From positions 367-64,366 of the forward strand of contig JBAYKY010000001.1 in the NCBI GenBank assembly GCA_041664385.1: a stretch of 64,000 bases of DNA. Reading direction: 5' to 3'. The notes under the pieces are model-generated. The model had not been told where the DNA came from, did not search any database, and saw only the letters and a list, made by a program, of their open reading frames with translations. This document shows positions 1 to 64,000 of this stretch, piece after piece (the first letter of the stretch is position 1; the number at the start of each line of letters is the position of its first letter). Both the position numbers and the translations under genes were made by a program. This DNA comes from Minisyncoccota bacterium. GTDB lineage: Bacteria; Patescibacteriota; Minisyncoccia; UBA6257; GWB1-50-10.

Positions 1-402
1 ATGCAGAGCATAAGTCCGAATGCGGTATATGCAAAAAGCGAAGAAAGATCCGTAACTGATGAATGATACCAGAGAAAACTCCCTATTCCTGCGACGAGAA
101 AGCCTAACCATGCGGTGATTGAGACAGTGAGCACATACAAGAATGGATTATCGTATTCCTTGATAGAAGGAATATTATACCAGGCGTTTATCACGGCCAT
201 AAAAATAGCGGCGACAAGTGCGTCATTGAGAACAGAGAATGGAATACCCGACCATGTTCCCATTGCAAGGATGGGGACGCTTCTCCCGCGTTCTATACCA
301 AAAACAAACCAGAGAAGATAGACGAGCAATCCTGCCAAAAGATACAGCGGAATTTGTCGAATGAGAACAAATGGATAACGAGAAAACAGGCCTTGTTTCA
401 TT
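1..402 (-). CDS. Hypothetical polytopic membrane protein; start codon at 402, C-terminal end runs off the window
   Basis: Reverse-complement translation from ATG at 400-402 gives MKQGLFSRYPFVLIRQIPLYLLAGLLVYLLWFVFG..., a hydrophobic multi-TM sequence; the + ORF 115-321 is its antisense shadow. Confidence 0.4.
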
Positions 403-651
403 GGTTTTCCTTTCATATTATGGTGAAAGATACTGGTTCGATTATGCAATAAAAGTCGATATTAAGTCAATGAATATTGGAAGTATTCATGTATGATAAA
501 AAGAATGGATCATCCGAAGCATTCTCACATCATTTATTGGATTATCGGCTTTCTTATTGTGATACTCGGACTCCTTTTATATCCTGAGATCGCAGTTCCT
601 CACGCTGAAACACCTTCTGTGATACCACAGAGCAATTAAAAACGAATTTCG

Positions 652-1365
652 ATGAGTACTGTTCTGACCGCGACTCAAGTTGAAAGGGAGCTTAAACGAC
701 ACGGAACTAAAGTAAAGGCTAAAGCTTCCGCGTGGTTTTTTAAAACAGAAAAGGGGCAATATGGTTATGGTGACGTATTTATCGGCGTCACTGTTCCTGA
801 GCAGAGGAAGATTGCAAAGGGATACAAGGAACTTCCGCTTTCAGAAATAAAAGAACTTCTTGAAAGCAAATTCCACGAATGTCGTCTCACTGCACTTCTT
901 ATTCTTACTTCTCAATTTATAAGTGCAAACACACGCACGCGCGAACGTATTGTGAAGTTTTATCTTGCAAATATAAAACGTGTGAACAATTGGGACCTTG
1001 TAGATTCTTCTGCTCCTTATATTTTGGGTGAGCATCTTCTCAATAAGAAACGAGATATTCTTTACACTCTTGTGAAATCGAAGAATATTTGGGAGCGACG
1101 TATTGCAATGCTCTCGACCTTTGCATTTATACGAAACAACGAGTTCGCGGACACTTTTTCCATTGCTGAACATTTACTCTCTGATACTCACGATCTCATC
1201 CATAAGGCGACGGGATGGATGTTGCGCGAAGTAGGAAAGCGTTCTCACTCAGCACTTATAATGTTTCTTAAGATTCACGTTTCCCAAATACCGCGTACTG
1301 CGTTGCGGTATGCAATAGAACGTCTTTCAAAAAATGAAAGAAAGATATTCCTGGGCAAAAAATGA
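652..1365 (+). CDS. DNA alkylation repair protein (AlkD/AlkC-like HEAT-repeat family)
   Basis: 237 aa; composition and length resemble the DNA_alkylation repair family; no catalytic motif checked. Confidence 0.55.
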   Translation: MSTVLTATQVERELKRHGTKVKAKASAWFFKTEKGQYGYGDVFIGVTVPEQRKIAKGYKELPLSEIKELLESKFHECRLTALLILTSQFISANTRTRERIVKFYLANIKRVNNWDLVDSSAPYILGEHLLNKKRDILYTLVKSKNIWERRIAMLSTFAFIRNNEFADTFSIAEHLLSDTHDLIHKATGWMLREVGKRSHSALIMFLKIHVSQIPRTALRYAIERLSKNERKIFLGKK

Positions 1366-1370
1366 GAATA

Positions 1371-2231
1371 TTAAAATGTGCGAGGAGTTTTTCCCGCAAC
1401 CTGAATACGTTTCAAAATAAGTTTTCCCTGATGAACCTCCGCTTCTAAAAGTTTCGTGCGTTCCTTATTACGAATAGTATAGACTCCGGGTTCCATACCC
1501 AATGCACGAATTTTTTTATCAATTATTACCGCTTGCTCTGAGTTTGTCCCAGAAAGCGCCTCTTCTAAATTTTTCTCATCAACGAACCCATCTTCGGTTT
1601 TGAATTTTGAGGTAAATGTGGCTTTTGATTCATCCTGTGGTTTTGCTTCTTTAATAGCCCTTTCAATATTGGGAAGTGTTTTAATGAGCATTTCAGCACC
1701 AAGTCGCGCAAGCGCATCATGAAGTGCGGGATAGGTAAGCGAGGTAAGCTCATAGGATTCAAGTACCTCCTCGGAAAGGATTGAACCGTGGTCTACTTTT
1801 TCATCAACCATAAAGAGTGAAACGCCCGTTTCCTTTTCATTAGAGAGAAGTGCGGATTGGATTGGTGTAGCGCCACGAAAATGGGGAAGAAGGGAGGGAT
1901 GAATGCCAATGGTACCAAGGCGGGGAATATCTAGTATTCGCTTCGGAATAATAAGCCCATAAGCCGCGACGACAAAAAGGTCATAATTTCCCGCTTTTAA
2001 TTGTTCTTCGATTTCTGATACTTTTTCTGGTTGGAATATCTCAATCTGCTCACGAATATCTTCTTGTTGATCAAGAATACTTTGTTTTGCAGGAGGAGGA
2101 GTAATAATTTTCTTTCTGCCTACGGGACGATCAGGATTGCAGATAAGCGCGGCAGGCGGAAGTCCTGCACCAATAAGTCGTTCGAGAATAATGGCGGCAA
2201 ATTCAGGTGTACCGAAAAATGCGTATTTCAT
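1371..2231 (-). CDS. fmt: Methionyl-tRNA formyltransferase
   Basis: N-terminal MKYAFFGTPEFA signature; sits directly downstream of def as in the canonical def-fmt operon. Confidence 0.9.
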   Translation of the reverse strand: MKYAFFGTPEFAAIILERLIGAGLPPAALICNPDRPVGRKKIITPPPAKQSILDQQEDIREQIEIFQPEKVSEIEEQLKAGNYDLFVVAAYGLIIPKRILDIPRLGTIGIHPSLLPHFRGATPIQSALLSNEKETGVSLFMVDEKVDHGSILSEEVLESYELTSLTYPALHDALARLGAEMLIKTLPNIERAIKEAKPQDESKATFTSKFKTEDGFVDEKNLEEALSGTNSEQAVIIDKKIRALGMEPGVYTIRNKERTKLLEAEVHQGKLILKRIQVAGKTPRTF

Positions 2232-2747
2232 TTATTTCTTTGGAGGAAGCTTTTCCTTTGGAACGAGTTTAGTCAGTGTTTTTGCTTTATCAATAAAAAG
2301 CTTGCCGCTTAAGTGATCAGTTTCATGTTGGAATACTCGTGCAAGAAGTCCCCATGCTTTAATTTTTATTTTCCTCTCGTGGATATCAAATCCCTCAAGG
2401 GTTACACGGTACGATCGTGGAGTGGGCCCATATACTTCAGGAACACTAAGACAGCCTTCTTCAATCGTTATCATTTCACTTGAAACCTTAGTAAGCACGG
2501 GATTAAAAATAGCGTAAAATTTCTGACGGCCTTGTGTATCAGGAACTTGTGCAACAAAGAAACATTCATCACGCCCCACTTGGTTGGCACTCAGTCCCAC
2601 TCCGTTTGCTTTCTTCATCGTTTCTCGCATTCTTTTTACGAGAACAAGGAGTTCTTTTTTGTCGTACTTCGAAAAATCAAAAGCCGCCGTTTTCTTTCTT
2701 AAAAAGGCCTCACTCTCTTTTTTACTTATGGTAACTATTGGATCCAT
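2232..2747 (-). CDS. def: Peptide deformylase
   Basis: EGCLSVP motif and metal-binding QHETDHLSG (HExxH) motif; abuts fmt. Confidence 0.9.
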   Translation of the reverse strand: MDPIVTISKKESEAFLRKKTAAFDFSKYDKKELLVLVKRMRETMKKANGVGLSANQVGRDECFFVAQVPDTQGRQKFYAIFNPVLTKVSSEMITIEEGCLSVPEVYGPTPRSYRVTLEGFDIHERKIKIKAWGLLARVFQHETDHLSGKLFIDKAKTLTKLVPKEKLPPKK

Positions 2748-2853
2748 CCCGTTAGAAAATTAAAACTACTCTTTTTCCGACTAAAGATATAATAACAGTA
2801 TTAACGTGATATTGATCAAAAATCATATTTGGCAATCTTCTAACGGGATCCAT
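2741..2853. repeat. Inverted-repeat element, locus 1: ATCCCGTTAGAA ... 80 bp AT-rich spacer ... TTCTAACGGGAT
   Basis: 12-nt perfect inverted repeat; left arm overlaps the def start codon (reverse strand reads TCTAACGGG-ATG-GATCC); right arm overlaps the stop codon of the 2840-3115 ORF. Confidence 0.8.
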
Positions 2854-3115
2854 TTGATTTGTTATCTTTGCTCAAGAGTACTCTCATAAAATAAGCACCT
2901 TTCTTTTTTATATTTTTCGTTTCCGCAACTCGCTTTGCAATAGAAAGAAGATGGTTCGCATCAAATTGCTTTGCAAGTTTTATATATAGTCCCGCATGAG
3001 CATTATCTCCCAAAATTTCTGAGATAGTGAGGCCAGTAAGTTGAAATTCCTGATACACTTTACTTTTTGACCCTTTTTCTCTCAATGCTTTCATATAATT
3101 CTCATCGAACGGCAT
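2840..3115 (-). CDS. Hypothetical small protein (91 aa)
   Basis: ORF only; stop codon TAG lies inside the inverted-repeat arm. Confidence 0.35.
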   Translation of the reverse strand: MPFDENYMKALREKGSKSKVYQEFQLTGLTISEILGDNAHAGLYIKLAKQFDANHLLSIAKRVAETKNIKKKGAYFMRVLLSKDNKSNGSR

Positions 3116-3152
3116 TGTTTCTATTCTATGGTATTATGAGAACGAAGAAAAG

Positions 3153-4430
3153 GTGATGTACAAGAAGTCACCCTTCGTGATTAAATTAATAGATACTATG
3201 ATACAAAAATATTTGAAGAACACTGGTATTATATTGCTCCTCCTTCTTATTATCGGAAGTATTGCATTAGGAAGTTATAACCTAGGGAAAAAAGCAGGAG
3301 TAGAGCGCTCAATAGTAATTACTGACAGCAAACAGATTATCAATGCCGATTTTTCTCTTTTCTGGAACGCAGTCGATCTTGCAAAGCAAAAACAAGTAGA
3401 TGCAGGTGAAGTAAAAGACGATAAACTTCTCTATGGTGCAATTAAAGGAGCGATTGCGGCATTTGGCGATCCTTATACCTCATTCTTTGAACCATCGGAT
3501 GCAAAGAAATTCGAACAAGATTTGAATGGAAGTTTTGGTGGCATCGGTGCACAAATAGGCATACGAGATGATCAAATAGTGGTGATAGCGCCACTTAAAG
3601 GAAATCCTGCAGAAGCAGCGGGGCTAAAGCCTATGGATAAGATTCTTAAGATAAACGACGCATTTACCGCAGGGATGAATGAAGAGGATGCAGTAAAAAT
3701 AATTCGTGGAGAGGTAGGCACTGAAGTAAAACTTCTTATTTTGCGCAATGGATGGAAGGACGCAAAAGAATTTAAAATTACGCGCGCGGTTATTCAGGTA
3801 CCTACGCTTGATACCACAATGAAAACATTGAAATCAGGAGAAAAAGTGGCATACATGCAATTGTATAATTTTAATTCGAATGTGCCGCCGCTTTTTAATA
3901 AGGCAGCATACCAAGCAATGACCGATGGAGCAAAAGGAATCATACTTGATATGCGTAATAATCCAGGAGGATTTCTTGATGTGGCCACCGATCTTGCAGG
4001 ATGGTTTCTTCCAAGAGGCTCGGTAGTAGTGAAAGAAAAGTATCGCTCTGGAGAAGAAAAGTCACTTTTTGCGGCAGGAAATGCATCGTTCGGAGATATT
4101 CCTATTGTTGTGTTGGTAAATAGCGGATCAGCTTCAGCATCAGAAATTCTTGCGGGTGCACTTCACGATATTCGCGGCGCGAAACTTGTAGGAGAGAAAA
4201 CGTTTGGAAAAGGAAGCGTTCAAGAAATTCAAAATCTAGAGGGAGGTGCCTCGATGAAAATAACTATCGCTCATTGGTTTACTCCCAATGGAACGGTGAT
4301 TAATAAAGTTGGTCTAAAGCCTGACGTTGAGGTGAAACTTACCGATGCAGATGTGGAAAAGAAAATCGATCCTCAGCTTGATAAGGCACTTGAAGTAATG
4401 AGTACAGAACTTGCGACAAAAAAACAATAA
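3153..4430 (+). CDS. ctp: Carboxyl-terminal processing protease, S41 family, with PDZ domain
   Basis: PDZ-like segment GLKPMDKILKIND...; S41 motifs ILDMRNNPGGFLD and VVLVNSGSASASEILAGAL; N-terminal TM anchor. Confidence 0.85.
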   Translation: MMYKKSPFVIKLIDTMIQKYLKNTGIILLLLLIIGSIALGSYNLGKKAGVERSIVITDSKQIINADFSLFWNAVDLAKQKQVDAGEVKDDKLLYGAIKGAIAAFGDPYTSFFEPSDAKKFEQDLNGSFGGIGAQIGIRDDQIVVIAPLKGNPAEAAGLKPMDKILKINDAFTAGMNEEDAVKIIRGEVGTEVKLLILRNGWKDAKEFKITRAVIQVPTLDTTMKTLKSGEKVAYMQLYNFNSNVPPLFNKAAYQAMTDGAKGIILDMRNNPGGFLDVATDLAGWFLPRGSVVVKEKYRSGEEKSLFAAGNASFGDIPIVVLVNSGSASASEILAGALHDIRGAKLVGEKTFGKGSVQEIQNLEGGASMKITIAHWFTPNGTVINKVGLKPDVEVKLTDADVEKKIDPQLDKALEVMSTELATKKQ

Positions 4431-4436
4431 ATACCT

Positions 4437-4874
4437 ATGCAAGTAATTCTCTTAAAAGATGTAAAAGGGATAGGAAAAAAAGGAGAAGTACGCAATGTGA
4501 ATGACGGATACGCACGAAACTTTCTTCTCCCTAAACAACTTGCGGTTATTGCAACTGAAAAATCGGTGGCACATATTGCACGTACTAATAGCGAACAGAT
4601 TGAGGCTGAGAAGGAGCGCATAAGAAAATTGGAAGCTCGCGCACGAGAACTCACAAAGATAAAATTACATTTCAGTTTGAAGGCAGGGGAGAAGGGAGAG
4701 ATTTTTGGTTCTGTCTCCGCACGAGATATTGAAAAGGAAATGCATCGCTTTGAAACAAATATAAAGGTACTTCTTGAACATCCCCTCAAAGTGCTCGGCA
4801 CCTTCCCTGTATCCATTGATATAGGAGAAGGTATTTGCACGACAATCACCGTTGAAATAAAACCTGAAAAATAG
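4437..4874 (+). CDS. rplI: 50S ribosomal protein L9
   Basis: [32 protein letters not shown] is a canonical L9 N-terminus. Confidence 0.9.
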
Positions 4875-4881
4875 AGAACAA

Positions 4882-4910
4882 AAAAATCCCGCGAGAAGCG
4901 GGATTTTGAT
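4882..4910. terminator. Bidirectional rho-independent terminator between rplI and rpmA
   Basis: AAATCCCGC-GAGAA-GCGGGATTTT hairpin with flanking A and T runs. Confidence 0.7.
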
Positions 4911-5183
4911 TTAGACGATATTTACAACGCGAACAAATTTTCGTGAACCATCGAAATGCATACGTTTCTTTGTGGTGTATTTAATAACGCCTTCTTTTTT
5001 TGCATAGAGTGTGTCGTCGCCACCACGAAGCACATTGGTGCCAGGGTAGAACTTCGTTCCACGCTGACGGATAATAACTTCTCCTGGGGCAACTTTCTCA
5101 CCATCAAAAAGCTTGACGCCAAGCCGTTTCGATTCTGATTCTCGCCCTAATTTAGTAGAGCCTTTCGCTTTGGTATGTGCCAT
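4911..5183 (-). CDS. rpmA: 50S ribosomal protein L27
   Basis: [24 protein letters not shown]... typical L27. Confidence 0.9.
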
Positions 5184-5441
5184 ATTTCTTAAGTACTAAT
5201 ACCACTGTATAATAAGTGAAATAGGGTAAAAATGTCAATCTTTCTTGCGCGAATAATGGTGTGGATAAGAGAACGTCAAAAGATAATTCTTTTTTTGTTT
5301 CTTCTTTTGTTGGTAGGAAATCTTGGATTTGCGATAGGGTATTTTGTAGCACACGGAGAAGTACGCGCACCAATTATCATTGAAAAGTGTTCAAAATAGG
5401 AATATTCTGATTGCAGCAATTCACTAAAAAAGGAGGACTGT

Positions 5442-5645
5442 ATGAAACGAAAAAAGTTGTTGAAATACAGTATTATAGTTGCGCTGGTCATAGTTATTCT
5501 TATCTTTCTCTTGAGTCCAAATCCTCTTATGACTCTGTTTTTAGCATTTTGTTATCTCTTGGTTCTTGCATTTGCAGCTGCATTTGTATGGAGCCTCAGT
5601 AAAACAAATTCGGGAAACGGATATCGGGGAATGTTTAAGAAGTAA
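5442..5645 (+). CDS. Small hydrophobic protein (67 aa, 1-2 TM)
   Basis: Strong RBS AGGAGG 7 nt upstream of ATG; followed by a hairpin terminator. Confidence 0.5.
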   Translation: MKRKKLLKYSIIVALVIVILIFLLSPNPLMTLFLAFCYLLVLAFAAAFVWSLSKTNSGNGYRGMFKK

Positions 5646-5660
5646 AAGGCAGTTTTCATA

Positions 5661-5688
5661 AAGCCGCAGGAATGCGGCTTTCTATTTG
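5661..5688 (+). terminator. Rho-independent terminator
   Basis: AAGCCGCA-GGAA-TGCGGCTT followed by TCTATTT. Confidence 0.6.
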
Positions 5689-5731
5689 AAATTAGTAAAA
5701 TAATTTGTATACTAGAGAGGCATTTGTATAT

Positions 5732-5815
5732 GCGCGGGTGGCGAAACTGGCAGACGCACTACCTTGAGGTGGTAGCGCCCGCAAGGGCTTGCAGGTTCAA
5801 CTCCTGTCCCGCGCA
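5732..5815 (+). tRNA. tRNA-Leu (anticodon GAG), long variable arm; CCA not encoded
   Basis: Acceptor GCGCGGG/CCCGCGC; D-arm GGCAGACGC; anticodon stem CTACC/GGTAG with loop TTGAGGT; long variable arm; T-loop TTCAACT. Confidence 0.85.
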
Positions 5816-5823
5816 CTAATATC

Positions 5824-5850
5824 AAAAGGACGTTTAACAACGTCTTTTTT
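5824..5850 (+). terminator. Hairpin terminator after tRNA-Leu
   Basis: AAAAGGACGTT-TAAC-AACGTC-TTTTTT. Confidence 0.6.
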
Positions 5851-5936
5851 GATATCCATGTCAGTAGGAGTTGAACCGTAGGCCGAAAACCTCGAAGAGA
5901 GGGGGTAGGTCTCGAACATAGCAATGTGAGAGGCAA

Positions 5937-5990
5937 CTCCTGTCCCGCGCACTAATATCAAAAGGACGTTTAACAACGTCTTTTTGATAT
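5937..5990 (+). repeat. Direct duplicate of the tRNA-Leu 3' end (T-arm/acceptor) plus its terminator hairpin
   Basis: CTCCTGTCCCGCGCACTAATATCAAAAGGACGTTTAACAACGTCTTTTT occurs at 5801-5850 and again at 5937-5985, period about 136 bp. Confidence 0.8.
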
Positions 5991-6086
5991 TTAGATTATA
6001 TTGACTATATTCATATTTTATGCGATACTCATTTCAGTTCACGTTTCAAAATAGACAACGTACTTAACAATAAGGAGTTGAACGGT

Positions 6087-6452
6087 ATGAGCAAAATAAC
6101 GATTTTGTTCGTAGAAAGTAGGGGAGAGTGGCACCGGATTTGGGGAGAAATCCTAAAGGACGAATCAAGAGCATTATTCCACGCATCTTCAATCGATGAA
6201 GCAGAAGAACTTTTTCTCGAGCATCCGGAGATAGACATAATCGCAATGAGCGCGTGCATTTCGGGACATGAACCGGACACGATTCAACTTGTGCAAAAAA
6301 TGAGACAATCGTTCAAGGGTCCCATGATTGCGATGTCGAGCATACTCGTACATCGGAAAACACTCTGTGAAGCAGGGTGCAATCTTGAGAGTGAGAAACT
6401 AGTACTCCCTGATCTAGTTCTCAAAATCATCGCCCAAATGGCAATGCAATGA
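6087..6452 (+). CDS. Stand-alone atypical (pseudo-)receiver domain protein
   Basis: CheY-like alternation of hydrophobic strands, but ES replaces the acidic DD pair (KITILFVESRGE) and Ser sits at the expected phospho-Asp position (IDIIAMS); RBS AAGGAG upstream of ATG 6087. Confidence 0.5.
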   Translation: MSKITILFVESRGEWHRIWGEILKDESRALFHASSIDEAEELFLEHPEIDIIAMSACISGHEPDTIQLVQKMRQSFKGPMIAMSSILVHRKTLCEAGCNLESEKLVLPDLVLKIIAQMAMQ

Positions 6453-6456
6453 AGAG

Positions 6457-6493
6457 TACCTCCGAATCCGCAAGGAAACGGAGGTTTTTATTT
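6457..6493 (+). terminator. Rho-independent terminator
   Basis: CCTCCG-loop-CGGAGG followed by TTTTTATTT. Confidence 0.7.
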
Positions 6494-6508
6494 GCGAGGC
6501 AGGGAATA

Positions 6509-6537
6509 TTGACAAATACTACATAATATGATACAAT
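6509..6537 (+). promoter_or_regulatory. Sigma70-like promoter TTGACA-N17-TACAAT
   Basis: Consensus -35 TTGACA, 17-nt spacer, -10 TACAAT, about 50 nt upstream of ATG 6586 with RBS AAGGAAGG. Confidence 0.6.
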
Positions 6538-6585
6538 CCCTACGTTAACTAGCACCCCACAATTTAATAATAAGGAAGGAAATTC

Positions 6586-6927
6586 ATGAAGAAAATCGTG
6601 ATAGTTGTAGGAATTATTATTCTCTCGTTCTTCGGAACAAAACATTTTGAGATGAGTGCGAAAATTGCACCACTCGAAGAGAAGTTTTTCACTGTAGCTG
6701 ATTCTTTCGACGGAACAAAAGAACGTGCAATATATGGTCCGTCAGTATACAAAGGACAGCTCGATAAGATCGTAAATGAACGTAACCATCTTTTACAACA
6801 ATTCCGTTATTTGAAGGTTGGTGGATGGATAGTTCGAGGCGGACGACCAGAGGCAGTTATTATATGCATCTATGCGGGATTTTTACCGCAAAAGTGGTAC
6901 GACACTATTGCATCGTACAATATGTAA
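6586..6927 (+). CDS. Hypothetical membrane-anchored protein (113 aa)
   Basis: N-terminal TM helix; flanked by a consensus promoter and a terminator. Confidence 0.5.
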   Translation: MKKIVIVVGIIILSFFGTKHFEMSAKIAPLEEKFFTVADSFDGTKERAIYGPSVYKGQLDKIVNERNHLLQQFRYLKVGGWIVRGGRPEAVIICIYAGFLPQKWYDTIASYNM

Positions 6928-6940
6928 GATTAGTTATATG

Positions 6941-6968
6941 AGCGACTCTATGAGTCGCTTTTTTTTGT
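6941..6968 (+). terminator. Rho-independent terminator
   Basis: AGCGACTC-TATG-AGTCGCT followed by TTTTTTT. Confidence 0.75.
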
Positions 6969-7007
6969 CTTTAAAAGGTATGTGGTACAAGGTATAATAG
7001 AATTACT

Positions 7008-7352
7008 ATGGTTTTCACCGCATTATCGAAACAAAAAACACTGGGAATACTTATCATTATAAGCGTCTTACTCATGGTGGTGTCCTTCGGTATTGTGATA
7101 ATAAATTATGGAAGTATCGCGCAAACCATCGTTCTTCATTTTGATGCCTTTCAGGGTGTTGATCTTTTTGGTTCACGAGCAAATTTATGGGGCGTGTGGG
7201 TGTTAGGACTCGTGATGATGATGGTGAACGGTATTCTTTGTTATGAATTTTATCATCGTGAACGTTTTCTCTCGTATCTTTTTCTTGTGGGAAACATACT
7301 TATAGGCATGTTAGTACTTATCATTAATTCTGTGCTTATTTCTATTAATTAA
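7008..7352 (+). CDS. Hypothetical small integral membrane protein
   Basis: Three predicted TM helices. Confidence 0.45.
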   Translation: MVFTALSKQKTLGILIIISVLLMVVSFGIVIINYGSIAQTIVLHFDAFQGVDLFGSRANLWGVWVLGLVMMMVNGILCYEFYHRERFLSYLFLVGNILIGMLVLIINSVLISIN

Positions 7353-7355
7353 TAT

Positions 7356-8438
7356 ATGAATACCTTTTTTAGTATATTTCTCGTAGTTATTCTCGCGATT
7401 GTTATTGGAGGGTTTATTATTCTTTTTCGAATGATGAAAAAGAACGGAGAACCAGACGATGCGCAATCCTTGCTTCTTCTCCAAAATCAAATGCAAACAC
7501 AATTTCAGGAATTAAGACGTTCTGTTGAACGAGGATTCGGTGATTCGGTGCAATTTATGCAACACCAAACGGGAGCATCACAACAAATTATTCGCGATGT
7601 AACTGAACGCCTCACCAAACTCGATGAGACAAATCGCCAAGTGGTTAATTTTGCCGACCAACTTCAATCACTTCAGGATATTTTGAAAAATCCAAAGCAG
7701 CGGGGTATTTTAGGAGAATTTTATTTAGAAACGCTTTTGAAAAATGTTTTACCTCCGGGAAGTTATGAGGTGCAATATCATATGGGAAAAGACGAGAATA
7801 CCGGAAAAGACCTTATTGTTGATGCGGTGGTATTTGTGAAAGATAAAATTATTCCCATTGATTCAAAATTTTCTTTGGAAAACTACAATCGCCTTGTGGA
7901 GGAAAAAGATCCGGTAGAGCGAGAGAAATTAGAAAAACTGTTTAAGAGCGATCTTAAAAATCGCATCGATGAGACTGCAAAATATGTACAACCATCAAAA
8001 GGCACCATGGATTTTGCATTTATGTTTATTCCCCATGAGGCAATTTATTATGACCTCTTGGTGGCTCAGGTGGGTGCAGTGAAGGTGAATACTCGGGATT
8101 TAATCGAATACGCATTTAAAGAAAAGCACGTGATTATCGTGTCGCCAACCTCATTTCTTGCATATCTTCAAACGGTCTTACAAGGACTTAAAGCACTTCA
8201 AATTGAGGAATCTGCAAAGGATATTATTAAGCGCGTAGAAGAATTAGGAAAACATATCGCGAGTTATGAATCATGGGTTCAAAAATTAGGAAATAATCTT
8301 GATACCACAGTGAAGTCTTATAACGCGGCCTATAAAGAATTGGGAAAGATTGATAAAGATGTAATGCGTATTACCAAGGGTGAGGCAGTAATAGAGCCAA
8401 TGGTGCTTGAGTCGCCAACGCATCGCGAAATGGAATAG
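7356..8438 (+). CDS. rmuC: DNA recombination protein RmuC
   Basis: N-terminal TM, central coiled-coil region, C-terminal RmuC nuclease-like region (IPIDSKFSLENY..., FAFMFIPHEAIYY, HVIIVSPTSFLAYL). Confidence 0.85.
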   Translation: MNTFFSIFLVVILAIVIGGFIILFRMMKKNGEPDDAQSLLLLQNQMQTQFQELRRSVERGFGDSVQFMQHQTGASQQIIRDVTERLTKLDETNRQVVNFADQLQSLQDILKNPKQRGILGEFYLETLLKNVLPPGSYEVQYHMGKDENTGKDLIVDAVVFVKDKIIPIDSKFSLENYNRLVEEKDPVEREKLEKLFKSDLKNRIDETAKYVQPSKGTMDFAFMFIPHEAIYYDLLVAQVGAVKVNTRDLIEYAFKEKHVIIVSPTSFLAYLQTVLQGLKALQIEESAKDIIKRVEELGKHIASYESWVQKLGNNLDTTVKSYNAAYKELGKIDKDVMRITKGEAVIEPMVLESPTHREME

Positions 8439-8439
8439 G

Positions 8440-9336
8440 ATGGAAATAGAAATAAAGAACCTTTTTGCATTCTACGACGCTCTTGGGCGGCCTCTTACTT
8501 TTCTAGAAATTCTTACCCATCTTCCAAGCCAAGGAGAAAATACGAAAGAAGTGCGGAGAATACTTGCGAAATTAATTCGGGAAAAAAATATAACAGAAGA
8601 AGAAGGATTTTATGGATTAAAAGGTAGCCATAGCAGCATCTCTCGGAGAAGACAGGATCTCTTGGGTGATATGAAATGGAAAAAGCTCGCGAAACTTTCT
8701 CGATGGTTTCGATATATTCCATTTGTTCAATTTGTAGTTGCAAGTGGTTCTCTTACGTTTGGGAATGTAAATGCACGTTCCGATTTTGATGTGGTAGTCG
8801 GAGTGTCTCGTGGGAGAATGTTTACTGCACGCTATTTTCTTCTTGCACTTTTTTCACTTTTGCACGGAAGACGGATGGACGACGCACATGAAAGTAGCCC
8901 TGATAAACTCTGTTTCAATCATTTTGTCACGCCAGATACCTACGAAAAATTACCCCACAATACATATCGACTCCAACTGTATCGAAATACGATTCCTCTT
9001 TGGGGCGATGAAAATGCCTTGCGAGATTTTATTACACAAAACGCGTGGGCAAACCTTCCTCAAAATAGTGCGTATGATGCACACAGAAACAAGTTTGCAC
9101 CAAGCAATATAAAAACAATATTGGAAAAATTCTTAAAAGGCTTTTTAGGAGAATTTGTTGAGCAAAAGATAATGCGTCCGATTGCAATGAAAAGACTCGA
9201 GAAATATATTGCAAATAAAGAAAATAACGGCCGGGTGGTCGTAAGCGATAAGGAGCTTGAATTTCATTTTAACCTTAACTACGAGAAACAATTCTCCAAT
9301 ATGACTACTTCTTTATCTTGTGAGGATTGTGATTAA
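8440..9336 (+). CDS. Hypothetical protein with nucleotidyltransferase-like motif
   Basis: GSLTFGNVNARSDFDVVVGV resembles the minimal NTase fold signature; the 3' end overlaps the convergent topA by about 30 nt. Confidence 0.4.
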   Translation: MEIEIKNLFAFYDALGRPLTFLEILTHLPSQGENTKEVRRILAKLIREKNITEEEGFYGLKGSHSSISRRRQDLLGDMKWKKLAKLSRWFRYIPFVQFVVASGSLTFGNVNARSDFDVVVGVSRGRMFTARYFLLALFSLLHGRRMDDAHESSPDKLCFNHFVTPDTYEKLPHNTYRLQLYRNTIPLWGDENALRDFITQNAWANLPQNSAYDAHRNKFAPSNIKTILEKFLKGFLGEFVEQKIMRPIAMKRLEKYIANKENNGRVVVSDKELEFHFNLNYEKQFSNMTTSLSCEDCD

Positions 9337-11494
9337 TGCAGGCTTTATTTGAACAACGCTCAGGAATTGTTTTTGTGCCCTCCATCATAAGTGAGTCGCA
9401 AAGGTTACATTTATTACCCGTAGGACGAGACTTCATAATAAATTTGCAGGAAGGGTAGTTTGAGCAGCTAAAAAATGCACCAAAACGCCCACGACGTTCT
9501 ATAATATCGCCATTATCAAGTGGGCACTTCACACCCGTGCGCTTCTTAGCCTCTTCTTCAGGGCTTTGCTTAATATAGTGACAGCCCTTTTTCCCACGAG
9601 ACCAATTGCTGCAGGCAATAAACTTACCAAATCGTCCTTCGCGCTCAAGAAGTTTCCCACCACAATCAGGGCACAATTCTCCTGTTTCTTTTGGTCCTTC
9701 CATAAGGGTGCCATCAAGCTTACGTGCGCCTTTGCATTGTTTTGCCTTATCCTTTTCATCAAAGAGACGACAACTCAAAAATTTCCCTGCACGACCAAGT
9801 TTAATAACCATGGTGCCGTGCGAAGGATCAAGGGGGCAGGTAAAGCGAGTGTCTTCACCAAGGGTGGTGGCTTTCTCTAGTTTTTCTTTTTCCTTCACCT
9901 CCTTTGCAAATGGAATGTAAAAATCTTTCAATACTTTTTTATACTCTTTTTTTCCTTCCGCAATTTCATCAAGCTTATTTTCCATTTCTGCGGTAAATGA
10001 ATCACTGATATAGTTTGCAAAATTCTTTTCCAAGAAATCACTCACTACTTCGCCAGTATCAGTGGGATGAAGTGTTTTGTTTTGTTTCTCAATATAACCG
10101 CGTTCATCAAGAGTGCGGATAATAGCAGCGTACGTACTAGGACGGCCGATTTCTCGTTTCTCAAGTTCCTTCACAAGTCCTGCTTCTGTATAACGCGGAA
10201 GAGGTTCTGTTTCTTTCCCCTCACTTTCTATAGAGACGAGAGTTAATACCTCATCTTTTTCTAAATGAGGAAGCTCACGTTCTTCACCGCGCGCACCCGT
10301 ATCAGCCATAAGCCATCCAGGGAAGATAACAATATTACCGGTCATCGAAAAAAACGGAATCTCAGCACCTTTTGCTTCCGCAACTATCTTAGTACGAAGC
10401 AATTGTGCATCAGTCATTTGAGATGCGAGGGTGCGCTGCCAAATAAGTTCGTAGAGTCGCTTTTGTTCGTCATTTCCTCCCGCACTATGAAGCGCCATCT
10501 TCGTGGGACGAATGGCTTCGTGTGCTTCCTGTGCATTTTTGCTTTTTGTGATGTATGTTCGTGGAGAAAGATATTCCTTACCGTATGTTTTCTCAATTTC
10601 CTTATACATTTCTGCAAGCGCGACTGAACTTAAATTGACACTATCAGTTCTCATATAGGTAATGAAACCTGCTTCATATAGTTTTTGCGCAATACCCATC
10701 GTGCGCGAAGGCGAATATCCAAGACGCGAACTTGCTGCTTGTTGAAGTGTTGAGGTAATAAAAGGAGGTTTTGGCGAACGTTTTGCTTCAGTCTTTTTTA
10801 CTGAAATAATATGCCACGGGTGTGTGCGTGCAGCACTAAGAATGCGCTCTACTTCTTGTTCTTTTTTTGGTTCGTCTTCACAGGTAAGTTCAAGTTCGTA
10901 CTTATCGGTTCTACATTTTGCCTTAATTACCCAAAAATGCTCAGGAATAAAGGCACGAATCTCTCGCTCACGCTCCATAATAATGCGAAGCGCAGGGGAT
11001 TGTACTCGTCCTGCAGAAAGACCATAACGCACCTTCTTCCAAATGAGTCCGGAAAGATCATAGCCTACAAGCCGATCGAGAACACGGCGCGCTTCTTGCG
11101 CTTTGCGGAGATTTTCATCAATGTCGCGCGGATGCTGCATCGCTTCGAGAATGGCGGGCTCGGTAATTTCATGAAATACAACCCGTTTCGGATTTTCTAG
11201 GTTACATGCCTCTTTAATATGCCACGCAATCGCTTCACCCTCTCGATCAGGGTCAGTAGCAAGAAGCACCTCATCTGCTTTTTTTGAAAGTTTGATGAGT
11301 TCTTCAACAATTTCAGTTTTTGCTTTTGATATCTCATAGTGAGGAATAAATCCACCAGGAATATCAATTGCTTTTTTATTACTTTTTGGAAGATCACGAA
11401 TATGCCCAACGCTTGCGCGGACTTTATATTCTCCTTTTAAATATTTTTCGATTGTCTTTGCTTTCGCAGGACTTTCGACAATAACTAATTTCAT
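9305..11494 (-). CDS. topA: DNA topoisomerase I
   Basis: TOPRIM N-terminus MKLVIVESPAKAKTIEKYL; topoisomerase IA core; C-terminal Cys4 zinc ribbons. Confidence 0.92.
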   Translation of the reverse strand: MKLVIVESPAKAKTIEKYLKGEYKVRASVGHIRDLPKSNKKAIDIPGGFIPHYEISKAKTEIVEELIKLSKKADEVLLATDPDREGEAIAWHIKEACNLENPKRVVFHEITEPAILEAMQHPRDIDENLRKAQEARRVLDRLVGYDLSGLIWKKVRYGLSAGRVQSPALRIIMEREREIRAFIPEHFWVIKAKCRTDKYELELTCEDEPKKEQEVERILSAARTHPWHIISVKKTEAKRSPKPPFITSTLQQAASSRLGYSPSRTMGIAQKLYEAGFITYMRTDSVNLSSVALAEMYKEIEKTYGKEYLSPRTYITKSKNAQEAHEAIRPTKMALHSAGGNDEQKRLYELIWQRTLASQMTDAQLLRTKIVAEAKGAEIPFFSMTGNIVIFPGWLMADTGARGEERELPHLEKDEVLTLVSIESEGKETEPLPRYTEAGLVKELEKREIGRPSTYAAIIRTLDERGYIEKQNKTLHPTDTGEVVSDFLEKNFANYISDSFTAEMENKLDEIAEGKKEYKKVLKDFYIPFAKEVKEKEKLEKATTLGEDTRFTCPLDPSHGTMVIKLGRAGKFLSCRLFDEKDKAKQCKGARKLDGTLMEGPKETGELCPDCGGKLLEREGRFGKFIACSNWSRGKKGCHYIKQSPEEEAKKRTGVKCPLDNGDIIERRGRFGAFFSCSNYPSCKFIMKSRPTGNKCNLCDSLMMEGTKTIPERCSNKACINHNPHKIKK

Positions 11495-11595
11495 CCCGTT
11501 AGAGTTTCACTTTTTCTATTTTAATTTTTTTCGACGTCATTTTGCATTATTTGATTTACCACGTTATATAGTTATAAAACTCTAACGGGATTCAT
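11491..11595. repeat. Inverted-repeat element, locus 2: ATCCCGTTAGAGTTT ... 75 bp spacer ... AAACTCTAACGGGAT
   Basis: 15-nt perfect inverted repeat; left arm fused to the topA start (reverse strand reads CTCTAACGGG-ATG-AAA). Confidence 0.8.
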
Positions 11596-11615
11596 AGTCG
11601 TTCTTCTATACTACC

Positions 11616-12497
11616 TTAATTGTTTTTTATTCTAAACTTACCACCCACTTCCTCAATCATTCCCGAGAAAAGAAGAAGGGTAAGCTTCTCACTTACAATA
11701 TGAGGTTGTAGTGTAGTCAGCTCAAGTATTTTGTCAATTGTGAGAGGTTCGCGTGCACTTGTAAGTGTATTCACAATTTGTGATTCGACTTCGCTTAATG
11801 AGGCAGTATTTTCTTTTATAGTTGTGGGAGAAGAGGATGATTCCACCCCGAGATCCTCCAAAATATCTGCACAACTTGTCACAAGACGCGCACCATTTCG
11901 AATAAGCATATGAGAGCCTTTATAATTGACGCTTTTTACGCTTCCGGGGAAGACAAAAACCTCACGCCCTTGTTCAATCGCATTGCGTGCAGTAGCAATT
12001 GAGCCAGAGCGCAAAGGTGCTTCGATAACAATAGTTGCAATAGAGAGACCACTCACAATACGATTTCTCTCAAGAAACTGACTTGGATATGCGGGAGTTC
12101 CTTCGGGATACTCTGAAATGAGACACCCGCCAGATTCGAGAATGTGTTCTGCGAGATGCTCATGCTGACGAGGATAGACAGCATCTAAACCATTTGCGAG
12201 CACTGCGATAGCGCGTCCATTTGCTTTAAGTGCTCCTTCGTGCGCGGCGCCATCAATACCAAGTGCGAGACCACTTACAATAGTAATACCTCGTAAGACA
12301 AGTGATTCGGCAAGCTCGTGTGCAAGTACCAACCCTTCGCGTGATGCTTTGCGCGTCCCCACAATAGCAACACATGATTCACGTGACGTAGGAGGTATGC
12401 CACGATAGTAAAGTGTTTTAGGCGCTCCAGGAATTTCGAAGAGAAGAGAGGGATACAATTTTGATTCTTCGTGTAGAACACACACCGGAAGTTTCAT
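11616..12497 (-). CDS. dprA: DNA processing protein DprA (Smf)
   Basis: Rossmann-like DprA core GLALGIDGAAHEGAL...AVLANGLDAVYP...RSGSIATARNAIEQGREVFVFPG. Confidence 0.88.
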   Translation of the reverse strand: MKLPVCVLHEESKLYPSLLFEIPGAPKTLYYRGIPPTSRESCVAIVGTRKASREGLVLAHELAESLVLRGITIVSGLALGIDGAAHEGALKANGRAIAVLANGLDAVYPRQHEHLAEHILESGGCLISEYPEGTPAYPSQFLERNRIVSGLSIATIVIEAPLRSGSIATARNAIEQGREVFVFPGSVKSVNYKGSHMLIRNGARLVTSCADILEDLGVESSSSPTTIKENTASLSEVESQIVNTLTSAREPLTIDKILELTTLQPHIVSEKLTLLLFSGMIEEVGGKFRIKNN

Positions 12498-12553
12498 AAT
12501 GTGGTAATATAATTATATACTACACGTTTGTAGAGGAGTATATTTGTCTAAGC

Positions 12554-13081
12554 ATGGAAGTATTTAAGAAAAAAATAACGATTGAGGGACTTATTACTGC
12601 AATTATTATTATTGCAATTTCTAGCGGAATTTATTTTTTTGCTTCTAAAATAACCGCTTATTCAAATGAAATCCTCGCATTGCGCACAGAGCTTGCTATG
12701 CGATCAACTTCACTCACGATGCTTGCAAATCTTCGTTCTGATTATATTGCGAAAGCACAAAAGGACTTCGGGGTGCTCTCTAGCGTAATCCCAGTAAAAG
12801 ATCAGCTCATTAATATTGCGAAGGACTTCCAATTTCTTGCAACACAAGCAGGATTCGATTCCACATTCTCATTTATGAATGAGTCACCGGCCACCAGCAA
12901 CTCGTTGGGGTTCCTTGGTTTTAAACTCACGTTTGGTGGTGATTTTGATAAATTACTTGGTTTTGTAAAAACATTACAAAATTTCCGTTATCTTTCCGAT
13001 TTTAGTAATTTCACTATTGCTCGTGGGAAAGACAAGACTCAATTATCAGTGAACGGTAAAGTATTTTTTCGAAACCCCTAA
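12554..13081 (+). CDS. Membrane-anchored protein, possibly PilO-like
   Basis: N-terminal TM then a predicted coiled coil; architecture only. Confidence 0.3.
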   Translation: MEVFKKKITIEGLITAIIIIAISSGIYFFASKITAYSNEILALRTELAMRSTSLTMLANLRSDYIAKAQKDFGVLSSVIPVKDQLINIAKDFQFLATQAGFDSTFSFMNESPATSNSLGFLGFKLTFGGDFDKLLGFVKTLQNFRYLSDFSNFTIARGKDKTQLSVNGKVFFRNP

Positions 13082-13108
13082 TGTGGGCATAATATCCATC
13101 ACAGCAAT

Positions 13109-13336
13109 ATGAACAATCTTTTTACTAAAGGAATGAAACTGCATATTTCTCGCCAAGGTTTTTTTTCTATTCTTGCAATTATCCTTATAATCCTTATTGT
13201 AGGACTTGTTATTTATCTCTCGACTTTTCTTGTAACAAACTTTGGAACCGCATTAGAGTTTGGGGGAGAAAATATTCCTAAGGAACAGTTTGACATCAAG
13301 GGCTTCGAAACGCTAAATTTAGTGAAGCCACAATAG
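13109..13336 (+). CDS. Hypothetical small membrane protein
   Basis: Single TM helix. Confidence 0.4.
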   Translation: MNNLFTKGMKLHISRQGFFSILAIILIILIVGLVIYLSTFLVTNFGTALEFGGENIPKEQFDIKGFETLNLVKPQ

Positions 13337-13351
13337 GAATAAAACTGATTC

Positions 13352-13423
13352 GGGTGTGTAGTTCAGTGGTAGAACGCTGTCCTGATAAGACAGAGGTCGA
13401 AGGTTCGATTCCTTCCACACCCA
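13352..13423 (+). tRNA. tRNA-Ile (anticodon GAU)
   Basis: Acceptor GGGTGTG/CACACCC; anticodon stem CTGTC/GACAG with loop CTGATAA; T-arm GAAGG-TTCGATT-CCTTC. Confidence 0.85.
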
Positions 13424-13507
13424 CAAAGAAAGGCCTTGTGAGGAGGTCTTTTCTTTACAAAGGGGGTTGTGCGAAGATTTTTGAAAACAATGAATATGGG
13501 CCTGTAG

Positions 13508-13584
13508 CTCAGTTGGTTAGAGCGCCTCATTTGCAATGAGGAGGTCACCGGTTCGAATCCGGTCAGGTCCACCAAAATTGTTGT
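13508..13584 (+). tRNA. tRNA-Ala (anticodon UGC), CCA encoded
   Basis: GGGCCTGTAGCTCAGTTGGTTAGAGCGC; anticodon stem CCTCA/TGAGG with loop TTTGCAA; ends GGTCCACCA. Confidence 0.88.
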
Positions 13585-13638
13585 TTCCGACAGAATACCC
13601 CTCTTGCGAGGTGGTATTTTGTTATATAGTTAAATTAC

Positions 13639-15057
13639 ATGAATAAAAAAGGATTTCTATTGCTCACAGTAATTTTCGCTATCGTTTTAATTTTCATTGT
13701 GAGTGGAGTTGTCTGGTATTTCTCTCTACAAAAAGTTGGTGTTGATTTTGAACAAGTGAATACGATTTCAGCTCCGGCTAATTCAGCGGTTGAAGAAAAA
13801 GTATCGGAAGAATCCATACAGCAAAAAAAATCGAACTCACCTGCGTTAGTTGCGTCCGAAATCCAAAAACCACCTCCTACGAACAATAAAATAAGCGTTT
13901 GTGGAATATATACCGATAAAGGCGAGTATCAATTAAATAGCGATTTATTGTCCGCAAATCCCGGTTGTTTAAAAATAAATGGAGCAAACAACCTAATTCT
14001 GGATTGTCAGGGGCACACAATTAAATACGCAGCTACTAAAATTAATGTTAGCCTGGATAAGAAAAGTCTTTATACAGATTCCGCAACAGATTACACAACA
14101 CCCTTATTAGATGTACAAAATGCACAAGATTCCGTTATAAAGAACTGTGTCTTAGAGACGGATGGGAGAATACCGTTATCAATAACTAAAAGCAAAAACC
14201 TAACTATCAAGGACAACACCATTAACGAATCTCCCTACTTCACTGCGTATGTTGAAGTGCGTTCCAGCAACGCAATTTCGTTCGTGAATAATACAGTACA
14301 TGTTTTTTATGACCAATTAAAAACAGTAAATAGTTATATCGGTAATAATGTCTTTTTGTGGAATCAACCATCCAAAATTAACAAAACGTTTATCAATAGT
14401 GTATTGGATCTTAGTGAGGGCTCAAGTAATACGATAGAAAATAATACTATCAATGGTTCAGCGGATGGAGATTATAACATACGAATCGGAGCTGATCATG
14501 GTATTGGGTTGACTAATGAGAAAAATGACGTTGTTTCGAAAAACAACATATCCCATAGCTGGTTTCTTGGATTGGAAACTTCGCGACAAATAGAAAATTC
14601 TTTGATAGATGGTAATTTATTTGATACCATCGGTGCGGCTGGCATCGGATCCATTTATGGGACGAGTTGGATAAATAACAAAATATCGAATAATACAGTG
14701 GAGAATGCCGGACTTCTATTTCACTTTACCAGAGAAGGAGGCCTTTTGGTCTACGAAGACGCAGTTTATTTCAAGGACAATGCCTTTATAAACAATAACT
14801 TTAAAAGCTATACTGGTAAGTATGGCTCAGGAGAATCCTCCTCATTCCACTTTCAGTCACCTTTTTGGTTGCAAACCGACGCGGAACGACAGCCAACTAC
14901 TTCCGAAATTATCTTGACCAATAACCTATTTCAAGGAAATAACTTCAATAAAGATAGGCTCGCACCGCTTATTTACCCAGCCAGTATGGTTAAAGATGGT
15001 GGAGGGAATATTTGTGGCGATAATAATCAGCATCCTTATCCATTGCTGTGTAATTAA
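13639..15057 (+). CDS. Secreted/anchored right-handed beta-helix repeat protein
   Basis: N-terminal TM/signal; repeated N-rich beta-helix rungs (IKDNTINESPYF, VNNTVHVF, IENNTINGSADGDYN, NNKISNNTVENAG). Confidence 0.6.
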   Translation: MNKKGFLLLTVIFAIVLIFIVSGVVWYFSLQKVGVDFEQVNTISAPANSAVEEKVSEESIQQKKSNSPALVASEIQKPPPTNNKISVCGIYTDKGEYQLNSDLLSANPGCLKINGANNLILDCQGHTIKYAATKINVSLDKKSLYTDSATDYTTPLLDVQNAQDSVIKNCVLETDGRIPLSITKSKNLTIKDNTINESPYFTAYVEVRSSNAISFVNNTVHVFYDQLKTVNSYIGNNVFLWNQPSKINKTFINSVLDLSEGSSNTIENNTINGSADGDYNIRIGADHGIGLTNEKNDVVSKNNISHSWFLGLETSRQIENSLIDGNLFDTIGAAGIGSIYGTSWINNKISNNTVENAGLLFHFTREGGLLVYEDAVYFKDNAFINNNFKSYTGKYGSGESSSFHFQSPFWLQTDAERQPTTSEIILTNNLFQGNNFNKDRLAPLIYPASMVKDGGGNICGDNNQHPYPLLCN

Positions 15058-15062
15058 CACGA

Positions 15063-15413
15063 TTGTTTTTTATTTTCTCTTCAAAGCAGTACAATAGGAA
15101 CATGGAAAAGAAGGAATATCTCATAAGAAGTTTTTTGAATGCTGCGGGCGTTCTTGTATATATATCCTTAGTAGCAGGATTCTTATTCAACGGTAAGCAA
15201 CTATTTGGAAAGGAGGAAACTTTTCTCCTTCCAATCCTTATGCTTCTTCTTTTTGTTACATCCGCAGCAATCACAGGATCTCTTGTTTTGGGAAAACCGA
15301 TTCACCTTTATCTGAGCGGTCTTAAAAAAGAAGCATTCACAATGCTTTTCGCTACGATTGGTTGGCTTGTTCTTTTTCTTATTGTGATTATCGGAATATT
15401 GTTGGCACGATGA
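15063..15413 (+). CDS. Hypothetical membrane protein
   Basis: Three predicted TM helices; start uncertain (possibly Met at 15102). Confidence 0.4.
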   Translation: MFFIFSSKQYNRNMEKKEYLIRSFLNAAGVLVYISLVAGFLFNGKQLFGKEETFLLPILMLLLFVTSAAITGSLVLGKPIHLYLSGLKKEAFTMLFATIGWLVLFLIVIIGILLAR

Positions 15414-15691
15414 AGATACTCAAGAAAGTTCAACACGAATATTTCGAAGCCCTTCTTGAGGGAAGAAAACAATTTGAGATTCGTCTTGCGGACTTTAAAT
15501 ATAAACCAGGCGACACGCTAGTACTTTTGGAGCAAAAAGAAGGGAAGAGGGAATTGAGCGGGAGAAAGCTCGAATGCGAGATACTTTTTACAGTGAATAC
15601 AAAAATAGCTGAACAATTTTGGACGAAAAAGAAAATAGATAAATATGGTCTCGCGGTTCTTTCTCTCCGAAGAAAGTTTAAATTTAAATAA
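15410..15691 (+). CDS. ASCH/PUA-like (DUF3850-like) small protein
   Basis: QHEYFEALLEGRKQFEIRLADFKYKPGDTLVL resembles ASCH/DUF3850 beta-barrel proteins; ATGA start-stop overlap with the upstream gene. Confidence 0.45.
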   Translation: MKILKKVQHEYFEALLEGRKQFEIRLADFKYKPGDTLVLLEQKEGKRELSGRKLECEILFTVNTKIAEQFWTKKKIDKYGLAVLSLRRKFKFK

Positions 15692-15693
15692 CT

Positions 15694-15906
15694 ATGTTTA
15701 TTATTTTTGGTATTATTGGACTTCTTATAATATCAACGGCGATCTGGCTAAAGAATGAAAAAAGACAAGATTTGTTATTTATTATCGGTGGTATTTCACT
15801 TCTTATTTATAGCGTAAGCATTGGTGATATCATCTTTATACTTCTACAAATTATTTTTATCATTTCCGCATTTGTAGAGATTGTTCGGTTACCCAAAAAG
15901 AAATAG
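15694..15906 (+). CDS. Hypothetical small membrane protein
   Basis: Two TM helices. Confidence 0.4.
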   Translation: MFIIFGIIGLLIISTAIWLKNEKRQDLLFIIGGISLLIYSVSIGDIIFILLQIIFIISAFVEIVRLPKKK

Positions 15907-15972
15907 GAGGTAATTTCTTATCCACAGGGGAGAGGACTTGCATAACCTTAACCTGGGGTGTAGGTTATAGGT

Positions 15973-16251
15973 ATGAAGCATCACGAACAAGGAACAGCGC
16001 CAGATAAGGCAAAGTCGCTAAAACATGCAAAACAAGCGCAGGGCACGCTTTCAAAAGTCATCCAGATGATTGAAGGGGATCAGTATTGCCCAGAAGTCAT
16101 CCAACAAACACATGCCGCAATCGGTCTTTTGCGCACACTCGAATATACCCTTCTTAAGGGCCACCTTGACCATTGTGTAGAGCATAAATTGCACGAGAAC
16201 AAGAAACAGACCATTGATGAATTATTGCGCATTTATAACCTTTCAAAATAA
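15973..16251 (+). CDS. csoR: Metal-sensing transcriptional repressor, CsoR/RcnR family
   Basis: Conserved Cys/His ligands in YCPEVIQQTHAAIGLL...LDHCVEHKLHE; directly precedes copA. Confidence 0.8.
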   Translation: MKHHEQGTAPDKAKSLKHAKQAQGTLSKVIQMIEGDQYCPEVIQQTHAAIGLLRTLEYTLLKGHLDHCVEHKLHENKKQTIDELLRIYNLSK

Positions 16252-16256
16252 TTGGT

Positions 16257-18527
16257 ATGCAAAAAACATTTAAAGTGAGAGGGATGCACTGCGCGTCATG
16301 CGCGGTAATCATAGGGAAAGAGTTGAATAAAACTGAAGGCGTAACTTCAGCTGAAGTAAATGTAGGAACTGAGGCGGTGAAAATCAATTTTGATGAACAA
16401 AAGATAAGTGCCGAAACGCTTTCGAAAAAAATAAAGCCTCTTGGGTACGAATTGATTATTGAGGATGAACATTCGATGCGCGAAGGACACATGGCAATGA
16501 ATACTCAGAAAAGTGAGAAGCTTGCTGAGCTTGCCCAAATGAAGAACAGGCTTATGTTTGCTATTCCGCTCGCAATTCTGAGCATTGTTGTTATGGCGTG
16601 GGATATTGGAGCAAAAATAGGAATCATTGACTCAATGTCCTTAACTATAAGTGCGATTGTTATGTATCTTCTCCCACTTGCTGCTACCTACATCCTTTTT
16701 ATAGTGGGAAAACCCTACATCACGGGGGTATATCGGTTTTTGCGATATGGAAAAGCAAATATGGATACGCTTGTGGGAATAGGCACGTTAGTTGCCTATA
16801 TCTACAGCATCGTCGTTGCGGTGTTTAAAGATTCTCTTATTACCTATATTAACGTAGAAAATCTTTATTTTGATGTGGTGATTATCGTTATTACTTTTGT
16901 CTATCTCGGTGAATATCTTGAAACAAAATCTAAATTGAAGACGGGTGATGCAATAGAAAAACTATTAAATTTACAAACGAAAACGGCTACTGTAATTCGT
17001 AATGGAAAAGAAGTGGAAATCTCCATACATGAAGTAACACATGGCGACCTTATTATGATAAAACCAGCCAGCAAGATTCCGGTTGACGGTGTTATTACAG
17101 AAGGATCCTCGTATATTGATGAATCGATGATTACGGGTGAGCCAATTCCAGTAAAAAAGACGGTAGGAGATGCAATCGTTGCGGGAACTATTAATACAAG
17201 TGGTGCATTTACATTCAAGGCTACCAAGGTTGGTTCTGAAACAATGCTTGCACGTATCATTGCCATGGTTGAGGAGGCACAAGGAAGTAAGGCACCCATT
17301 CAAGCACTTGCGGACAAGATATCAGGTATTTTTGTGCCAATAGTATTGTGCGTTGCATTTCTTTCGCTTGGTGCATGGCTTCTCATTGGATCAAGTTACC
17401 TTCCTTTTTCACAGGCACTTTCATTTGGACTTGTTTCATTCGTAAGTGTGCTCGTTATCGCGTGTCCTTGTGCACTTGGTCTTGCAACCCCGACCGCAAT
17501 TATTGTGGGTGTAGGAAAAGGAGCGCGAGAGGGAATTCTCATTAAAGATGCAGCAACACTTGAAAAACTCCATAAGGCAACTGTAGTGGTGGTAGATAAA
17601 ACCGGTACTATAACGCGAGGAAGACCTGAAATCGTCTTCATTCGAAATTTTTCTAAGAAAAACGATGATGAACTTATTACACTCCTCGCTTCACTTGAGA
17701 AAAAATCAGAACACCCCATTGCGCATGCAATTGTAACGTACGCAGTTGAGAAAAAAATGGTACTTTCAACCACTGATACTTTTGAAGGGATAAAAGGGAA
17801 GGGGGTTCGTGCAACTATCGCAGGAACAGAATACTATGCGGGTAATACAAAACTCGTCGAAGACTTACATCTCACATTCGATAAAGAAATAATTGAAGGA
17901 GAAACGAAAAATGGTAAGACGCCGGTTATTCTTGCCACAAAGAACCAGGTTCTCGGTATCGTAATGGTCGCGGATGCAATAAAACCTGAAGCGGCGGAGG
18001 CAGTATTAAGACTTCATAAACTTGGTATTAAAGTAGTAATGCTTACAGGCGATGATAAAAACACCGCTAATTATATTGCGAGTCAGATAGAAATTGATGA
18101 TGTAGTTGCCGAAGTGATGCCTGAGGATAAGTTAAATAAGATTAAAACGCTCCAAGCAGAAGGGCATATTGTAGTAATGGCAGGAGATGGAGTAAACGAT
18201 GCACCAGCGCTTGCACAGGCAGATATTGGCATTGCGATGGCAACAGGTACGGATGTAGCAATTGAGTCAGCAGGAATTACGCTACTCCATGGTGACATTT
18301 CAAAACTTGTAAAGGCAATCTCGCTCTCCAAAATTACTATGCGAGGTATCAAGCAGAATTTATTCTGGGCATTCTTCTATAATATTGTCGGTATTCCACT
18401 TGCGGCAGGAGCGTTCTATCCCTTATTTGGATGGCTCTTAAATCCGATATTCGCAGGTCTTGCGATGGCGCTCTCAAGTGTATCGGTCGTAGGTAATTCG
18501 CTCAGATTAAAAACAATTAAACTTTAA
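16257..18527 (+). CDS. copA: Copper-translocating P1B-type ATPase
   Basis: N-terminal HMA with CASC; TM CPC motif; DKTGTIT phosphorylation site; GDGVNDAP hinge. Confidence 0.92.
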   Translation: MQKTFKVRGMHCASCAVIIGKELNKTEGVTSAEVNVGTEAVKINFDEQKISAETLSKKIKPLGYELIIEDEHSMREGHMAMNTQKSEKLAELAQMKNRLMFAIPLAILSIVVMAWDIGAKIGIIDSMSLTISAIVMYLLPLAATYILFIVGKPYITGVYRFLRYGKANMDTLVGIGTLVAYIYSIVVAVFKDSLITYINVENLYFDVVIIVITFVYLGEYLETKSKLKTGDAIEKLLNLQTKTATVIRNGKEVEISIHEVTHGDLIMIKPASKIPVDGVITEGSSYIDESMITGEPIPVKKTVGDAIVAGTINTSGAFTFKATKVGSETMLARIIAMVEEAQGSKAPIQALADKISGIFVPIVLCVAFLSLGAWLLIGSSYLPFSQALSFGLVSFVSVLVIACPCALGLATPTAIIVGVGKGAREGILIKDAATLEKLHKATVVVVDKTGTITRGRPEIVFIRNFSKKNDDELITLLASLEKKSEHPIAHAIVTYAVEKKMVLSTTDTFEGIKGKGVRATIAGTEYYAGNTKLVEDLHLTFDKEIIEGETKNGKTPVILATKNQVLGIVMVADAIKPEAAEAVLRLHKLGIKVVMLTGDDKNTANYIASQIEIDDVVAEVMPEDKLNKIKTLQAEGHIVVMAGDGVNDAPALAQADIGIAMATGTDVAIESAGITLLHGDISKLVKAISLSKITMRGIKQNLFWAFFYNIVGIPLAAGAFYPLFGWLLNPIFAGLAMALSSVSVVGNSLRLKTIKL

Positions 18528-18532
18528 TATTT

Positions 18533-19555
18533 ATGACCCAATCACAGAAACACCTTTTTCATATACAGGGTATGCATTGCACCGCCTGTGGAATCTTAAT
18601 CAAAGAAACACTTGAGAGTACTGAAGGCGTAAGCTATGTGCACGTGAATGAGAAAAAAAATACCGTAGAAGTAATTTTGGAAAGCGATGAGAGTGGAGAA
18701 GTTATAGCAAAAAATCTCTCCGCACTCATTAAGAAGGATGGTTATTCTCTTTCCATCGAAAAAATTGGCCATGCGCCTAAATGGAGTGAGTTTCGCTACG
18801 CACTTCCTATTGCCCTTGGTATACTCGGAATCTTTGTGTTCTTACAAAAAATCGGTCTTGTAAATCTCATTACTGCTGAAAAGGTAAATCTACCCGCCGC
18901 ATTTAGTATTGGCCTTGTTGCATCTGTTTCATCATGTCTCGCAGTCGTAGGAGGATTACTTCTTTCGGTGTCAGCAAATTATGCGAAAGAAGGAGAGAAA
19001 GCAAAACCACAAATTTTCTTTCATGGAGGAAGACTTATCTCATTCTTTGTGTTTGGAGGGCTTATTGGTCTTCTTGGGTCTGCATTTACGTTAAGCGGCA
19101 GCATGGTGCTTATATTAGGAATTTTAGTAAGTATGGTGATGCTCTCACTCGGATTAAATCTTCTTGATGTATTTCCATGGACAAAGCAACTTCAGCCACG
19201 CATGCCGAAATTCCTTGATCATTCTTCCAGAATAAAAAACATGCAACATAGTGCGGTACCATTTCTTATTGGACTCAGCACTTTCTTTCTTCCGTGTGGA
19301 TTTACCCAATCAATGCAAGTATATAGCCTTTCTACGGGTTCATTTCTTGCGGGAGCACTTACTATGCTTGTGTTTGCCCTTGGCACACTTCCTGTGCTCG
19401 CATTCATTAGTGTGAGCTCAGTAGAATTTGGAAAAGGAAAATATTCAGGAATCTTTTTCAAGGTAGCGGGCCTTCTTGTAATTGCATTCGGTATTCTCAA
19501 TGTACTGAGTAGTCTCACGGCAGCAGGCATTATAAAACCGCTTTTTAATTTATAA
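18533..19555 (+). CDS. HMA-domain fusion to a DsbD_2/CcdA-like polytopic membrane protein
   Basis: N-terminal GMHCTACG metal-binding domain; TM region with conserved Cys (VSSCLAV, FLPCGF). Confidence 0.55.
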   Translation: MTQSQKHLFHIQGMHCTACGILIKETLESTEGVSYVHVNEKKNTVEVILESDESGEVIAKNLSALIKKDGYSLSIEKIGHAPKWSEFRYALPIALGILGIFVFLQKIGLVNLITAEKVNLPAAFSIGLVASVSSCLAVVGGLLLSVSANYAKEGEKAKPQIFFHGGRLISFFVFGGLIGLLGSAFTLSGSMVLILGILVSMVMLSLGLNLLDVFPWTKQLQPRMPKFLDHSSRIKNMQHSAVPFLIGLSTFFLPCGFTQSMQVYSLSTGSFLAGALTMLVFALGTLPVLAFISVSSVEFGKGKYSGIFFKVAGLLVIAFGILNVLSSLTAAGIIKPLFNL

Positions 19556-19558
19556 CTC

Positions 19559-28809: not shown

Positions 28810-29948
28810 ACATATTGATAGACGTGCGATTATTGAGTAAGGGACGAATTTCTGGCATTGAAGAATACACAAAATCTCTTATTCATAGCCTTTTAAAAGA
28901 AGGAAGCAAAGATACATTTCATTTTTTCTATAATGGTTTTCGCAAAGCACCTTTTCCTACAGAATGGAAAACGGCACCCAATGCCCATCTTATTGAATGG
29001 AATATTCCTAATAAACTCCTTGACCTTACCACGCGTTTTTTAGGATGGCCCCGCGTTGAACAGATTGCGCATGTCGACCTTGTCTTCAGCCCTCATTTCA
29101 ATCTCTTGCCCGCTACTAAGCACACCAAAAGAGTAATTACGTTTCACGATCTCTCATTTCTTCATTTTCCTGAATTTTATCCATTACGAAAAAGACTTTG
29201 GCACTGGCAACAGGATTATCGTACTCAAGCAATGCGTGCCGATGCACTTATCGCGGTTTCAGAATTTACGAGACAAGACCTTATATCCACATTTCATCTA
29301 CCAGAAGAAAAAGTGCATACCGTCTATTCCGGTATCAATCCTTTTTTCTCTGAATTGCCAGAAGAAAGTCCAGAACGTGCACGCTTTGCAAAAGAAAAAA
29401 ATCTTCAGCAACCATTTCTTTTATTTACAGGAGTGCTTGAACCACGTAAAAATGTGTCAGGAATCATCCGTGCATTTAATGAGATTAAAAAAAATCCATA
29501 TCACCGTGAATTACAACTCGTTATTGTCGGAAGGAAAGGCTGGCTCTATGATACAATTTTTAGAGATGCAGCAATGTCTCCCTGGTCACGCGACATTCGT
29601 TTTTGGGGAGAGGCATCTCTTGAAGATTTAAACCTTCTTTATAATCTTGCATCAGTATTTGTATATCCATCATTTTTTGAAGGATTCGGGTTCCCACCAC
29701 TTGAAGCACAGGCATGCGGCCTCCCGGTAATTACCTCAAATCGTTCATCATTACCTGAAATTGTAGGAGAAAGCGCACTTCTCGTTGATCCTTGGAAAAC
29801 TGACGAACTCATTACTTCAATTGACCTTGTGCTCCGTGATACTACGCTCGCAAACGATCTTAAGAAACGGGGGCGAATAAACAGTACGCGATTTTCTTGG
29901 CAACAGACCGCAACACAACTTCTTGAACTTTTTCATTCGCTCATTTAA
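28806..29948 (+). CDS. Glycosyltransferase family 4
   Basis: VYPSFFEGFGFPPLEAQACGLPVITS; start overlaps the upstream GT4 stop (ATGA). Confidence 0.85.
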   Translation: MNILIDVRLLSKGRISGIEEYTKSLIHSLLKEGSKDTFHFFYNGFRKAPFPTEWKTAPNAHLIEWNIPNKLLDLTTRFLGWPRVEQIAHVDLVFSPHFNLLPATKHTKRVITFHDLSFLHFPEFYPLRKRLWHWQQDYRTQAMRADALIAVSEFTRQDLISTFHLPEEKVHTVYSGINPFFSELPEESPERARFAKEKNLQQPFLLFTGVLEPRKNVSGIIRAFNEIKKNPYHRELQLVIVGRKGWLYDTIFRDAAMSPWSRDIRFWGEASLEDLNLLYNLASVFVYPSFFEGFGFPPLEAQACGLPVITSNRSSLPEIVGESALLVDPWKTDELITSIDLVLRDTTLANDLKKRGRINSTRFSWQQTATQLLELFHSLI

Positions 29949-29952
29949 CTCT

Positions 29953-32046
29953 ATGGCTCAAAAGGTTCCTATAAAAAACATTGATCCCGTTCTCGTTGAT
30001 ATAAAAAATCCGCGTATAAACTATACGTGGTCGTCTCATCACAAAATCATCGATTTGCGCAAAACACCTATGCATGAAGGAGGAAACTCGCGCACCATAA
30101 AATTTATTTTAAAAACTACACTTTTTGCAGTACTTGGTGTAGTTGCATTAGGAATTGTGTTTGAATCCTTCGTGCTCTTTCAAACAAAAGATGTGGTAAA
30201 AAGTGCCGGAGAAAAGATTGCACAAAATTTCTCGGTATCAGTAGATGCATTTCAAAATTTAGAACCCGATAAGGCAACGGCCGCACTCAAACAAAATGGT
30301 ACAGAGATTCATGAACTTGATGCCATTCTTGAAAATCGTCACACCTCAGGCTTCTTGAGCCTCCTCGGAACGATTATCCCCACATTCCGTGAGGCGGGGT
30401 CGCTTATAAAGCATGTGGCGACGCTCAATATGAGTTTCTTAAAACTTGCGGAAACAACGGATACCTTAAAACAAGATGGATTTACTGATTTTCAATCAAA
30501 TGGGGAAGTGCTCATCGAAAAAATGACACGCGCCCGAAACGCAATAAACAGCATTCTTGTTGAAGCACAAATAATTAAAAATGCGACTACAAATCTTAGA
30601 AAACTTTCTTCATTTTTTGATAAAGTAGATAGCGTAGTTGGAGAGAAATATCTCGCCCATAGTGCGGATCTCTATCGTGGAGATGCCGCGATTGAACATT
30701 TCTTATTGCTTGTAGGCTCCGAAAAAGAAAAGCACATTGCACTTTTTTTTCAAAATCCTGCAGAAATAAGACCAGGAGGTGGATTTATTGGAAGCTATGC
30801 GGATATGACCATACAAAAAGGACAAATGACCAATCTTGATGTCCGTGATATTTACGACCCAGATGGCCAATTTTTTGGAAAAATTACTCCTCCTTATCAA
30901 TTGCAAACCGTAAGCGAAAATTGGGGTGCTCGTGATGCAAATTGGTTTTTCGATTTTCCTACTTCTGCGAAAACAGTACTTGGTTTTCTTGAAGAATCAA
31001 AAATGTATTCCGAAAAAGGAATCACCTTTGATGGAGCCATCGCCATTAATATAGAAGTTATTGAAACACTTCTTTCGGTAACGGGACCCATTCCACTTCC
31101 TGAGTACAACCTTACCATCACGAGCGAAAACTTCCTTCCAGAGGTACAACGAGAAGTTGAGGCAGGAAAGGATAAGGCAGCAGGTCAACCAAAGAAGATA
31201 TTAAAGGTACTTACTCCAATGCTTCTTGAAAAACTAAAAGGTCTTGATGCAACAGGGAAAACGGATCTTATTAAGAAATTCACAAGTCACATTGGAAAGA
31301 AAGATATTATGTTCTATATGAAAGATAATGAGTTGTCATCGTTTTTAAATGACGCGAAAGCAAATGGAGCACTCTATGAAATTCCACGCGATTTTTGGGG
31401 TTCCTATCTTGCTGTTGTTGATGCAAATATAGCAGGCGGAAAAACAGATGCATTTATGACACAAGCAGTAAGTGCGGAAGTAAATGTTGATACAAGTGGT
31501 TCCATTCTTACCGATGTAACGGTAACGCGCACTCATAAAGGAGGGGCTCAAAAAGATCCTTGGTGGAATGCGGATAATAAAAACTTTATTCAAGTACTCA
31601 TGAATCCAGGTTCAAATCTTGTCACTATGAAGGGAAATACCGTAAAGCTGATAAAACCTACATTTGATTACGAAGCAAACGGCTATAGCAAAAATCCCGA
31701 TCTTGAGCGCATCGATTCATCGCGCGTTGCGCTTCCTGGATTTAACGCATGGACAATGAGTGAATTTGGCAAAACAGCATTTGCCACCTGGTTTACAGTT
31801 GCTCCCAAAAAAACAGGGACCTTGACGCTACGGGTACATACCGACAATACTGCGGAGGCGCCTCCTGAGGAAGGAAAGAAATACACCTTCGTATACGAAC
31901 GCCAATCGGGTGTTCCTACAAAGCTTTCGGTATCTGTTTCGGCCCCCGTTGGTTTTCTCTGGGCCGAATCGGGAACACCACTCTATACATTTACAAGTGA
32001 TGATGTGGAAGGACGCACACTGTTTACTCTCGAATTAAAACGATAA
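29953..32046 (+). CDS. DUF4012-like large membrane-anchored extracellular protein
   Basis: N-terminal TM helix then about 620 aa; FFQNPAEIRPGGGFIGSYADM resembles the DUF4012 signature; sits next to glycosyltransferases. Confidence 0.45.
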   Translation: MAQKVPIKNIDPVLVDIKNPRINYTWSSHHKIIDLRKTPMHEGGNSRTIKFILKTTLFAVLGVVALGIVFESFVLFQTKDVVKSAGEKIAQNFSVSVDAFQNLEPDKATAALKQNGTEIHELDAILENRHTSGFLSLLGTIIPTFREAGSLIKHVATLNMSFLKLAETTDTLKQDGFTDFQSNGEVLIEKMTRARNAINSILVEAQIIKNATTNLRKLSSFFDKVDSVVGEKYLAHSADLYRGDAAIEHFLLLVGSEKEKHIALFFQNPAEIRPGGGFIGSYADMTIQKGQMTNLDVRDIYDPDGQFFGKITPPYQLQTVSENWGARDANWFFDFPTSAKTVLGFLEESKMYSEKGITFDGAIAINIEVIETLLSVTGPIPLPEYNLTITSENFLPEVQREVEAGKDKAAGQPKKILKVLTPMLLEKLKGLDATGKTDLIKKFTSHIGKKDIMFYMKDNELSSFLNDAKANGALYEIPRDFWGSYLAVVDANIAGGKTDAFMTQAVSAEVNVDTSGSILTDVTVTRTHKGGAQKDPWWNADNKNFIQVLMNPGSNLVTMKGNTVKLIKPTFDYEANGYSKNPDLERIDSSRVALPGFNAWTMSEFGKTAFATWFTVAPKKTGTLTLRVHTDNTAEAPPEEGKKYTFVYERQSGVPTKLSVSVSAPVGFLWAESGTPLYTFTSDDVEGRTLFTLELKR

Positions 32047-33866
32047 TGAAATTACACATTAGAAATTTCGTCATAATTGCGCACGTTGATCACGGCAAGA
32101 GTACTCTTGCCGATCGTCTTTTGGAGGTCACGGGCACCATCGAAAAAAGAAAGATGAAGGAGCAGTATCTCGACCAACTCGAACTCGAACGCGAACGTGG
32201 TATTACCATCAAAATGGCACCAGTGCGCATGCATTACACGATGGACAATAAAGAGTATATTTTGAATCTTATTGATACCCCGGGACATTCTGATTTCTCG
32301 TATGAAGTTTCTCGTGCCTTAAATGCAGTTGAGGGAGCCGTACTTCTTGTTGATGTAACTCAAGGAATACAAGCACAAACACTCGCAAATTACCGACTTG
32401 CAAAAGCGGCGGGTCTCACCGTACTTGGTGCACTTAACAAAGTTGACTTTTTTAAACTTGAATCAGGAGAAATTGATTTTGAAAATGACAGATTGAAAAA
32501 TCACAGGAGAGATCTCGCTGAACTCATCGGGGTATCAGAAGACGAGATTTATTATGTATCAGGAAAAAGCGGGGATGGTGTTGATAAACTTCTTCGAGGT
32601 ATCGTAACTAAAGTTCCTCCGCCAAAGGACGAACCTATTGGAGTGGGTCGCGCACTCGTATTTGATTCTTTCTACGACGATCATAAGGGAATTATTGCAT
32701 CAGTTCGCATGTGGAATGGAGAGGTAAATGGAGAAAACAACATTTATCTCGTAGCTACTAATACCCATTCAAAAATAAAAGAAATAGGTCACTTTATGCC
32801 TCAATTGAAAGTGCTACCCATCCCACAAACGCTTACTGCAGGCGAAATTGGTTACATTGCAACAGGCATTCGTGACCCAGAGAAAATTCGCATCGGTGAT
32901 ACCGTGCTTATTGGTAACTTTAAAAATTCAAGTGAATTGGCCCTCCCTGGCTACAAAGAAGCAATGTCGGTGGTATTCGTCTCATTTTATCCAGAAGAAA
33001 ATGATGATTTTGAATTACTCTCGAAGGGATTGCAAAAATTAAAATTAAACGACTCTGCACTTCATATTGAACCAGATCAAAACGAAGTACTTGGACGTGG
33101 ATATAAGGTGGGATTTTTAGGAAGACTTCACTTTGAAATCACGAGCGAGCGCCTTCTCCGCGAATTTAATGTAGCCACGGTAAACACCTTTCCTTCTGTG
33201 CTTTATAAGGTAAAGAAAGGAGAGGAATGGCTCATGATTGTGAAACCAGAAGAACTACCTCAGGATTACGACGAGCTATGGGAACCAATTATCAATGTGG
33301 AAATCATCCTTCCCAATGAGTACCTTTCGAGTGTGCTCTCATTGCAAAAGAAATTCCGTTTTTCTGACCTTCACACAGAAACCTTGGGCGACCGTATTCG
33401 TCTTATCACCCAGATGCCGCTTGCCGAACTGGTAAGTGACTTTGATGACCAATTAAAATCTGCCACAAAAGGAATGGCCTCGTTCAGTTACGAATTTGTG
33501 AAATATGCGAAGGCGGATATCGCGCGCGTTGATATTCTGATATCGCACGAAATTATTCCAGGTCTTAGTCGTTTCCTTCCAAAGGACTCACTTGAACGTG
33601 AAGCACGTCAAATGGTCTCACGCTTAAAGGAACTCTTACCTCGTCAGCAATGGGGTCAGCCAATTCAAGCGCAATCAGAGGGAAAAATTCTTTCTCGTGA
33701 TGATATTGCTGCCTTACGCAAAGATGTAACGGGCTATCTCTATGGAGGCGATCGCACTCGAAAAATGAAACTCTGGAAGAAGCAAAAACGTGGGAAAAAG
33801 AACCTCATGGAACGCGCAACAGTTCAGATTGCACCTGAAGTCTTTAAAGAACTCTTAAAGCGCTAG
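32046..33866 (+). CDS. lepA: Elongation factor 4 (LepA)
   Basis: IRNFVIIAHVDHGKSTLADRLL G1 motif; DTPGH; LepA-type C-terminus GYLYGGDRTRKMKLWKKQKRGKK. Confidence 0.92.
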   Translation: MKLHIRNFVIIAHVDHGKSTLADRLLEVTGTIEKRKMKEQYLDQLELERERGITIKMAPVRMHYTMDNKEYILNLIDTPGHSDFSYEVSRALNAVEGAVLLVDVTQGIQAQTLANYRLAKAAGLTVLGALNKVDFFKLESGEIDFENDRLKNHRRDLAELIGVSEDEIYYVSGKSGDGVDKLLRGIVTKVPPPKDEPIGVGRALVFDSFYDDHKGIIASVRMWNGEVNGENNIYLVATNTHSKIKEIGHFMPQLKVLPIPQTLTAGEIGYIATGIRDPEKIRIGDTVLIGNFKNSSELALPGYKEAMSVVFVSFYPEENDDFELLSKGLQKLKLNDSALHIEPDQNEVLGRGYKVGFLGRLHFEITSERLLREFNVATVNTFPSVLYKVKKGEEWLMIVKPEELPQDYDELWEPIINVEIILPNEYLSSVLSLQKKFRFSDLHTETLGDRIRLITQMPLAELVSDFDDQLKSATKGMASFSYEFVKYAKADIARVDILISHEIIPGLSRFLPKDSLEREARQMVSRLKELLPRQQWGQPIQAQSEGKILSRDDIAALRKDVTGYLYGGDRTRKMKLWKKQKRGKKNLMERATVQIAPEVFKELLKR

Positions 33867-33907
33867 TGTTATACATTTTAAATAGTTTCTTTGTATAATG
33901 AATAGGT

Positions 33908-34150
33908 ATGGGATTTTTACCCGCATCAGCGCGGCCACATATTGCGATGCTTATGACCGCATTGGCATTTTTAATTGCTCAGTTCATTGGAGAGCTTTTA
34001 ATCGTGTACATAATTACGCAACTTTTTCCTGATGCGGGTACATTTCTTTATGCATCAAAACAAATCGTTGTTTTTTTTCATCTTCTCCTCACTCTTGTAC
34101 TTGTGTTATATGCAAAGCCGGTGAGCAAACGATTTTATAAGGAATCATAA
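33908..34150 (+). CDS. Hypothetical small membrane protein
   Basis: Two TM helices. Confidence 0.4.
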   Translation: MGFLPASARPHIAMLMTALAFLIAQFIGELLIVYIITQLFPDAGTFLYASKQIVVFFHLLLTLVLVLYAKPVSKRFYKES

Positions 34151-34152
34151 TT

Positions 34153-34446
34153 ATGCGATTTATAAAACCAATTATTATTCTTATTGTCGTCGCAGTTCTT
34201 GGATATGGAATCTACGGCCTTATGCGCGAAAAAAGTGCTATTGAGAAAGAAATGGAGCAACTTGCAGATTCTGCACAAAAATTGAATGCAGAAAATGCCA
34301 TCTATCAAGCAAAAATTATGCAGTACAAAAGGCCTGAAAATCTTCTCAAACTCTCTCGCGAGCAATTCAATTACAAGAGAGAAGGGGAGAAGATGATCAT
34401 CGTGGTGCCTGGAAACGCGAGTACGTCTTCAAGTACTGCTCGATAA
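34153..34446 (+). CDS. Septum-formation initiator-like protein (FtsB/DivIC family)
   Basis: N-terminal TM then a coiled coil; length and architecture typical. Confidence 0.45.
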   Translation: MRFIKPIIILIVVAVLGYGIYGLMREKSAIEKEMEQLADSAQKLNAENAIYQAKIMQYKRPENLLKLSREQFNYKREGEKMIIVVPGNASTSSSTAR

Positions 34447-34452
34447 AACCAA

Positions 34453-34647
34453 TTGTGGGTAAGTGCTCATCCTATGAGTCACCGATTATTTAAAAAAATA
34501 GACGAGGAATTAGATGCTATCCTCGACGACTTTAACAAGAATTTTCATATTCCTCCAATTCTTTTGATGGCGTTGAAGTTGAAGCACTCGAATAAGATAC
34601 AGGAAATTATTAGGAAACATAACAAAAAGAATGAGGAAGAAGAGTAG
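34453..34647 (+). CDS. Hypothetical small protein
   Basis: ORF only. Confidence 0.3.
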   Translation: MWVSAHPMSHRLFKKIDEELDAILDDFNKNFHIPPILLMALKLKHSNKIQEIIRKHNKKNEEEE

Positions 34648-34700
34648 GGAGTAAAGTTTCTCTATACAGCGGCTGTATTTTCAGGATATAGTGAAGAAAG

Positions 34701-34771
34701 GTGGGATTGGTTCAGTGGTAGAATGCGACCTTCCCAAGGTTGAGACACGGGTTCGATTCCCGTATCCCGCA
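34701..34771 (+). tRNA. tRNA-Gly (anticodon CCC)
   Basis: Acceptor GTGGGAT/ATCCCGC (one G-U pair); D-arm TGGTTCAGTGGTAGAA; anticodon stem CGACC/GGTTG with loop TTCCCAA; T-arm ACGGG-TTCGATT-CCCGT. Confidence 0.8.
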
Positions 34772-34777
34772 CTAACA

Positions 34778-34808
34778 CAGGATGGCCAAGAGGCCATCCT
34801 GATTTTGT
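34778..34808 (+). terminator. Rho-independent terminator after tRNA-Gly
   Basis: CAGGATGGCC-AAGA-GGCCATCCTG followed by ATTTT. Confidence 0.7.
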
Positions 34809-34814
34809 TGGGAT

Positions 34815-34866
34815 GTGGGAATAAGGAAAGGGGTCGGGAAAAACGATATTCCCGTATCCCACACTA
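34815..34866 (+). repeat. Truncated tRNA-Gly-like minihelix (acceptor GTGGGAT + T-arm-like hairpin + ATCCCACA)
   Basis: ATTCCCGTATCCCACACTAA nearly repeats the tRNA-Gly 3' end TTCCCGTATCCCGCACTAA about 90 bp downstream; matching 5' acceptor GTGGGAT present. Confidence 0.7.
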
Positions 34867-34962
34867 ATTTAAGTCGTCAAAATGCTATACTAAAAGTAAT
34901 AAAGCGAATGCATTGACATTTAGTTATTTCGATAGTATAATATAAACAAATAAATACACGTT

Positions 34963-35280
34963 ATGAACCAATCACGTATTGATGAGCTTATGAAAATAGA
35001 CTTGTTCGAAGCTTTGAATATTGATGGTCTTTCAGCAGAAAAAAAACTTGAAGCAATGGATGAAATTGCACAAGTTGCAATGAAAGGGATCTGGTTAAAG
35101 ATTCTTGAAAATCTCTCCGAAGAAGAACAAGAACAATTAAACTTACTTCTTGATAAAGAACCAAGCCCAGAAGAACTTACCACGTTTCTCAAAACGTCGA
35201 TTCCAGATCTTGAAAATCTCATTAAAGGAGAAATTGCTTCGTACAAGGCAATGCTTCTTCCTCCAGAAATCAATTTTTAA
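34963..35280 (+). CDS. Hypothetical small acidic protein (105 aa)
   Basis: ORF immediately upstream of the 1045-aa gene. Confidence 0.45.
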   Translation: MNQSRIDELMKIDLFEALNIDGLSAEKKLEAMDEIAQVAMKGIWLKILENLSEEEQEQLNLLLDKEPSPEELTTFLKTSIPDLENLIKGEIASYKAMLLPPEINF

Positions 35281-35293
35281 TTACCCTTAATAT

Positions 35294-38200
35294 ATGAATA
35301 TGGAAATACCTCCAAAAAGTACAGCGACTCCAAATAAAGAAGCAGAAAAGACTCAAGAAATCATCACTCCTGAGAAACTTAAGGTTGCTGAGGTGCTTCT
35401 TGGTGATGAAAATTTTAAAATTGATGACCTTTACGAGAAATCAAAAGAAAGTAAAGAACTCGTACTAAATCAAGATAAGGCCCGAGAAAAAATGAAGGAG
35501 GTGGAATCATTCTCTCCAGAGGCGCGGATACGTGCAGAAGAAGTAATCTCAGCACGCGAAGAAAGTGCTCGGGTTTTGGAACATGCATATGAAATAAAAA
35601 AGACCGAGACAGATTCTAACTCGAAAAAACTGAAAGTATCCGATATTCTTTCAAAAGAACAGCAAGATGCAAAAGAAAAGCATGAAAATGCAGTTATTGC
35701 GCTTAAGAAAACTCTTCTTCAGGATGCGGTAATAGAATTGCGTCAGAAATATGGCGAGGGACCTGAATTTGATAAACACGTAAAGGAGATTAAAGACCCG
35801 GCTCTTGAGCACCTTCGAAGAATTTCGGTTATGGAACTTGCACGTATGAACGATGCGCGCGAGAAGGTGAGTAAAGGAAACTCAAAAATTTGGGAAGGTA
35901 TTAAAAAACCATTCGCGGCTTTTGCAAAAATAGAACCACGAGCCCTGCGCTCTGTAGTGGGTTCAAGTATTTTTACTGCCGGACTTATTGGAGGAAGTGT
36001 CGCACTTAGTATTCCAATTGCAGCTGCAGCCGCAGGATATGGAACCTATGCAGCGTATCGTATAGGCCGCGCACTTGTAGGAGGTACTATTTCTGCTTTC
36101 GTACAAAAACATTTCACAAACAAAATTGTTGAAAGTGCATATAACGTAGATACAAAGAAAGCATACGAGGATATAAAACAAAGCACAAAAGAAAGTGTTG
36201 CTAAGCAAAATGTTGCGAGCGAACTTTTAGATCTCACAAACTTAGAAGAATTAGCATCCCGAAATTTTGAAACAGATAAGCAACTTGCAGATGAGTATTC
36301 AAAAAAGATGAAGAAGGCGCGACGCCTTCATACTGCGAACGCATTTGGTTCAGGTATTATTACCGGCGCTGCAGGAGGTATGATAGGTGCAAAAGGACTC
36401 GATTTTGGCGCAGGAAAATTTCATGAGTTTACTGGTGGAGGACACACACCCGAACATATTCCTGGTGTTGTACCAAAAGCGCCTACATGGGAATCTGCCA
36501 CCGCACAAAAAGGCGATTCAGTATGGAAAGTGGTTGAGCACGACCTCGACAAAAATATTCCTGGGTTTAAGGATATGACGGAGGCTCAGAGAACATATGT
36601 CATCGATCACTATAAAGATGCGGTGGTAGCAGACCCAGAGAAATTCGGTCTCACCGATCCTAATCAAGTAAAAATCGGATGGGGCAAGGAAGTAGATAAT
36701 CTTTTTACAGATAAACAAGAACTCGCAGAAACTATTGGCGCAGCAAAAGGATTGCGACCTGAAGAAATTCAGAATATTTTGCGTACCAACGAATTAAATC
36801 GTTTACACTCTGATGGTATTAGTCATGAAGAAGTTATACGAACGGAAGTACATACACCAGAGGAAGTGCGTCCTGCATTTTCGCCAGAAGATCAACGTAT
36901 GTATAGTCAGGCAATGCAAAATTATCGCGGAGGTGCCTTTGAAAAAGGTTCCGCCGCATGGAATGCTGCGCATGCACAAGGTGAGCAATCACTTCTTGCA
37001 TTAGCACACAATCATCCAGGAGTAATGCAAAATCCTAGTTACCAAGATTTCAAATACACCGTGCGCAATATCTACGGCGAACACCTTCAAAAGGAACTTG
37101 GTGAAGGTGGCATGTTTAAATTCCTACAAAGCGCGGATCATGACGATTTGATACGTGAAACTTCAGGTCTTGCAGAAACATTTGGTTTAAAACCTCAAGA
37201 AGCACAGATGTATGCATCATACCTTGGACAGGGTCATGAACTTGATGAAAATACATTTCGTCCATTTGTGAATCCTGAAACGGGGGAGATTTCTATGCAA
37301 CAATTTGCTCGTTCAATTGGTCAATTTGGTGCAATTGCTGAGAACAATCATGATCTTCCTGATATTCCCGCTGGAAAAATGGCGTCCGCATGGGAGCCAC
37401 GCATGATTCGCGTAGGCGACAATAATTATCTCGGTCTTGTCCGCAACGCAGGAGAAGGCAAATTTGAATATTCAATAGAACCAGGTGATGTAAGTGGTGC
37501 AAGTAAGACGGGTATGGAACTAATGCTTGAACAAGGAGCTAAGCCTCTTGCACTACACGCCGAAGCCCCTATAGAAAGTGTCCACCCAATGACAATAAAG
37601 GGGCTTGAACCGAATAAAATTACCACAGAACAATTCAAAGTTGAGAAAGTAGTAATTCCTCAGGATATAGAAGATCGGGTCGCTGCTGCACAAGCAAGAC
37701 TTCCTCAAGATATAGAGCGAATGACCTATCTTTCACAAAAGAATGCATTTGATTCGGTTCAAAAGGTATCTCCATTGAATGAATCTGCCATACCGAAAAC
37801 AAATTTCAATGCTCCGCTTGAACACACAATTGTTCCAGAAATAAACGAAGCAAATTCTGAAGAAACACTCGCTCGTGTAAATGACTTTACTAACCTTTCA
37901 AAACACAATGCATTTGATCAAGTTCAAAAAATACCTACATTAAATGAATCTGTCATACCGAAAACAAATTTCAATGCTCCGCTTGAACATGTAAACGTTC
38001 AAGAAGCAATTGCATTTAAAGCAGAGAATACTGAACAGATACATGGCGCAATGACTACCATTGGAAAAGCATATGGTCTAAACCAGGATCAAACTGCAGT
38101 ATTTGAGCGTTATATTACAAATGGAGAAAAGTTAAGTCCAGAAACAATAAAAGGATATATAAACCCAGAAACAAACAGCATAAGTCCTACCAAAGTTTCT

Positions 38201-38431
38201 GGTGCTATAGAAAGTTTTAAAGAAGCCATGTGGAAAAAGGATATTCCTCAAGGAGAGTGGGAACCGAGGATGATGAAATTCCGATTCGGGAATGATTTTA
38301 CCGATCAACTCGCAATTGTGAAAAAAACAGGATCAGATTCATATGAAGTTATAGTTGGAAATCACCACCTATCTTCAGTGCCTGAAAACCAAATTCAAAA
38401 AGCAATAGCTGACGTAAAAATTATAGAATAA
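35294..38431 (+). CDS. Large orphan membrane-associated protein (1045 aa) with internal repeats
   Basis: Acidic coiled-coil-like N-terminus, hydrophobic segment around residues 215-265, C-terminal duplicated about 30-aa repeat and two WEPRM-containing modules. Confidence 0.6.
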   Translation: MNMEIPPKSTATPNKEAEKTQEIITPEKLKVAEVLLGDENFKIDDLYEKSKESKELVLNQDKAREKMKEVESFSPEARIRAEEVISAREESARVLEHAYEIKKTETDSNSKKLKVSDILSKEQQDAKEKHENAVIALKKTLLQDAVIELRQKYGEGPEFDKHVKEIKDPALEHLRRISVMELARMNDAREKVSKGNSKIWEGIKKPFAAFAKIEPRALRSVVGSSIFTAGLIGGSVALSIPIAAAAAGYGTYAAYRIGRALVGGTISAFVQKHFTNKIVESAYNVDTKKAYEDIKQSTKESVAKQNVASELLDLTNLEELASRNFETDKQLADEYSKKMKKARRLHTANAFGSGIITGAAGGMIGAKGLDFGAGKFHEFTGGGHTPEHIPGVVPKAPTWESATAQKGDSVWKVVEHDLDKNIPGFKDMTEAQRTYVIDHYKDAVVADPEKFGLTDPNQVKIGWGKEVDNLFTDKQELAETIGAAKGLRPEEIQNILRTNELNRLHSDGISHEEVIRTEVHTPEEVRPAFSPEDQRMYSQAMQNYRGGAFEKGSAAWNAAHAQGEQSLLALAHNHPGVMQNPSYQDFKYTVRNIYGEHLQKELGEGGMFKFLQSADHDDLIRETSGLAETFGLKPQEAQMYASYLGQGHELDENTFRPFVNPETGEISMQQFARSIGQFGAIAENNHDLPDIPAGKMASAWEPRMIRVGDNNYLGLVRNAGEGKFEYSIEPGDVSGASKTGMELMLEQGAKPLALHAEAPIESVHPMTIKGLEPNKITTEQFKVEKVVIPQDIEDRVAAAQARLPQDIERMTYLSQKNAFDSVQKVSPLNESAIPKTNFNAPLEHTIVPEINEANSEETLARVNDFTNLSKHNAFDQVQKIPTLNESVIPKTNFNAPLEHVNVQEAIAFKAENTEQIHGAMTTIGKAYGLNQDQTAVFERYITNGEKLSPETIKGYINPETNSISPTKVSGAIESFKEAMWKKDIPQGEWEPRMMKFRFGNDFTDQLAIVKKTGSDSYEVIVGNHHLSSVPENQIQKAIADVKIIE

Positions 38432-38543
38432 TCTGTCTCTGTTTCTAAAAAGTCCCACTCACTAAAGTGGGGCTTTTTATTGACGTAGTGCCATTTTTCT
38501 TGTATAAAGATACCAGTTAATTTAATAATAACTGGAGGAACTA

Positions 38544-39269
38544 ATGCATATTGTCGATCGTTTAGGCGTCTGGCTCACAAATATCTATCGCTTCATTAAT
38601 AGTGCGTTTCGTGAATCCATTAAACCGTTCGTGCCTGCAGTAAAAGCATGGATGCAACGTCATAAAGAGCGCCGTGAAGATAAGAGAGAGGATCGCATTT
38701 TTCGAATCTTAAATTTTAGAATCATGGGTGAAGAAGTGGTCACTGTACCAAACGTACTTTCAGCACTTCGTCCAATTCTTGCTCTTCTTCTTCTTCCGAT
38801 GCGATACTATGGCGTTCCACTCACCATTACCGCACCAATATTTGCCATAGCATTGCTTACCGACAAATATGATGGGGTATGGGCGGAACAAGATGGACAC
38901 ACAAACTTTGGAGAATTTTTAGATCCGATTTGTGACAAGATTGCTCTTTTTATTCTTGTACTTCCTGATCTTACCCATCTTACTACTTGGATTATTTTGC
39001 CTCTTTTTACAATAGAGCTTGTACTCTTTGTAATTTCTGTAGGAGCTGCGATCTCTATGCATCTCGGGGGACTTAAGAAAAGTACCAATTTAAGCTCAAA
39101 TATCTTTGGTAAGACAAAGTTTACTATGGAATGCGTAGCACTTTGTGCGCTCGCCATTGGATTTGTTGATTTTGCCGGATGGTTCTTTGCAATTGCAATT
39201 CCTTTTGCACTTCTCAGTATTCTGGGAAAAGCAAAAGAACTCATGCGTGCACATTACCACGCCGCATAA
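38544..39269 (+). CDS. CDP-alcohol phosphatidyltransferase family protein
   Basis: DKYDGVWAEQDGHTNFGEFLDPICDK fits the D-x2-DG-x2-A...G-x3-D-x3-D motif; multiple TM helices; the first about 60 aa may be an over-extension. Confidence 0.6.
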   Translation: MHIVDRLGVWLTNIYRFINSAFRESIKPFVPAVKAWMQRHKERREDKREDRIFRILNFRIMGEEVVTVPNVLSALRPILALLLLPMRYYGVPLTITAPIFAIALLTDKYDGVWAEQDGHTNFGEFLDPICDKIALFILVLPDLTHLTTWIILPLFTIELVLFVISVGAAISMHLGGLKKSTNLSSNIFGKTKFTMECVALCALAIGFVDFAGWFFAIAIPFALLSILGKAKELMRAHYHAA

Positions 39270-39336
39270 CATAATATCCCTATTTTGCCACTGGCAAGAT
39301 GGGGATTTTTTTACCCTTTAAAAATAGCTGGGAATC

Positions 39337-40677
39337 TTGCATACTATGGATATGGCTACTATAGAGCCCACATTACCAGGCGGATTCAGGGATTATCTTC
39401 CCGAAGATATGATTCCTCGCCAAAAGATGCTCGATACAATTCGAAAAACATTCGAGCTTTTTGGGTTTGTTCCACTTGATACACCAGGCATTGAGAAAAC
39501 AGAAATATTAACTGGGGGAGATCCTGAATTCAAAAAACAGATATATCGAATTGCTTCGGAGAAAGGGGATGATGAGCTTGCGCTCCGTTTTGATCTTACT
39601 GTGCCATTGGCACGTGTTATTGCCGCGAATGCAGGCACCATTAAACGACCCTTCAAGCGATACCAAATGGGTAAGGTGTGGCGTGGAGAGCGACAGCAAG
39701 CAGGACGCTTTCGTGAATTCATGCAATGTGATGCGGATATCGTAGGCACAGAATCGGTAGCAGCTGATGCAGAAATCATCACGCTTATTAATACGGTGAT
39801 GCGCGCATTAGGCTTTAAACGATTTCTTATTAAAATAAATAATCGAAAAATTTTAAATTGTCTTGCAGAATATGCAAAATTTGATGACAAAAAACTTCCT
39901 GCAGTGTTACGTTCACTCGATAAACTCGATAAACAAGGATGGGGTGATGTAGAAAAAGAACTTATAGAAATTGGTATCACACCAGAAGCAGTAAATGCTA
40001 TTAAAAATTTTATTAATGTGAAGGAAAGTAAATCTCGTGCAAAATTGACCGCATTGCGAGAACTCCTTGTAGGAATCAAAGATGCGGAAGAGGGAATTAA
40101 AGAGCTTGAAATGATTGCATCATATCTTGATGCACTCGGTATATCTGAAGAATCATGGACATTCGATTTCTCGGTTGCTCGCGGTCTCGGTTATTATACA
40201 GGTCCCGTGTTTGAGACAACTCTCCTCGATCTTCCAGAAATTGGTAGCGTATTCTCGGGAGGACGTTATGATGATCTTGTGGCACGCTTCGGCACAATAA
40301 CTATACCTGCAACTGGAGCTTCGATTGGTATTGACCGTCTTTTCGCCGCAATGGAAAAACTAGACCTCATCAAGCAGGAGAAAACAACCGCGCAGGTAAT
40401 TGTTTTGAATTTCGATGAATCGTGTGTCACTAACACATCATCCACCATCACCGCACTACGCTCTGCGAACATCCCCGCAGAATTATATTTTGGTTCAGAA
40501 AAAAATATGAAGGGACAACTTGCCTACGCAGTAAGTGAGGGAATTCCTGTTACTATCATTATCGGAGGAAATGAAAAAGAAAAGGGAACTGCGATGCTGA
40601 AAGATATGAAAAAAAGAACACAAATAGAGATTCCTCAAAAAGAAATAGTACAAAAAGTAAAAGAAATTCTACAATAG
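39337..40677 (+). CDS. hisS: Histidine--tRNA ligase
   Basis: Class II motifs; FRDYLP; RFDLTVPLAR; GGRYDDLVARFG. Confidence 0.9.
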   Translation: MHTMDMATIEPTLPGGFRDYLPEDMIPRQKMLDTIRKTFELFGFVPLDTPGIEKTEILTGGDPEFKKQIYRIASEKGDDELALRFDLTVPLARVIAANAGTIKRPFKRYQMGKVWRGERQQAGRFREFMQCDADIVGTESVAADAEIITLINTVMRALGFKRFLIKINNRKILNCLAEYAKFDDKKLPAVLRSLDKLDKQGWGDVEKELIEIGITPEAVNAIKNFINVKESKSRAKLTALRELLVGIKDAEEGIKELEMIASYLDALGISEESWTFDFSVARGLGYYTGPVFETTLLDLPEIGSVFSGGRYDDLVARFGTITIPATGASIGIDRLFAAMEKLDLIKQEKTTAQVIVLNFDESCVTNTSSTITALRSANIPAELYFGSEKNMKGQLAYAVSEGIPVTIIIGGNEKEKGTAMLKDMKKRTQIEIPQKEIVQKVKEILQ

Positions 40678-40698
40678 AAAATATGCCCCATCTGACTG

Positions 40699-41688
40699 AT
40701 GGGGCTCATTCATATGACACGCGGATTTTGGAAAAAACTTAAAAAACCTTTCTTCGTGCTTGCACCGATGGCTGATGTCACCGATGCAGCATTTCGCCAC
40801 ATCATCGCAAAATATGGAAAGCCTGATGCAATGTGGACAGAATTCGTTTCCTGCGAAGGCCTTTGTTCTCGTGGAAAAGAACGGCTTCTTGTTGATCTAC
40901 AGTACAGCTCAAAAGAGCGTCCTATTGTAGCTCAATTATTTGGATCGAATCCTGAACATATGTACGAATGTGCAAAACTTATTCGCTCACTCAAGTTTGA
41001 TGGGCTTGATATCAATATGGGTTGTCCTGACCGCGCAATTGAAAAGCAGGGTGCAGGCGCTGCACTTATAAAAAATCCCCATCTTGCCGAAGAACTTATT
41101 CGTGCCGCAAAAGAAGGAGCAGGAACAATACCAGTCTCAGTAAAAACTCGTATTGGGTATTCAACAAATACTCTTGAAGAGTGGCTTCCTGTACTCCTTA
41201 AAGCCGAACCAGCCGCAATAACCATTCATGGACGCACACGAAAAGAAATGTCCAAAGTGCCTGCGAATTGGAATGTGATTCACGACGCAGTGTTACTAAC
41301 AAAAAAATATACAAGTGCCATAAAGCGCCCTCTCATTATTGGAAATGGGGATGTAAGGGATATATGTGATGCACGAGAAAAAATAAAGCAATCGGGAGTT
41401 GATGGGGTAATGATAGGACGCGGCATTTTTGGTAACCCTTGGCTTTTTAATAAAAAATATGAGGGAAAAGAAATTCCTCAAGAAAAGCGTTTAAGGGTGC
41501 TCGTAGAGCACGCAAAATATTTCGAAAAAATATTTAAAGATATAAAACGCTTCGAGATAATGAAAAAACATTTCAAGGCATATGCTTCAGGTTTTGATGG
41601 TGCCAAAGAATTACGCGTGCATCTTATGAACACTCATAGCGCAAAAGAAGTTGAGGGGATAATAACGTCCCATCTGTTGACAATATAA
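40699..41688 (+). CDS. dus: tRNA-dihydrouridine synthase
   Basis: VLAPMADVTDAAFR; LDINMGCP catalytic Cys; true start possibly Met at 40714. Confidence 0.88.
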   Translation: MGLIHMTRGFWKKLKKPFFVLAPMADVTDAAFRHIIAKYGKPDAMWTEFVSCEGLCSRGKERLLVDLQYSSKERPIVAQLFGSNPEHMYECAKLIRSLKFDGLDINMGCPDRAIEKQGAGAALIKNPHLAEELIRAAKEGAGTIPVSVKTRIGYSTNTLEEWLPVLLKAEPAAITIHGRTRKEMSKVPANWNVIHDAVLLTKKYTSAIKRPLIIGNGDVRDICDAREKIKQSGVDGVMIGRGIFGNPWLFNKKYEGKEIPQEKRLRVLVEHAKYFEKIFKDIKRFEIMKKHFKAYASGFDGAKELRVHLMNTHSAKEVEGIITSHLLTI

Positions 41689-41794
41689 GCATCTAATGCT
41701 ACAGTAAAAGCCTTACATCGCACCTTTATAACAAGAGAAATAAAGAGAAAACAACAGATGTTCCTTTTATTTCACAATTCATAATCAAGGAGTT

Positions 41795-42037
41795 TTGTTA
41801 ATGGACAGAAAAAAAGATTTCACTCCCAACACCCTAGTAGTATGGGATAAGGAATATACACATTTCCAATCGATAGAGGATTCCGCCAAAAAATCAGGTG
41901 ATGGACCCTTTATCGTAACAAAAATTGAAGATGTAAATCCTGCGGGCCAAGAAAGTGCAGGACACCACCAATTTGTGAGTATTGATATAAAGGGAAAAAT
42001 CAAAAAATTTTCAGGGGCCTATCTTGTTCGTTATTAG
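41795..42037 (+). CDS. Hypothetical small protein
   Basis: ORF with a downstream palindromic hairpin. Confidence 0.4.
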   Translation: MLMDRKKDFTPNTLVVWDKEYTHFQSIEDSAKKSGDGPFIVTKIEDVNPAGQESAGHHQFVSIDIKGKIKKFSGAYLVRY

Positions 42038-42136
42038 AACAAAAAAGAACCTGTATGATTCTCTTATAAAAGACCCCGCATATGCGGGGTCCATTTCTTG
42101 TTATTCTCATAAAGAAAGGTGATACTATAAAAGCAA

Positions 42137-42838
42137 ATGCGCATACAGAAATACTTTTCGGAACAAAAAATACTCTCCCGTCGAGAGACTGAGGACTTCA
42201 TCCTGAAGGGTTTTATTACCGTAAATGGGAAGGTAGTAAAAGAATTAGGTACTCAAATTGATCCTACAAAAGACAAAGTAGAGATTATTGAAGCGGCAAA
42301 ACCAACACTCGGCAAGAAAATTACGATCGCGTTTCACAAACCGCGGGGCATTGTGGTTTCAAAAATTAAGGAAGAAGGACCAACAATATTTGATCTTCTC
42401 CCTCAATTTACATACTTAAATGCAGTAGGACGTCTTGATAAAGAAAGTGAAGGACTCATTCTTCTTTCTAACGATGGTGCAGTTACTGCTACCGTCACAG
42501 GGACAGAACATCTTGTAGAAAAGGAATATGAGGTGGAAGTAAGTGAACCCGTAAATGCGGGAAAATTAAGGAAGATGGAAGAGGGAATTATGCTTGTGGA
42601 TGGAAAGACACTTCCCGCAAAAACATATCGTTTGAGTCCTACCTCATTTCATATTGTGTTACGGGAAGGAAGGAAACATCAGATACGTCGTATGTGTGCC
42701 GCACTTCGCCTTACTATTATCCGCTTGAAACGTATCCGTATTGGCACTATCCTTCTTAAAGGAATTGATTCTGGAAAATATCGAGAATTAACCGAAAAAG
42801 AAGTGGCCTCTCTTAAAAAAGGGTCGCCAGTCAAATAA
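42137..42838 (+). CDS. Pseudouridine synthase, RsuA/RluB family (S4 domain + catalytic domain)
   Basis: S4-like N-terminus; GRLDKESEGLILLSNDG catalytic Asp motif. Confidence 0.85.
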   Translation: MRIQKYFSEQKILSRRETEDFILKGFITVNGKVVKELGTQIDPTKDKVEIIEAAKPTLGKKITIAFHKPRGIVVSKIKEEGPTIFDLLPQFTYLNAVGRLDKESEGLILLSNDGAVTATVTGTEHLVEKEYEVEVSEPVNAGKLRKMEEGIMLVDGKTLPAKTYRLSPTSFHIVLREGRKHQIRRMCAALRLTIIRLKRIRIGTILLKGIDSGKYRELTEKEVASLKKGSPVK

Positions 42839-42857
42839 AAAAATCTATACTATATAT

Positions 42858-43691
42858 ATGAGAGAATTTGGACGAAATGAGGATAAGATATTTGAAACTA
42901 TCACAATTGATCAAGGATTCAAGAAAGCAAAGAAATTTCTTGATGAGGCGGCTATTAAACCACGTTCATTTGCAGACCTTTATGGAGAGGATTCAGTAAA
43001 AGAAGATGAACTCTATGTAGAGAAGATGGAAGCAGAATTTGAACGAGGACATTCATCAGAAACAAGGGAAGTGCAAAAATTGGCAACAATCTTTGAAGCA
43101 ATTGTTCATGATAATGCTGATATGAGCGAGTGGTTTGGCAGCGGCGCAGAAGCAATAAAACCCCCGCGTTTTGACGATATTAAAAATGGCGTAGACACTA
43201 TTGTAGAAATCCAGGAAGATGAGCGTTCCGCATCACATCTTGGTCTTGCAATAGATGCGACATTTAGTCAGGATATGGAAAAGAAATTTACGCGCATTCG
43301 AAAAGAGATTGATGGAGGACAACTTGCAAAAGTAAAATACTTTCAATCCGAACATCTCAGTATTCGAGGAGAACTAAGCAACCTCCCACGCGTTATTATT
43401 GGTGTAGATGCAAAAACCATTAAGGAATTAAATGAGCTATGGCTCGAGGGTAAGAAACGTGAACTTGGAAAACATCCTGTTCAATTTCAAATCCTCGAGG
43501 AAATTATAATGCAACTTGAGGGATTTCGCCGTTATGCAGAAGAAAGAAATCAAAAAGAGCTTGCGATTATTTATGGGTCAACAAGATCGCTTATTGCGGA
43601 TATTCTCTCTAAAAAACATCATGAAATACATGATACTGGAGAACGTGATCAAGTCTATTATGCGATTCAGAGCAATTTGAGTGCGTTTTAA
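42858..43691 (+). CDS. Hypothetical protein (277 aa)
   Basis: ORF; no recognised motif. Confidence 0.45.
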   Translation: MREFGRNEDKIFETITIDQGFKKAKKFLDEAAIKPRSFADLYGEDSVKEDELYVEKMEAEFERGHSSETREVQKLATIFEAIVHDNADMSEWFGSGAEAIKPPRFDDIKNGVDTIVEIQEDERSASHLGLAIDATFSQDMEKKFTRIRKEIDGGQLAKVKYFQSEHLSIRGELSNLPRVIIGVDAKTIKELNELWLEGKKRELGKHPVQFQILEEIIMQLEGFRRYAEERNQKELAIIYGSTRSLIADILSKKHHEIHDTGERDQVYYAIQSNLSAF

Positions 43692-43709
43692 TACCAGTAG
43701 GAAATTATC

Positions 43710-44606
43710 GTGATAAACATAAAAAAACTTTTTATACTTTCCACTATTGCCTTTCTCATAGTGGCATACTTTTTCTCTTTAAAAACAGACACTCTCGTAG
43801 AAAGAGGTGAGATGTCGGTTACTCTTATTGGTGCGGGAGATATTGCTGATTGTGCCCGTGATACCGATGAAAAAACAGTAAAACTTCTTGAACGCTTCCC
43901 CTCAAGCACCGTCTTCACGACGGGTGATAATGTGTATCCAGTAGGAACTGTGGAGGCTTATTCACAATGTTATGGGCCTTCATGGGGCAAGGTCAAAGCA
44001 CGCACGCGGCCATCACCAGGGAACCACGACTACATACAAGGAACTGATAGTTATTTCTCATACTTTGGTGAAAACGCAGGAGAAAAAGGAAGGGGATATT
44101 ATAGTTATAATCTTGATAGCTGGCATATTGTGATGCTCGATAGCGAATGTATAAATGGATGCGGTACAACCTCATCTCAGTATGAATGGCTAGAGAACGA
44201 TCTCAAAACTGCTCACGCCGCGTGCACAATAGCAATGTGGCACCATCCAGTATTTAGTTCTGGCATGCATAGTAATTCTGGACGCGCCCGTAATCTTTGG
44301 AATCTCCTTTATGATTACAGTACAGAAATTGTAGTAAATGGACATGATCATATTTACGAACGATTTGCGCCACAAAATAAAAATGGACAGACAGATTTCC
44401 AAGGAATTCGCGAATTTATAGTAGGCACTGGCGGAAAAGATCTTTATACTGTCACTGCCGTTCAACCAAATAGCGAAGTAAGAAATACAGAAACGTTTGG
44501 TGTTATAAAATTTGACCTTAAACCTAAATCATATTCATGGGAATTTATTCCAATTGAGGGATCGACATTTACGGATAAGGGGCAGGGGGATTGTTACACC
44601 CGATAA
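43710..44606 (+). CDS. Secreted calcineurin-like metallophosphoesterase
   Basis: N-terminal TM/signal; GDNVY, GNHDY, NGHDHIYER metallophosphatase motifs. Confidence 0.8.
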   Translation: MINIKKLFILSTIAFLIVAYFFSLKTDTLVERGEMSVTLIGAGDIADCARDTDEKTVKLLERFPSSTVFTTGDNVYPVGTVEAYSQCYGPSWGKVKARTRPSPGNHDYIQGTDSYFSYFGENAGEKGRGYYSYNLDSWHIVMLDSECINGCGTTSSQYEWLENDLKTAHAACTIAMWHHPVFSSGMHSNSGRARNLWNLLYDYSTEIVVNGHDHIYERFAPQNKNGQTDFQGIREFIVGTGGKDLYTVTAVQPNSEVRNTETFGVIKFDLKPKSYSWEFIPIEGSTFTDKGQGDCYTR

Positions 44607-44671
44607 TAACGAATTACAAACAAAAAGAGCCACTATGTAATGAGCGGCTCTTTTTGGATAACGAAATAGTA

Positions 44672-44896
44672 TTACATCTTTGGCATCTCAGGCGCCGTGC
44701 ACATCTTACAGTCTTTTTTGTGACCAAAAAGAATAACAAGCGCAGAAACACCAACGAGTACATAAATAATTCGAGAAATAATATTTGCCTGACCACCAAA
44801 TATTTCTCCAATATCCCATCCCGCAAGTCCAACCGCCAACCAATTTAATCCTCCTATTACAAGAAGAGTAAATGAAATTCCATGTAATGCTTTCAT
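44672..44896 (-). CDS. DUF378-family small membrane protein
   Basis: GGLNWLAVGLAGWDIGEIFGG is characteristic of DUF378. Confidence 0.6.
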   Translation of the reverse strand: MKALHGISFTLLVIGGLNWLAVGLAGWDIGEIFGGQANIISRIIYVLVGVSALVILFGHKKDCKMCTAPEMPKM

Positions 44897-45032
44897 ATCG
44901 ATTTTATTTTTTAAAGATTTGCGACCTTTTCTTTATTATACCACTCGCATGTTCCCATAATAGAGCTATGAAAAGTGTCCTAAATCAGGTGGACTGGTAA
45001 TTTTCCAAAATATCTGTTATAGTAGGCCAGAT

Positions 45033-46376
45033 ATGACAAACGCCGATAAAAGCTTCTCCGGACTTGGTATTTCTCCAGACATTCTTGGTGTCCTTGCAAA
45101 ACTCAATTTTAAAATTCCTACACCTATTCAAGAGCAATCTATTCCTATTGCCATAGAAGGAAAGGATGTTATGGGAATTGCACAAACAGGAACAGGAAAA
45201 ACGCTTGCATTTGGTATTCCTATGTTGCAGCGTGTTATTATTGAGAAAAAACTTGGTCTTATTGTAGTGCCCACGCGCGAACTCGCACTTCAAGTAAGTG
45301 AGGCACTCGATGCGGTAGGTGGACCACTTGGCATTAAAACTGCAACTATCATTGGCGGTGAACCAATGCCACGTCAATTACGTGCACTTTCAAGACATCC
45401 TCATATTGTGATTGGTACTCCGGGACGCATTATTGATCATATTGAGCGCAGAACGCTTGATCTTCGCAATGTGGGTATCCTTATTCTTGATGAAGCTGAC
45501 CGCATGCTTGATATGGGATTTGAACCACAATTAAAACAGATTCTTTCTGTTATTCCTCACGAGCGACAAACGATGCTTTTTTCTGCAACAATGCCTGATG
45601 AAATTATGAGTATTGCGCGCACTCATATGAAACTTCCAATTCGTATTGAAATTGCGCGTGCAGGAAGCACTGCAAAAGATGTGACCCATGAGCTTTTTAT
45701 TGTGGCACAGGAAGATAAATCGCGTCTCTTAGAAAAACTTCTCCAAGAATATCGTGGATCAGTACTTGTCTTTTCTCGTACAAAGCATAGTGCAAAACGA
45801 ATTGCGGCAATCGTTCGTTTTATTGGACACACAGGCGCAGAAATACACTCAAACCGTTCACTCGCACAACGTCGCGATGCTCTTGAAGGATTTAAACAAG
45901 GACGTTATCGCGTGCTTGTTGCAACCGATATTGCCGCGCGTGGTATTGATGTGACAAATATAGAACTCGTTATTAACTATGACCTTCCTGAAAACGCGGA
46001 GGATTATGTACATCGTATTGGCCGCACGGGACGCGCAGGATTAAGTGGACACGCCATTTCATTTGCACGACCAAACCAAAGTGGTGATGTGCGCGCTATT
46101 GAACGACTTATTCGTTCAGCGCTTCCTGTCTCAAAACTTCCGGAATTACCTCGCGCCCTTCCTGCGGCAAGAACGGGGATACCGCCTGAACGTGAAGAAC
46201 GTCGCGGACGCTCAGGAGGATTCTCGCGCTCAGGGAGAGGCCATTCGCACTCCTCATCTCCTTCACGATTTACATCCTCCCGTTCAGCACCACACTCTCC
46301 TTCGTCAGAAGGAGGAAAAGCAAAACCACGATTTAGAAGTCGAGGCCCGCGCCCTATGCGTTCATTTGGGCGATAA
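45033..46376 (+). CDS. DEAD-box ATP-dependent RNA helicase
   Basis: Q-motif; AQTGTGKT; DEAD; SAT; HRIGRTGRAG; Arg/Ser-rich C-terminal tail. Confidence 0.9.
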   Translation: MTNADKSFSGLGISPDILGVLAKLNFKIPTPIQEQSIPIAIEGKDVMGIAQTGTGKTLAFGIPMLQRVIIEKKLGLIVVPTRELALQVSEALDAVGGPLGIKTATIIGGEPMPRQLRALSRHPHIVIGTPGRIIDHIERRTLDLRNVGILILDEADRMLDMGFEPQLKQILSVIPHERQTMLFSATMPDEIMSIARTHMKLPIRIEIARAGSTAKDVTHELFIVAQEDKSRLLEKLLQEYRGSVLVFSRTKHSAKRIAAIVRFIGHTGAEIHSNRSLAQRRDALEGFKQGRYRVLVATDIAARGIDVTNIELVINYDLPENAEDYVHRIGRTGRAGLSGHAISFARPNQSGDVRAIERLIRSALPVSKLPELPRALPAARTGIPPEREERRGRSGGFSRSGRGHSHSSSPSRFTSSRSAPHSPSSEGGKAKPRFRSRGPRPMRSFGR

Positions 46377-46440
46377 TCAAATGTGCGCTAGAAAAAACTC
46401 CCAAGATATGGGAGTTTTTGATTTCTCTTCTTCCTCGTAT

Positions 46441-47946
46441 TTATGCACCCTTTTCAAGATCAACTATCTCATCAATGCGAATCTGCTTAATAAACTCAGG
46501 CACGTGACTTACAAGTATCATCGCTCCATCATATTTATTGAGAGCTGCCGCAATGATAGGAAGATGACGAAAATTGATATGATTCGTCGGCTCATCAAGG
46601 ATAAGTAATCCGGGACGCTGTAAGACAAGTCGTGCAAATGCCACGAGTCCTTTTTGGCCTTCTGATAAGCTACCAATCTTTTTCCTCATAATATCCTCAT
46701 CAATTAAAAATCCTGCTGCAGTAGAACGAAGATAATCTTCGGTCATGTTTTCTGTGACAGATACAAGTGATTGATATACCGTATCTTCAAAATTCAATGT
46801 TGAGAAATCCTGGCGATAATATCCTACACGGATACCCTCAGTAATAGTAGCTCCCTTATGATGTTCGCTCGCAAGTGATTCAAGAAGAGTACTTTTCCCG
46901 ATGCCATTAGGCCCCACAAGCAAAAGATGCTGATTCTTCTTAAGAGATATCTTTGCCTTATGTACAGTTGGTTTATGATTCTTAAATACAGAATATGATG
47001 AAATATGAATAATCTCTCCCGTAACATCTGCTTGAGAGGGTATTACAAAAGGACGAATTGTTTTATCTTCCTTTCGTACATCAACCATTGATTCCTGCAT
47101 TTCTTCAGCCTTTTCGCGCATTTTCTTTGCAACCAATCGCATTTGCCCTCCTTTATGTGCAAAGAAGTTCGCCTTATCCTTATTTGCTTGAATTTCTTTT
47201 GCAAGAAGTGCATTTTTTCTATTTTCCCTTTCTACGCGTGCGGTAATCTGTGCTACCACATCAAAATAGTCACCCATATACTGTTCAACTTTCTTTGTAA
47301 AAATATCGAGATAAAGAACCCCTTGAGTAAACGCGTTCAAAAAATCTGCATCATGAGAAATAACAATGCACGTTTTTTTATATTCAATAAGAAACTTGGT
47401 GAGATGAGCAATACCCGCCTTATCAAGATTATTAGTTGGCTCATCAAGGAGAAGAAGGTCAGGATTCTGAATAAGTGCGGAAGCAAGAAGGAGACGAGCC
47501 TGTTGGCCGCCAGAGAACGATTTCATAATTCTGTCGTGGGGCGCCTGAAGGTTTACCACTTCAAGAACTTCATCAATAAGAGGGTCAATATTATAAACCT
47601 TCTTATCAAAACATTTTTCAAAAAATTCCCGTACGGTAAGTTGCATGTCAGCCCGAGGAATAACCTGAAGAGCCGTTGCAATCGTAAGCCCCTTTGCTTT
47701 ATGAATTGCTCCTGCTTCTGGTTGGAGAGCTCCTGTAATAAGTTGAAAAATGGTACTTTTCCCTGCACCATTTTGGCCCATAAGAGTGAATTTCCATCCG
47801 TCGCGTAATGAAAAACTCGCCTCATTTAAAATCGGTGCTTGGTGACCAAAATCAAAGGAAACTCCATCGAATCGCAATATAACCTCATTTCTTGACATAG
47901 AAACTATAGAATACCTCATTTCACTGAATTTGGAAAGAGCTGGCAA
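46441..47946 (-). CDS. ABC-F family ATPase (tandem ABC domains, no TM domain)
   Basis: Two Walker A motifs (GQNGAGKST, GPNGIGKST) and two signature motifs (LSGGQQARL, LSEGQKGLV) with an inter-domain linker. Confidence 0.88.
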   Translation of the reverse strand: MPALSKFSEMRYSIVSMSRNEVILRFDGVSFDFGHQAPILNEASFSLRDGWKFTLMGQNGAGKSTIFQLITGALQPEAGAIHKAKGLTIATALQVIPRADMQLTVREFFEKCFDKKVYNIDPLIDEVLEVVNLQAPHDRIMKSFSGGQQARLLLASALIQNPDLLLLDEPTNNLDKAGIAHLTKFLIEYKKTCIVISHDADFLNAFTQGVLYLDIFTKKVEQYMGDYFDVVAQITARVERENRKNALLAKEIQANKDKANFFAHKGGQMRLVAKKMREKAEEMQESMVDVRKEDKTIRPFVIPSQADVTGEIIHISSYSVFKNHKPTVHKAKISLKKNQHLLLVGPNGIGKSTLLESLASEHHKGATITEGIRVGYYRQDFSTLNFEDTVYQSLVSVTENMTEDYLRSTAAGFLIDEDIMRKKIGSLSEGQKGLVAFARLVLQRPGLLILDEPTNHINFRHLPIIAAALNKYDGAMILVSHVPEFIKQIRIDEIVDLEKGA

Positions 47947-48001
47947 GAGAAGAATCAGCTAACGCAATAAAGAAAACAATATTGTATAATGACAACAATA
48001 C

Positions 48002-48469
48002 ATGTTCACAGAAAAAGCAACCGAGAAAATAAAGAAGGAAGCAAAAGAATATCTCCAGAGTGAAAAACTTGCAGTTTTATCAACGGTCTCTCCTGAAGGA
48101 AAACCTCAATCTGCCACCGTTCTCTATCTTTTTGATGATGATTATAATTTTTTCTTTGTAACCCGTAATGATACACAGAAAGCGGAAAACCTTTCTACAA
48201 ATAATAATGTATCCATTGTGGTGGGCGCACAACTAGGCCCAGTTACCATGCAAATGAGTGGGGCTGCAATACTTTTATCACCTATAGAGCAAAAAGAATT
48301 TATCTATAAACTTTCTAAAAATGCGGAGTTGAAGCAGCTTTATTATGGACCCTTCCTCAACTTAGAAGGTATTAACTTTTCTCTTTATCGAGTGGCTATC
48401 ACATGGGCACGGTGGTTAAAAATTGATATCGAAAAAAAGAAAGAAGTCTATTATCAAATCATTCCTTAA
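48002..48469 (+). CDS. Pyridoxamine 5'-phosphate oxidase-like FMN-binding protein
   Basis: Split-barrel PNPOx-like N-terminus KLAVLSTVSPEGKPQSATVLYLFDDD. Confidence 0.65.
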   Translation: MFTEKATEKIKKEAKEYLQSEKLAVLSTVSPEGKPQSATVLYLFDDDYNFFFVTRNDTQKAENLSTNNNVSIVVGAQLGPVTMQMSGAAILLSPIEQKEFIYKLSKNAELKQLYYGPFLNLEGINFSLYRVAITWARWLKIDIEKKKEVYYQIIP

Positions 48470-48505
48470 GCAAAGTAATTAAAAACGCATTATATATGCG
48501 CTTTT

Positions 48506-49114
48506 TTGTTCCTTAGTGATAGAATAACCACAATGCATACAGACGAAGAGCTTGTACGCGCATACCTAAGTGGCGACACAACAGCATTTTCTCATCTTGT
48601 TGAACAATATACCAATTACATATACAACTTTGTTCGACGTTTTATTACACAAAAAAACGACGCGGAAGATATAACTCAAGAAATATTTATAAAAGCATGG
48701 AAACACCTCTCATCATTTGATGAAACTCGCTCATTCAAAACGTGGCTTTTTACTATTGCAAAAAATACAACATTTGATTACATACGACGGAAACGCGAAA
48801 TACTTTTTTCTGATATTGAGGATGTGCATGGTGAGTATTGGATAGAAGAATCAATTGAAGATTCAGCACCACTTCCCATAACACTCTTCGAAAGAAAAGA
48901 AGTGAGTGAATTCATAGCGAACGCGCTTCAAAAACTTCCTATTCATGAGCGCACCATCCTTATTCTCTATTACCAAAATGAATTTACATTTGAAGAGATC
49001 GCAAAAATTCTTAGAAAACCAATGAATTCAGTAAAAAGCACCCACTTTCGAGCTCTTAAAAAACTTAAATCTTCTCTTGTGCACCAAAATGCAATTGAAA
49101 AACGTATTACATAA
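48506..49114 (+). CDS. ECF-type RNA polymerase sigma factor
   Basis: Sigma region 2 (ITQEIFIKAWKHLSSFDETRSFKTWLFTIAKNTTFDYIRRK) and region 4 HTH (FTFEEIAKILRKPMNSVKSTHFRALKKL). Confidence 0.85.
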   Translation: MFLSDRITTMHTDEELVRAYLSGDTTAFSHLVEQYTNYIYNFVRRFITQKNDAEDITQEIFIKAWKHLSSFDETRSFKTWLFTIAKNTTFDYIRRKREILFSDIEDVHGEYWIEESIEDSAPLPITLFERKEVSEFIANALQKLPIHERTILILYYQNEFTFEEIAKILRKPMNSVKSTHFRALKKLKSSLVHQNAIEKRIT

Positions 49115-49529
49115 TATGGAGCACGAATATAAAAGGCTTTTTGCTTACCTAAAGCAAGAGGTTCCTTCCAAAGGATTGGTCGATCGTATTATCGCAACAG
49201 CTGCATATAAGAATAAAAAAAGGGCACAAGTAAAACTTATCTACAATGCTTTTATATTTGCTCTCTCAATAGTGTTATTTATTCCCGCCATTCAGTATCT
49301 CGGAAGAGAAGCTACGCAGTCAGGATTCTTCCAATATGGTTCACTTATGTTTTCTGATGGAACAGTGATTGCTGTGTTTTGGAAAGAATTGAGCCTTTCA
49401 CTTGCAGAATCATTTCCAGTGTTTGGGTCACTCGCTACACTCTCTGTAGGTTTTGCGTTTCTTTTTGCATTGCGAGGCATAATTACCAATAAAGTGGGAC
49501 TTGTTGCATCACATCATCAATTTAATTAA
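49077..49529 (+). CDS. Putative anti-sigma factor (membrane protein)
   Basis: Overlaps the 3' end of the ECF sigma gene; contains a TM segment; position-based call. Confidence 0.4.
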   Translation: MCTKMQLKNVLHNMEHEYKRLFAYLKQEVPSKGLVDRIIATAAYKNKKRAQVKLIYNAFIFALSIVLFIPAIQYLGREATQSGFFQYGSLMFSDGTVIAVFWKELSLSLAESFPVFGSLATLSVGFAFLFALRGIITNKVGLVASHHQFN

Positions 49530-49534
49530 CTAGT

Positions 49535-50023
49535 ATGGACATAAAAACATTCATTCATTCAAAAAGGTTTAAAATCATACTCTCGATACTGGGCGTATGT
49601 ATACTTGTTCTTCTCATATTCCAGGCGGGTATGTTTGTGGGCTACAGGAAGGCAGCATTTTCGTATGGTTGGGGTGAACACTATTATCGTGCATTTGGTG
49701 GCCCACGCGACATGATGCAACAATTTCCACGAGATGGGTTTCCTAACGCGCACGGCGCCTCAGGGAAAATACTTCAATTATCACTTCCTACATTTGTTAT
49801 TGAGGGACAAGATGGCATTGAAAAGGTTGTAATAATAAAAGAGGATACGATCGTAAGACGTTTTCGTGAAACAATAAAACCTACTAACCTCAAGATAGGT
49901 GATACCGTGGTGATTATTGGCACGCCAGATGAAAAATCACAAGTTGAAGCAAAACTTATACGAGTATTCCCCTCATCTATGCAATCAACATCGAAAGCAT
50001 CAACTACATCTCTTTCTCAATAA
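49535..50023 (+). CDS. Hypothetical membrane-anchored protein
   Basis: N-terminal TM helix. Confidence 0.4.
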   Translation: MDIKTFIHSKRFKIILSILGVCILVLLIFQAGMFVGYRKAAFSYGWGEHYYRAFGGPRDMMQQFPRDGFPNAHGASGKILQLSLPTFVIEGQDGIEKVVIIKEDTIVRRFRETIKPTNLKIGDTVVIIGTPDEKSQVEAKLIRVFPSSMQSTSKASTTSLSQ

Positions 50024-50029
50024 AACTAT

Positions 50030-51640
50030 ATGACAACATTGTTCAATTGGATTACAAAGCATAGATTTTTTGTTGTATCACTATGCCTACTACTCCTTGC
50101 AGGAGGATATTATGGATATACAAAATTAACTGCAAAACCCATTGCAACACAATATGTTTCCTCTGTGATAGAAAAGGGGACACTCATTGTATCTATCTCA
50201 GGAAGCGGGCAGGTGGCCGTCTTAAACCAACTCGATGTAAAACCTGAAGTTTCTGGCAGAATTACTTCAATCAACATCCGTAATGGTCAGTACGTCTCAG
50301 AAGGCGAAATTCTTGGAAATCTTGATACGCAGGATGTGGAAAAAACGATACGGGATGCAACAGTAAATCTCGAATCAAGTAAGTTACAGCTTTTAATTTT
50401 AAAAGAATCGGGGGCGAACATACAAAAGCTCGTCTCAGATGGATATAATGAAGTTGCAAATACATTTCTTGACCTCCCTTCGATAATTACTGGACTCAAT
50501 GCAATGTTGTATGACAATACAATTGCATCATATACAAATTTAGTTGACCCAAAAGACGCTGACCTCGTACGCCCACTTATTGATACCGCAGAAAGAAGCT
50601 ATACGGATGCGCGCGCCTCATATGATGCCTCTTTTTCTGACTATCATTTGGTAAGTCGATCAAGCCCGCAGGATAAAATTGTAAATTTTATTGCCGAGAC
50701 TTCAAATTCCTCAGTGAAAATTGCGGATGCAATAAAAAATATGGTGAATCTTATCGACTTCATCAATGATTACAATACAAAAAACAATCGAACCCTTTCT
50801 GCGGCATTTTCGAATCTCCTTACTAAGTACAAAACAAATTTAACGACCTATACATCAGAGATAAATCCACACATTGCTTCACTCTCATCAATACAATCCT
50901 CAATAAGCAATGCACCGCTAAATATCGCATCTCAAGAGCTTTCTATAAAACAACGTGAAAATACGCTTGCAGATACGAAAGATACACTAAAATATTACAC
51001 TATACACGCTCCCTTTGGTGGCATCATTGCAAGTACAAATCCAAAAATAGGGGACACTGTTTCACCTTCAACGGTGTTTGCAACACTTATTTCTTCAAGT
51101 CGCTATGCAGCCATCTCACTCAATGAGGTGGATGTTTCAAAAGTAAAAATAGGACAGAAAGCAACTCTCACGTTTGATGCGATTGATGGATATAGTGCAA
51201 CCGGCAAAGTCATCGAAATCGACACTATCGGAACAATTACACAAGGTGTAGTAACCTACAACGTCAAGGTTGGTTTTGACACAAAAGATGCGAGAGTGAA
51301 ACCTGGTATGAGTGTCACTGCATCAATTATTACCGATGTGCGACAAGATGTGGTACTTGCGCCAAATGCCGCAATAAAAATACAAGGAAATGAGCATTAT
51401 GTTGAGTTGGTAGGAAACACACAAACCACACCAATAAGTTCCTCAACCACGACTATAGTCACAGAACGCCGTACTGTTACGATAGGAGCTTCGAATGATA
51501 CTATGACCGAAATAGTAAGTGGTTTAGCAGTTGGGGATGAAGTTGTCACGCGCACCATCACTCCAACCACACAAGCAACAACCCAGACGCAAGGCGTAGG
51601 AGGAATCAGAATCCCTGGCCTCGGTGGAACTGGCCGATAA
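50030..51640 (+). CDS. HlyD/MacA-like periplasmic adaptor (membrane fusion protein)
   Basis: N-terminal TM, long coiled-coil middle, lipoyl/beta-barrel-like YTIHAPFGGIIASTNPKIGDTV; directly upstream of a MacB-like ABC pair. Confidence 0.7.
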   Translation: MTTLFNWITKHRFFVVSLCLLLLAGGYYGYTKLTAKPIATQYVSSVIEKGTLIVSISGSGQVAVLNQLDVKPEVSGRITSINIRNGQYVSEGEILGNLDTQDVEKTIRDATVNLESSKLQLLILKESGANIQKLVSDGYNEVANTFLDLPSIITGLNAMLYDNTIASYTNLVDPKDADLVRPLIDTAERSYTDARASYDASFSDYHLVSRSSPQDKIVNFIAETSNSSVKIADAIKNMVNLIDFINDYNTKNNRTLSAAFSNLLTKYKTNLTTYTSEINPHIASLSSIQSSISNAPLNIASQELSIKQRENTLADTKDTLKYYTIHAPFGGIIASTNPKIGDTVSPSTVFATLISSSRYAAISLNEVDVSKVKIGQKATLTFDAIDGYSATGKVIEIDTIGTITQGVVTYNVKVGFDTKDARVKPGMSVTASIITDVRQDVVLAPNAAIKIQGNEHYVELVGNTQTTPISSSTTTIVTERRTVTIGASNDTMTEIVSGLAVGDEVVTRTITPTTQATTQTQGVGGIRIPGLGGTGR

Positions 51641-51644
51641 TCGT

Positions 51645-52361
51645 ATGATTGAATGTAATAATATCACCAAGGTATATACAAACGGGGACATAAAAACCAC
51701 AGTTCTTAAAGGTGTTTCATTTGTAATAAAAGATGGGGAATATATTGCTATTATGGGCCCTTCCGGTTCAGGAAAATCGACTCTTATGCATATCCTAGGT
51801 GCGCTTGATAGCCCAACCTCAGGAACATACGCATTGGATGGACACGATGTATCGAAACTTTCTGATGATGCGTTAGCTGACGTACGAAAAAATAAAATTG
51901 GATTCGTATTTCAATCATTCAATCTTCTTTCGCGCGCAACAGTGATGCGCAATGTAGCATTGCCACTTCTTTATTCAAATATCCCGAGACCAACACGAAC
52001 CACGCGAGTGGAACAGGCGCTCATTGCTGCAGGTCTTGAAAAAGAGCGTTGGCATCATCTCTCAAATCAATTATCGGGTGGTCAAATGCAACGTGTCGCT
52101 ATCGCCCGCGCATTAGTAAATGATCCGAGCATTATTTTTGCTGATGAGCCGACTGGTAATCTTGACTCGAAAACAGGGGAAATAGTATTAGATACATTTC
52201 AAAAATTAAACGAAAATCACACGCATACAATTGTGCTTATCACTCACGAACGCTATGTTGCGGAACACGCCGATAGAATAATTCAAATTCAAGACGGTAA
52301 TATTGTAGAAGACAAGAAAAATACCAACAAACGATTTTCAAATCATCACCATACATCATGA
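51645..52361 (+). CDS. ABC transporter ATP-binding protein (MacB/LolD/FtsE-type)
   Basis: [10 protein letters not shown]; [15 protein letters not shown]; [10 protein letters not shown]. Confidence 0.88.
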
Positions 52362-53581
52362 AATTATTCGATCTCGTATCAGAAACATATTCATCACTTA
52401 CCGTAAACAAAGTAAGGACTGGCCTTACGATGCTTGGCATTGTAATTGGAATAGGCTCCGTAATTGCGATGGTATCTATTGGACAAGGTGCACAAAGTTC
52501 AATTGAATCGAGTATTCAATCAATAGGTTCAAATCTTTTAATTGTAACCCCTGGTGCACAACGTGGTCCCGGTGTGCAAATAAGCGCGGGACGTGGTACT
52601 GCGCAAACATTAAAACAAGAAGATGCGGATGCAATAATAAAAGAAATTACACTTGCAAAGGCAGTTGCTCCAGAAATCTCGAGAAGATACCAAATTACCG
52701 CACGAGGAACAAATACCAATACGCAGGTAGTGGGTACTATTGCGGCGTATCCATCAGTACGCAATATTGAAATTGATACAGGATCCTTTATTACAGACCA
52801 AAATAGTAAAAGTCTTTCACGTGTTGTGGTAATAGGACCAACCGTACGCGACGACCTTTTTGGGATTGATACTGATCCACTTGGACAATCGATTCGCATC
52901 AATAAAGTTGATTTTAAAATAATTGGACTTACGAAAGCAAAAGGGGGTAGTGGATTTGGAAGTCAGGACGATATGGTCTTCGTTCCACTTTCAACCGCAC
53001 AACGATACCTCGCAGGTGATACATACGTTACTACGATAAGTATTGCAGCAAATGATGCCGCCTCGATGCCACTTATTCAGCAACAAGTAAAAGACTTGCT
53101 CCTTACGCGACACAAAATTCAAGACCCTGCATTGGCTGATTTTAGTATCTTAAACCAAGCAGATATAGTAGCGACTGCATCCTCAGTAACTGGGGTGTTT
53201 ACAATGCTTTTGGGAGCCATTGCAGGCATTTCTCTTCTCGTGGGAGGTATTGGTATCATGAATATGATGCTTACTACCGTAACGGAGCGTACTCGTGAAA
53301 TTGGACTCCGAAAAGCTATTGGTGCAAAAAAACGAGATATAAGTATTCAGTTTCTTGCAGAATCTATACTCCTTACCTTTTTAGGTGGCGTTATTGGGGT
53401 GCTCTTTGGATGGATATGTGCTTGGGCAGTCACTACTTTTGCGGGTATTGTTACAAGTATTTCAACCTCATCGGTTCTGCTAGCATTCGGAGTTTCCGCG
53501 GCGATTGGTATCGTCTTTGGATACTATCCGGCACGTCGAGCGGCAGGTCTTAACCCAATTGAAGCACTTCGATACGAATGA
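52358..53581 (+). CDS. ABC transporter permease, MacB/FtsX family
   Basis: N-terminal TM, large periplasmic domain, C-terminal FtsX-like three-TM bundle. Confidence 0.85.
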   Translation: MKLFDLVSETYSSLTVNKVRTGLTMLGIVIGIGSVIAMVSIGQGAQSSIESSIQSIGSNLLIVTPGAQRGPGVQISAGRGTAQTLKQEDADAIIKEITLAKAVAPEISRRYQITARGTNTNTQVVGTIAAYPSVRNIEIDTGSFITDQNSKSLSRVVVIGPTVRDDLFGIDTDPLGQSIRINKVDFKIIGLTKAKGGSGFGSQDDMVFVPLSTAQRYLAGDTYVTTISIAANDAASMPLIQQQVKDLLLTRHKIQDPALADFSILNQADIVATASSVTGVFTMLLGAIAGISLLVGGIGIMNMMLTTVTERTREIGLRKAIGAKKRDISIQFLAESILLTFLGGVIGVLFGWICAWAVTTFAGIVTSISTSSVLLAFGVSAAIGIVFGYYPARRAAGLNPIEALRYE

Positions 53582-53596
53582 GAAATAATAAAACAT

Positions 53597-54022
53597 ATGA
53601 AATATATTAAAAAAAATAGTCCAATTATGTGGGGCATAATCATACTCGCAGTAGCACTTTTAAGTTTTTGGGGTGGCACCAACTACAACACTTCAACAAG
53701 CGGAAACCAAAACAGTTTTTCAAGAAATGGGGCACAGACAAATACCACAGGAAGAAAGGGATTCATGCAAAACGGTGGGTTCATTTCCGGCGAAATTGTG
53801 AATAAAGATGATAAAAGTATTACGGTAAAGGCGCAGGATGGCAGTTCAAGGTTCATCTTCTTTTCTCAAATAACAAAAATTGTAAAATCAACCGATGCAA
53901 CGCTTGCCGACCTTGAAGTCGGCAAAGAAATTACTGCAAATGGAACACCAAATTCAGACGGTAGTATAACCGCACAATCAATTCAATTGCGCTCGGGAAT
54001 GCCGCGCACCACGCCTCAATAA
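53597..54022 (+). CDS. Hypothetical secreted protein
   Basis: Signal/TM N-terminus. Confidence 0.4.
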
Positions 54023-54052
54023 GCATTCCTATTGAGTAGCGGAAGGCACTTC

Positions 54053-54085
54053 AAAAACTCCTCACATACGTGAGGAGTTTTTATT
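54053..54085. terminator. Bidirectional rho-independent terminator
   Basis: AAAAACTCCTCAC-ATAC-GTGAGGAGTTTTTATT. Confidence 0.75.
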
Positions 54086-54512
54086 AGATGTTGGTTCCTT
54101 GCACTATTCCTTCTTTAGATTTTCTGAAGAATGAATCAAGACTTAGTACGTCGGGACCAAAGAAGAAAACAGCGAAAGTTGCAATGACAATACCATAATC
54201 ACGCACGCCTATCGCGTTATAACCCACAATAAGAGTAATATCGAGCATATGCACCGCGAGAAGAAGTGCGCTCACTCTCGTAAAAAATCCGAAAAGAAGT
54301 GCCAAACCAAATACTATTTCAAATGCGCCATTACAATACACAAGCATTTGAGCACTCACAGGGGAAAGTGCCACAATTGATTTCGGAATATAACTCACCC
54401 ACATAAGAGGGGAGATAAGTTGCTGTAAACCAAACCATAAATACACAACGGTTATTCCAATACGAAGAAATGCAGGGGCAATAAGTGGAAATCGATTCAT
54501 AAAATTATTCAT
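54084..54512 (-). CDS. DoxX-family membrane protein
   Basis: Four TM helices; DoxX-like pattern. Confidence 0.75.
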   Translation of the reverse strand: MNNFMNRFPLIAPAFLRIGITVVYLWFGLQQLISPLMWVSYIPKSIVALSPVSAQMLVYCNGAFEIVFGLALLFGFFTRVSALLLAVHMLDITLIVGYNAIGVRDYGIVIATFAVFFFGPDVLSLDSFFRKSKEGIVQGTNI

Positions 54513-54518
54513 ACTCTT

Positions 54519-54953
54519 TTATTTAAGAATACCAATCTTAAGAGAAGCGAGTTCGCTCTCCGGACTTCGCCTTCCTCCATGCTGATCAACAAACGATGCG
54601 GTGCTATCATTTCCACACATACTAATAATAGCCTCGGAGCCTCCAGGATGCTGATTAATCCATTCAGTAAGATTATACACTCCGCCACGCACCACACTCC
54701 AACAATCCTGAGCATTATCATGCCTCGTCACTTCCACGAGGGTATAACTTTTTTCCCCTTGTGTAGTAGGAACGGACGCTTGTGCGGGTGCTGCAGGCAC
54801 TTTCTGACCACCCACCAAACTTGAAGTTGCACTTTGTGGTACAGGCTTTCCAACCGAAATTTGTATAGTTACCTGACTTCGCACGAACACAATACCAATA
54901 ATAATGAGTCCCGCAACACCGAGAAATACGATTGTAGAAGTTATTTTATTCAT
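54519..54953 (-). CDS. Membrane-anchored cytochrome b5-like heme-binding domain protein
   Basis: TM anchor; VTRHDNAQDCWSVVRGGVYNLTEWINQHPGG matches the cyt-b5 fold (HPGG heme-ligand motif). Confidence 0.8.
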   Translation of the reverse strand: MNKITSTIVFLGVAGLIIIGIVFVRSQVTIQISVGKPVPQSATSSLVGGQKVPAAPAQASVPTTQGEKSYTLVEVTRHDNAQDCWSVVRGGVYNLTEWINQHPGGSEAIISMCGNDSTASFVDQHGGRRSPESELASLKIGILK

Positions 54954-55025
54954 ATAACACAGTAATTATACTACGCTCCAATAGAAAATAAAATTTCACC
55001 CCTCATTCAATGAGGGGTGTGTATA

Positions 55026-55418
55026 TTACTGTTTTTTCTTCTTTCTTTTAATTTTCTCCCAAAATTCAGTAGAATTTCGTTTTCTGAAATTTGTTTCTTT
55101 CTCCGCGTGTAGCTTACAAAAAGGATGATCTCCTGCAAATTGTGTATGTCGAATCCATACTGCATCCGCACTACACTCAATACACTGCTTTTGATTCTTA
55201 CTTCCTTTGCGAATCAAAATCATGGATACAAAAATACGAATTTTTTGTTTTGCACCACACGAAGGACATTTAATTTCTTCTTGTCCACAATTCTTGTTCG
55301 CCCAATATGTGGAACTTCCCAAAGGCAAAAGACACTCAAAGAGGTCTGTTTCTATACCGTGAGAACACTTCAAACAAGGGAACGCTCCTTTAAGATTGTT
55401 TCTTTGCGCGCGTGCCAT
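55026..55418 (-). CDS. Small zinc-ribbon protein (paralog of 58420-58653)
   Basis: PCLKCSHGIE...CPSCGAKQKI plus a second Cys/His pair CIECS...CKLH; basic C-terminal tail. Confidence 0.5.
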   Translation of the reverse strand: MARAQRNNLKGAFPCLKCSHGIETDLFECLLPLGSSTYWANKNCGQEEIKCPSCGAKQKIRIFVSMILIRKGSKNQKQCIECSADAVWIRHTQFAGDHPFCKLHAEKETNFRKRNSTEFWEKIKRKKKKQ

Positions 55419-55547
55419 GACCGAATCTCCCTTCTTTATTGTTAAATAGCATTGCTGCCGTCTGGAACAGATACTAGCACTCCAACAAAAAATTGCAAAA
55501 TTACTACTATTTCTAATAAAAACCCCGCTCTTAAGGCGGGGAATGAG

Positions 55548-56243
55548 TCATCCATCAATGCCGAGATATTTTAAATTTCGAAAAAGTGGTTGTTCTAAAT
55601 CGAAATAGCGATCAACTATGTTTTTTGGTTTTTCCAAAAGTGGCACGATTTTTATATCGGGCCATGGATGTATACTGCAAGGAAAGGGAACAGATGTATT
55701 CTCAATGAGAACGGTGTTCAGCGTCGAGCCAGCTTGTTTAAGGATGAAATTGCGGTGAATACCATCAGTAATCACCATATCGTTTCCATGCATTTCAACA
55801 AGCGGCGGAAGATAGCACGCAAGCGCTGGCTCATTTGAGCCGTTGATGCCAAAAATAAAATAAGCACCAAGATCGCTCAATCCGCCATTCACCGCAAGAA
55901 AACCTTGAAAAATGTTTGGAATATTTTCAAGCATCTTCTGATAATTCTCACGATAGATGAATTTCTGACCAATCTTCAAATAGCGCGGGTCTATCTTTAT
56001 CATCTGTATTCGCGCTCGCGCATACGGAAGTTGCCCATCCATCGTTTGAATACGTTGAATAAGATGAAGCAAGAGATCCGTACTTATGGGAATCGGCGGG
56101 GAAGTAATGGTGGTAATATCTCGCAAGGGAACAATGCGCTTCACTGCCTTTACATTTGGCAAATGAAGTTGAGTTTCAAACTCATTAAGCGAAAGTGCAA
56201 TGCGATTCAAAAAATCGTCGGTTTGTATTTGCCATGCGGGCAT
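55548..56243 (-). CDS. Hypothetical protein with ParB/sulfiredoxin-like DG-x-HR motif
   Basis: VITDGIHRNFILKQAG resembles the ParB N-terminal nuclease/CTP-binding motif. Confidence 0.45.
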   Translation of the reverse strand: MPAWQIQTDDFLNRIALSLNEFETQLHLPNVKAVKRIVPLRDITTITSPPIPISTDLLLHLIQRIQTMDGQLPYARARIQMIKIDPRYLKIGQKFIYRENYQKMLENIPNIFQGFLAVNGGLSDLGAYFIFGINGSNEPALACYLPPLVEMHGNDMVITDGIHRNFILKQAGSTLNTVLIENTSVPFPCSIHPWPDIKIVPLLEKPKNIVDRYFDLEQPLFRNLKYLGIDG

Positions 56244-56407
56244 AAGTAATTCCTTTCTTTTTTATTGGTAAGCTTCTGTAAAAAAGCATACGCGCAATGA
56301 TAGAGATGAGTCAATAATCTGAGGATATTGACTTTTATACTAAAATAGCGTATTCTAATGTCAGTTCACTTTATTACTCAACTATCATATTTGAAAGGAA
56401 ATCAGTT

Positions 56408-56923
56408 ATGCTCACCATAAAAGGTGTTCGGATCTATCGCATAGATGCGGATCTGGGAAAGACTCACTTCTTCTCACATGTGCATCCGCGCTCATTGTCT
56501 CCACTTCAAAAAATATCATTTGGAAAATTTGAGATGGAAGATATTGCAATGCGTTTACTTACTCTTTCCATTGAAGCAAAGCAATGGGTTGGCGCGTCAT
56601 TCCGTGATTTTGTGTTGAGTGAGCAGCTTCGCATGCGCGATACTATTCGCAAAAAATTACCAAAATTTGGTTATATGACACGAGTTCCAAAACTTCCGAA
56701 AAATGCTGAACATATTCCAACTGCATTTTCAGGAAGAATGGGGGCTATGTCAGAAATTTCAACCGTCAAAGGATTTCCACTCAGTGTGGTTATAGGAATC
56801 GGAATGCTTCAAGAAAAAGGGATGATAGCTATTTCTCATGAAAGTCGTGAGGATGTTATTGTGCCAACAGAAGCACTCATTCTTAAAGTTTTGAAGCCGA
56901 GACTCTTATCCTCAAAGCTATAA
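56408..56923 (+). CDS. Hypothetical protein (171 aa)
   Basis: ORF; terminator follows. Confidence 0.4.
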   Translation: MLTIKGVRIYRIDADLGKTHFFSHVHPRSLSPLQKISFGKFEMEDIAMRLLTLSIEAKQWVGASFRDFVLSEQLRMRDTIRKKLPKFGYMTRVPKLPKNAEHIPTAFSGRMGAMSEISTVKGFPLSVVIGIGMLQEKGMIAISHESREDVIVPTEALILKVLKPRLLSSKL

Positions 56924-56941
56924 AACGAAAGTAAGAATATA

Positions 56942-56967
56942 AAAGCCGCGTACTATACGCGGCTTTC
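56942..56967 (+). terminator. Rho-independent terminator
   Basis: AAAGCCGCGTA-CTA-TACGCGGCTTT. Confidence 0.65.
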
Positions 56968-56987
56968 TATTGAATAAAAACGGCTCG

Positions 56988-57719
56988 TTATGAGCCGTTC
57001 AAGTTTTTTGCTTCGAGCGTTGAGAGAATTTGCTCGGCAATAGTGCTTACCATTTCCTGTTCACCAAGGGTCGTAGTGTTCAAAAGATGGAGATTCGGAT
57101 TGGTGGGAGAAAGTACCTTATACGCCGCCTCATAGCGCGAAACAAGCGTTGCTATGGTTTTCGGATTCGATGTTTCTCCCGCTTTCTGCGAGAGCGCAAT
57201 ACGTAGTTCGCGCTGCATCGCATCTTCGGGATTACACACCATGAAATAGGCAGCATCAATTTCATTAATCCAGAGTCGACTCAAGAAAAAATTCTGATAA
57301 AGCTCTTTTTCTCTTGGGAGAAGTTTTTGTTTCTCTTCCCAATACATCATCCATACATAGGCGTCGAAAATGGCACGGTCAAAGATAACGAGGTCATATT
57401 GATGCCCTCGGCTTAAGTCGAGCAATAATGAAAGTGCATAGAGTCCGGTACGTATGTTATATACGGGTGTATCCCGGGTAATATGTCGAATTACTTCAGC
57501 ACCTTCTTGTGGTCGCCATACACGAAATCCCATACGACGAAAGAACTTATCAAGTTCCGTAATCGTGGTGGTCTTTCCTGCAGACGGGGAACCGGTTATT
57601 TCGATAAAGAACGGACGAGGCATAAATTCCTTATCGTATCGAATATTACTTTTCAAATACTGAAGCAAACGCTTTGCTTTTACTTCAAAGAGTGCTTCTT
57701 GATCTTGCGTAATGGTCAT
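56988..57719 (-). CDS. P-loop nucleoside/nucleotide kinase-like protein (deoxynucleoside-kinase-like)
   Basis: Walker A ITGSPSAGKTT; DRAIFDAYVW resembles the dNK ERS/DR motif region. Confidence 0.5.
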   Translation of the reverse strand: MTITQDQEALFEVKAKRLLQYLKSNIRYDKEFMPRPFFIEITGSPSAGKTTTITELDKFFRRMGFRVWRPQEGAEVIRHITRDTPVYNIRTGLYALSLLLDLSRGHQYDLVIFDRAIFDAYVWMMYWEEKQKLLPREKELYQNFFLSRLWINEIDAAYFMVCNPEDAMQRELRIALSQKAGETSNPKTIATLVSRYEAAYKVLSPTNPNLHLLNTTTLGEQEMVSTIAEQILSTLEAKNLNGS

Positions 57720-57770
57720 ACGACCTCCTTTTGTTGTACTAGTAATGAACTATTGATTAGAATAGAAGAA

Positions 57771-58349
57771 ATGAGGAAAAGAAGTCAATCAAATATAAAA
57801 ATAGGACTTGATATGGATGGGGTACTTATTGACCACACAGGAATTCGCATTAAGCTCGCTAAAGAATATGGCTTTGCCTTAATTCCCAAAGACACTCCTT
57901 CGGATATATTGCGCACTATCCTTCCCGATAAAGAGCGGTGGGCAATTCAAAATACAATTTACAATGATCCACTCGTTTCGCTTGAGGCGCCTCTCATTAA
58001 AAACGTTGAAGAAAGTTTAAAGCGACTAACAGAATTAGAAATTCCATTTTTTCTTATTTCTCGCAGAAAGGATGCGAATCTTGCAATGCGACTCCTTGAA
58101 GCACGTGGTATCTGGCCGCGCTATTTTAATCCTGAAAACACACACTTTGTTATAACTCCTGAGGATAAAGACACGGAGGCAATAAAGCTCGGGATTACAC
58201 ACTATGTGGACGATGAGACAAAAGTACTTAAAGCACTCAACTCCGTCCCACATAAAATACTTTTTGATCCCTACGATGCTCAAGAAGAGGGGGATTATGT
58301 ACGGGCTCACTCATGGGAAGATGTTATGCAACATTTTCTAAACCAATAA
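57771..58349 (+). CDS. HAD-superfamily 5'(3')-deoxyribonucleotidase-like hydrolase (NT5C-like)
   Basis: KIGLDMDGVLIDHT matches the NT5C-type DxDGV motif; the ORF portion upstream of 57771 overlaps the divergent kinase and is rejected. Confidence 0.6.
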   Translation: MRKRSQSNIKIGLDMDGVLIDHTGIRIKLAKEYGFALIPKDTPSDILRTILPDKERWAIQNTIYNDPLVSLEAPLIKNVEESLKRLTELEIPFFLISRRKDANLAMRLLEARGIWPRYFNPENTHFVITPEDKDTEAIKLGITHYVDDETKVLKALNSVPHKILFDPYDAQEEGDYVRAHSWEDVMQHFLNQ

Positions 58350-58419
58350 CCATTGACTTATTTGTTAATATATGATACTATCATCCCAGCAATTAATTCA
58401 CATTATTCTGGAGGTTTGA

Positions 58420-58653
58420 ATGAAGCATAGCGAAACAAATTTGAAAGCAACGCTTCCTTGTATCCATTGTGGGAAAGAAATCGAAGTGCATCTCTATGCG
58501 AGTCCACTTCATGGGGACGGCGGAAAAAGTTTGGGATATCAAGGAAATAAACATGGAGGTCGACAAGAAGTTATTTGTACTTCGTGTGGCACCAAACAAT
58601 TATTTGGTATTTCAATTAGTGTTGAAAAATGCGGCGTTACACTTGCTGCATAA
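58420..58653 (+). CDS. Small zinc-ribbon protein (paralog of 55026-55418)
   Basis: LPCIHCGKEIE...CTSCGTKQLF; GGAGG RBS 6 nt before ATG; terminator follows. Confidence 0.55.
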   Translation: MKHSETNLKATLPCIHCGKEIEVHLYASPLHGDGGKSLGYQGNKHGGRQEVICTSCGTKQLFGISISVEKCGVTLAA

Positions 58654-58654
58654 A

Positions 58655-58690
58655 AAGGAAATCCCGATATATATCGGGATTTTTTATTTT
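58655..58690 (+). terminator. Rho-independent terminator
   Basis: AAGGAAATCCCGATA-TATA-TCGGGATTTTTTATTTT. Confidence 0.75.
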
Positions 58691-58766
58691 GCCACTTCTT
58701 TGAATGTCCTGATTTTTTGTATTTATCCTTTCTGACTCCCGCGAGGAAGTAAATGATTCTTTCGTA

Positions 58767-59510
58767 TTATTCAAATTCTACGAAAAGCGGAGAGTGATCG
58801 GAAACTTCATCAGGCAAGACCTTAAAATTTATTTCCTTTACGTTGTCGGATAGAAAAATGTAATCAGCAAATCTTTCAGATTTCTTATAGTGGCTTGTGC
58901 GCGTAGAGGTAATATGGTGTTTTGCAATCAAATTTACCATTTCATTTTCTATCATATGCACGCTCTCGGTATCAGGCCGCAGATTAAAATCTCCGGAGAG
59001 TATTTTAGGAATGGCTCTATTTTTCTTCAAAAATGCGACGATTCTTTCCGACTGCTTTATGCGGATTAAGGTGTCTCCCTTGCCAGTTCCAGTCCAATGT
59101 CCATGCATATTCATAATAAGCACCTCTCTCTTATCCTTAATCTTTAGCCACTGAAGCTTTCTCCCGTGATCACTTTCATCTTCTGCGGTATATGCTTTAT
59201 TTTCATGAAGGCACACTTCGCCTGTTTCTAAAACTTCTATATCTTTTTTTACGAATGTCGCGAGTCCATAAAACTCACCATGAATTGGGCAAAAATAACC
59301 AATGTGATTCGTAAGTATAGATTGAATTTCATCAAAAAGTTTTTCATTGCCACCCTCTTCAAAAATAAAATCGGTAGTGCGCGTTGTTTCATCAAGATTG
59401 TGGAATATCTCCTGGAAGCAAAAGATATCGATGTCCTTATTTTTTAAAAGGAATTGAGAAAGGGGATCACGCAACTTTCCTGCTAATGTGTTTAACGTAA
59501 TGAGTTTCAT
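58767..59510 (-). CDS. Endonuclease/exonuclease/phosphatase (EEP) family protein
   Basis: N-terminal FCFQE and C-terminal SDHSPL catalytic motifs. Confidence 0.85.
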   Translation of the reverse strand: MKLITLNTLAGKLRDPLSQFLLKNKDIDIFCFQEIFHNLDETTRTTDFIFEEGGNEKLFDEIQSILTNHIGYFCPIHGEFYGLATFVKKDIEVLETGEVCLHENKAYTAEDESDHGRKLQWLKIKDKREVLIMNMHGHWTGTGKGDTLIRIKQSERIVAFLKKNRAIPKILSGDFNLRPDTESVHMIENEMVNLIAKHHITSTRTSHYKKSERFADYIFLSDNVKEINFKVLPDEVSDHSPLFVEFE

Positions 59511-59519
59511 ACTTATTTC

Positions 59520-60134
59520 TTAACTTAAAATTTTTATAAGTGCGTCGGTAACGGGCTTCAGCTCAAGAAGTTCTTCTTCAGGCGTATGCTGCAGTGATGG
59601 TTTATTCGTTATTTTAGAAATATAAAGAGCGCGGACTGGCATCTGGATATGTGATTTACCAAATATGTGATCTGTCAAGATAATTTCACGTCGCGATTCG
59701 GAAGTGCGAAGTGTGCCATCAGGATTTAATAACGCAAAAGCCTCAACCCATGCCGCATTTACACGACCACCGTGCTTCTTTGCAACACCCTGCCAAAATT
59801 TTAATAATGCTTCTGCAATTTCTTCTTGAGAAAGATTTTCTTTGTATATTCCCTCAAGCGCTGTCCTTTTGGGGGCTTCTACTAATCCTTCGCCTTCAAC
59901 CCAAAAACCAGTATCATTTGCAAGGATTGGCATGTCAGTTTTTCCAAAATAGGCACGCACCTTAATCTCCGCATTTTCAGCTAACGTGCTACCACTTTCT
60001 TCAACATCAAAATTTTCCAACCCTACATCACTCGGAATATGAATTTCAAAATCTAAACCAGTAGAAGCAATAAGATTTTTAAATCGTTCTACCTTCCCTT
60101 GGTTATATGTTCCGAGAAGTACCTCCTTTTTCAT
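59520..60134 (-). CDS. Non-canonical purine NTP pyrophosphatase (RdgB/Ham1 family)
   Basis: LLGTYNQGKVERFKNL...ENAEIKVRAYF...ANDTGFWVEGEG matches Ham1 motifs; start chosen at MKKEVLL. Confidence 0.75.
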   Translation of the reverse strand: MKKEVLLGTYNQGKVERFKNLIASTGLDFEIHIPSDVGLENFDVEESGSTLAENAEIKVRAYFGKTDMPILANDTGFWVEGEGLVEAPKRTALEGIYKENLSQEEIAEALLKFWQGVAKKHGGRVNAAWVEAFALLNPDGTLRTSESRREIILTDHIFGKSHIQMPVRALYISKITNKPSLQHTPEEELLELKPVTDALIKILS

Positions 60135-60135
60135 A

Positions 60136-60459
60136 TTATTTTTCTTCCTTAACTCCCCATTGCCAACGAGGTTTCTCACCGGTTTTATAACAGATAACGA
60201 GAAGTACTATAATTGCCGCAATTATCTTTCCAAAAAACCAGTAGAAATTTGCATCGATCGGCCCCATATTTGGTTCTAAATCAAGGCTGTTCCACAATAC
60301 AAACCCCAAGAAAAACGCGATTACGAGCCACCCTTGCCAAGTTACGGGAGTCCAGCCCCAACCATAGAGCTTTCGTTTAAACCAAAAATTCTCTGGGTTA
60401 TTCTTTAAATAAGAAATGTATTCTTTAAACATATGATAAGTATAATTGAAAATCTTCAA
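60136..60459 (-). CDS. Hypothetical membrane protein
   Basis: Two TM helices, Trp-rich. Confidence 0.4.
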   Translation of the reverse strand: MKIFNYTYHMFKEYISYLKNNPENFWFKRKLYGWGWTPVTWQGWLVIAFFLGFVLWNSLDLEPNMGPIDANFYWFFGKIIAAIIVLLVICYKTGEKPRWQWGVKEEK

Positions 60460-61448
60460 CGTAGGTATTTCTCAATATTCGCCTGATGCTCTTTATACGT
60501 CTTCACACAGTAGATTATCCTTGATGAATCATGAAGATAGAATAAGCAATCTGTTTTCTGAGGGTAGAGAACCGCACTTATTGCATTGAGTCCTGGGTTT
60601 GATATAGGGTGCGGAGGAAGCCCTTTATATTTATACGTATTATAAGGTGAGTCTTTCTGCTTATCGGCAATCGTAATAGGAAACCACCAACCATTCCCCG
60701 TATCTCCTCGAGCATATTGGAGCGTCGCATCAACCTCAAGTCGTATATCTTGGAGAAGGCGATTCCAGAGAATGCCAGCAATGAGCGGCATATCATCCTT
60801 ACCCGCTGCTTCTCGCTGAACAATTGAAGCAATCTTTAGAAGTGTATTCCATTTTATATTTTGCTTTGCAGCCTCTCCTGCAAGCGGAGAAAACTTCTCA
60901 TTGAATTTTGCACGAAGTCTATTTGCAACATCAAGAGGCGATTCAGCCACGGGGATAAGATAGGTATCAGGGAAATACACGCCCTCGGTATAGTCATATT
61001 GCAGCATAGTATAGGTAGTAATCCATTTCTCCTTATCCTCCTTACTCCAACCAAGAGTTGCGGCAAGAATATCCGCGGTTTCCTCCTTGCGAAGCCCTTC
61101 GGGAATTACTACCCATTTCATATATGGCTCCCCTGTAAGTACTCCTGCAATTTGCCACGCGTTCATTGCCTTCGAAATCTTATATGCGCCTTCCTTCACC
61201 TCTCGCCCATGAAGTGCGATAGAAAAACCGAAAATATTTTTAATAAATCCTGCTTCTTTCAAACTAGTTACTACTGCTTTTTCACCAAGGGGAACGATAA
61301 AACGCTCTGATTCAATACTTCCTTGTGGTGCGGCAAATAGACCAAAATAAATAAAAATAACCGCAATCACGAGAATACCAACAAAAATGCTGATTCTTTT
61401 CTTATTGGGTTCATCTTTTATATTATTTCCATCAAACATATATCTCAA
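60456..61448 (-). CDS. mltG: Endolytic murein transglycosylase MltG (YceG family)
   Basis: N-terminal TM; YceG-like domain with EGVYFPDTY signature. Confidence 0.85.
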   Translation of the reverse strand: MRYMFDGNNIKDEPNKKRISIFVGILVIAVIFIYFGLFAAPQGSIESERFIVPLGEKAVVTSLKEAGFIKNIFGFSIALHGREVKEGAYKISKAMNAWQIAGVLTGEPYMKWVVIPEGLRKEETADILAATLGWSKEDKEKWITTYTMLQYDYTEGVYFPDTYLIPVAESPLDVANRLRAKFNEKFSPLAGEAAKQNIKWNTLLKIASIVQREAAGKDDMPLIAGILWNRLLQDIRLEVDATLQYARGDTGNGWWFPITIADKQKDSPYNTYKYKGLPPHPISNPGLNAISAVLYPQKTDCLFYLHDSSRIIYCVKTYKEHQANIEKYLR

Positions 61449-61464
61449 TTATATTCCAACAAAA

Positions 61465-63093
61465 TTAAGATTGGAGTATTTTTGCTTTTCTTAGAATCGC
61501 ATGAACCGAGAGAGGGTAATTATGTACTTTTGTGAGCGCCTTCTTTGCCTGCTCCTTGGTAATAAACCCCACAGTCACCTCGCGCGCGAGGCGTGTGGCA
61601 TCAGGGTGAAATCCTAGGAGACGTCTTGCCTTGTTTTCCGCCGCTCGTGCAAATAAGCACGAATTCGCATTCGATTCAATAAGAAACTCACCCTTAGGAA
61701 CTTTCCACCCCAACTCTTCGAGTATCTTTCGCGTGTCATTTATTCTCCGCTGTAAAAGAAAGGGGAGATGAACGATATAAACAGGAGGCTTATTTTTGAA
61801 TGGCTGCAATTTTCTGATGGCAGAAAAAACGAATTTCTTTGATTTGCTATCTTGACTCAAGCCCGCCCACTCGTTGATGCCAAGTACAACTACACTCACT
61901 TCATTTCGTATTGCTTCACCATAATAGGCTCGCACCACCAACCGCCTGCATAATTGGCATGTCCTCACAAAAGGAATACTATGTGCGCATTTTATGGAGT
62001 AATGTCTTCGTCCTTCTATATACCATTTGCGGAATTTCTCTTTCAATTCTTGTGAATCGCTTTCGTTATAGAGTGCTGCGGTCTTTTCGAAACATTTGCG
62101 GTCAACGGTCCGCGCATACTTCCTTATATCTATCCGCTGATGATCTACACCTAACTCTTTAGCAACTTGTGAGGACCTCGAAAATATATGATGCGGATAG
62201 TAGCCAGTATCGAAGGTGAACGAAAGGGGAGTAAAACCCATTTTTTTGATTTGATAGAGCGTCGCAGTACTATCCTTCCCACCCGAAATGCCTACCATAA
62301 CATCATACTTACCCCGCCCGCTTCTTATAAGGGACTTCAGAAATGCGAGTTCTTTGATAAGCGGCTTCTTGCTGAAGTTTTCTTCGTACCTCTCGCACGT
62401 CTCACAAAGTCCCGTGCTACCAATCGTACTTGAGAGATTCGTACTGGTATTCACACAATGAGCACACTCTCTTACTTCTATGAGAGCTTTTATTTTGGTG
62501 AATATCTCCTTTTTTGTCTGAAGCGCGGTATTGAACGATAAGTGAGCAATCTTCTCAACCTTATTCGTGGAAAAAAGACGCTCTTCGATATGGCGCTCTT
62601 TTTCTGCGGCCTTAAGAGAGAAATCTTCCCGCTTTGCCACTCGCTTACTCAAATCCTTCTCGGGAGTCTTCAAATATACCACGAGATACCCATTCTTCTT
62701 GAAGAATGTGGAATTATGATACCCACGTATGCCCGCAATAAGTACAAATTTTTTCGCATATCGTTTCTCGTGTATAAAAGTGAGTGTTTTTGCAATAACC
62801 GAAGGAGAATAACGATTCTTAAGATAAGTAAAAAATACACGCGCCTTTTCGCGTGGAATGGGGGAGCCCGATTTCTTGGTTTTTATTTTATTGATAACCT
62901 GAATAAACTTTTTCTCTTCACGAGGAAGACTATCTTTTATGGAAAAAGCAGGATGAACGACTGCCTGCGAGGCCTCAATATAGCTCGCCTTGGGAAATGC
63001 TTCGAGGAGCCACTTTGCTATCGTAGTCTTGCCACTCCCAGGAGCACCAAATATGACTATTCCCTTGTATGTATAAAATCCATCATCCTTCAT
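61465..63093 (-). CDS. Fusion protein: P-loop kinase-like domain + Cys4 zinc ribbon + PP-loop (SGGKDS) ATP-pyrophosphatase domain
   Basis: N-terminal GAPGSGKTTIAKWL; middle CAHC...CETCERY; C-terminal MVGISGGKDSTATL PP-loop motif. Confidence 0.6.
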   Translation of the reverse strand: MKDDGFYTYKGIVIFGAPGSGKTTIAKWLLEAFPKASYIEASQAVVHPAFSIKDSLPREEKKFIQVINKIKTKKSGSPIPREKARVFFTYLKNRYSPSVIAKTLTFIHEKRYAKKFVLIAGIRGYHNSTFFKKNGYLVVYLKTPEKDLSKRVAKREDFSLKAAEKERHIEERLFSTNKVEKIAHLSFNTALQTKKEIFTKIKALIEVRECAHCVNTSTNLSSTIGSTGLCETCERYEENFSKKPLIKELAFLKSLIRSGRGKYDVMVGISGGKDSTATLYQIKKMGFTPLSFTFDTGYYPHHIFSRSSQVAKELGVDHQRIDIRKYARTVDRKCFEKTAALYNESDSQELKEKFRKWYIEGRRHYSIKCAHSIPFVRTCQLCRRLVVRAYYGEAIRNEVSVVVLGINEWAGLSQDSKSKKFVFSAIRKLQPFKNKPPVYIVHLPFLLQRRINDTRKILEELGWKVPKGEFLIESNANSCLFARAAENKARRLLGFHPDATRLAREVTVGFITKEQAKKALTKVHNYPLSVHAILRKAKILQS

Positions 63094-63167
63094 GGGACTA
63101 TTGTATCACTTTGTCCCAAACTAAATAAAAACCAGCACCTTTCGGTGCTGGATATATAGCATATCTG

Positions 63168-63938
63168 TTATTTGTGCTTCTGATTCTTCAGGAACTGGTC
63201 GAGAGAATCCGGATCAACACTCTGGAGACGATTACTCTCCAAAAGAGTCGTCCGCTTCTCGGCTTTATCCACGCGCGTAACTTCTTTCTTCACCACTTTG
63301 AGATTGGCGAGGTGCTCCGCTTGCACGTTGCTCTCATCGCTCAAAGTAATGCCTTCAATATGGAAGGCGCGGCAGGTGATTATCTTCTCCTTCGTGTCTT
63401 GGAACCGTATCGTAACGCGGCTTCCATCACGCATGAGAGGAACCTCAGCAGTCGCATTCGTGTACGCAACTTCGAATAATTTCGGTACACTCTTCATTTT
63501 AAAGGTGAAGACTTGTTGCTGTGCGCGGAATACAGGCTGCCCGGTAAACTCGATTATCCCCGAAAGGATTACCTCGGGAATCTCACCGCCTGCCGGAGCA
63601 ATACTTGCTTCGCCCGAACTACTTATGATCGCACGATAATTCGAAAGTGCTTCTTCGAATGTCGCACCGCGTGCCGCCAACTGTACATTGTTGATTGAGA
63701 CAAGTGAAACACCCTTGAATTGATGTTCATACATCATAGGCACCACATACGTAAGTGTGCCATAGATGTTATAGGGTGTAAGATCAGTTGGTTCATAGCC
63801 TGTGAAGTTTGACCATAAGGATTTTGCCGCATCATATGCTCTATTTTCAGTTACGCCAGCCACATGAACGAAAGTACTGACTCCCGTTCGTGCATCGGTA
63901 AGCATAAATCCGGTAAGCGCATCATCCTTGCTGTTCAT
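63168..63938 (-). CDS. Hypothetical protein (256 aa)
   Basis: ORF only. Confidence 0.45.
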   Translation of the reverse strand: MNSKDDALTGFMLTDARTGVSTFVHVAGVTENRAYDAAKSLWSNFTGYEPTDLTPYNIYGTLTYVVPMMYEHQFKGVSLVSINNVQLAARGATFEEALSNYRAIISSSGEASIAPAGGEIPEVILSGIIEFTGQPVFRAQQQVFTFKMKSVPKLFEVAYTNATAEVPLMRDGSRVTIRFQDTKEKIITCRAFHIEGITLSDESNVQAEHLANLKVVKKEVTRVDKAEKRTTLLESNRLQSVDPDSLDQFLKNQKHK

Positions 63939-64000
63939 ACTGGTGAACCCAGAGAACCATTGGCAATCGCCGTTTTTTCCGTAGGTAAGGAACCAGCCTT

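Follow-up and report, generated by a model that had tools for sequence, protein, structure and literature searches.

A 52-nt exact direct repeat in the window (the whole 64,000-nucleotide stretch of DNA analysed) marks a 136-bp module without genes directly behind the gene for tRNA-Leu(GAG), and this module is a member of a family of small structured inserts located behind tRNA genes of Patescibacteria (CPR). The family was found behind two different tRNAs and in several genera, and the duplication in the window is not a one-off occurrence. The comparison of related loci directly supports arrays of one to four units, unit ends that match the local tRNA, the use of at least two tRNAs, and insertions and deletions exactly where the tRNA end is repeated. 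We interpret the units as a tRNA-end module similar to the RtT RNA of Escherichia coli, in which head-to-tail units most likely represent a read-through RNA that is also indel-polymorphic DNA, a reading whose chances we consider to be even and which presumes that the unit is transcribed.

The module behind tRNA-Leu(GAG)

The repeat and the unit that it delimits consist of the following parts, given with their positions in the window:

5686-5713, plus strand: promoter-like site TTGAAA-16-TATACT before tRNA-Leu (consensus match only)
5732-5816, plus strand: tRNA-Leu(GAG), type II, no encoded CCA (ARAGORN, Rfam); its last 19 nt, 5798-5816, open repeat copy 1
5798-5849, plus strand: repeat copy 1, made of tRNA 3' end, trailer CTAAT and hairpin (repeat search, 100%)
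5818-5856, no strand assigned: hairpin 1, AATATCAAAAGGACGTT / AACGTCTTTTTTGATAT, terminator-like, with an A tract before it and a T tract behind it
5862-5884, plus strand: anti-T segment with the core AGGAGTTGAACC at 5866-5877 (inverted-repeat search, folding)
5878-5933, plus strand: core of unit 1, variable, predicted to form two small hairpins and with a purine-rich CGAAC...GAGAGG end (folding, comparison)
5934-5985, plus strand: repeat copy 2, with a pseudo tRNA 3' end at 5934-5952 and then trailer and hairpin as in copy 1 (repeat search)
5954-5991, no strand assigned: hairpin 2, a copy of hairpin 1 minus one T (repeat search)

The two copies of the repeat, CAACTCCTGTCCCGCGCACTAATATCAAAAGGACGTTTAACAACGTCTTTTT, were detected in a repeat search of the window at 5798-5849 and 5934-5985, the second offset by 136 nt from the first, and a 52-nt exact repeat by chance is impossible. 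Copy 1 begins in the middle of the T loop (TT/CAACT, with the slash at the boundary) and continues through the 3' strands of the T stem and acceptor, the discriminator and a 5-nt trailer into the hairpin; past a 1-nt indel in the T run, the repeat extends through GATAT, to 5855 and 5990, respectively. The duplicated tRNA 3' end plus terminator reported in an earlier, sequence-only reading of this DNA is hereby confirmed, the 49-nt string given there being the 3' part of the 52-nt repeat; its distal occurrence was correctly placed at 5937-5985, and its proximal one, placed at 5801-5850, ends one position earlier, at 5849. The comparison of the repeat with att sites made in that reading also holds in the sense that the repeat begins in the T loop, which is also true of many tRNA att sites. 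In metagenomes of two different samples (JGI 3300037810 and ENA ERZ27249449), one contig each shows 100% identity to the window across 5640-6090, and the repeat is therefore no assembly artefact.

The tRNA gene is intact (ARAGORN call at 5732-5816; Rfam tRNA 47.7 bits) and the unit follows directly behind it at 5817-5952, on the same plus strand. The distal copy, 5934-5952, is identical to the 3'-terminal 19 nt of the live tRNA, 5798-5816, and this pseudo tRNA end closes unit 1 and opens unit 2. As copy 1 completes the tRNA and copy 2 closes the unit, the pair resembles attL and attR. The array in the window comprises this one unit plus one gene-bearing unit. There is no ORF in the tRNA-Leu unit, and no promoter was found immediately before it; a strong hairpin and a T run separate it from the tRNA, and judging from consensus matches, the site at 5686-5713 would be the sole plausible promoter to serve the tRNA as well as any read-through transcription of the module. 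That the insert is not a canonical tRNA had already been stated, and in agreement with this, ARAGORN and Rfam (gathering threshold and E<=10) call only 5732-5816 and zero tRNA, tmRNA or permuted tmRNA in 5817-5990. Group I introns in the tRNA genes of Patescibacteria occupy the anticodon loop, including position 35/36 (PMC13011429); an intron of this kind was rejected for the insert, since the tRNA is intact, site and size are wrong and an Rfam intron match is absent.

All 12 nt of the anti-T core are complementary to the T loop and T stem of the tRNA (5794-5805), and the complementarity reaches into the variable arm with G.U pairs. Together, the tRNA end, hairpin 1 and anti-T make up a single long imperfect palindrome of ~85 nt. 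The anti-T also forms 9 bp with the distal copy (5934-5942), and this helix closes a small multi-hairpin fold of the window unit, with CCCGCGCAC as the free 3' tail. The pairing potential GGAGTTG...CAACTCC noted previously is real and corresponds to this 9-bp closing helix.

Units in related genomes and at a second tRNA

The host of the window belongs to the Paceibacterota within the Patescibacteria (CPR), and related loci were collected via three proteins encoded nearby, i.e., an S41 peptidase, L27 and a membrane protein of 114 aa. In the sister species (L005/L064), whose peptidase is 87% identical, the same insert of ~84-85 nt is present with 5 substitutions (80/85 identical), as is an additional unit b that opens with an 85-nt block identical to that of the first unit; in L005, this block comprises the tRNA end, hairpin, ATCCATGTTAGG and anti-T. 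Analogous units are present behind tRNA-Leu(GAG) in more distant Paceibacterota (L007, L021, L052/L075/L076/L082, L058, L068 and L069), with one to four units per array; L021 carries three to four (a, b and a partial fourth among them), L005 two and L079 none. No clear unit was seen behind tRNA-Leu in L009, L018, L019, L066 and L079/L080, and a second tRNA-end copy was not found behind tRNA-Leu in L006 and L010, where the sequence behind the tRNA may be a decayed remnant. We refer to the L075 type, the better sampled sister type, as type 1 and to the type of the window as type 2. The window unit and L075 share the left part, i.e., CACTAATA, a hairpin with a covarying stem, ATCCAT..CAG and AGGAGTTGAAC, and differ in the core. 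Subterminal motifs are conserved on the left (AGGAGTTGAAC/GAAAGGGGTCG) and on the right (CGAAC..GAGNGAG), and the CGAAC...GAGAGG right-end motif of the unit 1 core is common to other units.

A second family member is present in the window itself, behind another tRNA:

34701-34772, plus strand: tRNA-Gly(CCC) (ARAGORN), with a terminator at 34778-34801
34810-34864, plus strand: second family member, behind tRNA-Gly(CCC), with the anti segment GGGATGTGGGAAT at 34810-34822, the motif GAAAGGGGTCGGGAAAA at 34826-34842 and the tRNA-Gly 3'-end copy ATTCCCGTATCCCaCAC at 34848-34864

The anti segment and the end copy of this unit are paired at 13/13 positions, including two G.U, and its fold z-score is -3.3. 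The motif GAAAGGGGTCGGG and a hairpin are common to the tRNA-Gly unit and the tRNA-Leu units of L007, L021, L052 and L068, from which it follows that the ends track the local tRNA and the core is common. The sister species lacks the tRNA-Gly unit.

These comparisons also decide on a one-off local accident, i.e., tandem slippage, a genome-specific deletion remnant or an assembly artefact. An exact repeat around a short insert is what such an accident could leave behind, and the window unit taken alone is without a significant fold. However, three assemblies from two samples agree completely at this locus, the unit is retained in the sister species, several genera contain analogous units, a further one lies behind another tRNA of the window, and the sequence downstream of copy 2 differs from that downstream of copy 1, so that the arrangement is not a simple tandem duplication. 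An accident of this kind is refuted by the comparative data, and we assign it a negligible probability. Among the three origins suggested by the sequence-only reading, the mini non-autonomous element comes closest to what was found, and a one-off slippage product or deletion remnant is excluded because the family occurs behind two tRNAs in several genera.

The position of the second tRNA-Leu unit in the window is occupied as follows:

6001-6029, plus strand: promoter-like site TTGACT-17-GATACT (consensus match), inside an 83-nt stretch
6073-6083, plus strand: third AGGAGTTGAAC, used as Shine-Dalgarno sequence and start region by the gene that follows
6087-6452, plus strand: gene for a 121-aa protein without Pfam match, which takes the position of the unit b core in the sister species
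6494-6508, plus strand: GCGAGGCAGGGAATA, which resembles the right-end motif of other units (L021b: GAGGCGAGGGAA followed by ACTCC; comparison)

In the sister species, hairpin 2 is followed by the anti-T and then the 85-nt core of unit b. The 83-nt stretch between hairpin 2 and the next anti-T-like segment of the window is missing from the sister species; the segment behind it, AGGAGTTGAACGGTATG, is homologous to the anti-T of unit b, AGGAGTTGAACCGTAGG. The 121-aa gene belongs to a real protein family with 606 cluster representatives at E<=1e-3, and exact-protein look-ups with L27, L9 and the 121-aa gene returned the same two metagenome contigs only. A terminator and then GCGAGGCAGGGAATA come after the gene, behind which there is no tRNA-end copy and homology to the sister species restarts at TTGACA (6509). 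The tRNA-end copy is thus missing at the end of the gene-bearing unit of the window, and likewise at that of unit b in L005.

Both occupied and empty sites are known for type 1. L079/L080 encode the same L27 protein as L075 and yet are empty, whereas L075 and L058 are occupied, and the sequence directly behind tRNA-Leu in L079/L080 (AAGAAAGAATCCCGCTTTTGCGGG...) is the trailer plus terminator that stands behind the distal copy in L075, L076, L082 and L058. Since the same trailer and terminator follow a single or a distal tRNA end, the ~188-bp unit is an indel located exactly at the repeated tRNA ends, and the occupied sites next to the cleanly empty one bear out the earlier supposition that repeated tRNA ends bracket inserted DNA. 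For the unit of the window itself, an empty allele was not found among these loci. The distal copy has the unit-type T loop GTTCAATTTCC versus GTTCAACTCC in the tRNA, as expected if the exchange happens inside CCTGTCCCGCGCAC. Within each genome, both copies stay identical with species-specific states, such as the hairpin loop, GTTTAAC for the pair in the window and GTTCAAC for that in L005; this points to recombination or conversion between copies. Many short contigs stop inside tRNA-Leu or inside the unit, and such contig ends fit a repeat that varies between strains.

Alleles of this kind could also arise from a purely DNA-level miniature non-autonomous element or from a tyrosine-integrase element with tRNA 3' ends as its target, of which a decayed remnant of the CIME type has been left. 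CIMEs are cis-mobilizable elements, of which decayed representatives accrete next to newly integrating elements (PMC5704250). The element would bring its own tRNA end and terminator, the displaced original end would be left as attR, and the core motifs would be sites for a recombinase or accessory proteins. The direct repeats, which begin in the T loop and extend to the tRNA end and beyond, are in line with this, as are the clean empty site of L079 versus L075/L058, the GTTCAATTTCC T loop on the distal copy (expected for a crossover in CCTGTCCCGCGCAC), the tandem arrangement, which is reminiscent of CIME accretion, and the conserved left and right subterminal motifs. More generally, CPR units share with tRNA att sites and CIMEs an insert that is flanked by direct repeats of the tRNA 3' end and restores the tRNA, tandem accumulation, and the coexistence of empty and occupied alleles among relatives.

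However, there is no integrase in or beside any unit, nor among the eight window ORFs of 277-340 aa, which encode DprA, DsbD-like, Dus, metallophosphatase, NT5C-like and YceG proteins and two unknowns, and in about 25 fetched related loci the site holds neither a kilobase-sized insert nor any other larger or parent element. Scans of IMG/VR viral contigs with the core motif and the tRNA ends gave chance or coding matches only (zero for the tRNA-Leu end), and in blastn searches phage records matched only tRNA-Leu genes and plasmids gave zero matches. The specific proposal of a tyrosine-integrase scar, made from the sequence alone, gains no support from the ORF-free unit, the other identities of the eight proteins and these negative viral, phage and plasmid searches; of the differences between relatives that it had envisaged, the absence of the duplication was observed in some, e.g., L079/L080, and a larger insert in none of the about 25 loci. 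Unlike tyrosine-integrase islands, CPR units measure 60-190 bp and not kilobases, and a circle of 136-190 bp is an unlikely substrate for recombination, which also counts against an integrative element. Unlike att scars, they contain covarying strand-specific helices and a target-complementary segment, both of which are unneeded in att scars, and protein sites do not account for hairpins that are replaced yet paired or for the 26:2 ratio of G.U to A.C described below. We consider a purely DNA-level element unlikely, though a serious candidate; it may well be compatible with the RtT-like reading, as a mobile unit that encodes the RNA.

Folding and covariation of the units

The RNAalifold structure of type 1 consists of a closing helix, formed by the anti-T with the tRNA-end copy, and three hairpins. 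A covariance model, R1, was derived from six type 1 sequences, and in 0.39 Mb of related loci it recovers only these units, contig-end fragments and, weakly, the tRNA-Gly unit. In alignment A6, 95.3% of the cells pair compared to 32-50% in slid controls and 19/38 pairs change on both sides, values reached by 0/500 shuffles, with the restriction that A6 was fitted to the structure of the model, which inflates the pairing and covariation figures. In the raw sequences, hairpin P2 is fully replaced in L058 (CGCCCCGCC/GGCGGGGCG versus CGGGGAAAC/GTTTCCCCG) and L075 and L068 differ by four double changes in hairpin P3. The closing helix of type 1 has 14 bp and covaries, and the fold z-scores of type 1 range from -3.5 to -5.1. 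In this type, compensatory changes are shown to keep the predicted helix of anti-T and tRNA end together with three inner hairpins on the tRNA-sense strand. G.U/U.G cells number 26 versus 2 A.C/C.A cells, and this excess identifies the tRNA-sense strand as the one that folds; the strand asymmetry fits folded top-strand DNA and RNA equally well.

For the unit of the window, the evidence for structure is weak. Its fold z-score is -1.0 to -1.4, so that alone it folds no better than shuffled sequence, and the comparison set of type 2 comprises the sister species and L021b only. Among the 5 substitutions relative to the sister species, 0 are compensatory and two disrupt the ends of the closing helix. 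A common fold of the window unit and type 1 was rejected, as the match of R1 to the window unit is confined to its tRNA-like end. The sequence-only reading had named a conserved intervening sequence with covariation as the mark of a functional RNA. The sister species does keep the intervening sequence, type 1 covaries and the layout is that of RtT, although the window unit contributes zero compensatory changes. From the conserved insert of the sister species, the covariation of type 1 and the RtT layout combined, the unit appears to behave both as an insertion and as a structured RNA module.

Strand-specific folding around a palindrome is also a property of hairpin-recombination cassettes such as those of integrons (attC x attI). 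Applied to the CPR units, the duplex into which tRNA end, hairpin and anti-T fold as single-stranded DNA would mimic the double-stranded target in the tRNA gene, and a recombinase acting in trans would insert cassettes next to the tRNA, these being either non-coding cores or genes such as the one at 6087-6452. In integron attC/CALIN arrays, as in the CPR units, imperfect palindromes of ~60-140 nt separate variable cassettes and fold in a strand-specific manner. The ~85-nt palindrome of the window corresponds to the exactly repeated 85-nt block in L005, the content between palindromes varies and includes a real gene, the anti-T of L068 and L075 matches the live tRNA better than the distal copy of the same unit, and GTTCAAC and GTTGAAC in the window fit the R''/R' consensus RYYYAAC/GTTRRRY. 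This consensus fails, however, in other family members, i.e., in L007 (ATTCGAAT), L068 (ATTGAAC) and the tRNA-Gly unit (GTGGGAAT), and a strict integron attC was therefore rejected. No IntI-like gene was found, the covarying helices P2-P4 lie inside the "cassette" and not in the palindrome alone, and the anti segment of L021a pairs 19/19 with its own distal copy and does not fit the live tRNA. Furthermore, unlike an attC site, the CPR palindrome is made of the neighbouring tRNA's own 3' end. We regard cassettes of this kind as highly improbable.

Likeness to RtT RNA and a proposed mechanism

In descriptions of RtT (gene rttR), the RNA is released from the tyrT transcript, and PMC8250186 discusses the support that covariation lends to its structure. 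An Rfam scan of the E. coli tyrT-tyrV locus (NC_000913.3) gave four RtT units (RF00391) with 133-138 bits, and 1-4 units occur behind tRNA-Tyr per E. coli genome. Each 178-bp unit opens with GGGGAAGGAT, the complement of the tRNA-Tyr end ATCCTTCCCC, and closes with ...GAGTAATCCTTCCCCCACCACCA, a 19-nt copy of the tRNA-Tyr end from the T loop (reference copy AATCCTTCCCCCACCACCA). In the Rfam consensus, GgGaaGG is paired with CCuuCcC and the tail reads ccaCCACCA. The CPR units resemble RtT in that they lie directly behind a tRNA gene on the same strand and that the final ~19 nt of this tRNA, from the T loop onwards, are repeated at the end of each unit; in both, a 5' complement of the end copy gives a closing helix with a free acceptor-like 3' tail and with inner hairpins in between, and units are arranged head to tail in variable copy number (1-4 in E. 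coli versus 0-4 in CPR).

Unlike RtT, the CPR units are hosted by Patescibacteria and not by an enterobacterium, and they are found behind tRNA-Leu(GAG) and tRNA-Gly(CCC) instead of tRNA-Tyr. Their tRNA-end copies are each followed by a terminator-like hairpin, their closing helix spans the T loop and T stem whereas that of RtT spans the T stem and acceptor, CCA is not encoded in the copies of the window, and one unit position is occupied by a protein gene. RF00391 gave no match to CPR units at E<=10 (all-Rfam cmscan of the window at 5600-6100 and of L021 at 5800-6400), and R1 aligns end to end with E. coli RtT with only 5-7 bits (E 0.14-0.44 in 1.8 kb). Judged by the likeness in layout, and with model scores of 5-7 bits, the CPR feature may work like RtT while lying outside RF00391. 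Encoded CCA follows the distal copies in L007 and L021b; retro-copying from mature tRNA was rejected as its source, since these are two related cases only and an ancestral trailer is possible. The 3'ETS-leuZ of E. coli, an sRNA produced from a tRNA trailer by tRNA-processing enzymes, is also similar to the proposed CPR RNA. Unlike the CPR units, 3'ETS sRNAs are not known to have a second tRNA-end copy or an anti-T, or to be repeated or indel-polymorphic.

According to the RtT-like reading, a unit is composed, in this order, of a ~19-nt tRNA end copy from the T loop, a short trailer, an A/U-flanked hairpin, the conserved ATCCAT..CAG, the anti-T (complement of the T loop, T stem and acceptor 3' strand of the tRNA) and a variable structured core. 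The tRNA-end copy of the first unit completes the live tRNA gene and the next copy closes the unit. Transcripts from the tRNA promoter (5686-5713) would pass hairpin 1 and include the unit, in which the anti-T may fold with the next tRNA-end copy, leaving a single-stranded acceptor-like tail and hence a tRNA-like 3' end. The tRNA 3'-processing enzymes could then trim the pseudo tRNA end and release a small stable RNA, as described for the E. coli rtT RNA, and recombination between the repeated tRNA ends would lead to gain, loss and homogenisation of units.

A bolder proposal, which we hold to be a long shot, is that RtT-like units constitute a cross-phylum class of tRNA-anchored mobile RNA/DNA modules, in which the anti-T guides insertion to the matching tRNA-gene 3' end. 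To this end, a single strand might fold so as to imitate the target duplex, or an RNA-guided recombinase might act in trans, and the covarying core would be the part that is recognised. If true, the 40-year-old E. coli RtT repeats would be the enterobacterial branch of a new targeted mobile element that is also gene-carrying.

Duplicated tRNA ends are usually taken as integrase scars; here, they are the signature of very small, structured units without genes, which come and go behind tRNA genes of genome-reduced CPR bacteria. If related to or convergent with RtT, the units would provide many independent, diverged examples, strongly covarying, with empty sites and with ends adapted to the local tRNA, for testing the purpose and spread of RtT-type RNA. 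They would also represent a candidate RNA family without an Rfam model match at E<=10 in the two scanned module regions, offer a practical reason for the breaking of CPR contigs at tRNA-Leu, and mark a spot where small genes are exchanged.

Unit and genes in the window

Besides the tRNA-Leu(GAG) gene (5732-5816, + strand) and its unit, the window contains the following features.

6073-6452: the 121-aa gene with its ribosome-binding site, in the position that a non-coding unit holds in the sister species
7356-12497: RmuC, topoisomerase I and DprA, on the downstream side of the tRNA-Leu locus and within 6 kb
13352-13574: tRNA-Ile(GAT) and tRNA-Ala(TGC), adjacent to each other in an arrangement like that of an rRNA spacer
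34810-34864: a second, shorter unit of the tRNA-Leu module family, behind tRNA-Gly(CCC) at 34701-34772

The tRNA-Gly unit contains the motif GAAAGGGGTCGGGAAAA and is closed by a helix of 13 bp, including two G.U pairs, and its copy of the tRNA-Gly 3' end carries a single G to A change that turns the U2.G71 pair into U-A. This unit is absent from the sister species, and no unit follows either tRNA-Ile(GAT) or tRNA-Ala(TGC) in the window, throughout which an Rfam scan at gathering thresholds reported no rRNA genes.

A copy of the anti-T segment (AGGAGTTGAAC) serves as the ribosome-binding site of the 121-aa gene; in the unit, this segment is complementary to the tRNA 3' end. Distant relatives of equal size number in the hundreds, and a Pfam search with the window gene gave no match. 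Of the three named genes downstream of the tRNA-Leu, DprA is a mediator of recombination in DNA uptake.

tRNA-Leu surroundings in related loci

Distal tRNA-end copies in two related loci (L007, 8325-8340; L021, 6304-6322) are followed by CCA (CGCGCACCA), whereas in both genomes the live tRNA-Leu gene lacks an encoded CCA. In another related locus, L010, the tRNA-Leu(GAG) gene is followed by a G+C-rich stretch of approximately 500 nt (8594-9100) without an evident ORF, and this stretch holds no tRNA-end copy.

Many metagenome contigs of related genomes start or end inside tRNA-Leu(GAG) or the unit (loci L053, L054, L055, L057, L059-L061, L073, L074, and L081), and this breakage of assemblies at tRNA-Leu seems to be caused by the repeat or by its strain variation.

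Variation among strains

E. coli genomes carry one to four RtT units, which share the layout of the units described here, behind tRNA-Tyr (K-12 locus, 1286000-1287800), and for a few genomes the best-matching place aligned with the query over its tRNA-Tyr part alone. RtT copy number is thus polymorphic within E. coli.

Related loci L052-L057 and L075-L082 vary in the region between an inverted tRNA-Leu and the gene for a 114-aa membrane protein. Among strains whose 114-aa or L27 proteins are identical, the genes 5' of this tRNA differ (201, 189, 167, and 239 aa), and its 5' flank is a second variable site next to tRNA-Leu.

What the first reader, a model, noticed from the sequence alone, without database searches (positions are those of the whole stretch)
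55026..60179. Cluster of nucleotide/nucleic-acid enzymes bracketed by paralogous zinc-ribbon proteins
Within 5 kb lie a ParB/Srx-like DG-x-HR protein, an unknown 171-aa protein, a P-loop deoxynucleoside-kinase-like protein divergently paired with an NT5C-type HAD 5'(3')-deoxyribonucleotidase-like protein (DMDGVL motif), an EEP-family nuclease and a Ham1/RdgB ITPase. Two small zinc-ribbon proteins with shared motifs (PC-x-C...C-x-SCG-x-KQ) sit at 55026-55418 and 58420-58653. The kinase+nucleotidase+nuclease+ITPase set is coherent with nucleotide scavenging in an organism lacking de novo synthesis. A split polynucleotide kinase/phosphatase-like end-healing activity, or a nucleic-acid-targeting defence/repair module involving the ParB-like and zinc-ribbon proteins, cannot be excluded from sequence alone.
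Basis: partly seen in the sequence, partly recalled or inferred. Interest (0 to 1): 0.6.

Follow-up and report, generated by a model that had tools for sequence, protein, structure and literature searches.

The report
Conserved nucleotidase–kinase pair with ParB-like partner
In this small symbiotic-type bacterium (Patescibacteria), a nucleotide phosphatase gene and a nucleotide kinase gene sit head to head, often with a ParB-like nucleotide-binding protein; this trio recurs in many relatives and probably controls the nucleotide supply, while the other five genes of the reported cluster are just local neighbours.

Summary
These are a ParB/Srx-fold protein, an unknown 171-aa protein, a P-loop kinase head-to-head with an NT5C-type HAD phosphatase, an EEP enzyme, a Ham1 ITPase and two paralogous zinc-ribbon proteins.

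The eight genes are not one unit. Across about 100 related Patescibacteria loci only three genes travel together:
- The HAD phosphatase and the kinase form a divergent pair about 50 bp apart. The HAD lies within 2.5 kb of the kinase in 47 of 51 kinase-centred loci.
- The ParB-like protein is a facultative third member (11 of 51). It usually sits between the other two, and its presence is patchy on the kinase tree.

The ParB-like protein belongs to the recently defined 'ParB-CE' (conflict effector) family, which is predicted to target free nucleotides. The kinase has a thymidylate-kinase/deoxynucleoside-kinase fold, not a polynucleotide-kinase fold.

The zinc ribbons, the 171-aa protein and the EEP gene occur with the module only in this genome and one close relative; a Ham1 gene also lies near the trio in one distant locus (L004/L020). 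ZnR1 has no other homologue among 5.8 billion proteins.

Best reading: a nucleoside/nucleotide phosphorylation–dephosphorylation cycle for salvage and pool control, with ParB-CE feeding or gating it. A nucleotide-depletion immune role is not excluded. Moderately interesting; the biochemistry is untested.

The parts
57771..58349 (+). NT5C-type HAD phosphatase (192 aa). It is the hub of the conserved module.
   Evidence: Pfam NT5C scores 25.9 bits against a cut-off of 24.8, and 6 of 14 orthologues hit NT5C (best 2.7e-9). Motifs I (DxDGV), II (SRR), III (K) and IV (DD) are invariant in 14 orthologues. It lies next to the kinase in 47 of 51 loci and next to ParB-CE in 23 of 28 loci.
56988..57719 (-). 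P-loop kinase with a thymidylate-kinase/deoxynucleoside-kinase fold (243 aa), transcribed divergently from the HAD gene.
57720..57770 (.). 51-bp head-to-head intergenic region shared by the kinase and HAD genes.
   Evidence: Sequence read. The same tight head-to-head spacing recurs in 39 non-redundant loci, where the median distance from HAD motif I to the kinase PRPF motif is 190 nt. No shared operator motif was found beyond AT-rich, promoter-like words.
55548..56243 (-). ParB-CE family protein (ParB/Srx fold, 231 aa, DGIHR motif, invariant C-terminal LGIDG). It is the facultative third member of the module.
56408..56923 (+). Unknown 171-aa protein. It is a lineage-specific insertion between ParB-CE and the kinase, not part of the conserved module.
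   Evidence: No Pfam, NCBIfam, PADLOC or PHROG hit. It was found only in the window's genome and in L006. pN/pS is 0.28, so it is a real gene.
55026..55418 (-). Zinc-ribbon protein ZnR1 (130 aa). It is a lineage-specific orphan and a paralogue of ZnR2.
   Evidence: BLASTP against ZnR2 gives E = 8e-12. Among 5.8 billion proteins the only homologue is itself. In L006 only a 64-aa fragment remains. A terminator-like hairpin separates it from ParB-CE.
58420..58653 (+). Zinc-ribbon protein ZnR2 (77 aa), downstream of the HAD gene. Lineage-specific.
   Evidence: It is 93.5% identical in L006, with pN/pS 0.11. It is absent from all other loci.
58767..59510 (-). Endonuclease/exonuclease/phosphatase (EEP) family enzyme. 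A neighbour, not linked to the module elsewhere.
   Evidence: Pfam Exo_endo_phos E = 9.1e-12 over the full domain. There is no close PDB sequence relative. It occurs near the module only in the window's genome and L006, where it is split into two ORFs.
59520..60134 (-). Ham1/RdgB-type non-canonical NTP pyrophosphatase (204 aa). A neighbour.
   Evidence: Pfam Ham1p_like E = 8.5e-11. The N-terminal 80 residues align to E. coli RdgB/YggV, E = 2.4e-6. It lies near the trio in only one other locus, L004/L020.
56941..56967 (.). Terminator-like hairpin of 12 bp between the convergent 171-aa gene and the kinase gene.
   Evidence: This is a consensus scan only.

Best explanation
The conserved element inside the reported cluster is a small nucleotide-pool module specific to Patescibacteria (mainly Paceibacteria). 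It is not the eight-gene set.

Core. An NT5C-type HAD 5'-nucleotidase and a kinase with a thymidylate-kinase/deoxynucleoside-kinase fold are transcribed head to head from a shared intergenic region of about 50 bp. I infer that they run opposing reactions on the same (deoxy)nucleoside / (deoxy)nucleoside-monophosphate pool. That would be a substrate cycle like the deoxynucleoside-kinase / 5'(3')-deoxynucleotidase cycles that set dNTP pools in animal cells. Such a cycle would let an organism living on scavenged nucleosides and nucleotides trap, release or interconvert them.

Third member. In roughly a fifth of loci, including this one, a ParB-CE protein joins the pair. It has a ParB/Srx fold with the DGxHR nucleotide-phosphate pocket. 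I infer that it binds and probably hydrolyses (d)NTP/(d)NDP. It would then either feed monophosphates to the HAD enzyme or act as an NTP-sensing gate on the cycle.

Shown: the folds, the family memberships, intact catalytic motifs, purifying selection and the conserved gene linkage.

Inferred: the substrates, the direction of flux and the ParB-CE activity.

The two zinc-ribbon paralogues, the 171-aa protein, the EEP enzyme and the Ham1 ITPase are lineage-specific neighbours on an ordinary chromosomal stretch.
For: Linkage:
- In 28 species-representative genome loci found with the ParB-CE profile, the HAD gene is within 2 kb in 23 and the kinase is directly downstream in 16.
- In 51 kinase-centred metagenome loci with enough flank, the HAD is adjacent in 47 and ParB-CE in 11. 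Five further kinase loci show the pair alone.
- Head-to-head spacing is conserved in 39 non-redundant loci.
- Host loci span GC 0.30-0.61.

Non-orthologous displacement and fusion support a phosphatase + kinase + ParB-CE logic:
- An AAA_33 kinase is fused to the NT5C-HAD next to ParB-CE in L026.
- A His_Phos_1 phosphatase replaces the HAD in L016.
- A NUDIX gene is inserted in L020.

Kinase: its fold is closest to TMPK and dNK, and its profile aligns to Dm-dNK.

HAD: it passes the NT5C cut-off and all its motifs are intact.

ParB-CE: ParB/Srx fold and family membership.

Housekeeping character:
- Flanking genes are housekeeping: TopA, DprA, ribosomal proteins, Def/Fmt, MltG, ABC transporters.
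- GC is uniform.
- There are no PADLOC hits and no relatives in viral contigs or phage genomes.
- pN/pS is 0.07-0.31.
Against: - No biochemical data exist for any member.
- Kinase and phosphatase acting on one substrate would be futile unless regulated.
- The kinase substrate is unresolved. Pfam's best sequence hit is AAA_28, the family that holds NadR ribosylnicotinamide kinase; dNK and TMPK Pfam models are below threshold.
- ParB-CE was defined as a predicted immune effector. Its patchy presence on the kinase tree, and an apparent xenologous replacement of the kinase between two close relatives, are features more typical of accessory or conflict genes.
- Whether these genomes lack a canonical tmk/dNK or de novo synthesis could not be checked.
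- The module is present in only a subset of Patescibacteria: 349 ParB-CE clusters at 50% identity among 1.84 billion proteins.
Confidence: 0.5

Rival explanations
1. The trio is a nucleotide-depletion immune (abortive-infection type) system. ParB-CE and the HAD phosphatase would together strip (d)NTPs down to nucleosides on phage attack, as Calcineurin-CE plus HAD do in the PUA-Cal-HAD system. The kinase would act as a reset or antidote enzyme that rebuilds the pool, or as a sensor.
For: - ParB-CE is by definition a predicted nucleotide-targeting conflict effector. 'CE' stands for conflict effector; the family description rests on my recollection of Nicastro et al. 2023, which could not be read here.
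- Membership of that family is shown.
- ParB-CE's tightest partner is a phosphatase (23 of 28 loci), and another phosphatase type can replace it. This parallels the CE-effector + HAD pairing shown experimentally in PMC12871103.
- Variable partners look like conflict-system shuffling: AEP-like PF24387, a second ParB-CE paralogue, NUDIX and a long kinase paralogue.
- ParB-CE is patchily present, and the kinase shows xenologous replacement.
Against: - No sensor domain (PUA, STAND, etc.) accompanies the trio.
- There are no PADLOC matches.
- It is not in a defence island; the flanks are housekeeping genes.
- The HAD|kinase pair persists without ParB-CE in about 78% of loci.
- The kinase is very strongly conserved at 62-81% identity, which is unusual for fast-evolving immune genes.
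- No phage or viral copies were found.
Confidence: 0.2
2. The architecture is the same, but the substrate is the pyridine nucleoside. The kinase would be a ribosylnicotinamide kinase, the HAD an NMN 5'-nucleotidase, and ParB-CE (with NUDIX in some loci) would cleave NAD+ or ADP-ribose-type dinucleotides. Together they would form an NR/NMN/NAD salvage cycle.
For: - The only Pfam model the kinase passes is AAA_28, the family that includes the NadR RNK domain.
- A NUDIX gene sits inside the trio in L020.
- CE-type effectors can cleave NAD+ in vitro (PMC12871103).
Against: - The profile-sequence match is to dNK, not NadR.
- The HAD's specific Pfam match is the deoxyribonucleotidase family NT5C.
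- No NMN adenylyltransferase is linked.
Confidence: 0.12
3. A split polynucleotide kinase/phosphatase (T4 Pnkp-like) end-healing system for RNA or DNA repair, with ParB-CE acting as a nuclease or NTP-dependent accessory.
For: - T4 Pnkp combines a P-loop kinase with a DxDxT HAD phosphatase (established knowledge).
- One variant locus fuses an AAA_33 kinase, the Pfam family I recall as containing PNK-type kinases (not checked here), to the HAD.
- ParB/Srx domains can nick DNA (PMC5512222).
- DNA-repair genes (MPG glycosylase, MGMT-like, DEDDh exonuclease) lie nearby in about 7 loci each.
Against: - The HAD matches NT5C, not the PNK3P phosphatase family.
- No ligase, Hen1 or RtcB partner appears in about 95 loci.
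- The nearby repair genes are each present in a small minority of loci.
Confidence: 0.06
4. One reading: all eight genes, bracketed by the zinc-ribbon paralogues, work together as one scavenging or defence island.
For: The arrangement is retained in the relative L006, whose ParB-CE is about 90% identical. The genes share a nucleotide/nucleic-acid theme. ZnR1 follows ParB-CE and ZnR2 follows the HAD gene on the same strands.
Against: - ZnR1, ZnR2, the 171-aa protein and EEP are absent from all other loci that carry the trio or pair.
- ZnR1 has no homologue elsewhere.
- In L006, ZnR1 is reduced to a fragment and EEP is split.
- Terminator-like hairpins separate the units.
- Ham1 is near the trio in only one other locus.
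Confidence: 0.05

Closest known systems
ParB-CE (Pfam PF24392), the 'conflict effector' branch of the ParB/sulfiredoxin superfamily (Nicastro, Burroughs, Iyer & Aravind, NAR 2023)
   Same: The two share a full-length profile-profile match: probability 100%, E = 6.6e-42. They share the Q-x-Y-V, PPI(V/I)E, DGxHR and C-terminal RD...G..G motifs. Both have the ParB/Srx fold and are single-domain proteins of about 180-290 aa.
   Different: - The Patescibacteria clade is divergent. The window protein itself gets no Pfam hit, and its orthologues reach only about 27 bits.
- It is linked to an NT5C-HAD and a TMPK/dNK-like kinase in housekeeping surroundings, not to sensor or immune modules.
- There is no PADLOC match.
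- Whether this context was already noted in the 2023 paper could not be checked, because the paper is not held.
PUA-Calcineurin-CE-HAD anti-phage system (bioRxiv 2026, PMC12871103)
   Same: A 'CE'-class nucleotide-targeting enzyme is paired with a dedicated C1-cap HAD phosphatase. There the two enzymes dephosphorylate dNTPs stepwise.
   Different: The effector fold differs (ParB/Srx versus calcineurin-like). There is no PUA sensor. A kinase partner is present here and absent there. No defence phenotype or filament is known here.
Deoxynucleoside kinase / 5'(3')-deoxyribonucleotidase (NT5C/NT5M) substrate cycles of animal cells
   Same: The enzyme families are the same: a kinase related to the dNK/TMPK fold and an NT5C-family HAD. 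Their opposing activities would regulate dNTP pools (established knowledge).
   Different: Here the two genes are physically coupled head to head in a bacterium. The kinase fails the Pfam dNK cut-off. A third, ParB-fold partner is added. The substrates are untested.
ParB/Srx-fold small-molecule kinases and ATP-using enzymes (SerK, SbnI, sulfiredoxin)
T4 polynucleotide kinase-phosphatase (Pnkp)
   Same: It combines a P-loop kinase with a DxDxT HAD phosphatase.
   Different: The kinase is structurally nearer to TMPK/dNK. The HAD is NT5C-like, not PNK3P-like. The proteins are separate, and there is no ligase partner.

Membership tests
ParB/sulfiredoxin superfamily | ParB/Srx alpha+beta fold | tested here: met
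ParB/sulfiredoxin superfamily | Conserved DGxHR / GxxR phosphate-binding motif | tested here: met
   D160, G161, H163 and R164 are invariant in 27 orthologues, and D, H and R are at least 90% conserved in 39 distant ParB-CE members.
ParB-CE (PF24392) | Significant match to the family profile | tested here: met
   The window protein itself has no hit at E <= 0.1. Five orthologues score 25-27 bits against a cut-off of 23. The family profile retrieves proteins of which 26 of 39 are PF24392 (best 2.7e-34). hhalign gives probability 100%, E = 6.6e-42.
ParB-CE (PF24392) | Effector position in an immune or conflict system | tested here: inconclusive
   There is no PADLOC hit, no sensor domains, and the flanks are housekeeping genes. 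On the other hand, the partners are variable (AEP-like, NUDIX, a second ParB-CE) and the distribution is patchy.
ParB-CE (PF24392) | Nucleotide-degrading activity | not testable with these tools
   This needs an enzyme assay. As far as I know it is only a prediction even for the family as a whole.
Canonical ParB (ParABS partition protein) | HTH DNA-binding domain, C-terminal dimerisation domain, GERRxR box and a ParA partner | tested here: not met
   The protein is a single 231-aa domain with no ParBc or HTH Pfam hit. It has DGIHR in place of GERR. No ParA-type gene is adjacent in the window or in 28 loci.
AAA_28 (PF13521; includes NadR ribosylnicotinamide kinase) | Profile score above the gathering cut-off | tested here: met
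   The score is 34.9 bits against 27. Most homologues carry a precomputed PF13521 hit.
Deoxynucleoside kinase (PF01712) | Profile score above the cut-off | tested here: not met
   The score is 16.4 bits against 27. Only a few homologues carry PF01712.
Deoxynucleoside kinase / thymidylate kinase structural clade | Fold closest to TMPK/dNK, with a P-loop, a DR(x) motif after strand 3 and a LID | tested here: met
Deoxynucleoside kinase / thymidylate kinase structural clade | Substrate: nucleoside versus NMP, deoxy versus ribo | not testable with these tools
   This requires a kinase assay.
NT5C 5'(3')-deoxyribonucleotidase family (PF06941) | Profile score above the cut-off | tested here: met
   The score is 25.9 bits against 24.8 for the 192-aa gene, which is marginal, and 24.2 bits for the over-long ORF. 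Six of 14 orthologues match, best 2.7e-9. The profile against PDB gives only generic HAD hits, with beta-PGM at E = 0.013.
HAD phosphatase superfamily | Catalytic motifs I-IV | tested here: met
   D14 and D16 (DxDGV), S97 R98 R99, K133 and D147 D148 are invariant in 14 orthologues. An insert of about 80 aa forms the C1 cap.
T4-type polynucleotide kinase-phosphatase / RNA repair cassette | PNK-type kinase, PNK3P-type phosphatase and a ligase/Hen1 partner | tested here: not met
Endonuclease/exonuclease/phosphatase (PF03372) | Profile score above the cut-off and intact catalytic Glu and His | tested here: met
   The score is 45.6 bits against 24.5 over profile positions 22-225. FCFQE and SDHSP are visible in the translation. 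Nuclease versus phosphatase specificity was not resolved.
Ham1/RdgB ITPase (PF01725) | Profile score above the cut-off | tested here: met
   The score is 42.5 bits against 22.5, but only profile positions 2-130 of 186 align. RdgB aligns over the first 80 residues. The C-terminal third is divergent.
Known anti-phage defence systems (PADLOC-DB 2.0) | Match of any cluster protein to a defence-system model | tested here: not met
   There were no hits for the eight window proteins or for two variant partners.

The most novel reading that the evidence does not exclude
The HAD-ParB-CE-kinase trio is a self-contained, reversible nucleotide-depletion device of ultra-small symbiotic bacteria. ParB-CE and the HAD would collapse the (d)NTP pool on a danger or starvation signal, and the tightly co-regulated kinase would rebuild it. 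That would be an immune or dormancy switch with a built-in recovery arm. It would also be the first enzymatic role assigned to the ParB-CE branch and the first nucleotide-depletion defence described in Patescibacteria.
Probability: 0.15. Interest if true: 0.75.

Novelty: new variant of a known kind. Interest (0 to 1): 0.45.

Why it matters
Patescibacteria have tiny genomes and are thought to live on nucleotides taken from hosts or the environment, yet how they manage those pools is poorly known.

This is a three-gene module recurring across at least seven named candidate lineages and a wide GC range. It couples a nucleotidase, a nucleotide/nucleoside kinase and a ParB-fold protein from a family so far only predicted to attack free nucleotides in immune systems. 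That gives a concrete, cheap biochemical target: three small soluble proteins.

It could show one of two things. Either there is a housekeeping origin and role for the 'conflict effector' ParB branch, or nucleotide-depletion immunity extends to this phylum.

It also corrects the picture of the cluster. The zinc ribbons, the 171-aa protein and EEP recur only in the closest relative, and Ham1 lies near the trio in just one further locus, so these five genes should not be used to infer function.

Tried and rejected
- PADLOC and PHROGs gave no defence hits. They gave only weak phage 'thymidylate kinase' and unknown-function HAD families.
- There were no relatives of ParB-CE in IMG/VR. tblastn of the HAD and the kinase against 50,697 phage genomes found nothing.
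- Rfam found nothing in 53-62 kb.
- The AFDB50 fold library was unavailable.
- The defining ParB-CE paper (NAR 2023, PMC10681802) is not held. The family's predicted role is therefore cited from memory and from the citing preprint.
- A k-mer search for a shared operator in 38 HAD|kinase intergenic regions found only AT-rich, promoter-like words.
- A look-up of one window ORF (29923-32046) failed because its start codon differs from the public call.
- The idea that the 171-aa protein is a diverged AEP-like partner was rejected: it has no Pfam hit and no phmmer link to proteins in other loci.
- The idea that Ham1 belongs to the module was rejected: it is nearby in only 2 of about 95 loci.

Full report
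**What is there.**
The window is an ordinary chromosomal stretch of a Candidatus Paceibacterota (Patescibacteria) MAG. The source is JGI 3300037810, contig Ga0376277_0001604, 89 kb.
- GC is uniform at about 0.40.
- The flanks are housekeeping genes: TopA, DprA, L27, L9, Def, Fmt, MltG and ABC exporters.
There are two corrections. The HAD gene is 57771-58349 (192 aa), not the 288-aa ORF that overlaps the kinase. Ham1 is 59520-60134 (204 aa).

**Check of each gene.**
- *HAD.* It passes the NT5C cut-off marginally (25.9 against 24.8 bits; 6 of 14 orthologues hit NT5C). It keeps all four HAD motifs.
- *EEP and Ham1.* Both are clear Pfam members, although the C-terminal third of Ham1 is divergent.
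- *Zinc ribbons.* They are true paralogues (E = 8e-12).
- *Selection.* Against a relative whose ParB-CE is about 90% identical (L006), pN/pS is 0.07-0.33 for every alignable gene.

**What is conserved.**
I built a profile of the ParB-like family and fetched 28 loci from species-representative genomes.
- Using the window proteins as queries, the HAD gene lies within 2 kb of the ParB-like gene in 23 of 28 loci. It is usually directly upstream and divergent. The kinase lies directly downstream in 16 of 28.
- The canonical order is HAD(-)|ParB-like(+)-kinase(+).
- None of ZnR1, ZnR2, the 171-aa protein or EEP appears in any locus except the window's own genome and L006. Ham1 is nearby in one other locus.

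A reciprocal, kinase-centred sample gives the same picture. It comprised five loci from exact-protein look-ups and 78 metagenome loci.
- Of 51 loci with at least 1.5 kb upstream, 47 have the HAD head to head with the kinase. Eleven have the ParB-like gene, and ten have both.
- The distance between HAD motif I and the kinase PRPF motif has a median of 190 nt in 39 non-redundant loci. That implies an intergenic spacer of about 50 bp, as in the window (57720-57770).
- An all-against-all clustering of neighbours across about 95 loci found no other consistently linked family.
- On a neighbour-joining tree of the kinases, loci with and without the ParB-like gene are interleaved throughout.
- Host loci range from 30% to 61% GC. 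They include Yanofsky-, Giovannoni-, Lipton-, Jorgensen-, Nealson- and Magasanikbacteria, plus one contig binned as Planctomycetota.

In the window the trio is rearranged. The kinase sits directly against the HAD, and the 171-aa gene is inserted between the kinase and the ParB-like gene. All three still lie within 2.8 kb.

**Variant loci are informative.**
- L026 has an AAA_33 kinase fused to the NT5C-type HAD, next to the ParB-like gene.
- L016 has a His_Phos_1 phosphatase in place of the HAD, and an 'AEP-like' (PF24387) gene in place of the kinase.
- L015 has the AEP-like gene and a gene that by its sequence motif looks like a dCMP deaminase (no family scan was run).
- L023 has a second ParB-CE paralogue (PF24392, 4e-12).
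- L020 has a NUDIX gene inside the trio.
- L013 and L014 have a ROK kinase divergent from the ParB-like gene.
- Several loci add a 460-480-aa kinase paralogue with a C-terminal extension, which gives a weak CYTH hit in one case.

Displacement of one phosphatase by another, and of one kinase by another, argues that what is selected is the combination of activities: phosphatase, kinase and the ParB-like function.

**Identity of the ParB-like family.**
- Five orthologues pass the cut-off of Pfam PF24392 'ParB CE domain'.
- An exhaustive profile search found only 349 clusters at E <= 1e-3 among 1.84 billion representatives. All those listed (the best 150) are single-domain proteins or fragments of at most 297 aa.
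- Of 39 of the most distant listed hits, 26 are PF24392 members (best 2.7e-34).
- The two alignments match at probability 100%, E = 6.6e-42 over 212 columns, including the C-terminal motif.
- 'CE' means conflict effector (PMC12871103). As I recall the defining paper (Nicastro et al., NAR 2023), it predicts that specific ParB versions, like Calcineurin-CE, HD-CE and PRTase-CE, degrade free nucleotides in immune systems, and it traces them to housekeeping relatives. That paper could not be read here.
- The only experimentally studied '-CE' system I could read pairs Calcineurin-CE with a HAD phosphatase to convert dNTP to dNDP to dNMP.
- A 2025 survey shows that ParB-fold proteins bind CTP, ATP or GTP, and that stand-alone versions (SerK, SbnI, Srx) are ATP-using enzymes (PMC12704722).

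**Most likely mechanism (inferred).**
The HAD is the hub, because it is the commonest partner of both other genes.
- The kinase and the HAD, co-regulated from one short divergent region, most plausibly run opposite reactions on a (deoxy)nucleoside / monophosphate pool.
- That would be a bacterial, gene-linked counterpart of the dNK / 5'(3')-deoxynucleotidase substrate cycles that tune dNTP pools in animal cells (established knowledge).
- It makes sense in an organism dependent on scavenged nucleotides.
- ParB-CE, where present, would bind and probably hydrolyse (d)NTP/(d)NDP. It would either supply monophosphates to the HAD or act as an NTP-responsive gate.
- I put this at about 0.5.

**Rivals.**
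- *Nucleotide-depletion immune system, about 0.2.* For it: the ParB-CE family assignment, the CE+HAD precedent, the shuffled partners, the patchy presence, and an apparent xenologous replacement of the kinase. Between the window and L006 the HAD is 94.8% identical, ParB-CE 89.6% and ZnR2 93.5%, but the kinase only 65.4%, although the kinase is the best-conserved of the three in most other loci (19 of 23). Against it: there is no sensor, no PADLOC hit, housekeeping flanks, no viral copies, the pair persists without ParB-CE in about four fifths of loci, and the kinase is very strongly conserved.
- *An NR/NMN/NAD version of the same cycle, about 0.12.* It rests on the AAA_28/NadR similarity and the NUDIX insertion. 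TMPK/dNK and NT5C matches are stronger.
- *A split Pnkp-like end-healing system, about 0.06.* It is disfavoured by the kinase's structural neighbours, the HAD subtype and the lack of any ligase partner.
- *The eight-gene 'bracketed island', about 0.05.* It is essentially refuted by the census, by the orphan status of ZnR1, by the decay of ZnR1 and EEP in L006 and by terminator-like hairpins between the units.

**Novelty and score.**
- Each component belongs to a known family, so nothing here is categorically new.
- I could find no paper in the held library that mentions ParB-CE by that name (the related searches did not surface one either), and I am not aware of a description of the HAD|kinase pair.
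- The tight pair across Paceibacteria, and its recurrent capture of a ParB-CE protein, would be a new context for a family so far known only as a predicted immune effector.
- I rate it a new variant of a known kind, interest 0.45. This carries the caveat that the 2023 ParB-CE paper may already list this context.

Noticed in passing
window 56988-57719 versus L006 3658-4389: Apparent xenologous replacement of the kinase gene. Between the window and its close relative L006 the HAD is 94.8% identical, ParB-CE 89.6% and ZnR2 93.5% at the protein level, but the kinase is only 65.4% identical (71% at the DNA level). In most other loci (19 of 23 compared) the kinase is the best conserved of the three.
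   Followed up: partly
window 61465-63093 (-): A 542-aa fusion protein. It has an N-terminal P-loop kinase (AAA_18/AAA_33), then a Cys-rich stretch, then a PP-loop ATPase (SGGKDS) that matches WbuX-type N-acetyl-sugar amidotransferase (1.7e-18) and, weakly, QueC and NAD synthase. It lies 1.3 kb beyond Ham1 and is not linked to the module in other loci.
   Followed up: no
L015 10728-11354; L016 7790-8437: 'AEP-like' proteins (Pfam PF24387, E about 3e-31) sit directly next to the ParB-CE gene, where the kinase normally is. This may be a separate ParB-CE + AEP-like pairing.
   Followed up: partly
L026 10767-11867; L016 6180-7007; L023 7034-7681: Three variant loci. L026 has an AAA_33 kinase fused to the NT5C-type HAD. 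L016 has a His_Phos_1 phosphatase replacing the HAD. L023 has a second ParB-CE paralogue immediately downstream of the first.
   Followed up: partly
L007 2409-3746, L022 4402-5790, L085 574-1962, L101 2539-3978, L103 3576-4976 and others: A 445-480-aa paralogue of the kinase with a C-terminal extension of about 200 aa recurs near the HAD|kinase pair in about 8 loci. The extension gives a weak CYTH hit (8e-4) in one case and nothing in the others.
   Followed up: partly
window 55548-55562 (C-terminus of ParB-CE), alignment A1: Every orthologue ends exactly at ...(L/F)FR(D/N)LK(Y/F/H)(L/F/Y)G(I/V)DG-stop. The RD...G..G motif is also kept in distant ParB-CE members. A fixed C-terminal tail like this may be a docking or catalytic element.
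   Followed up: no
L006 1856-2635 and 6291-6485: In the close relative, the EEP gene is split into two ORFs and ZnR1 is reduced to a 64-aa fragment. Both genes therefore look dispensable, unless these are assembly errors.
   Followed up: no
window 58767-60134; L004/L020 13209-14667: Ham1 lies directly next to an endonuclease-type gene in both genomes. The endonuclease belongs to a different family in each: EEP in the window and AP_endonuc_2 (Nfo-like) in L020. This may be a small non-canonical-purine and AP-site repair pair, analogous by displacement.
   Followed up: no
L033 (JADFIX010000006.1, GC 0.59): A contig binned as Planctomycetota carries the kinase (E = 1.9e-59) divergent from a ParB-CE-like gene that is cut by the contig end. 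This is either spread outside Patescibacteria or a binning error.
   Followed up: no
window 54084-54953 (-): A cytochrome-b5-like protein (144 aa, with an N-terminal hydrophobic segment) is followed by a DoxX membrane protein. The pair is conserved as a pair in L006. It is an unusual redox pair for a Patescibacteria genome.
   Followed up: no
L012, L016, L021, L022, L027, L028, L084 and others, within 1-2 kb of the trio: Small MGMT/ATL-like proteins (the PCHRV motif, about 85 aa) and a CsaA/Trbp111-type tRNA-binding protein recur next to the trio in 7-10 loci. These identities rest on sequence motifs only; no family scan was run. This is probably clade synteny and was not analysed further.
   Followed up: no

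Follow-up and report, generated by a model that had tools for sequence, protein, structure and literature searches.

CPR bacteria and DPANN archaea account for a substantial part of microbial diversity and salvage their nucleotides; the CPR bacteria are generally described as having no de novo pathway yielding AICAR. Purine-nucleotide interconversion in both groups is poorly documented, and a literature search on their purA/purB status returned nothing usable. Among the PP-loop enzymes, NadE, QueC and LarE adenylate carboxylates, GuaA adenylates C2 of XMP and has a glutaminase partner, and YcfA, a tetradecamer of the 6-thioguanine pathway, adenylates C6 of GTP and uses L-cysteine with a C-S lyase. 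In TtuA, as in the N-acetyl sugar amidotransferases, a Cys4 ribbon upstream of the PP-loop motif is standard. The substrates of IMP cyclohydrolase (IMPCH) and ITPase are free purine nucleotides. The N-acetyl sugar amidotransferase (NASAT) structure 8WEX contains a Zn-bound tetracysteine and the sequence 122-SGGKDS-127 (PMC10607449). A triad of cysteines (CxxC + C) near the PP-loop site is the signature of the [4Fe-4S] sulfur insertases TtuA, LarE-Tm and CtaC (PMC9283937, PMC6772006), and stand-alone IMPCH (PurJ) normally works beside PurV or PurP, either of which formylates AICAR (PMC6486802).

The stretch of DNA analysed here (the window, 64,000 nucleotides) encodes a real, previously uncharacterised two-module enzyme in which a nucleotide kinase is fused to an ATP-pyrophosphatase.

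Two modules in one open reading frame

The ORF (61465..63093, minus strand) extends from an ATG start to a TAA stop and specifies 542 amino acids. An identical protein from a Candidatus Paceibacterota MAG (MFA6364854.1) bears the automatic name "QueC", and close homologs are called AAA ATPase, shikimate kinase, cytidylate kinase or TilS; the public names of the family are thus mutually contradictory. Full-length homologs, about 525–556 amino acids long, number more than 100, and the kinase + PP-loop architecture is found in 51 of 75 non-redundant metagenomic and genomic groups. A scan of genome contigs with a profile of the full alignment was swamped by the generic SGGKDS pattern and gave two true members; metagenome contigs were scanned with an alignment of the C-terminal region only. 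Conservation extends over the ultra-small CPR bacteria and the DPANN archaea. The family is unusually basic (median pI 9.94, net charge approximately +52), its IMPCH partners are equally so, and the genomes are basic overall; the high pI was left aside as evidence for RNA binding.

The N-terminal module (aa 1-205; 62479..63093, minus) is a UPF0200/AdkA-like P-loop nucleotide kinase. It possesses both a Walker A sequence of the form GxxGxGK[ST] (GAPGSGKTT, aa 16-24; 63022..63048, minus) and the NMP-kinase fold. The invariant residues are G16, G21, K22, E40, R81, G121, R123, R151 and E170; in the Walker A motif G16, G21 and K22, and T or S at position 23, occur in 36/36 diverse homologs. In fold class the module resembles the UPF0200/AdkA-like protein SSO1041 (3LW7) and the NMP kinases (CMP kinase, adenylate kinase). 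SKI is the sole kinase-type profile above its cutoff, by a small margin (23.3 vs 22.1) and over the C-terminal part of SKI only. The other curated kinase profiles fell below theirs: AAA_18 (27.6 vs 29.4), AAA_33 (25.2 vs 27), PRK08356 (24.6 vs 189), cyt_kin_arch (25 vs 102) and adk (17 vs 168). To our knowledge the function of UPF0200 is not established, and nothing usable on it was found in the literature.

The rest of the protein is the PP-loop module. A first-pass annotation had described a three-part fusion of kinase, zinc ribbon and PP-loop domain. The joining of a kinase to a PP-loop enzyme stands; the separate ribbon does not, since the ribbon, the PP-loop and the 200 residues that complete the C-terminus align as one homologous unit with NASAT-like proteins (hhalign; residues 205-540, probability 100%, E 2.6e-44). 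Judged from this alignment, the Cys4 ribbon (aa 206-245; 62359..62478, minus) belongs to the PP-loop module, whose N-terminal element it forms, and is not a separately fused domain. Its invariant cysteines, C210/C213 (CAHC, 62455-62466) and C230/C233 (CETC, 62395-62406), align with the Cys4 of the NASAT-like proteins and form a predicted Zn site matching the tetracysteine of 8WEX. The N-terminal half of the Rossmann-like core follows (aa 246-345; 62059..62358, minus), with SGGKDS (aa 270-275; 62269-62286, minus) after the first beta-strand, as in the PP-loop ATP pyrophosphatase (adenine nucleotide alpha-hydrolase) superfamily. The Walker A, Cys4 and SGGKDS motifs picked out in the first-pass annotation are all present and cannot be fortuitous, since their residues do not vary across 36 diverse homologs.

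Residues 323-378 (61960..62127, minus) constitute a region, delimited by an hhalign gap, secondary structure and invariant columns, which carries the motif EGRRHYSxKCxH, helices 329-343 and 348-363 and many invariant Arg, Tyr and His residues. From aa 323 to approximately 345 it is an insertion missing from the NASAT-like comparison set; the rest, up to aa 378, aligns with gaps (hhalign). The C-terminal half of the module (aa 346-542; 61468..62058, minus; motifs RTCQLCRR, GINEW, ESNxNSCL and HPDxTRLxREVT) had gone without mention in the earlier annotation. It is the most conserved region, with 56 of 197 positions invariant in the 36 homologs, and no aligned member, archaea included, falls below 57% identity to the window protein. 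Searched alone against PDB sequences it gave no match; by hhalign it is homologous to the C-half of the NASAT-like proteins.

The architecture had also been thought foreign to the characterised PP-loop families, and the curated profiles agree; nor do they make the protein an ordinary member of a known family that merely has a cryptic N-terminal domain. The best match is TIGR03573 (NASAT; E 1.7e-18), which at 67.2 bits is far short of its cutoff of 203.2 and covers profile positions 3-144 of 344 only. Values for TtuA (NF049949, 18 vs 450), TtcA (17.3 vs 272), MnmA (16.6 vs 284) and LarE (TIGR00268, 19.2 vs 150) were lower still. Membership of QueC, TilS, NadE, MnmA, ThiI and LarE was rejected, the scores being far below the curated cutoffs and confined to the generic PP-loop half. 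Only Pfam QueC was noted above its cutoff for this module, marginally and over the N-terminal half alone (28.7 bits vs GA 22). By PADLOC match and defence-island context the protein is not one of the anti-phage PP-loop proteins (QatC, Cap9); the PADLOC models gave nothing beyond P-loop noise. No description of a kinase + PP-loop fusion was found in the literature.

A putative tri-cysteine metal site

Three further cysteines are invariant in 36/36 homologs. C379 and C382 (C379-Q-L-C382, 61948..61959, minus) form a CxxC at the N-terminus of helix 378-396, and C479, within ESNANSC (61657..61659, minus), lies at the N-terminus of helix 480-493. All three align with a Cys triad of the NASAT-like proteins (hhalign), and the CxxC of that set aligns in turn with the CxxC of the [4Fe-4S] LarE 8cnz; 8WEX is without it. 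The window protein therefore carries the three conserved cysteines (CxxC + C) that mark [4Fe-4S] PP-loop sulfurtransferases, and on the strength of these alignments C379, C382 and C479 are a putative tri-Cys metal or [4Fe-4S] site, with C379 and C382 as the first two ligands. Since at least one of the triad-bearing NASAT-like proteins reaches the TIGR03573 cutoff (best E 1.8e-68, approximately 230 bits estimated), the triad alone is no proof of sulfur chemistry. C369 and H371 are conserved in 34/36 homologs and could complete a Zn site instead of an Fe-S cluster.

Gene associations and proposed function

The ORF heads a putative transcription unit comprising itself, YceG, a 107-amino acid membrane protein, a Ham1/ITPase-like gene and EEP; the string is flanked by terminator-like hairpins at 63151-63132 and 58682-58659. 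The Ham1/ITPase-like gene (59520..60179, minus; Pfam Ham1p_like 42.5 bits, with NCBIfam matches) is the third gene downstream, on the same strand. Rfam searches for riboswitches or leaders (ZTP, purine, PRPP etc.) gave none at E ≤ 1 in the 56-64 kb part of the window, where there were sub-threshold chance matches only, and none at the gathering threshold across 13 related loci.

Elsewhere in the family IMPCH is a recurrent fusion partner or neighbour of the orthologous catalytic module, and ITPase is linked to it as well. Archaeal relatives possess a genuine N-terminal PurH-type IMPCH domain (200-226 bits; motifs GIKLIHP, NFYPF, DIGGP and AAKN kept) and the PP-loop module at the C-terminus, while in other lineages a stand-alone purJ abuts the PP-loop gene. 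The IMPCH linkage is concentrated in the kinase-less archaeal forms, near which no separate kinase gene was seen; most kinase-fused members, the window gene included, have no IMPCH neighbour. Ham1 neighbours recur in four non-redundant groups. Besides these two, no recurrent partner was found in the 75 groups (no hpt, purA/B, guaA/B, purP, GATase or ThiS/TtuB-like gene), and NifS/NifU stand beside the PP-loop gene in two groups only, below recurrence.

The first-pass annotation had suggested an RNA- or nucleotide-modifying enzyme. The protein is most probably a nucleotide-transforming one; RNA is not the best-supported target, because the recurrent fusion partners and neighbours of the catalytic module, IMPCH and ITPase, act on free purine nucleotides. 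The IMPCH fusion and adjacency point to an undescribed purine-nucleotide step and not to RNA or sugar modification. The exchange of kinase and IMPCH domains, together with the ITPase linkage, narrows the function to a short list of IMP reactions, and from these gene associations we infer that the substrate of the module is probably IMP or a free purine nucleotide directly related to it. The best overall explanation, which we advance tentatively, is a bifunctional purine-nucleotide enzyme conserved in CPR bacteria and DPANN archaea.

A specific route from IMP to AMP (and ADP) can be proposed with similar reserve. The C-terminal module, made up of Zn ribbon, SGGKDS, tri-Cys metal site and C-half, would bind ATP and IMP and move AMP to the C6 lactam oxygen of IMP with release of PPi. 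The AMP would then be displaced by a nucleophile, preferably ammonia, the sum being IMP + NH3 + ATP → AMP + AMP + PPi with adenylosuccinate synthetase/lyase bypassed. The AdkA-like kinase would phosphorylate AMP, both product and by-product, to ADP; alternatively, it might make IMP from inosine. In other lineages the fused or adjacent IMPCH (FAICAR to IMP) or the neighbouring ITPase (ITP to IMP) would supply the module. It is possible, if somewhat doubtful, that the PP-loop module is accordingly a new ATP- and ammonia-dependent "AMP synthase", working via 6-O-adenylyl-IMP and replacing, in CPR/DPANN, the otherwise universal pair of steps through adenylosuccinate synthetase/lyase; GMP synthase, acting on XMP, would be its analogue. 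Several observations run against the IMP to AMP route: the substrate is assigned through guilt by association, with most kinase-fused members lacking the IMPCH neighbour; the basic pI is more typical of RNA-binding proteins; and the PP-loop step could instead precede IMPCH, since stand-alone IMPCH normally has an AICAR-formylating partner.

The choice of nucleophile leads to the first alternative. The triad favours sulfur over nitrogen, because it marks sulfur insertases and is absent from the amidotransferase 8WEX, and we know of no ammonia-using PP-loop enzyme that requires a tri-Cys site. In this reading the PP-loop module would adenylate the C6 carbonyl of IMP or GMP, and a tri-Cys [4Fe-4S] cluster would present sulfide on its unique iron; replacement of the oxygen would yield 6-thio-IMP or 6-thio-GMP. 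Phosphorylation of the thionucleotide would fall to the kinase, and ITPase would guard the producer against thio-ITP. We consider this unlikely. Thiopurine nucleotides are antimetabolites with no housekeeping role that we are aware of, which sits poorly with a family so widespread and so strongly conserved among minimal genomes. The scarcity of NifS/NifU neighbours, the triad in NASAT-like protein(s) reaching the TIGR03573 cutoff and the Zn site that C369/H371 could complete also weigh against it.

In the archaeal fusions IMPCH precedes the PP-loop module, which is the domain order of PurH with AICARFT replaced; this raises the possibility of a folate-independent FAICAR synthetase. Adenylation of formate by the PP-loop module, or its activation of AICAR, would lead to formylation of AICAR and stand in for the AICAR transformylase half of PurH; IMPCH would close the ring and the kinase would make AICAR from its riboside or recycle AMP. 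PurJ is otherwise always partnered by PurV or PurP (PMC6486802), and carboxylate adenylation is common in PP-loop enzymes. This reading is nonetheless decidedly unlikely: most carriers are CPR bacteria, generally described as without the AICAR-making pathway, the ±10 kb around the IMPCH fusions contain no further pur genes, and the nearest relatives (NASAT, CtaC, TtuA) activate amide or lactam oxygens and not small carboxylates. It leaves the Ham1/ITPase association unexplained, and the kinase role is contrived.

A TtuA/NcsA-like tRNA (or rRNA) thiolase, its P-loop domain binding RNA or acting as an RNA kinase as in PSTK/Kti12, is very unlikely. It would account for neither the recurrent fusion with, or adjacency to, IMPCH nor the ITPase link, the TtuA and MnmA profile scores are negligible, the protein lacks THUMP, PUA and any other RNA-binding domain, and sulfur-carrier (TtuB/ThiS-like) neighbours do not recur.

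An ordinary N-acetyl sugar amidotransferase of the PseA/WbpG/WbuX type, making acetamidino sugars for surface glycans with a sugar- or nucleotide-kinase attached, might be read from the top profile match, from the full-length homology to NASAT-like proteins, from 8WEX as the top structural match of the C-module and from the glycosyltransferase genes at 27655-29948 in the window. It is highly improbable in view of the partial, sub-cutoff TIGR03573 match, the family's own insertion and distinct, far more conserved C-half, the missing HisH/HisF-like partner, the absence of any recurrent glycan-biosynthesis neighbour in the 75 groups and, again, the IMPCH and ITPase links. Lastly, that the ORF is QueC, as the identical NCBI protein is named, or two genes joined by a frameshift or assembly artefact, is refuted and has a negligible probability, as the Pfam QueC match is confined to the generic PP-loop half (profile positions 3-106 of 210), TIGR00364 reaches 25.8 bits where 150.3 are required, the names of close homologs disagree, and the fusion recurs in 51 independent groups from many samples as well as in the full-length homologs.

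If the IMP to AMP reading is true, this is a new enzyme of central metabolism bypassing PurA/PurB, and an "AMP synthase" would have the first tri-Cys metal site in an N-transfer PP-loop enzyme; if thiolation is true, a thiopurine-nucleotide synthase is widespread in episymbionts. Under either reading free purine nucleotides would join the substrates of the NASAT/TtuA branch of PP-loop enzymes, and a spreading mis-annotation would be corrected.

Comparison with known systems

The window protein shares with NASAT (PseA/WbpG/WbuX/LfnA; TIGR03573; 8WEX) a Zn-type tetracysteine upstream of the PP-loop. It differs from 8WEX in its low identity (17%), the insertion within aa ~323-378 and the CxxC...C triad, and from NASAT in general in its N-terminal kinase (or IMPCH) partner, the lack of a glycan-gene context, where NASAT genes sit in O-antigen or flagellin-glycan clusters, and its CPR/DPANN distribution. 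The triad is held in common with the [4Fe-4S] insertases (TtuA/TtcA/NcsA, Fe-S LarE, CtaC), from which cluster binding by the window protein may be inferred, whereas it scores far below the cutoffs of these families; their substrates are tRNA, nicotinic-acid mononucleotide or carrier-protein-bound peptides, and none is fused to a kinase or IMPCH.

The proposed mechanism resembles those of YcfA and the ATP-pyrophosphatase domain of GuaA, in which an adenylated ring carbonyl of a free purine nucleotide exchanges O for S or N. Both are without Zn ribbon and Cys triad, and the likeness drawn here is one of mechanism. With QueC the protein shares the N-terminal half of the PP-loop domain; the C-terminal half is unrelated and queuosine-pathway neighbours are absent. 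The archaeal relatives, like PurH, are two-domain proteins with a PurH-type IMPCH at the N-terminus, but carry the PP-loop module at the C-terminus where PurH has AICARFT; in the window protein the kinase takes the place of IMPCH.

The kinase–PP-loop fusion

The ORF at 61465..63093 (-) starts with ATG, ends with TAA and specifies a 542-aa protein containing the three elements which the first-pass annotation had read in it: a P-loop (GAPGSGKTT, aa 16-24), a Cys4 ribbon (CxxC pairs at aa 210-213 and 230-233) and a PP-loop (SGGKDS, aa 270-275). Across 36 diverse aligned homologs every residue of these motifs is invariant. A protein search revealed >100 full-length homologs (525-556 aa, 46-81% identity) from many independent metagenomes and from Patescibacteria MAGs (Paceibacterota, Sungbacteria, Harrisonbacteria, Yanofskybacteria, Vogelbacteria). 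Some carry archaeal labels (Micrarchaeaceae, Woesearchaeota or Nanoarchaeia), and the archaeal origin of some members is backed by gene context (NAC, DUF424 and TruD at locus L003; archaeal SRP RNA at L067; PAC2 at L104). Since independent homologs and 51 of 75 non-redundant loci carry the same fusion, an assembly artefact and the joining of two genes by a frameshift, which had been raised as an alternative, are both ruled out. One member (P0132, 878 aa) is extended by a further N-terminal domain of ~340 aa, which precedes its P-loop kinase and PP-loop modules and matches protein-kinase-like/APH/Bud32 models weakly.

The suspicion that this is not the standard architecture of a known PP-loop family was borne out, all curated profiles falling below cutoff except Pfam QueC (28.7, GA 22) and Pfam SKI (23.3, cutoff 22.1), which passed marginally and over part of the model only. 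TIGR03573, the profile for N-acetyl sugar amidotransferase (NASAT), gave 67 bits against a cutoff of 203, at profile positions 3-144 only, and the kinase profiles AAA_18 (27.6 vs 29.4) and PRK08356 (24.6 vs 189) were likewise under cutoff. QueC (TIGR00364, 26 vs 150), TtuA (18 vs 450), MnmA (17 vs 284), TilS (15 vs 94) and NadE (21 vs 64) were rejected as identities for the protein, and PADLOC models for anti-phage defence gave P-loop noise only. GenBank names the identical protein (MFA6364854.1) “7-cyano-7-deazaguanine synthase”; close homologs go under “AAA family ATPase”, “shikimate kinase”, “cytidylate kinase” or “TilS”. There is no support for any of these labels.

Gene neighbourhood and partner exchange

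Exact-protein look-ups (12), a genome scan and a metagenome scan with a C-terminal-only alignment yielded 91 family loci. After ORF calling and removal of redundancy 75 groups were left, and clustering of every neighbour up to 5 kb away revealed no universally conserved operon around the family gene. The commonest recurrent neighbour (8 groups) is a ~200-aa protein matching NCBIfam purH at 199-226 bits over profile positions 1-~196 of 510, that is, the IMP cyclohydrolase (IMPCH) part only; this stand-alone domain is named PurJ or PurH2 in the literature (PMC6486802). As a rule its gene and the PP-loop gene are same-strand neighbours (position -1 or +1) that touch or overlap (L021, L072, L075, L089, L090, L101), and the family genes linked to purJ are mostly of the kinase-less, stand-alone form, which accounts for 11 groups. 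On a 936-kb archaeal contig (Ga0315279_10000002; L067, 4990-6606) a single protein carries IMPCH N-terminal to the ribbon and PP-loop module, in the exact place which the kinase occupies in the window protein. A search with this protein retrieved at least five 90%-identity clusters that share the fusion, at 61-99% identity (P0269, P0270, P0122, P0271, P0272), including archaeal P0122 (L104:10001-11590) and P0272 (L105:1437-3113); L066 looks like a disrupted copy. The layout mimics that of PurH, with the AICAR transformylase half replaced by the ribbon and PP-loop module. The PP-loop module of these fusions is 56-66% identical to that of kinase-fused proteins (60% to the window protein), so the catalytic module is orthologous and only the partner is swapped; kinase and IMPCH behave as near-alternative partners. 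Neither the superfamily nor the two folds are new. The novelty lies in a coherent and strongly conserved family of CPR and DPANN members in which kinase–PP-loop alternates with IMPCH–PP-loop, no description of which was found in the searchable literature.

The next functionally annotated recurrent neighbour is Ham1/ITPase (4 groups), which in the complete Sungiibacteriota genome CP066690.1 overlaps the start of the family gene. In the window a Ham1-like gene (59520-60179) is the third gene downstream of the target, on its strand, and belongs to a tightly spaced string that runs target, YceG, 107-aa membrane protein, Ham1-like, EEP. Terminator-like hairpins at 63151-63132 (strong; 8 bp stem with 6 GC pairs, then a T-run) and 58682-58659 flank this string; their number is not above chance, and as its bounds they are only suggestive. 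The first separates the target from a 256-aa upstream ORF (63168-63938, -) that has no Pfam match.

An NT5C-like 5'-nucleotidase ORF (57483-58349, +), which probably starts further downstream since its Pfam match spans aa 105-283 only, is overlapped by a convergent AAA_28 P-loop gene (56988-57719, -), and these form with Ham1-like and EEP a small cluster of nucleotide-handling genes not conserved in other loci. The largest window gene (35294-38431, +; 1,045 aa, pI 5.6) matches no Pfam family at E≤1e-5. A helix-turn-helix protein of the XRE type (68 aa), encoded at -1 on the same strand in five related non-redundant groups (L029, L030, L036, L039, L051), may be a local regulator. A ~85-aa GIY-YIG-type protein is seen at variable positions in four groups (L006, L038, L050, L054/L056); rather than a functional partner it is probably a mobile homing-endonuclease-like element. 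In CP066690.1 (L001:9700-12600) a dense array of >20 tRNA genes follows the family gene at a distance of ~2 kb; one of them barely clears the gathering score of Rfam tRNA-Sec (48 vs 47 bits) and is probably a long-variable-arm tRNA instead of a genuine tRNA-Sec. No riboswitch was found at 56-64 kb of the window or in 13 related loci.

A candidate reaction at O6 of IMP

IMP cyclohydrolase converts FAICAR, and ITPase converts ITP, to IMP; these are the only enzyme families recurrently adjacent or fused to the PP-loop module. The NASAT/TtuA branch of PP-loop enzymes works by adenylating an amide or lactam oxygen, which is then swapped for nitrogen or sulfur. IMP contains just one oxygen of this kind, O6, and the amination of XMP by GMP synthase proceeds through the same kind of adenylation. 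From the recurrence of IMP-producing partners, the chemistry of the branch, the single O6 and the precedents of YcfA and GMP synthase, we infer that the module would adenylate O6 of IMP. Ammonia would be the favoured nucleophile and AMP the product, since a widely conserved gene would thereby gain a housekeeping role in salvage-dependent organisms; AMP as both product and by-product would make a fused AMP-type kinase sensible; a linear path FAICAR/ITP → IMP → AMP → ADP fits the gene trio at L021; and we know of no housekeeping function for thiopurine nucleotides. That the enzyme acts on IMP, or on a free purine nucleotide directly related to it, is reasonably probable; the specific conversion of IMP to AMP is a more tentative proposal. 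A new substrate class for the branch is probable. As judged from sequence, the function narrows to a handful of reactions that can be tested directly, and one of these, if true, would represent a new enzyme of central metabolism.

The cysteine triad and competing reactions

C379, C382 and C479, in the C-terminal half of the PP-loop module, are invariant in 36/36 homologs, C369 and H371 being kept in 34/36. One helix N-terminus of the target holds the CxxC (C379/C382) and another C479. In alignment the triad pairs with the only other invariant cysteines of a NASAT-like comparison set homologous to the module, the CxxC of which, in a search against PDB sequences, aligns to that of [4Fe-4S] LarE 8cnz; the solved NASAT 8wex is without Cys at either triad position (HPFQPFMIGQK and SIDDKI). 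CxxC...C residues are experimentally established ligands of a tri-coordinated [4Fe-4S] cluster in Thermotoga LarE, in TtuA and relatives, and in the thioamide synthetase CtaC, where the ligands are C154, C157 and C284 (PMC9283937, PMC6772006). The triad points to a metal or Fe-S site close to the active centre, for which amination would not account.

The main rival, which we consider unlikely, is sulfur insertion by the PP-loop module. It ranks first among the rivals because, among PP-loop enzymes of known function, only those that transfer sulfur have so far shown the invariant tri-Cys motif. The triad alone is no proof of sulfur chemistry in this family, because at least one triad-bearing NASAT-like member matches TIGR03573 with an E-value of 1.8e-68, estimated to be above the 203-bit cutoff. 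In one lineage (L020) the family gene is immediately preceded by NifS-NifU-NifU-ferredoxin-reductase genes, and in another (L001) a cysteine-desulfurase-type gene lies nearby; among the 75 groups sulfur-gene linkage does not recur beyond these two. The upstream run of the Paceibacteria-like L020 (968-4903) encodes NifS, NifU-N, NifU-C, ferredoxin and a Pyr_redox_2 reductase on the same strand; acetyl-CoA synthetase and pyruvate:ferredoxin oxidoreductase are encoded downstream on the opposite strand. NASAT-like ribbon and PP-loop segments are also embedded in giant proteins of 1,200-3,500 aa (P0205, P0212, P0218, P0251, P0260 and others) or fused to an acyl-carrier-protein-like domain (P0248); there they probably serve, much like CtaC, as tailoring modules of the NRPS/PKS type for amidine or thioamide formation.

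A folate-independent AICAR formylase, catalyzing the step before IMPCH, would account for the PurH-like domain order of the IMPCH fusions, and PurJ is normally paired with PurV or PurP (PMC6486802); this second rival fits poorly with the CPR distribution and with the ITPase link, and is improbable. A tRNA thiolase, a shade less probable again, would suit the TtuA-like layout of the module and the strong basic charge across the family (median pI 9.94, net +52, vs local backgrounds of 7.2-9.3) but leaves the IMPCH fusions unexplained; the extreme basicity is shared by the PurJ partners of the family enzyme. A genuine sugar amidotransferase has no contextual support and is very improbable.

The adenylation of IMP, which we prefer, would resemble that carried out by YcfA, a PP-loop enzyme adenylating the C6=O of a free purine nucleotide (PMC12494993). 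Together with GMP synthase it provides a precedent for the ring-carbonyl adenylation proposed for the PP-loop module.
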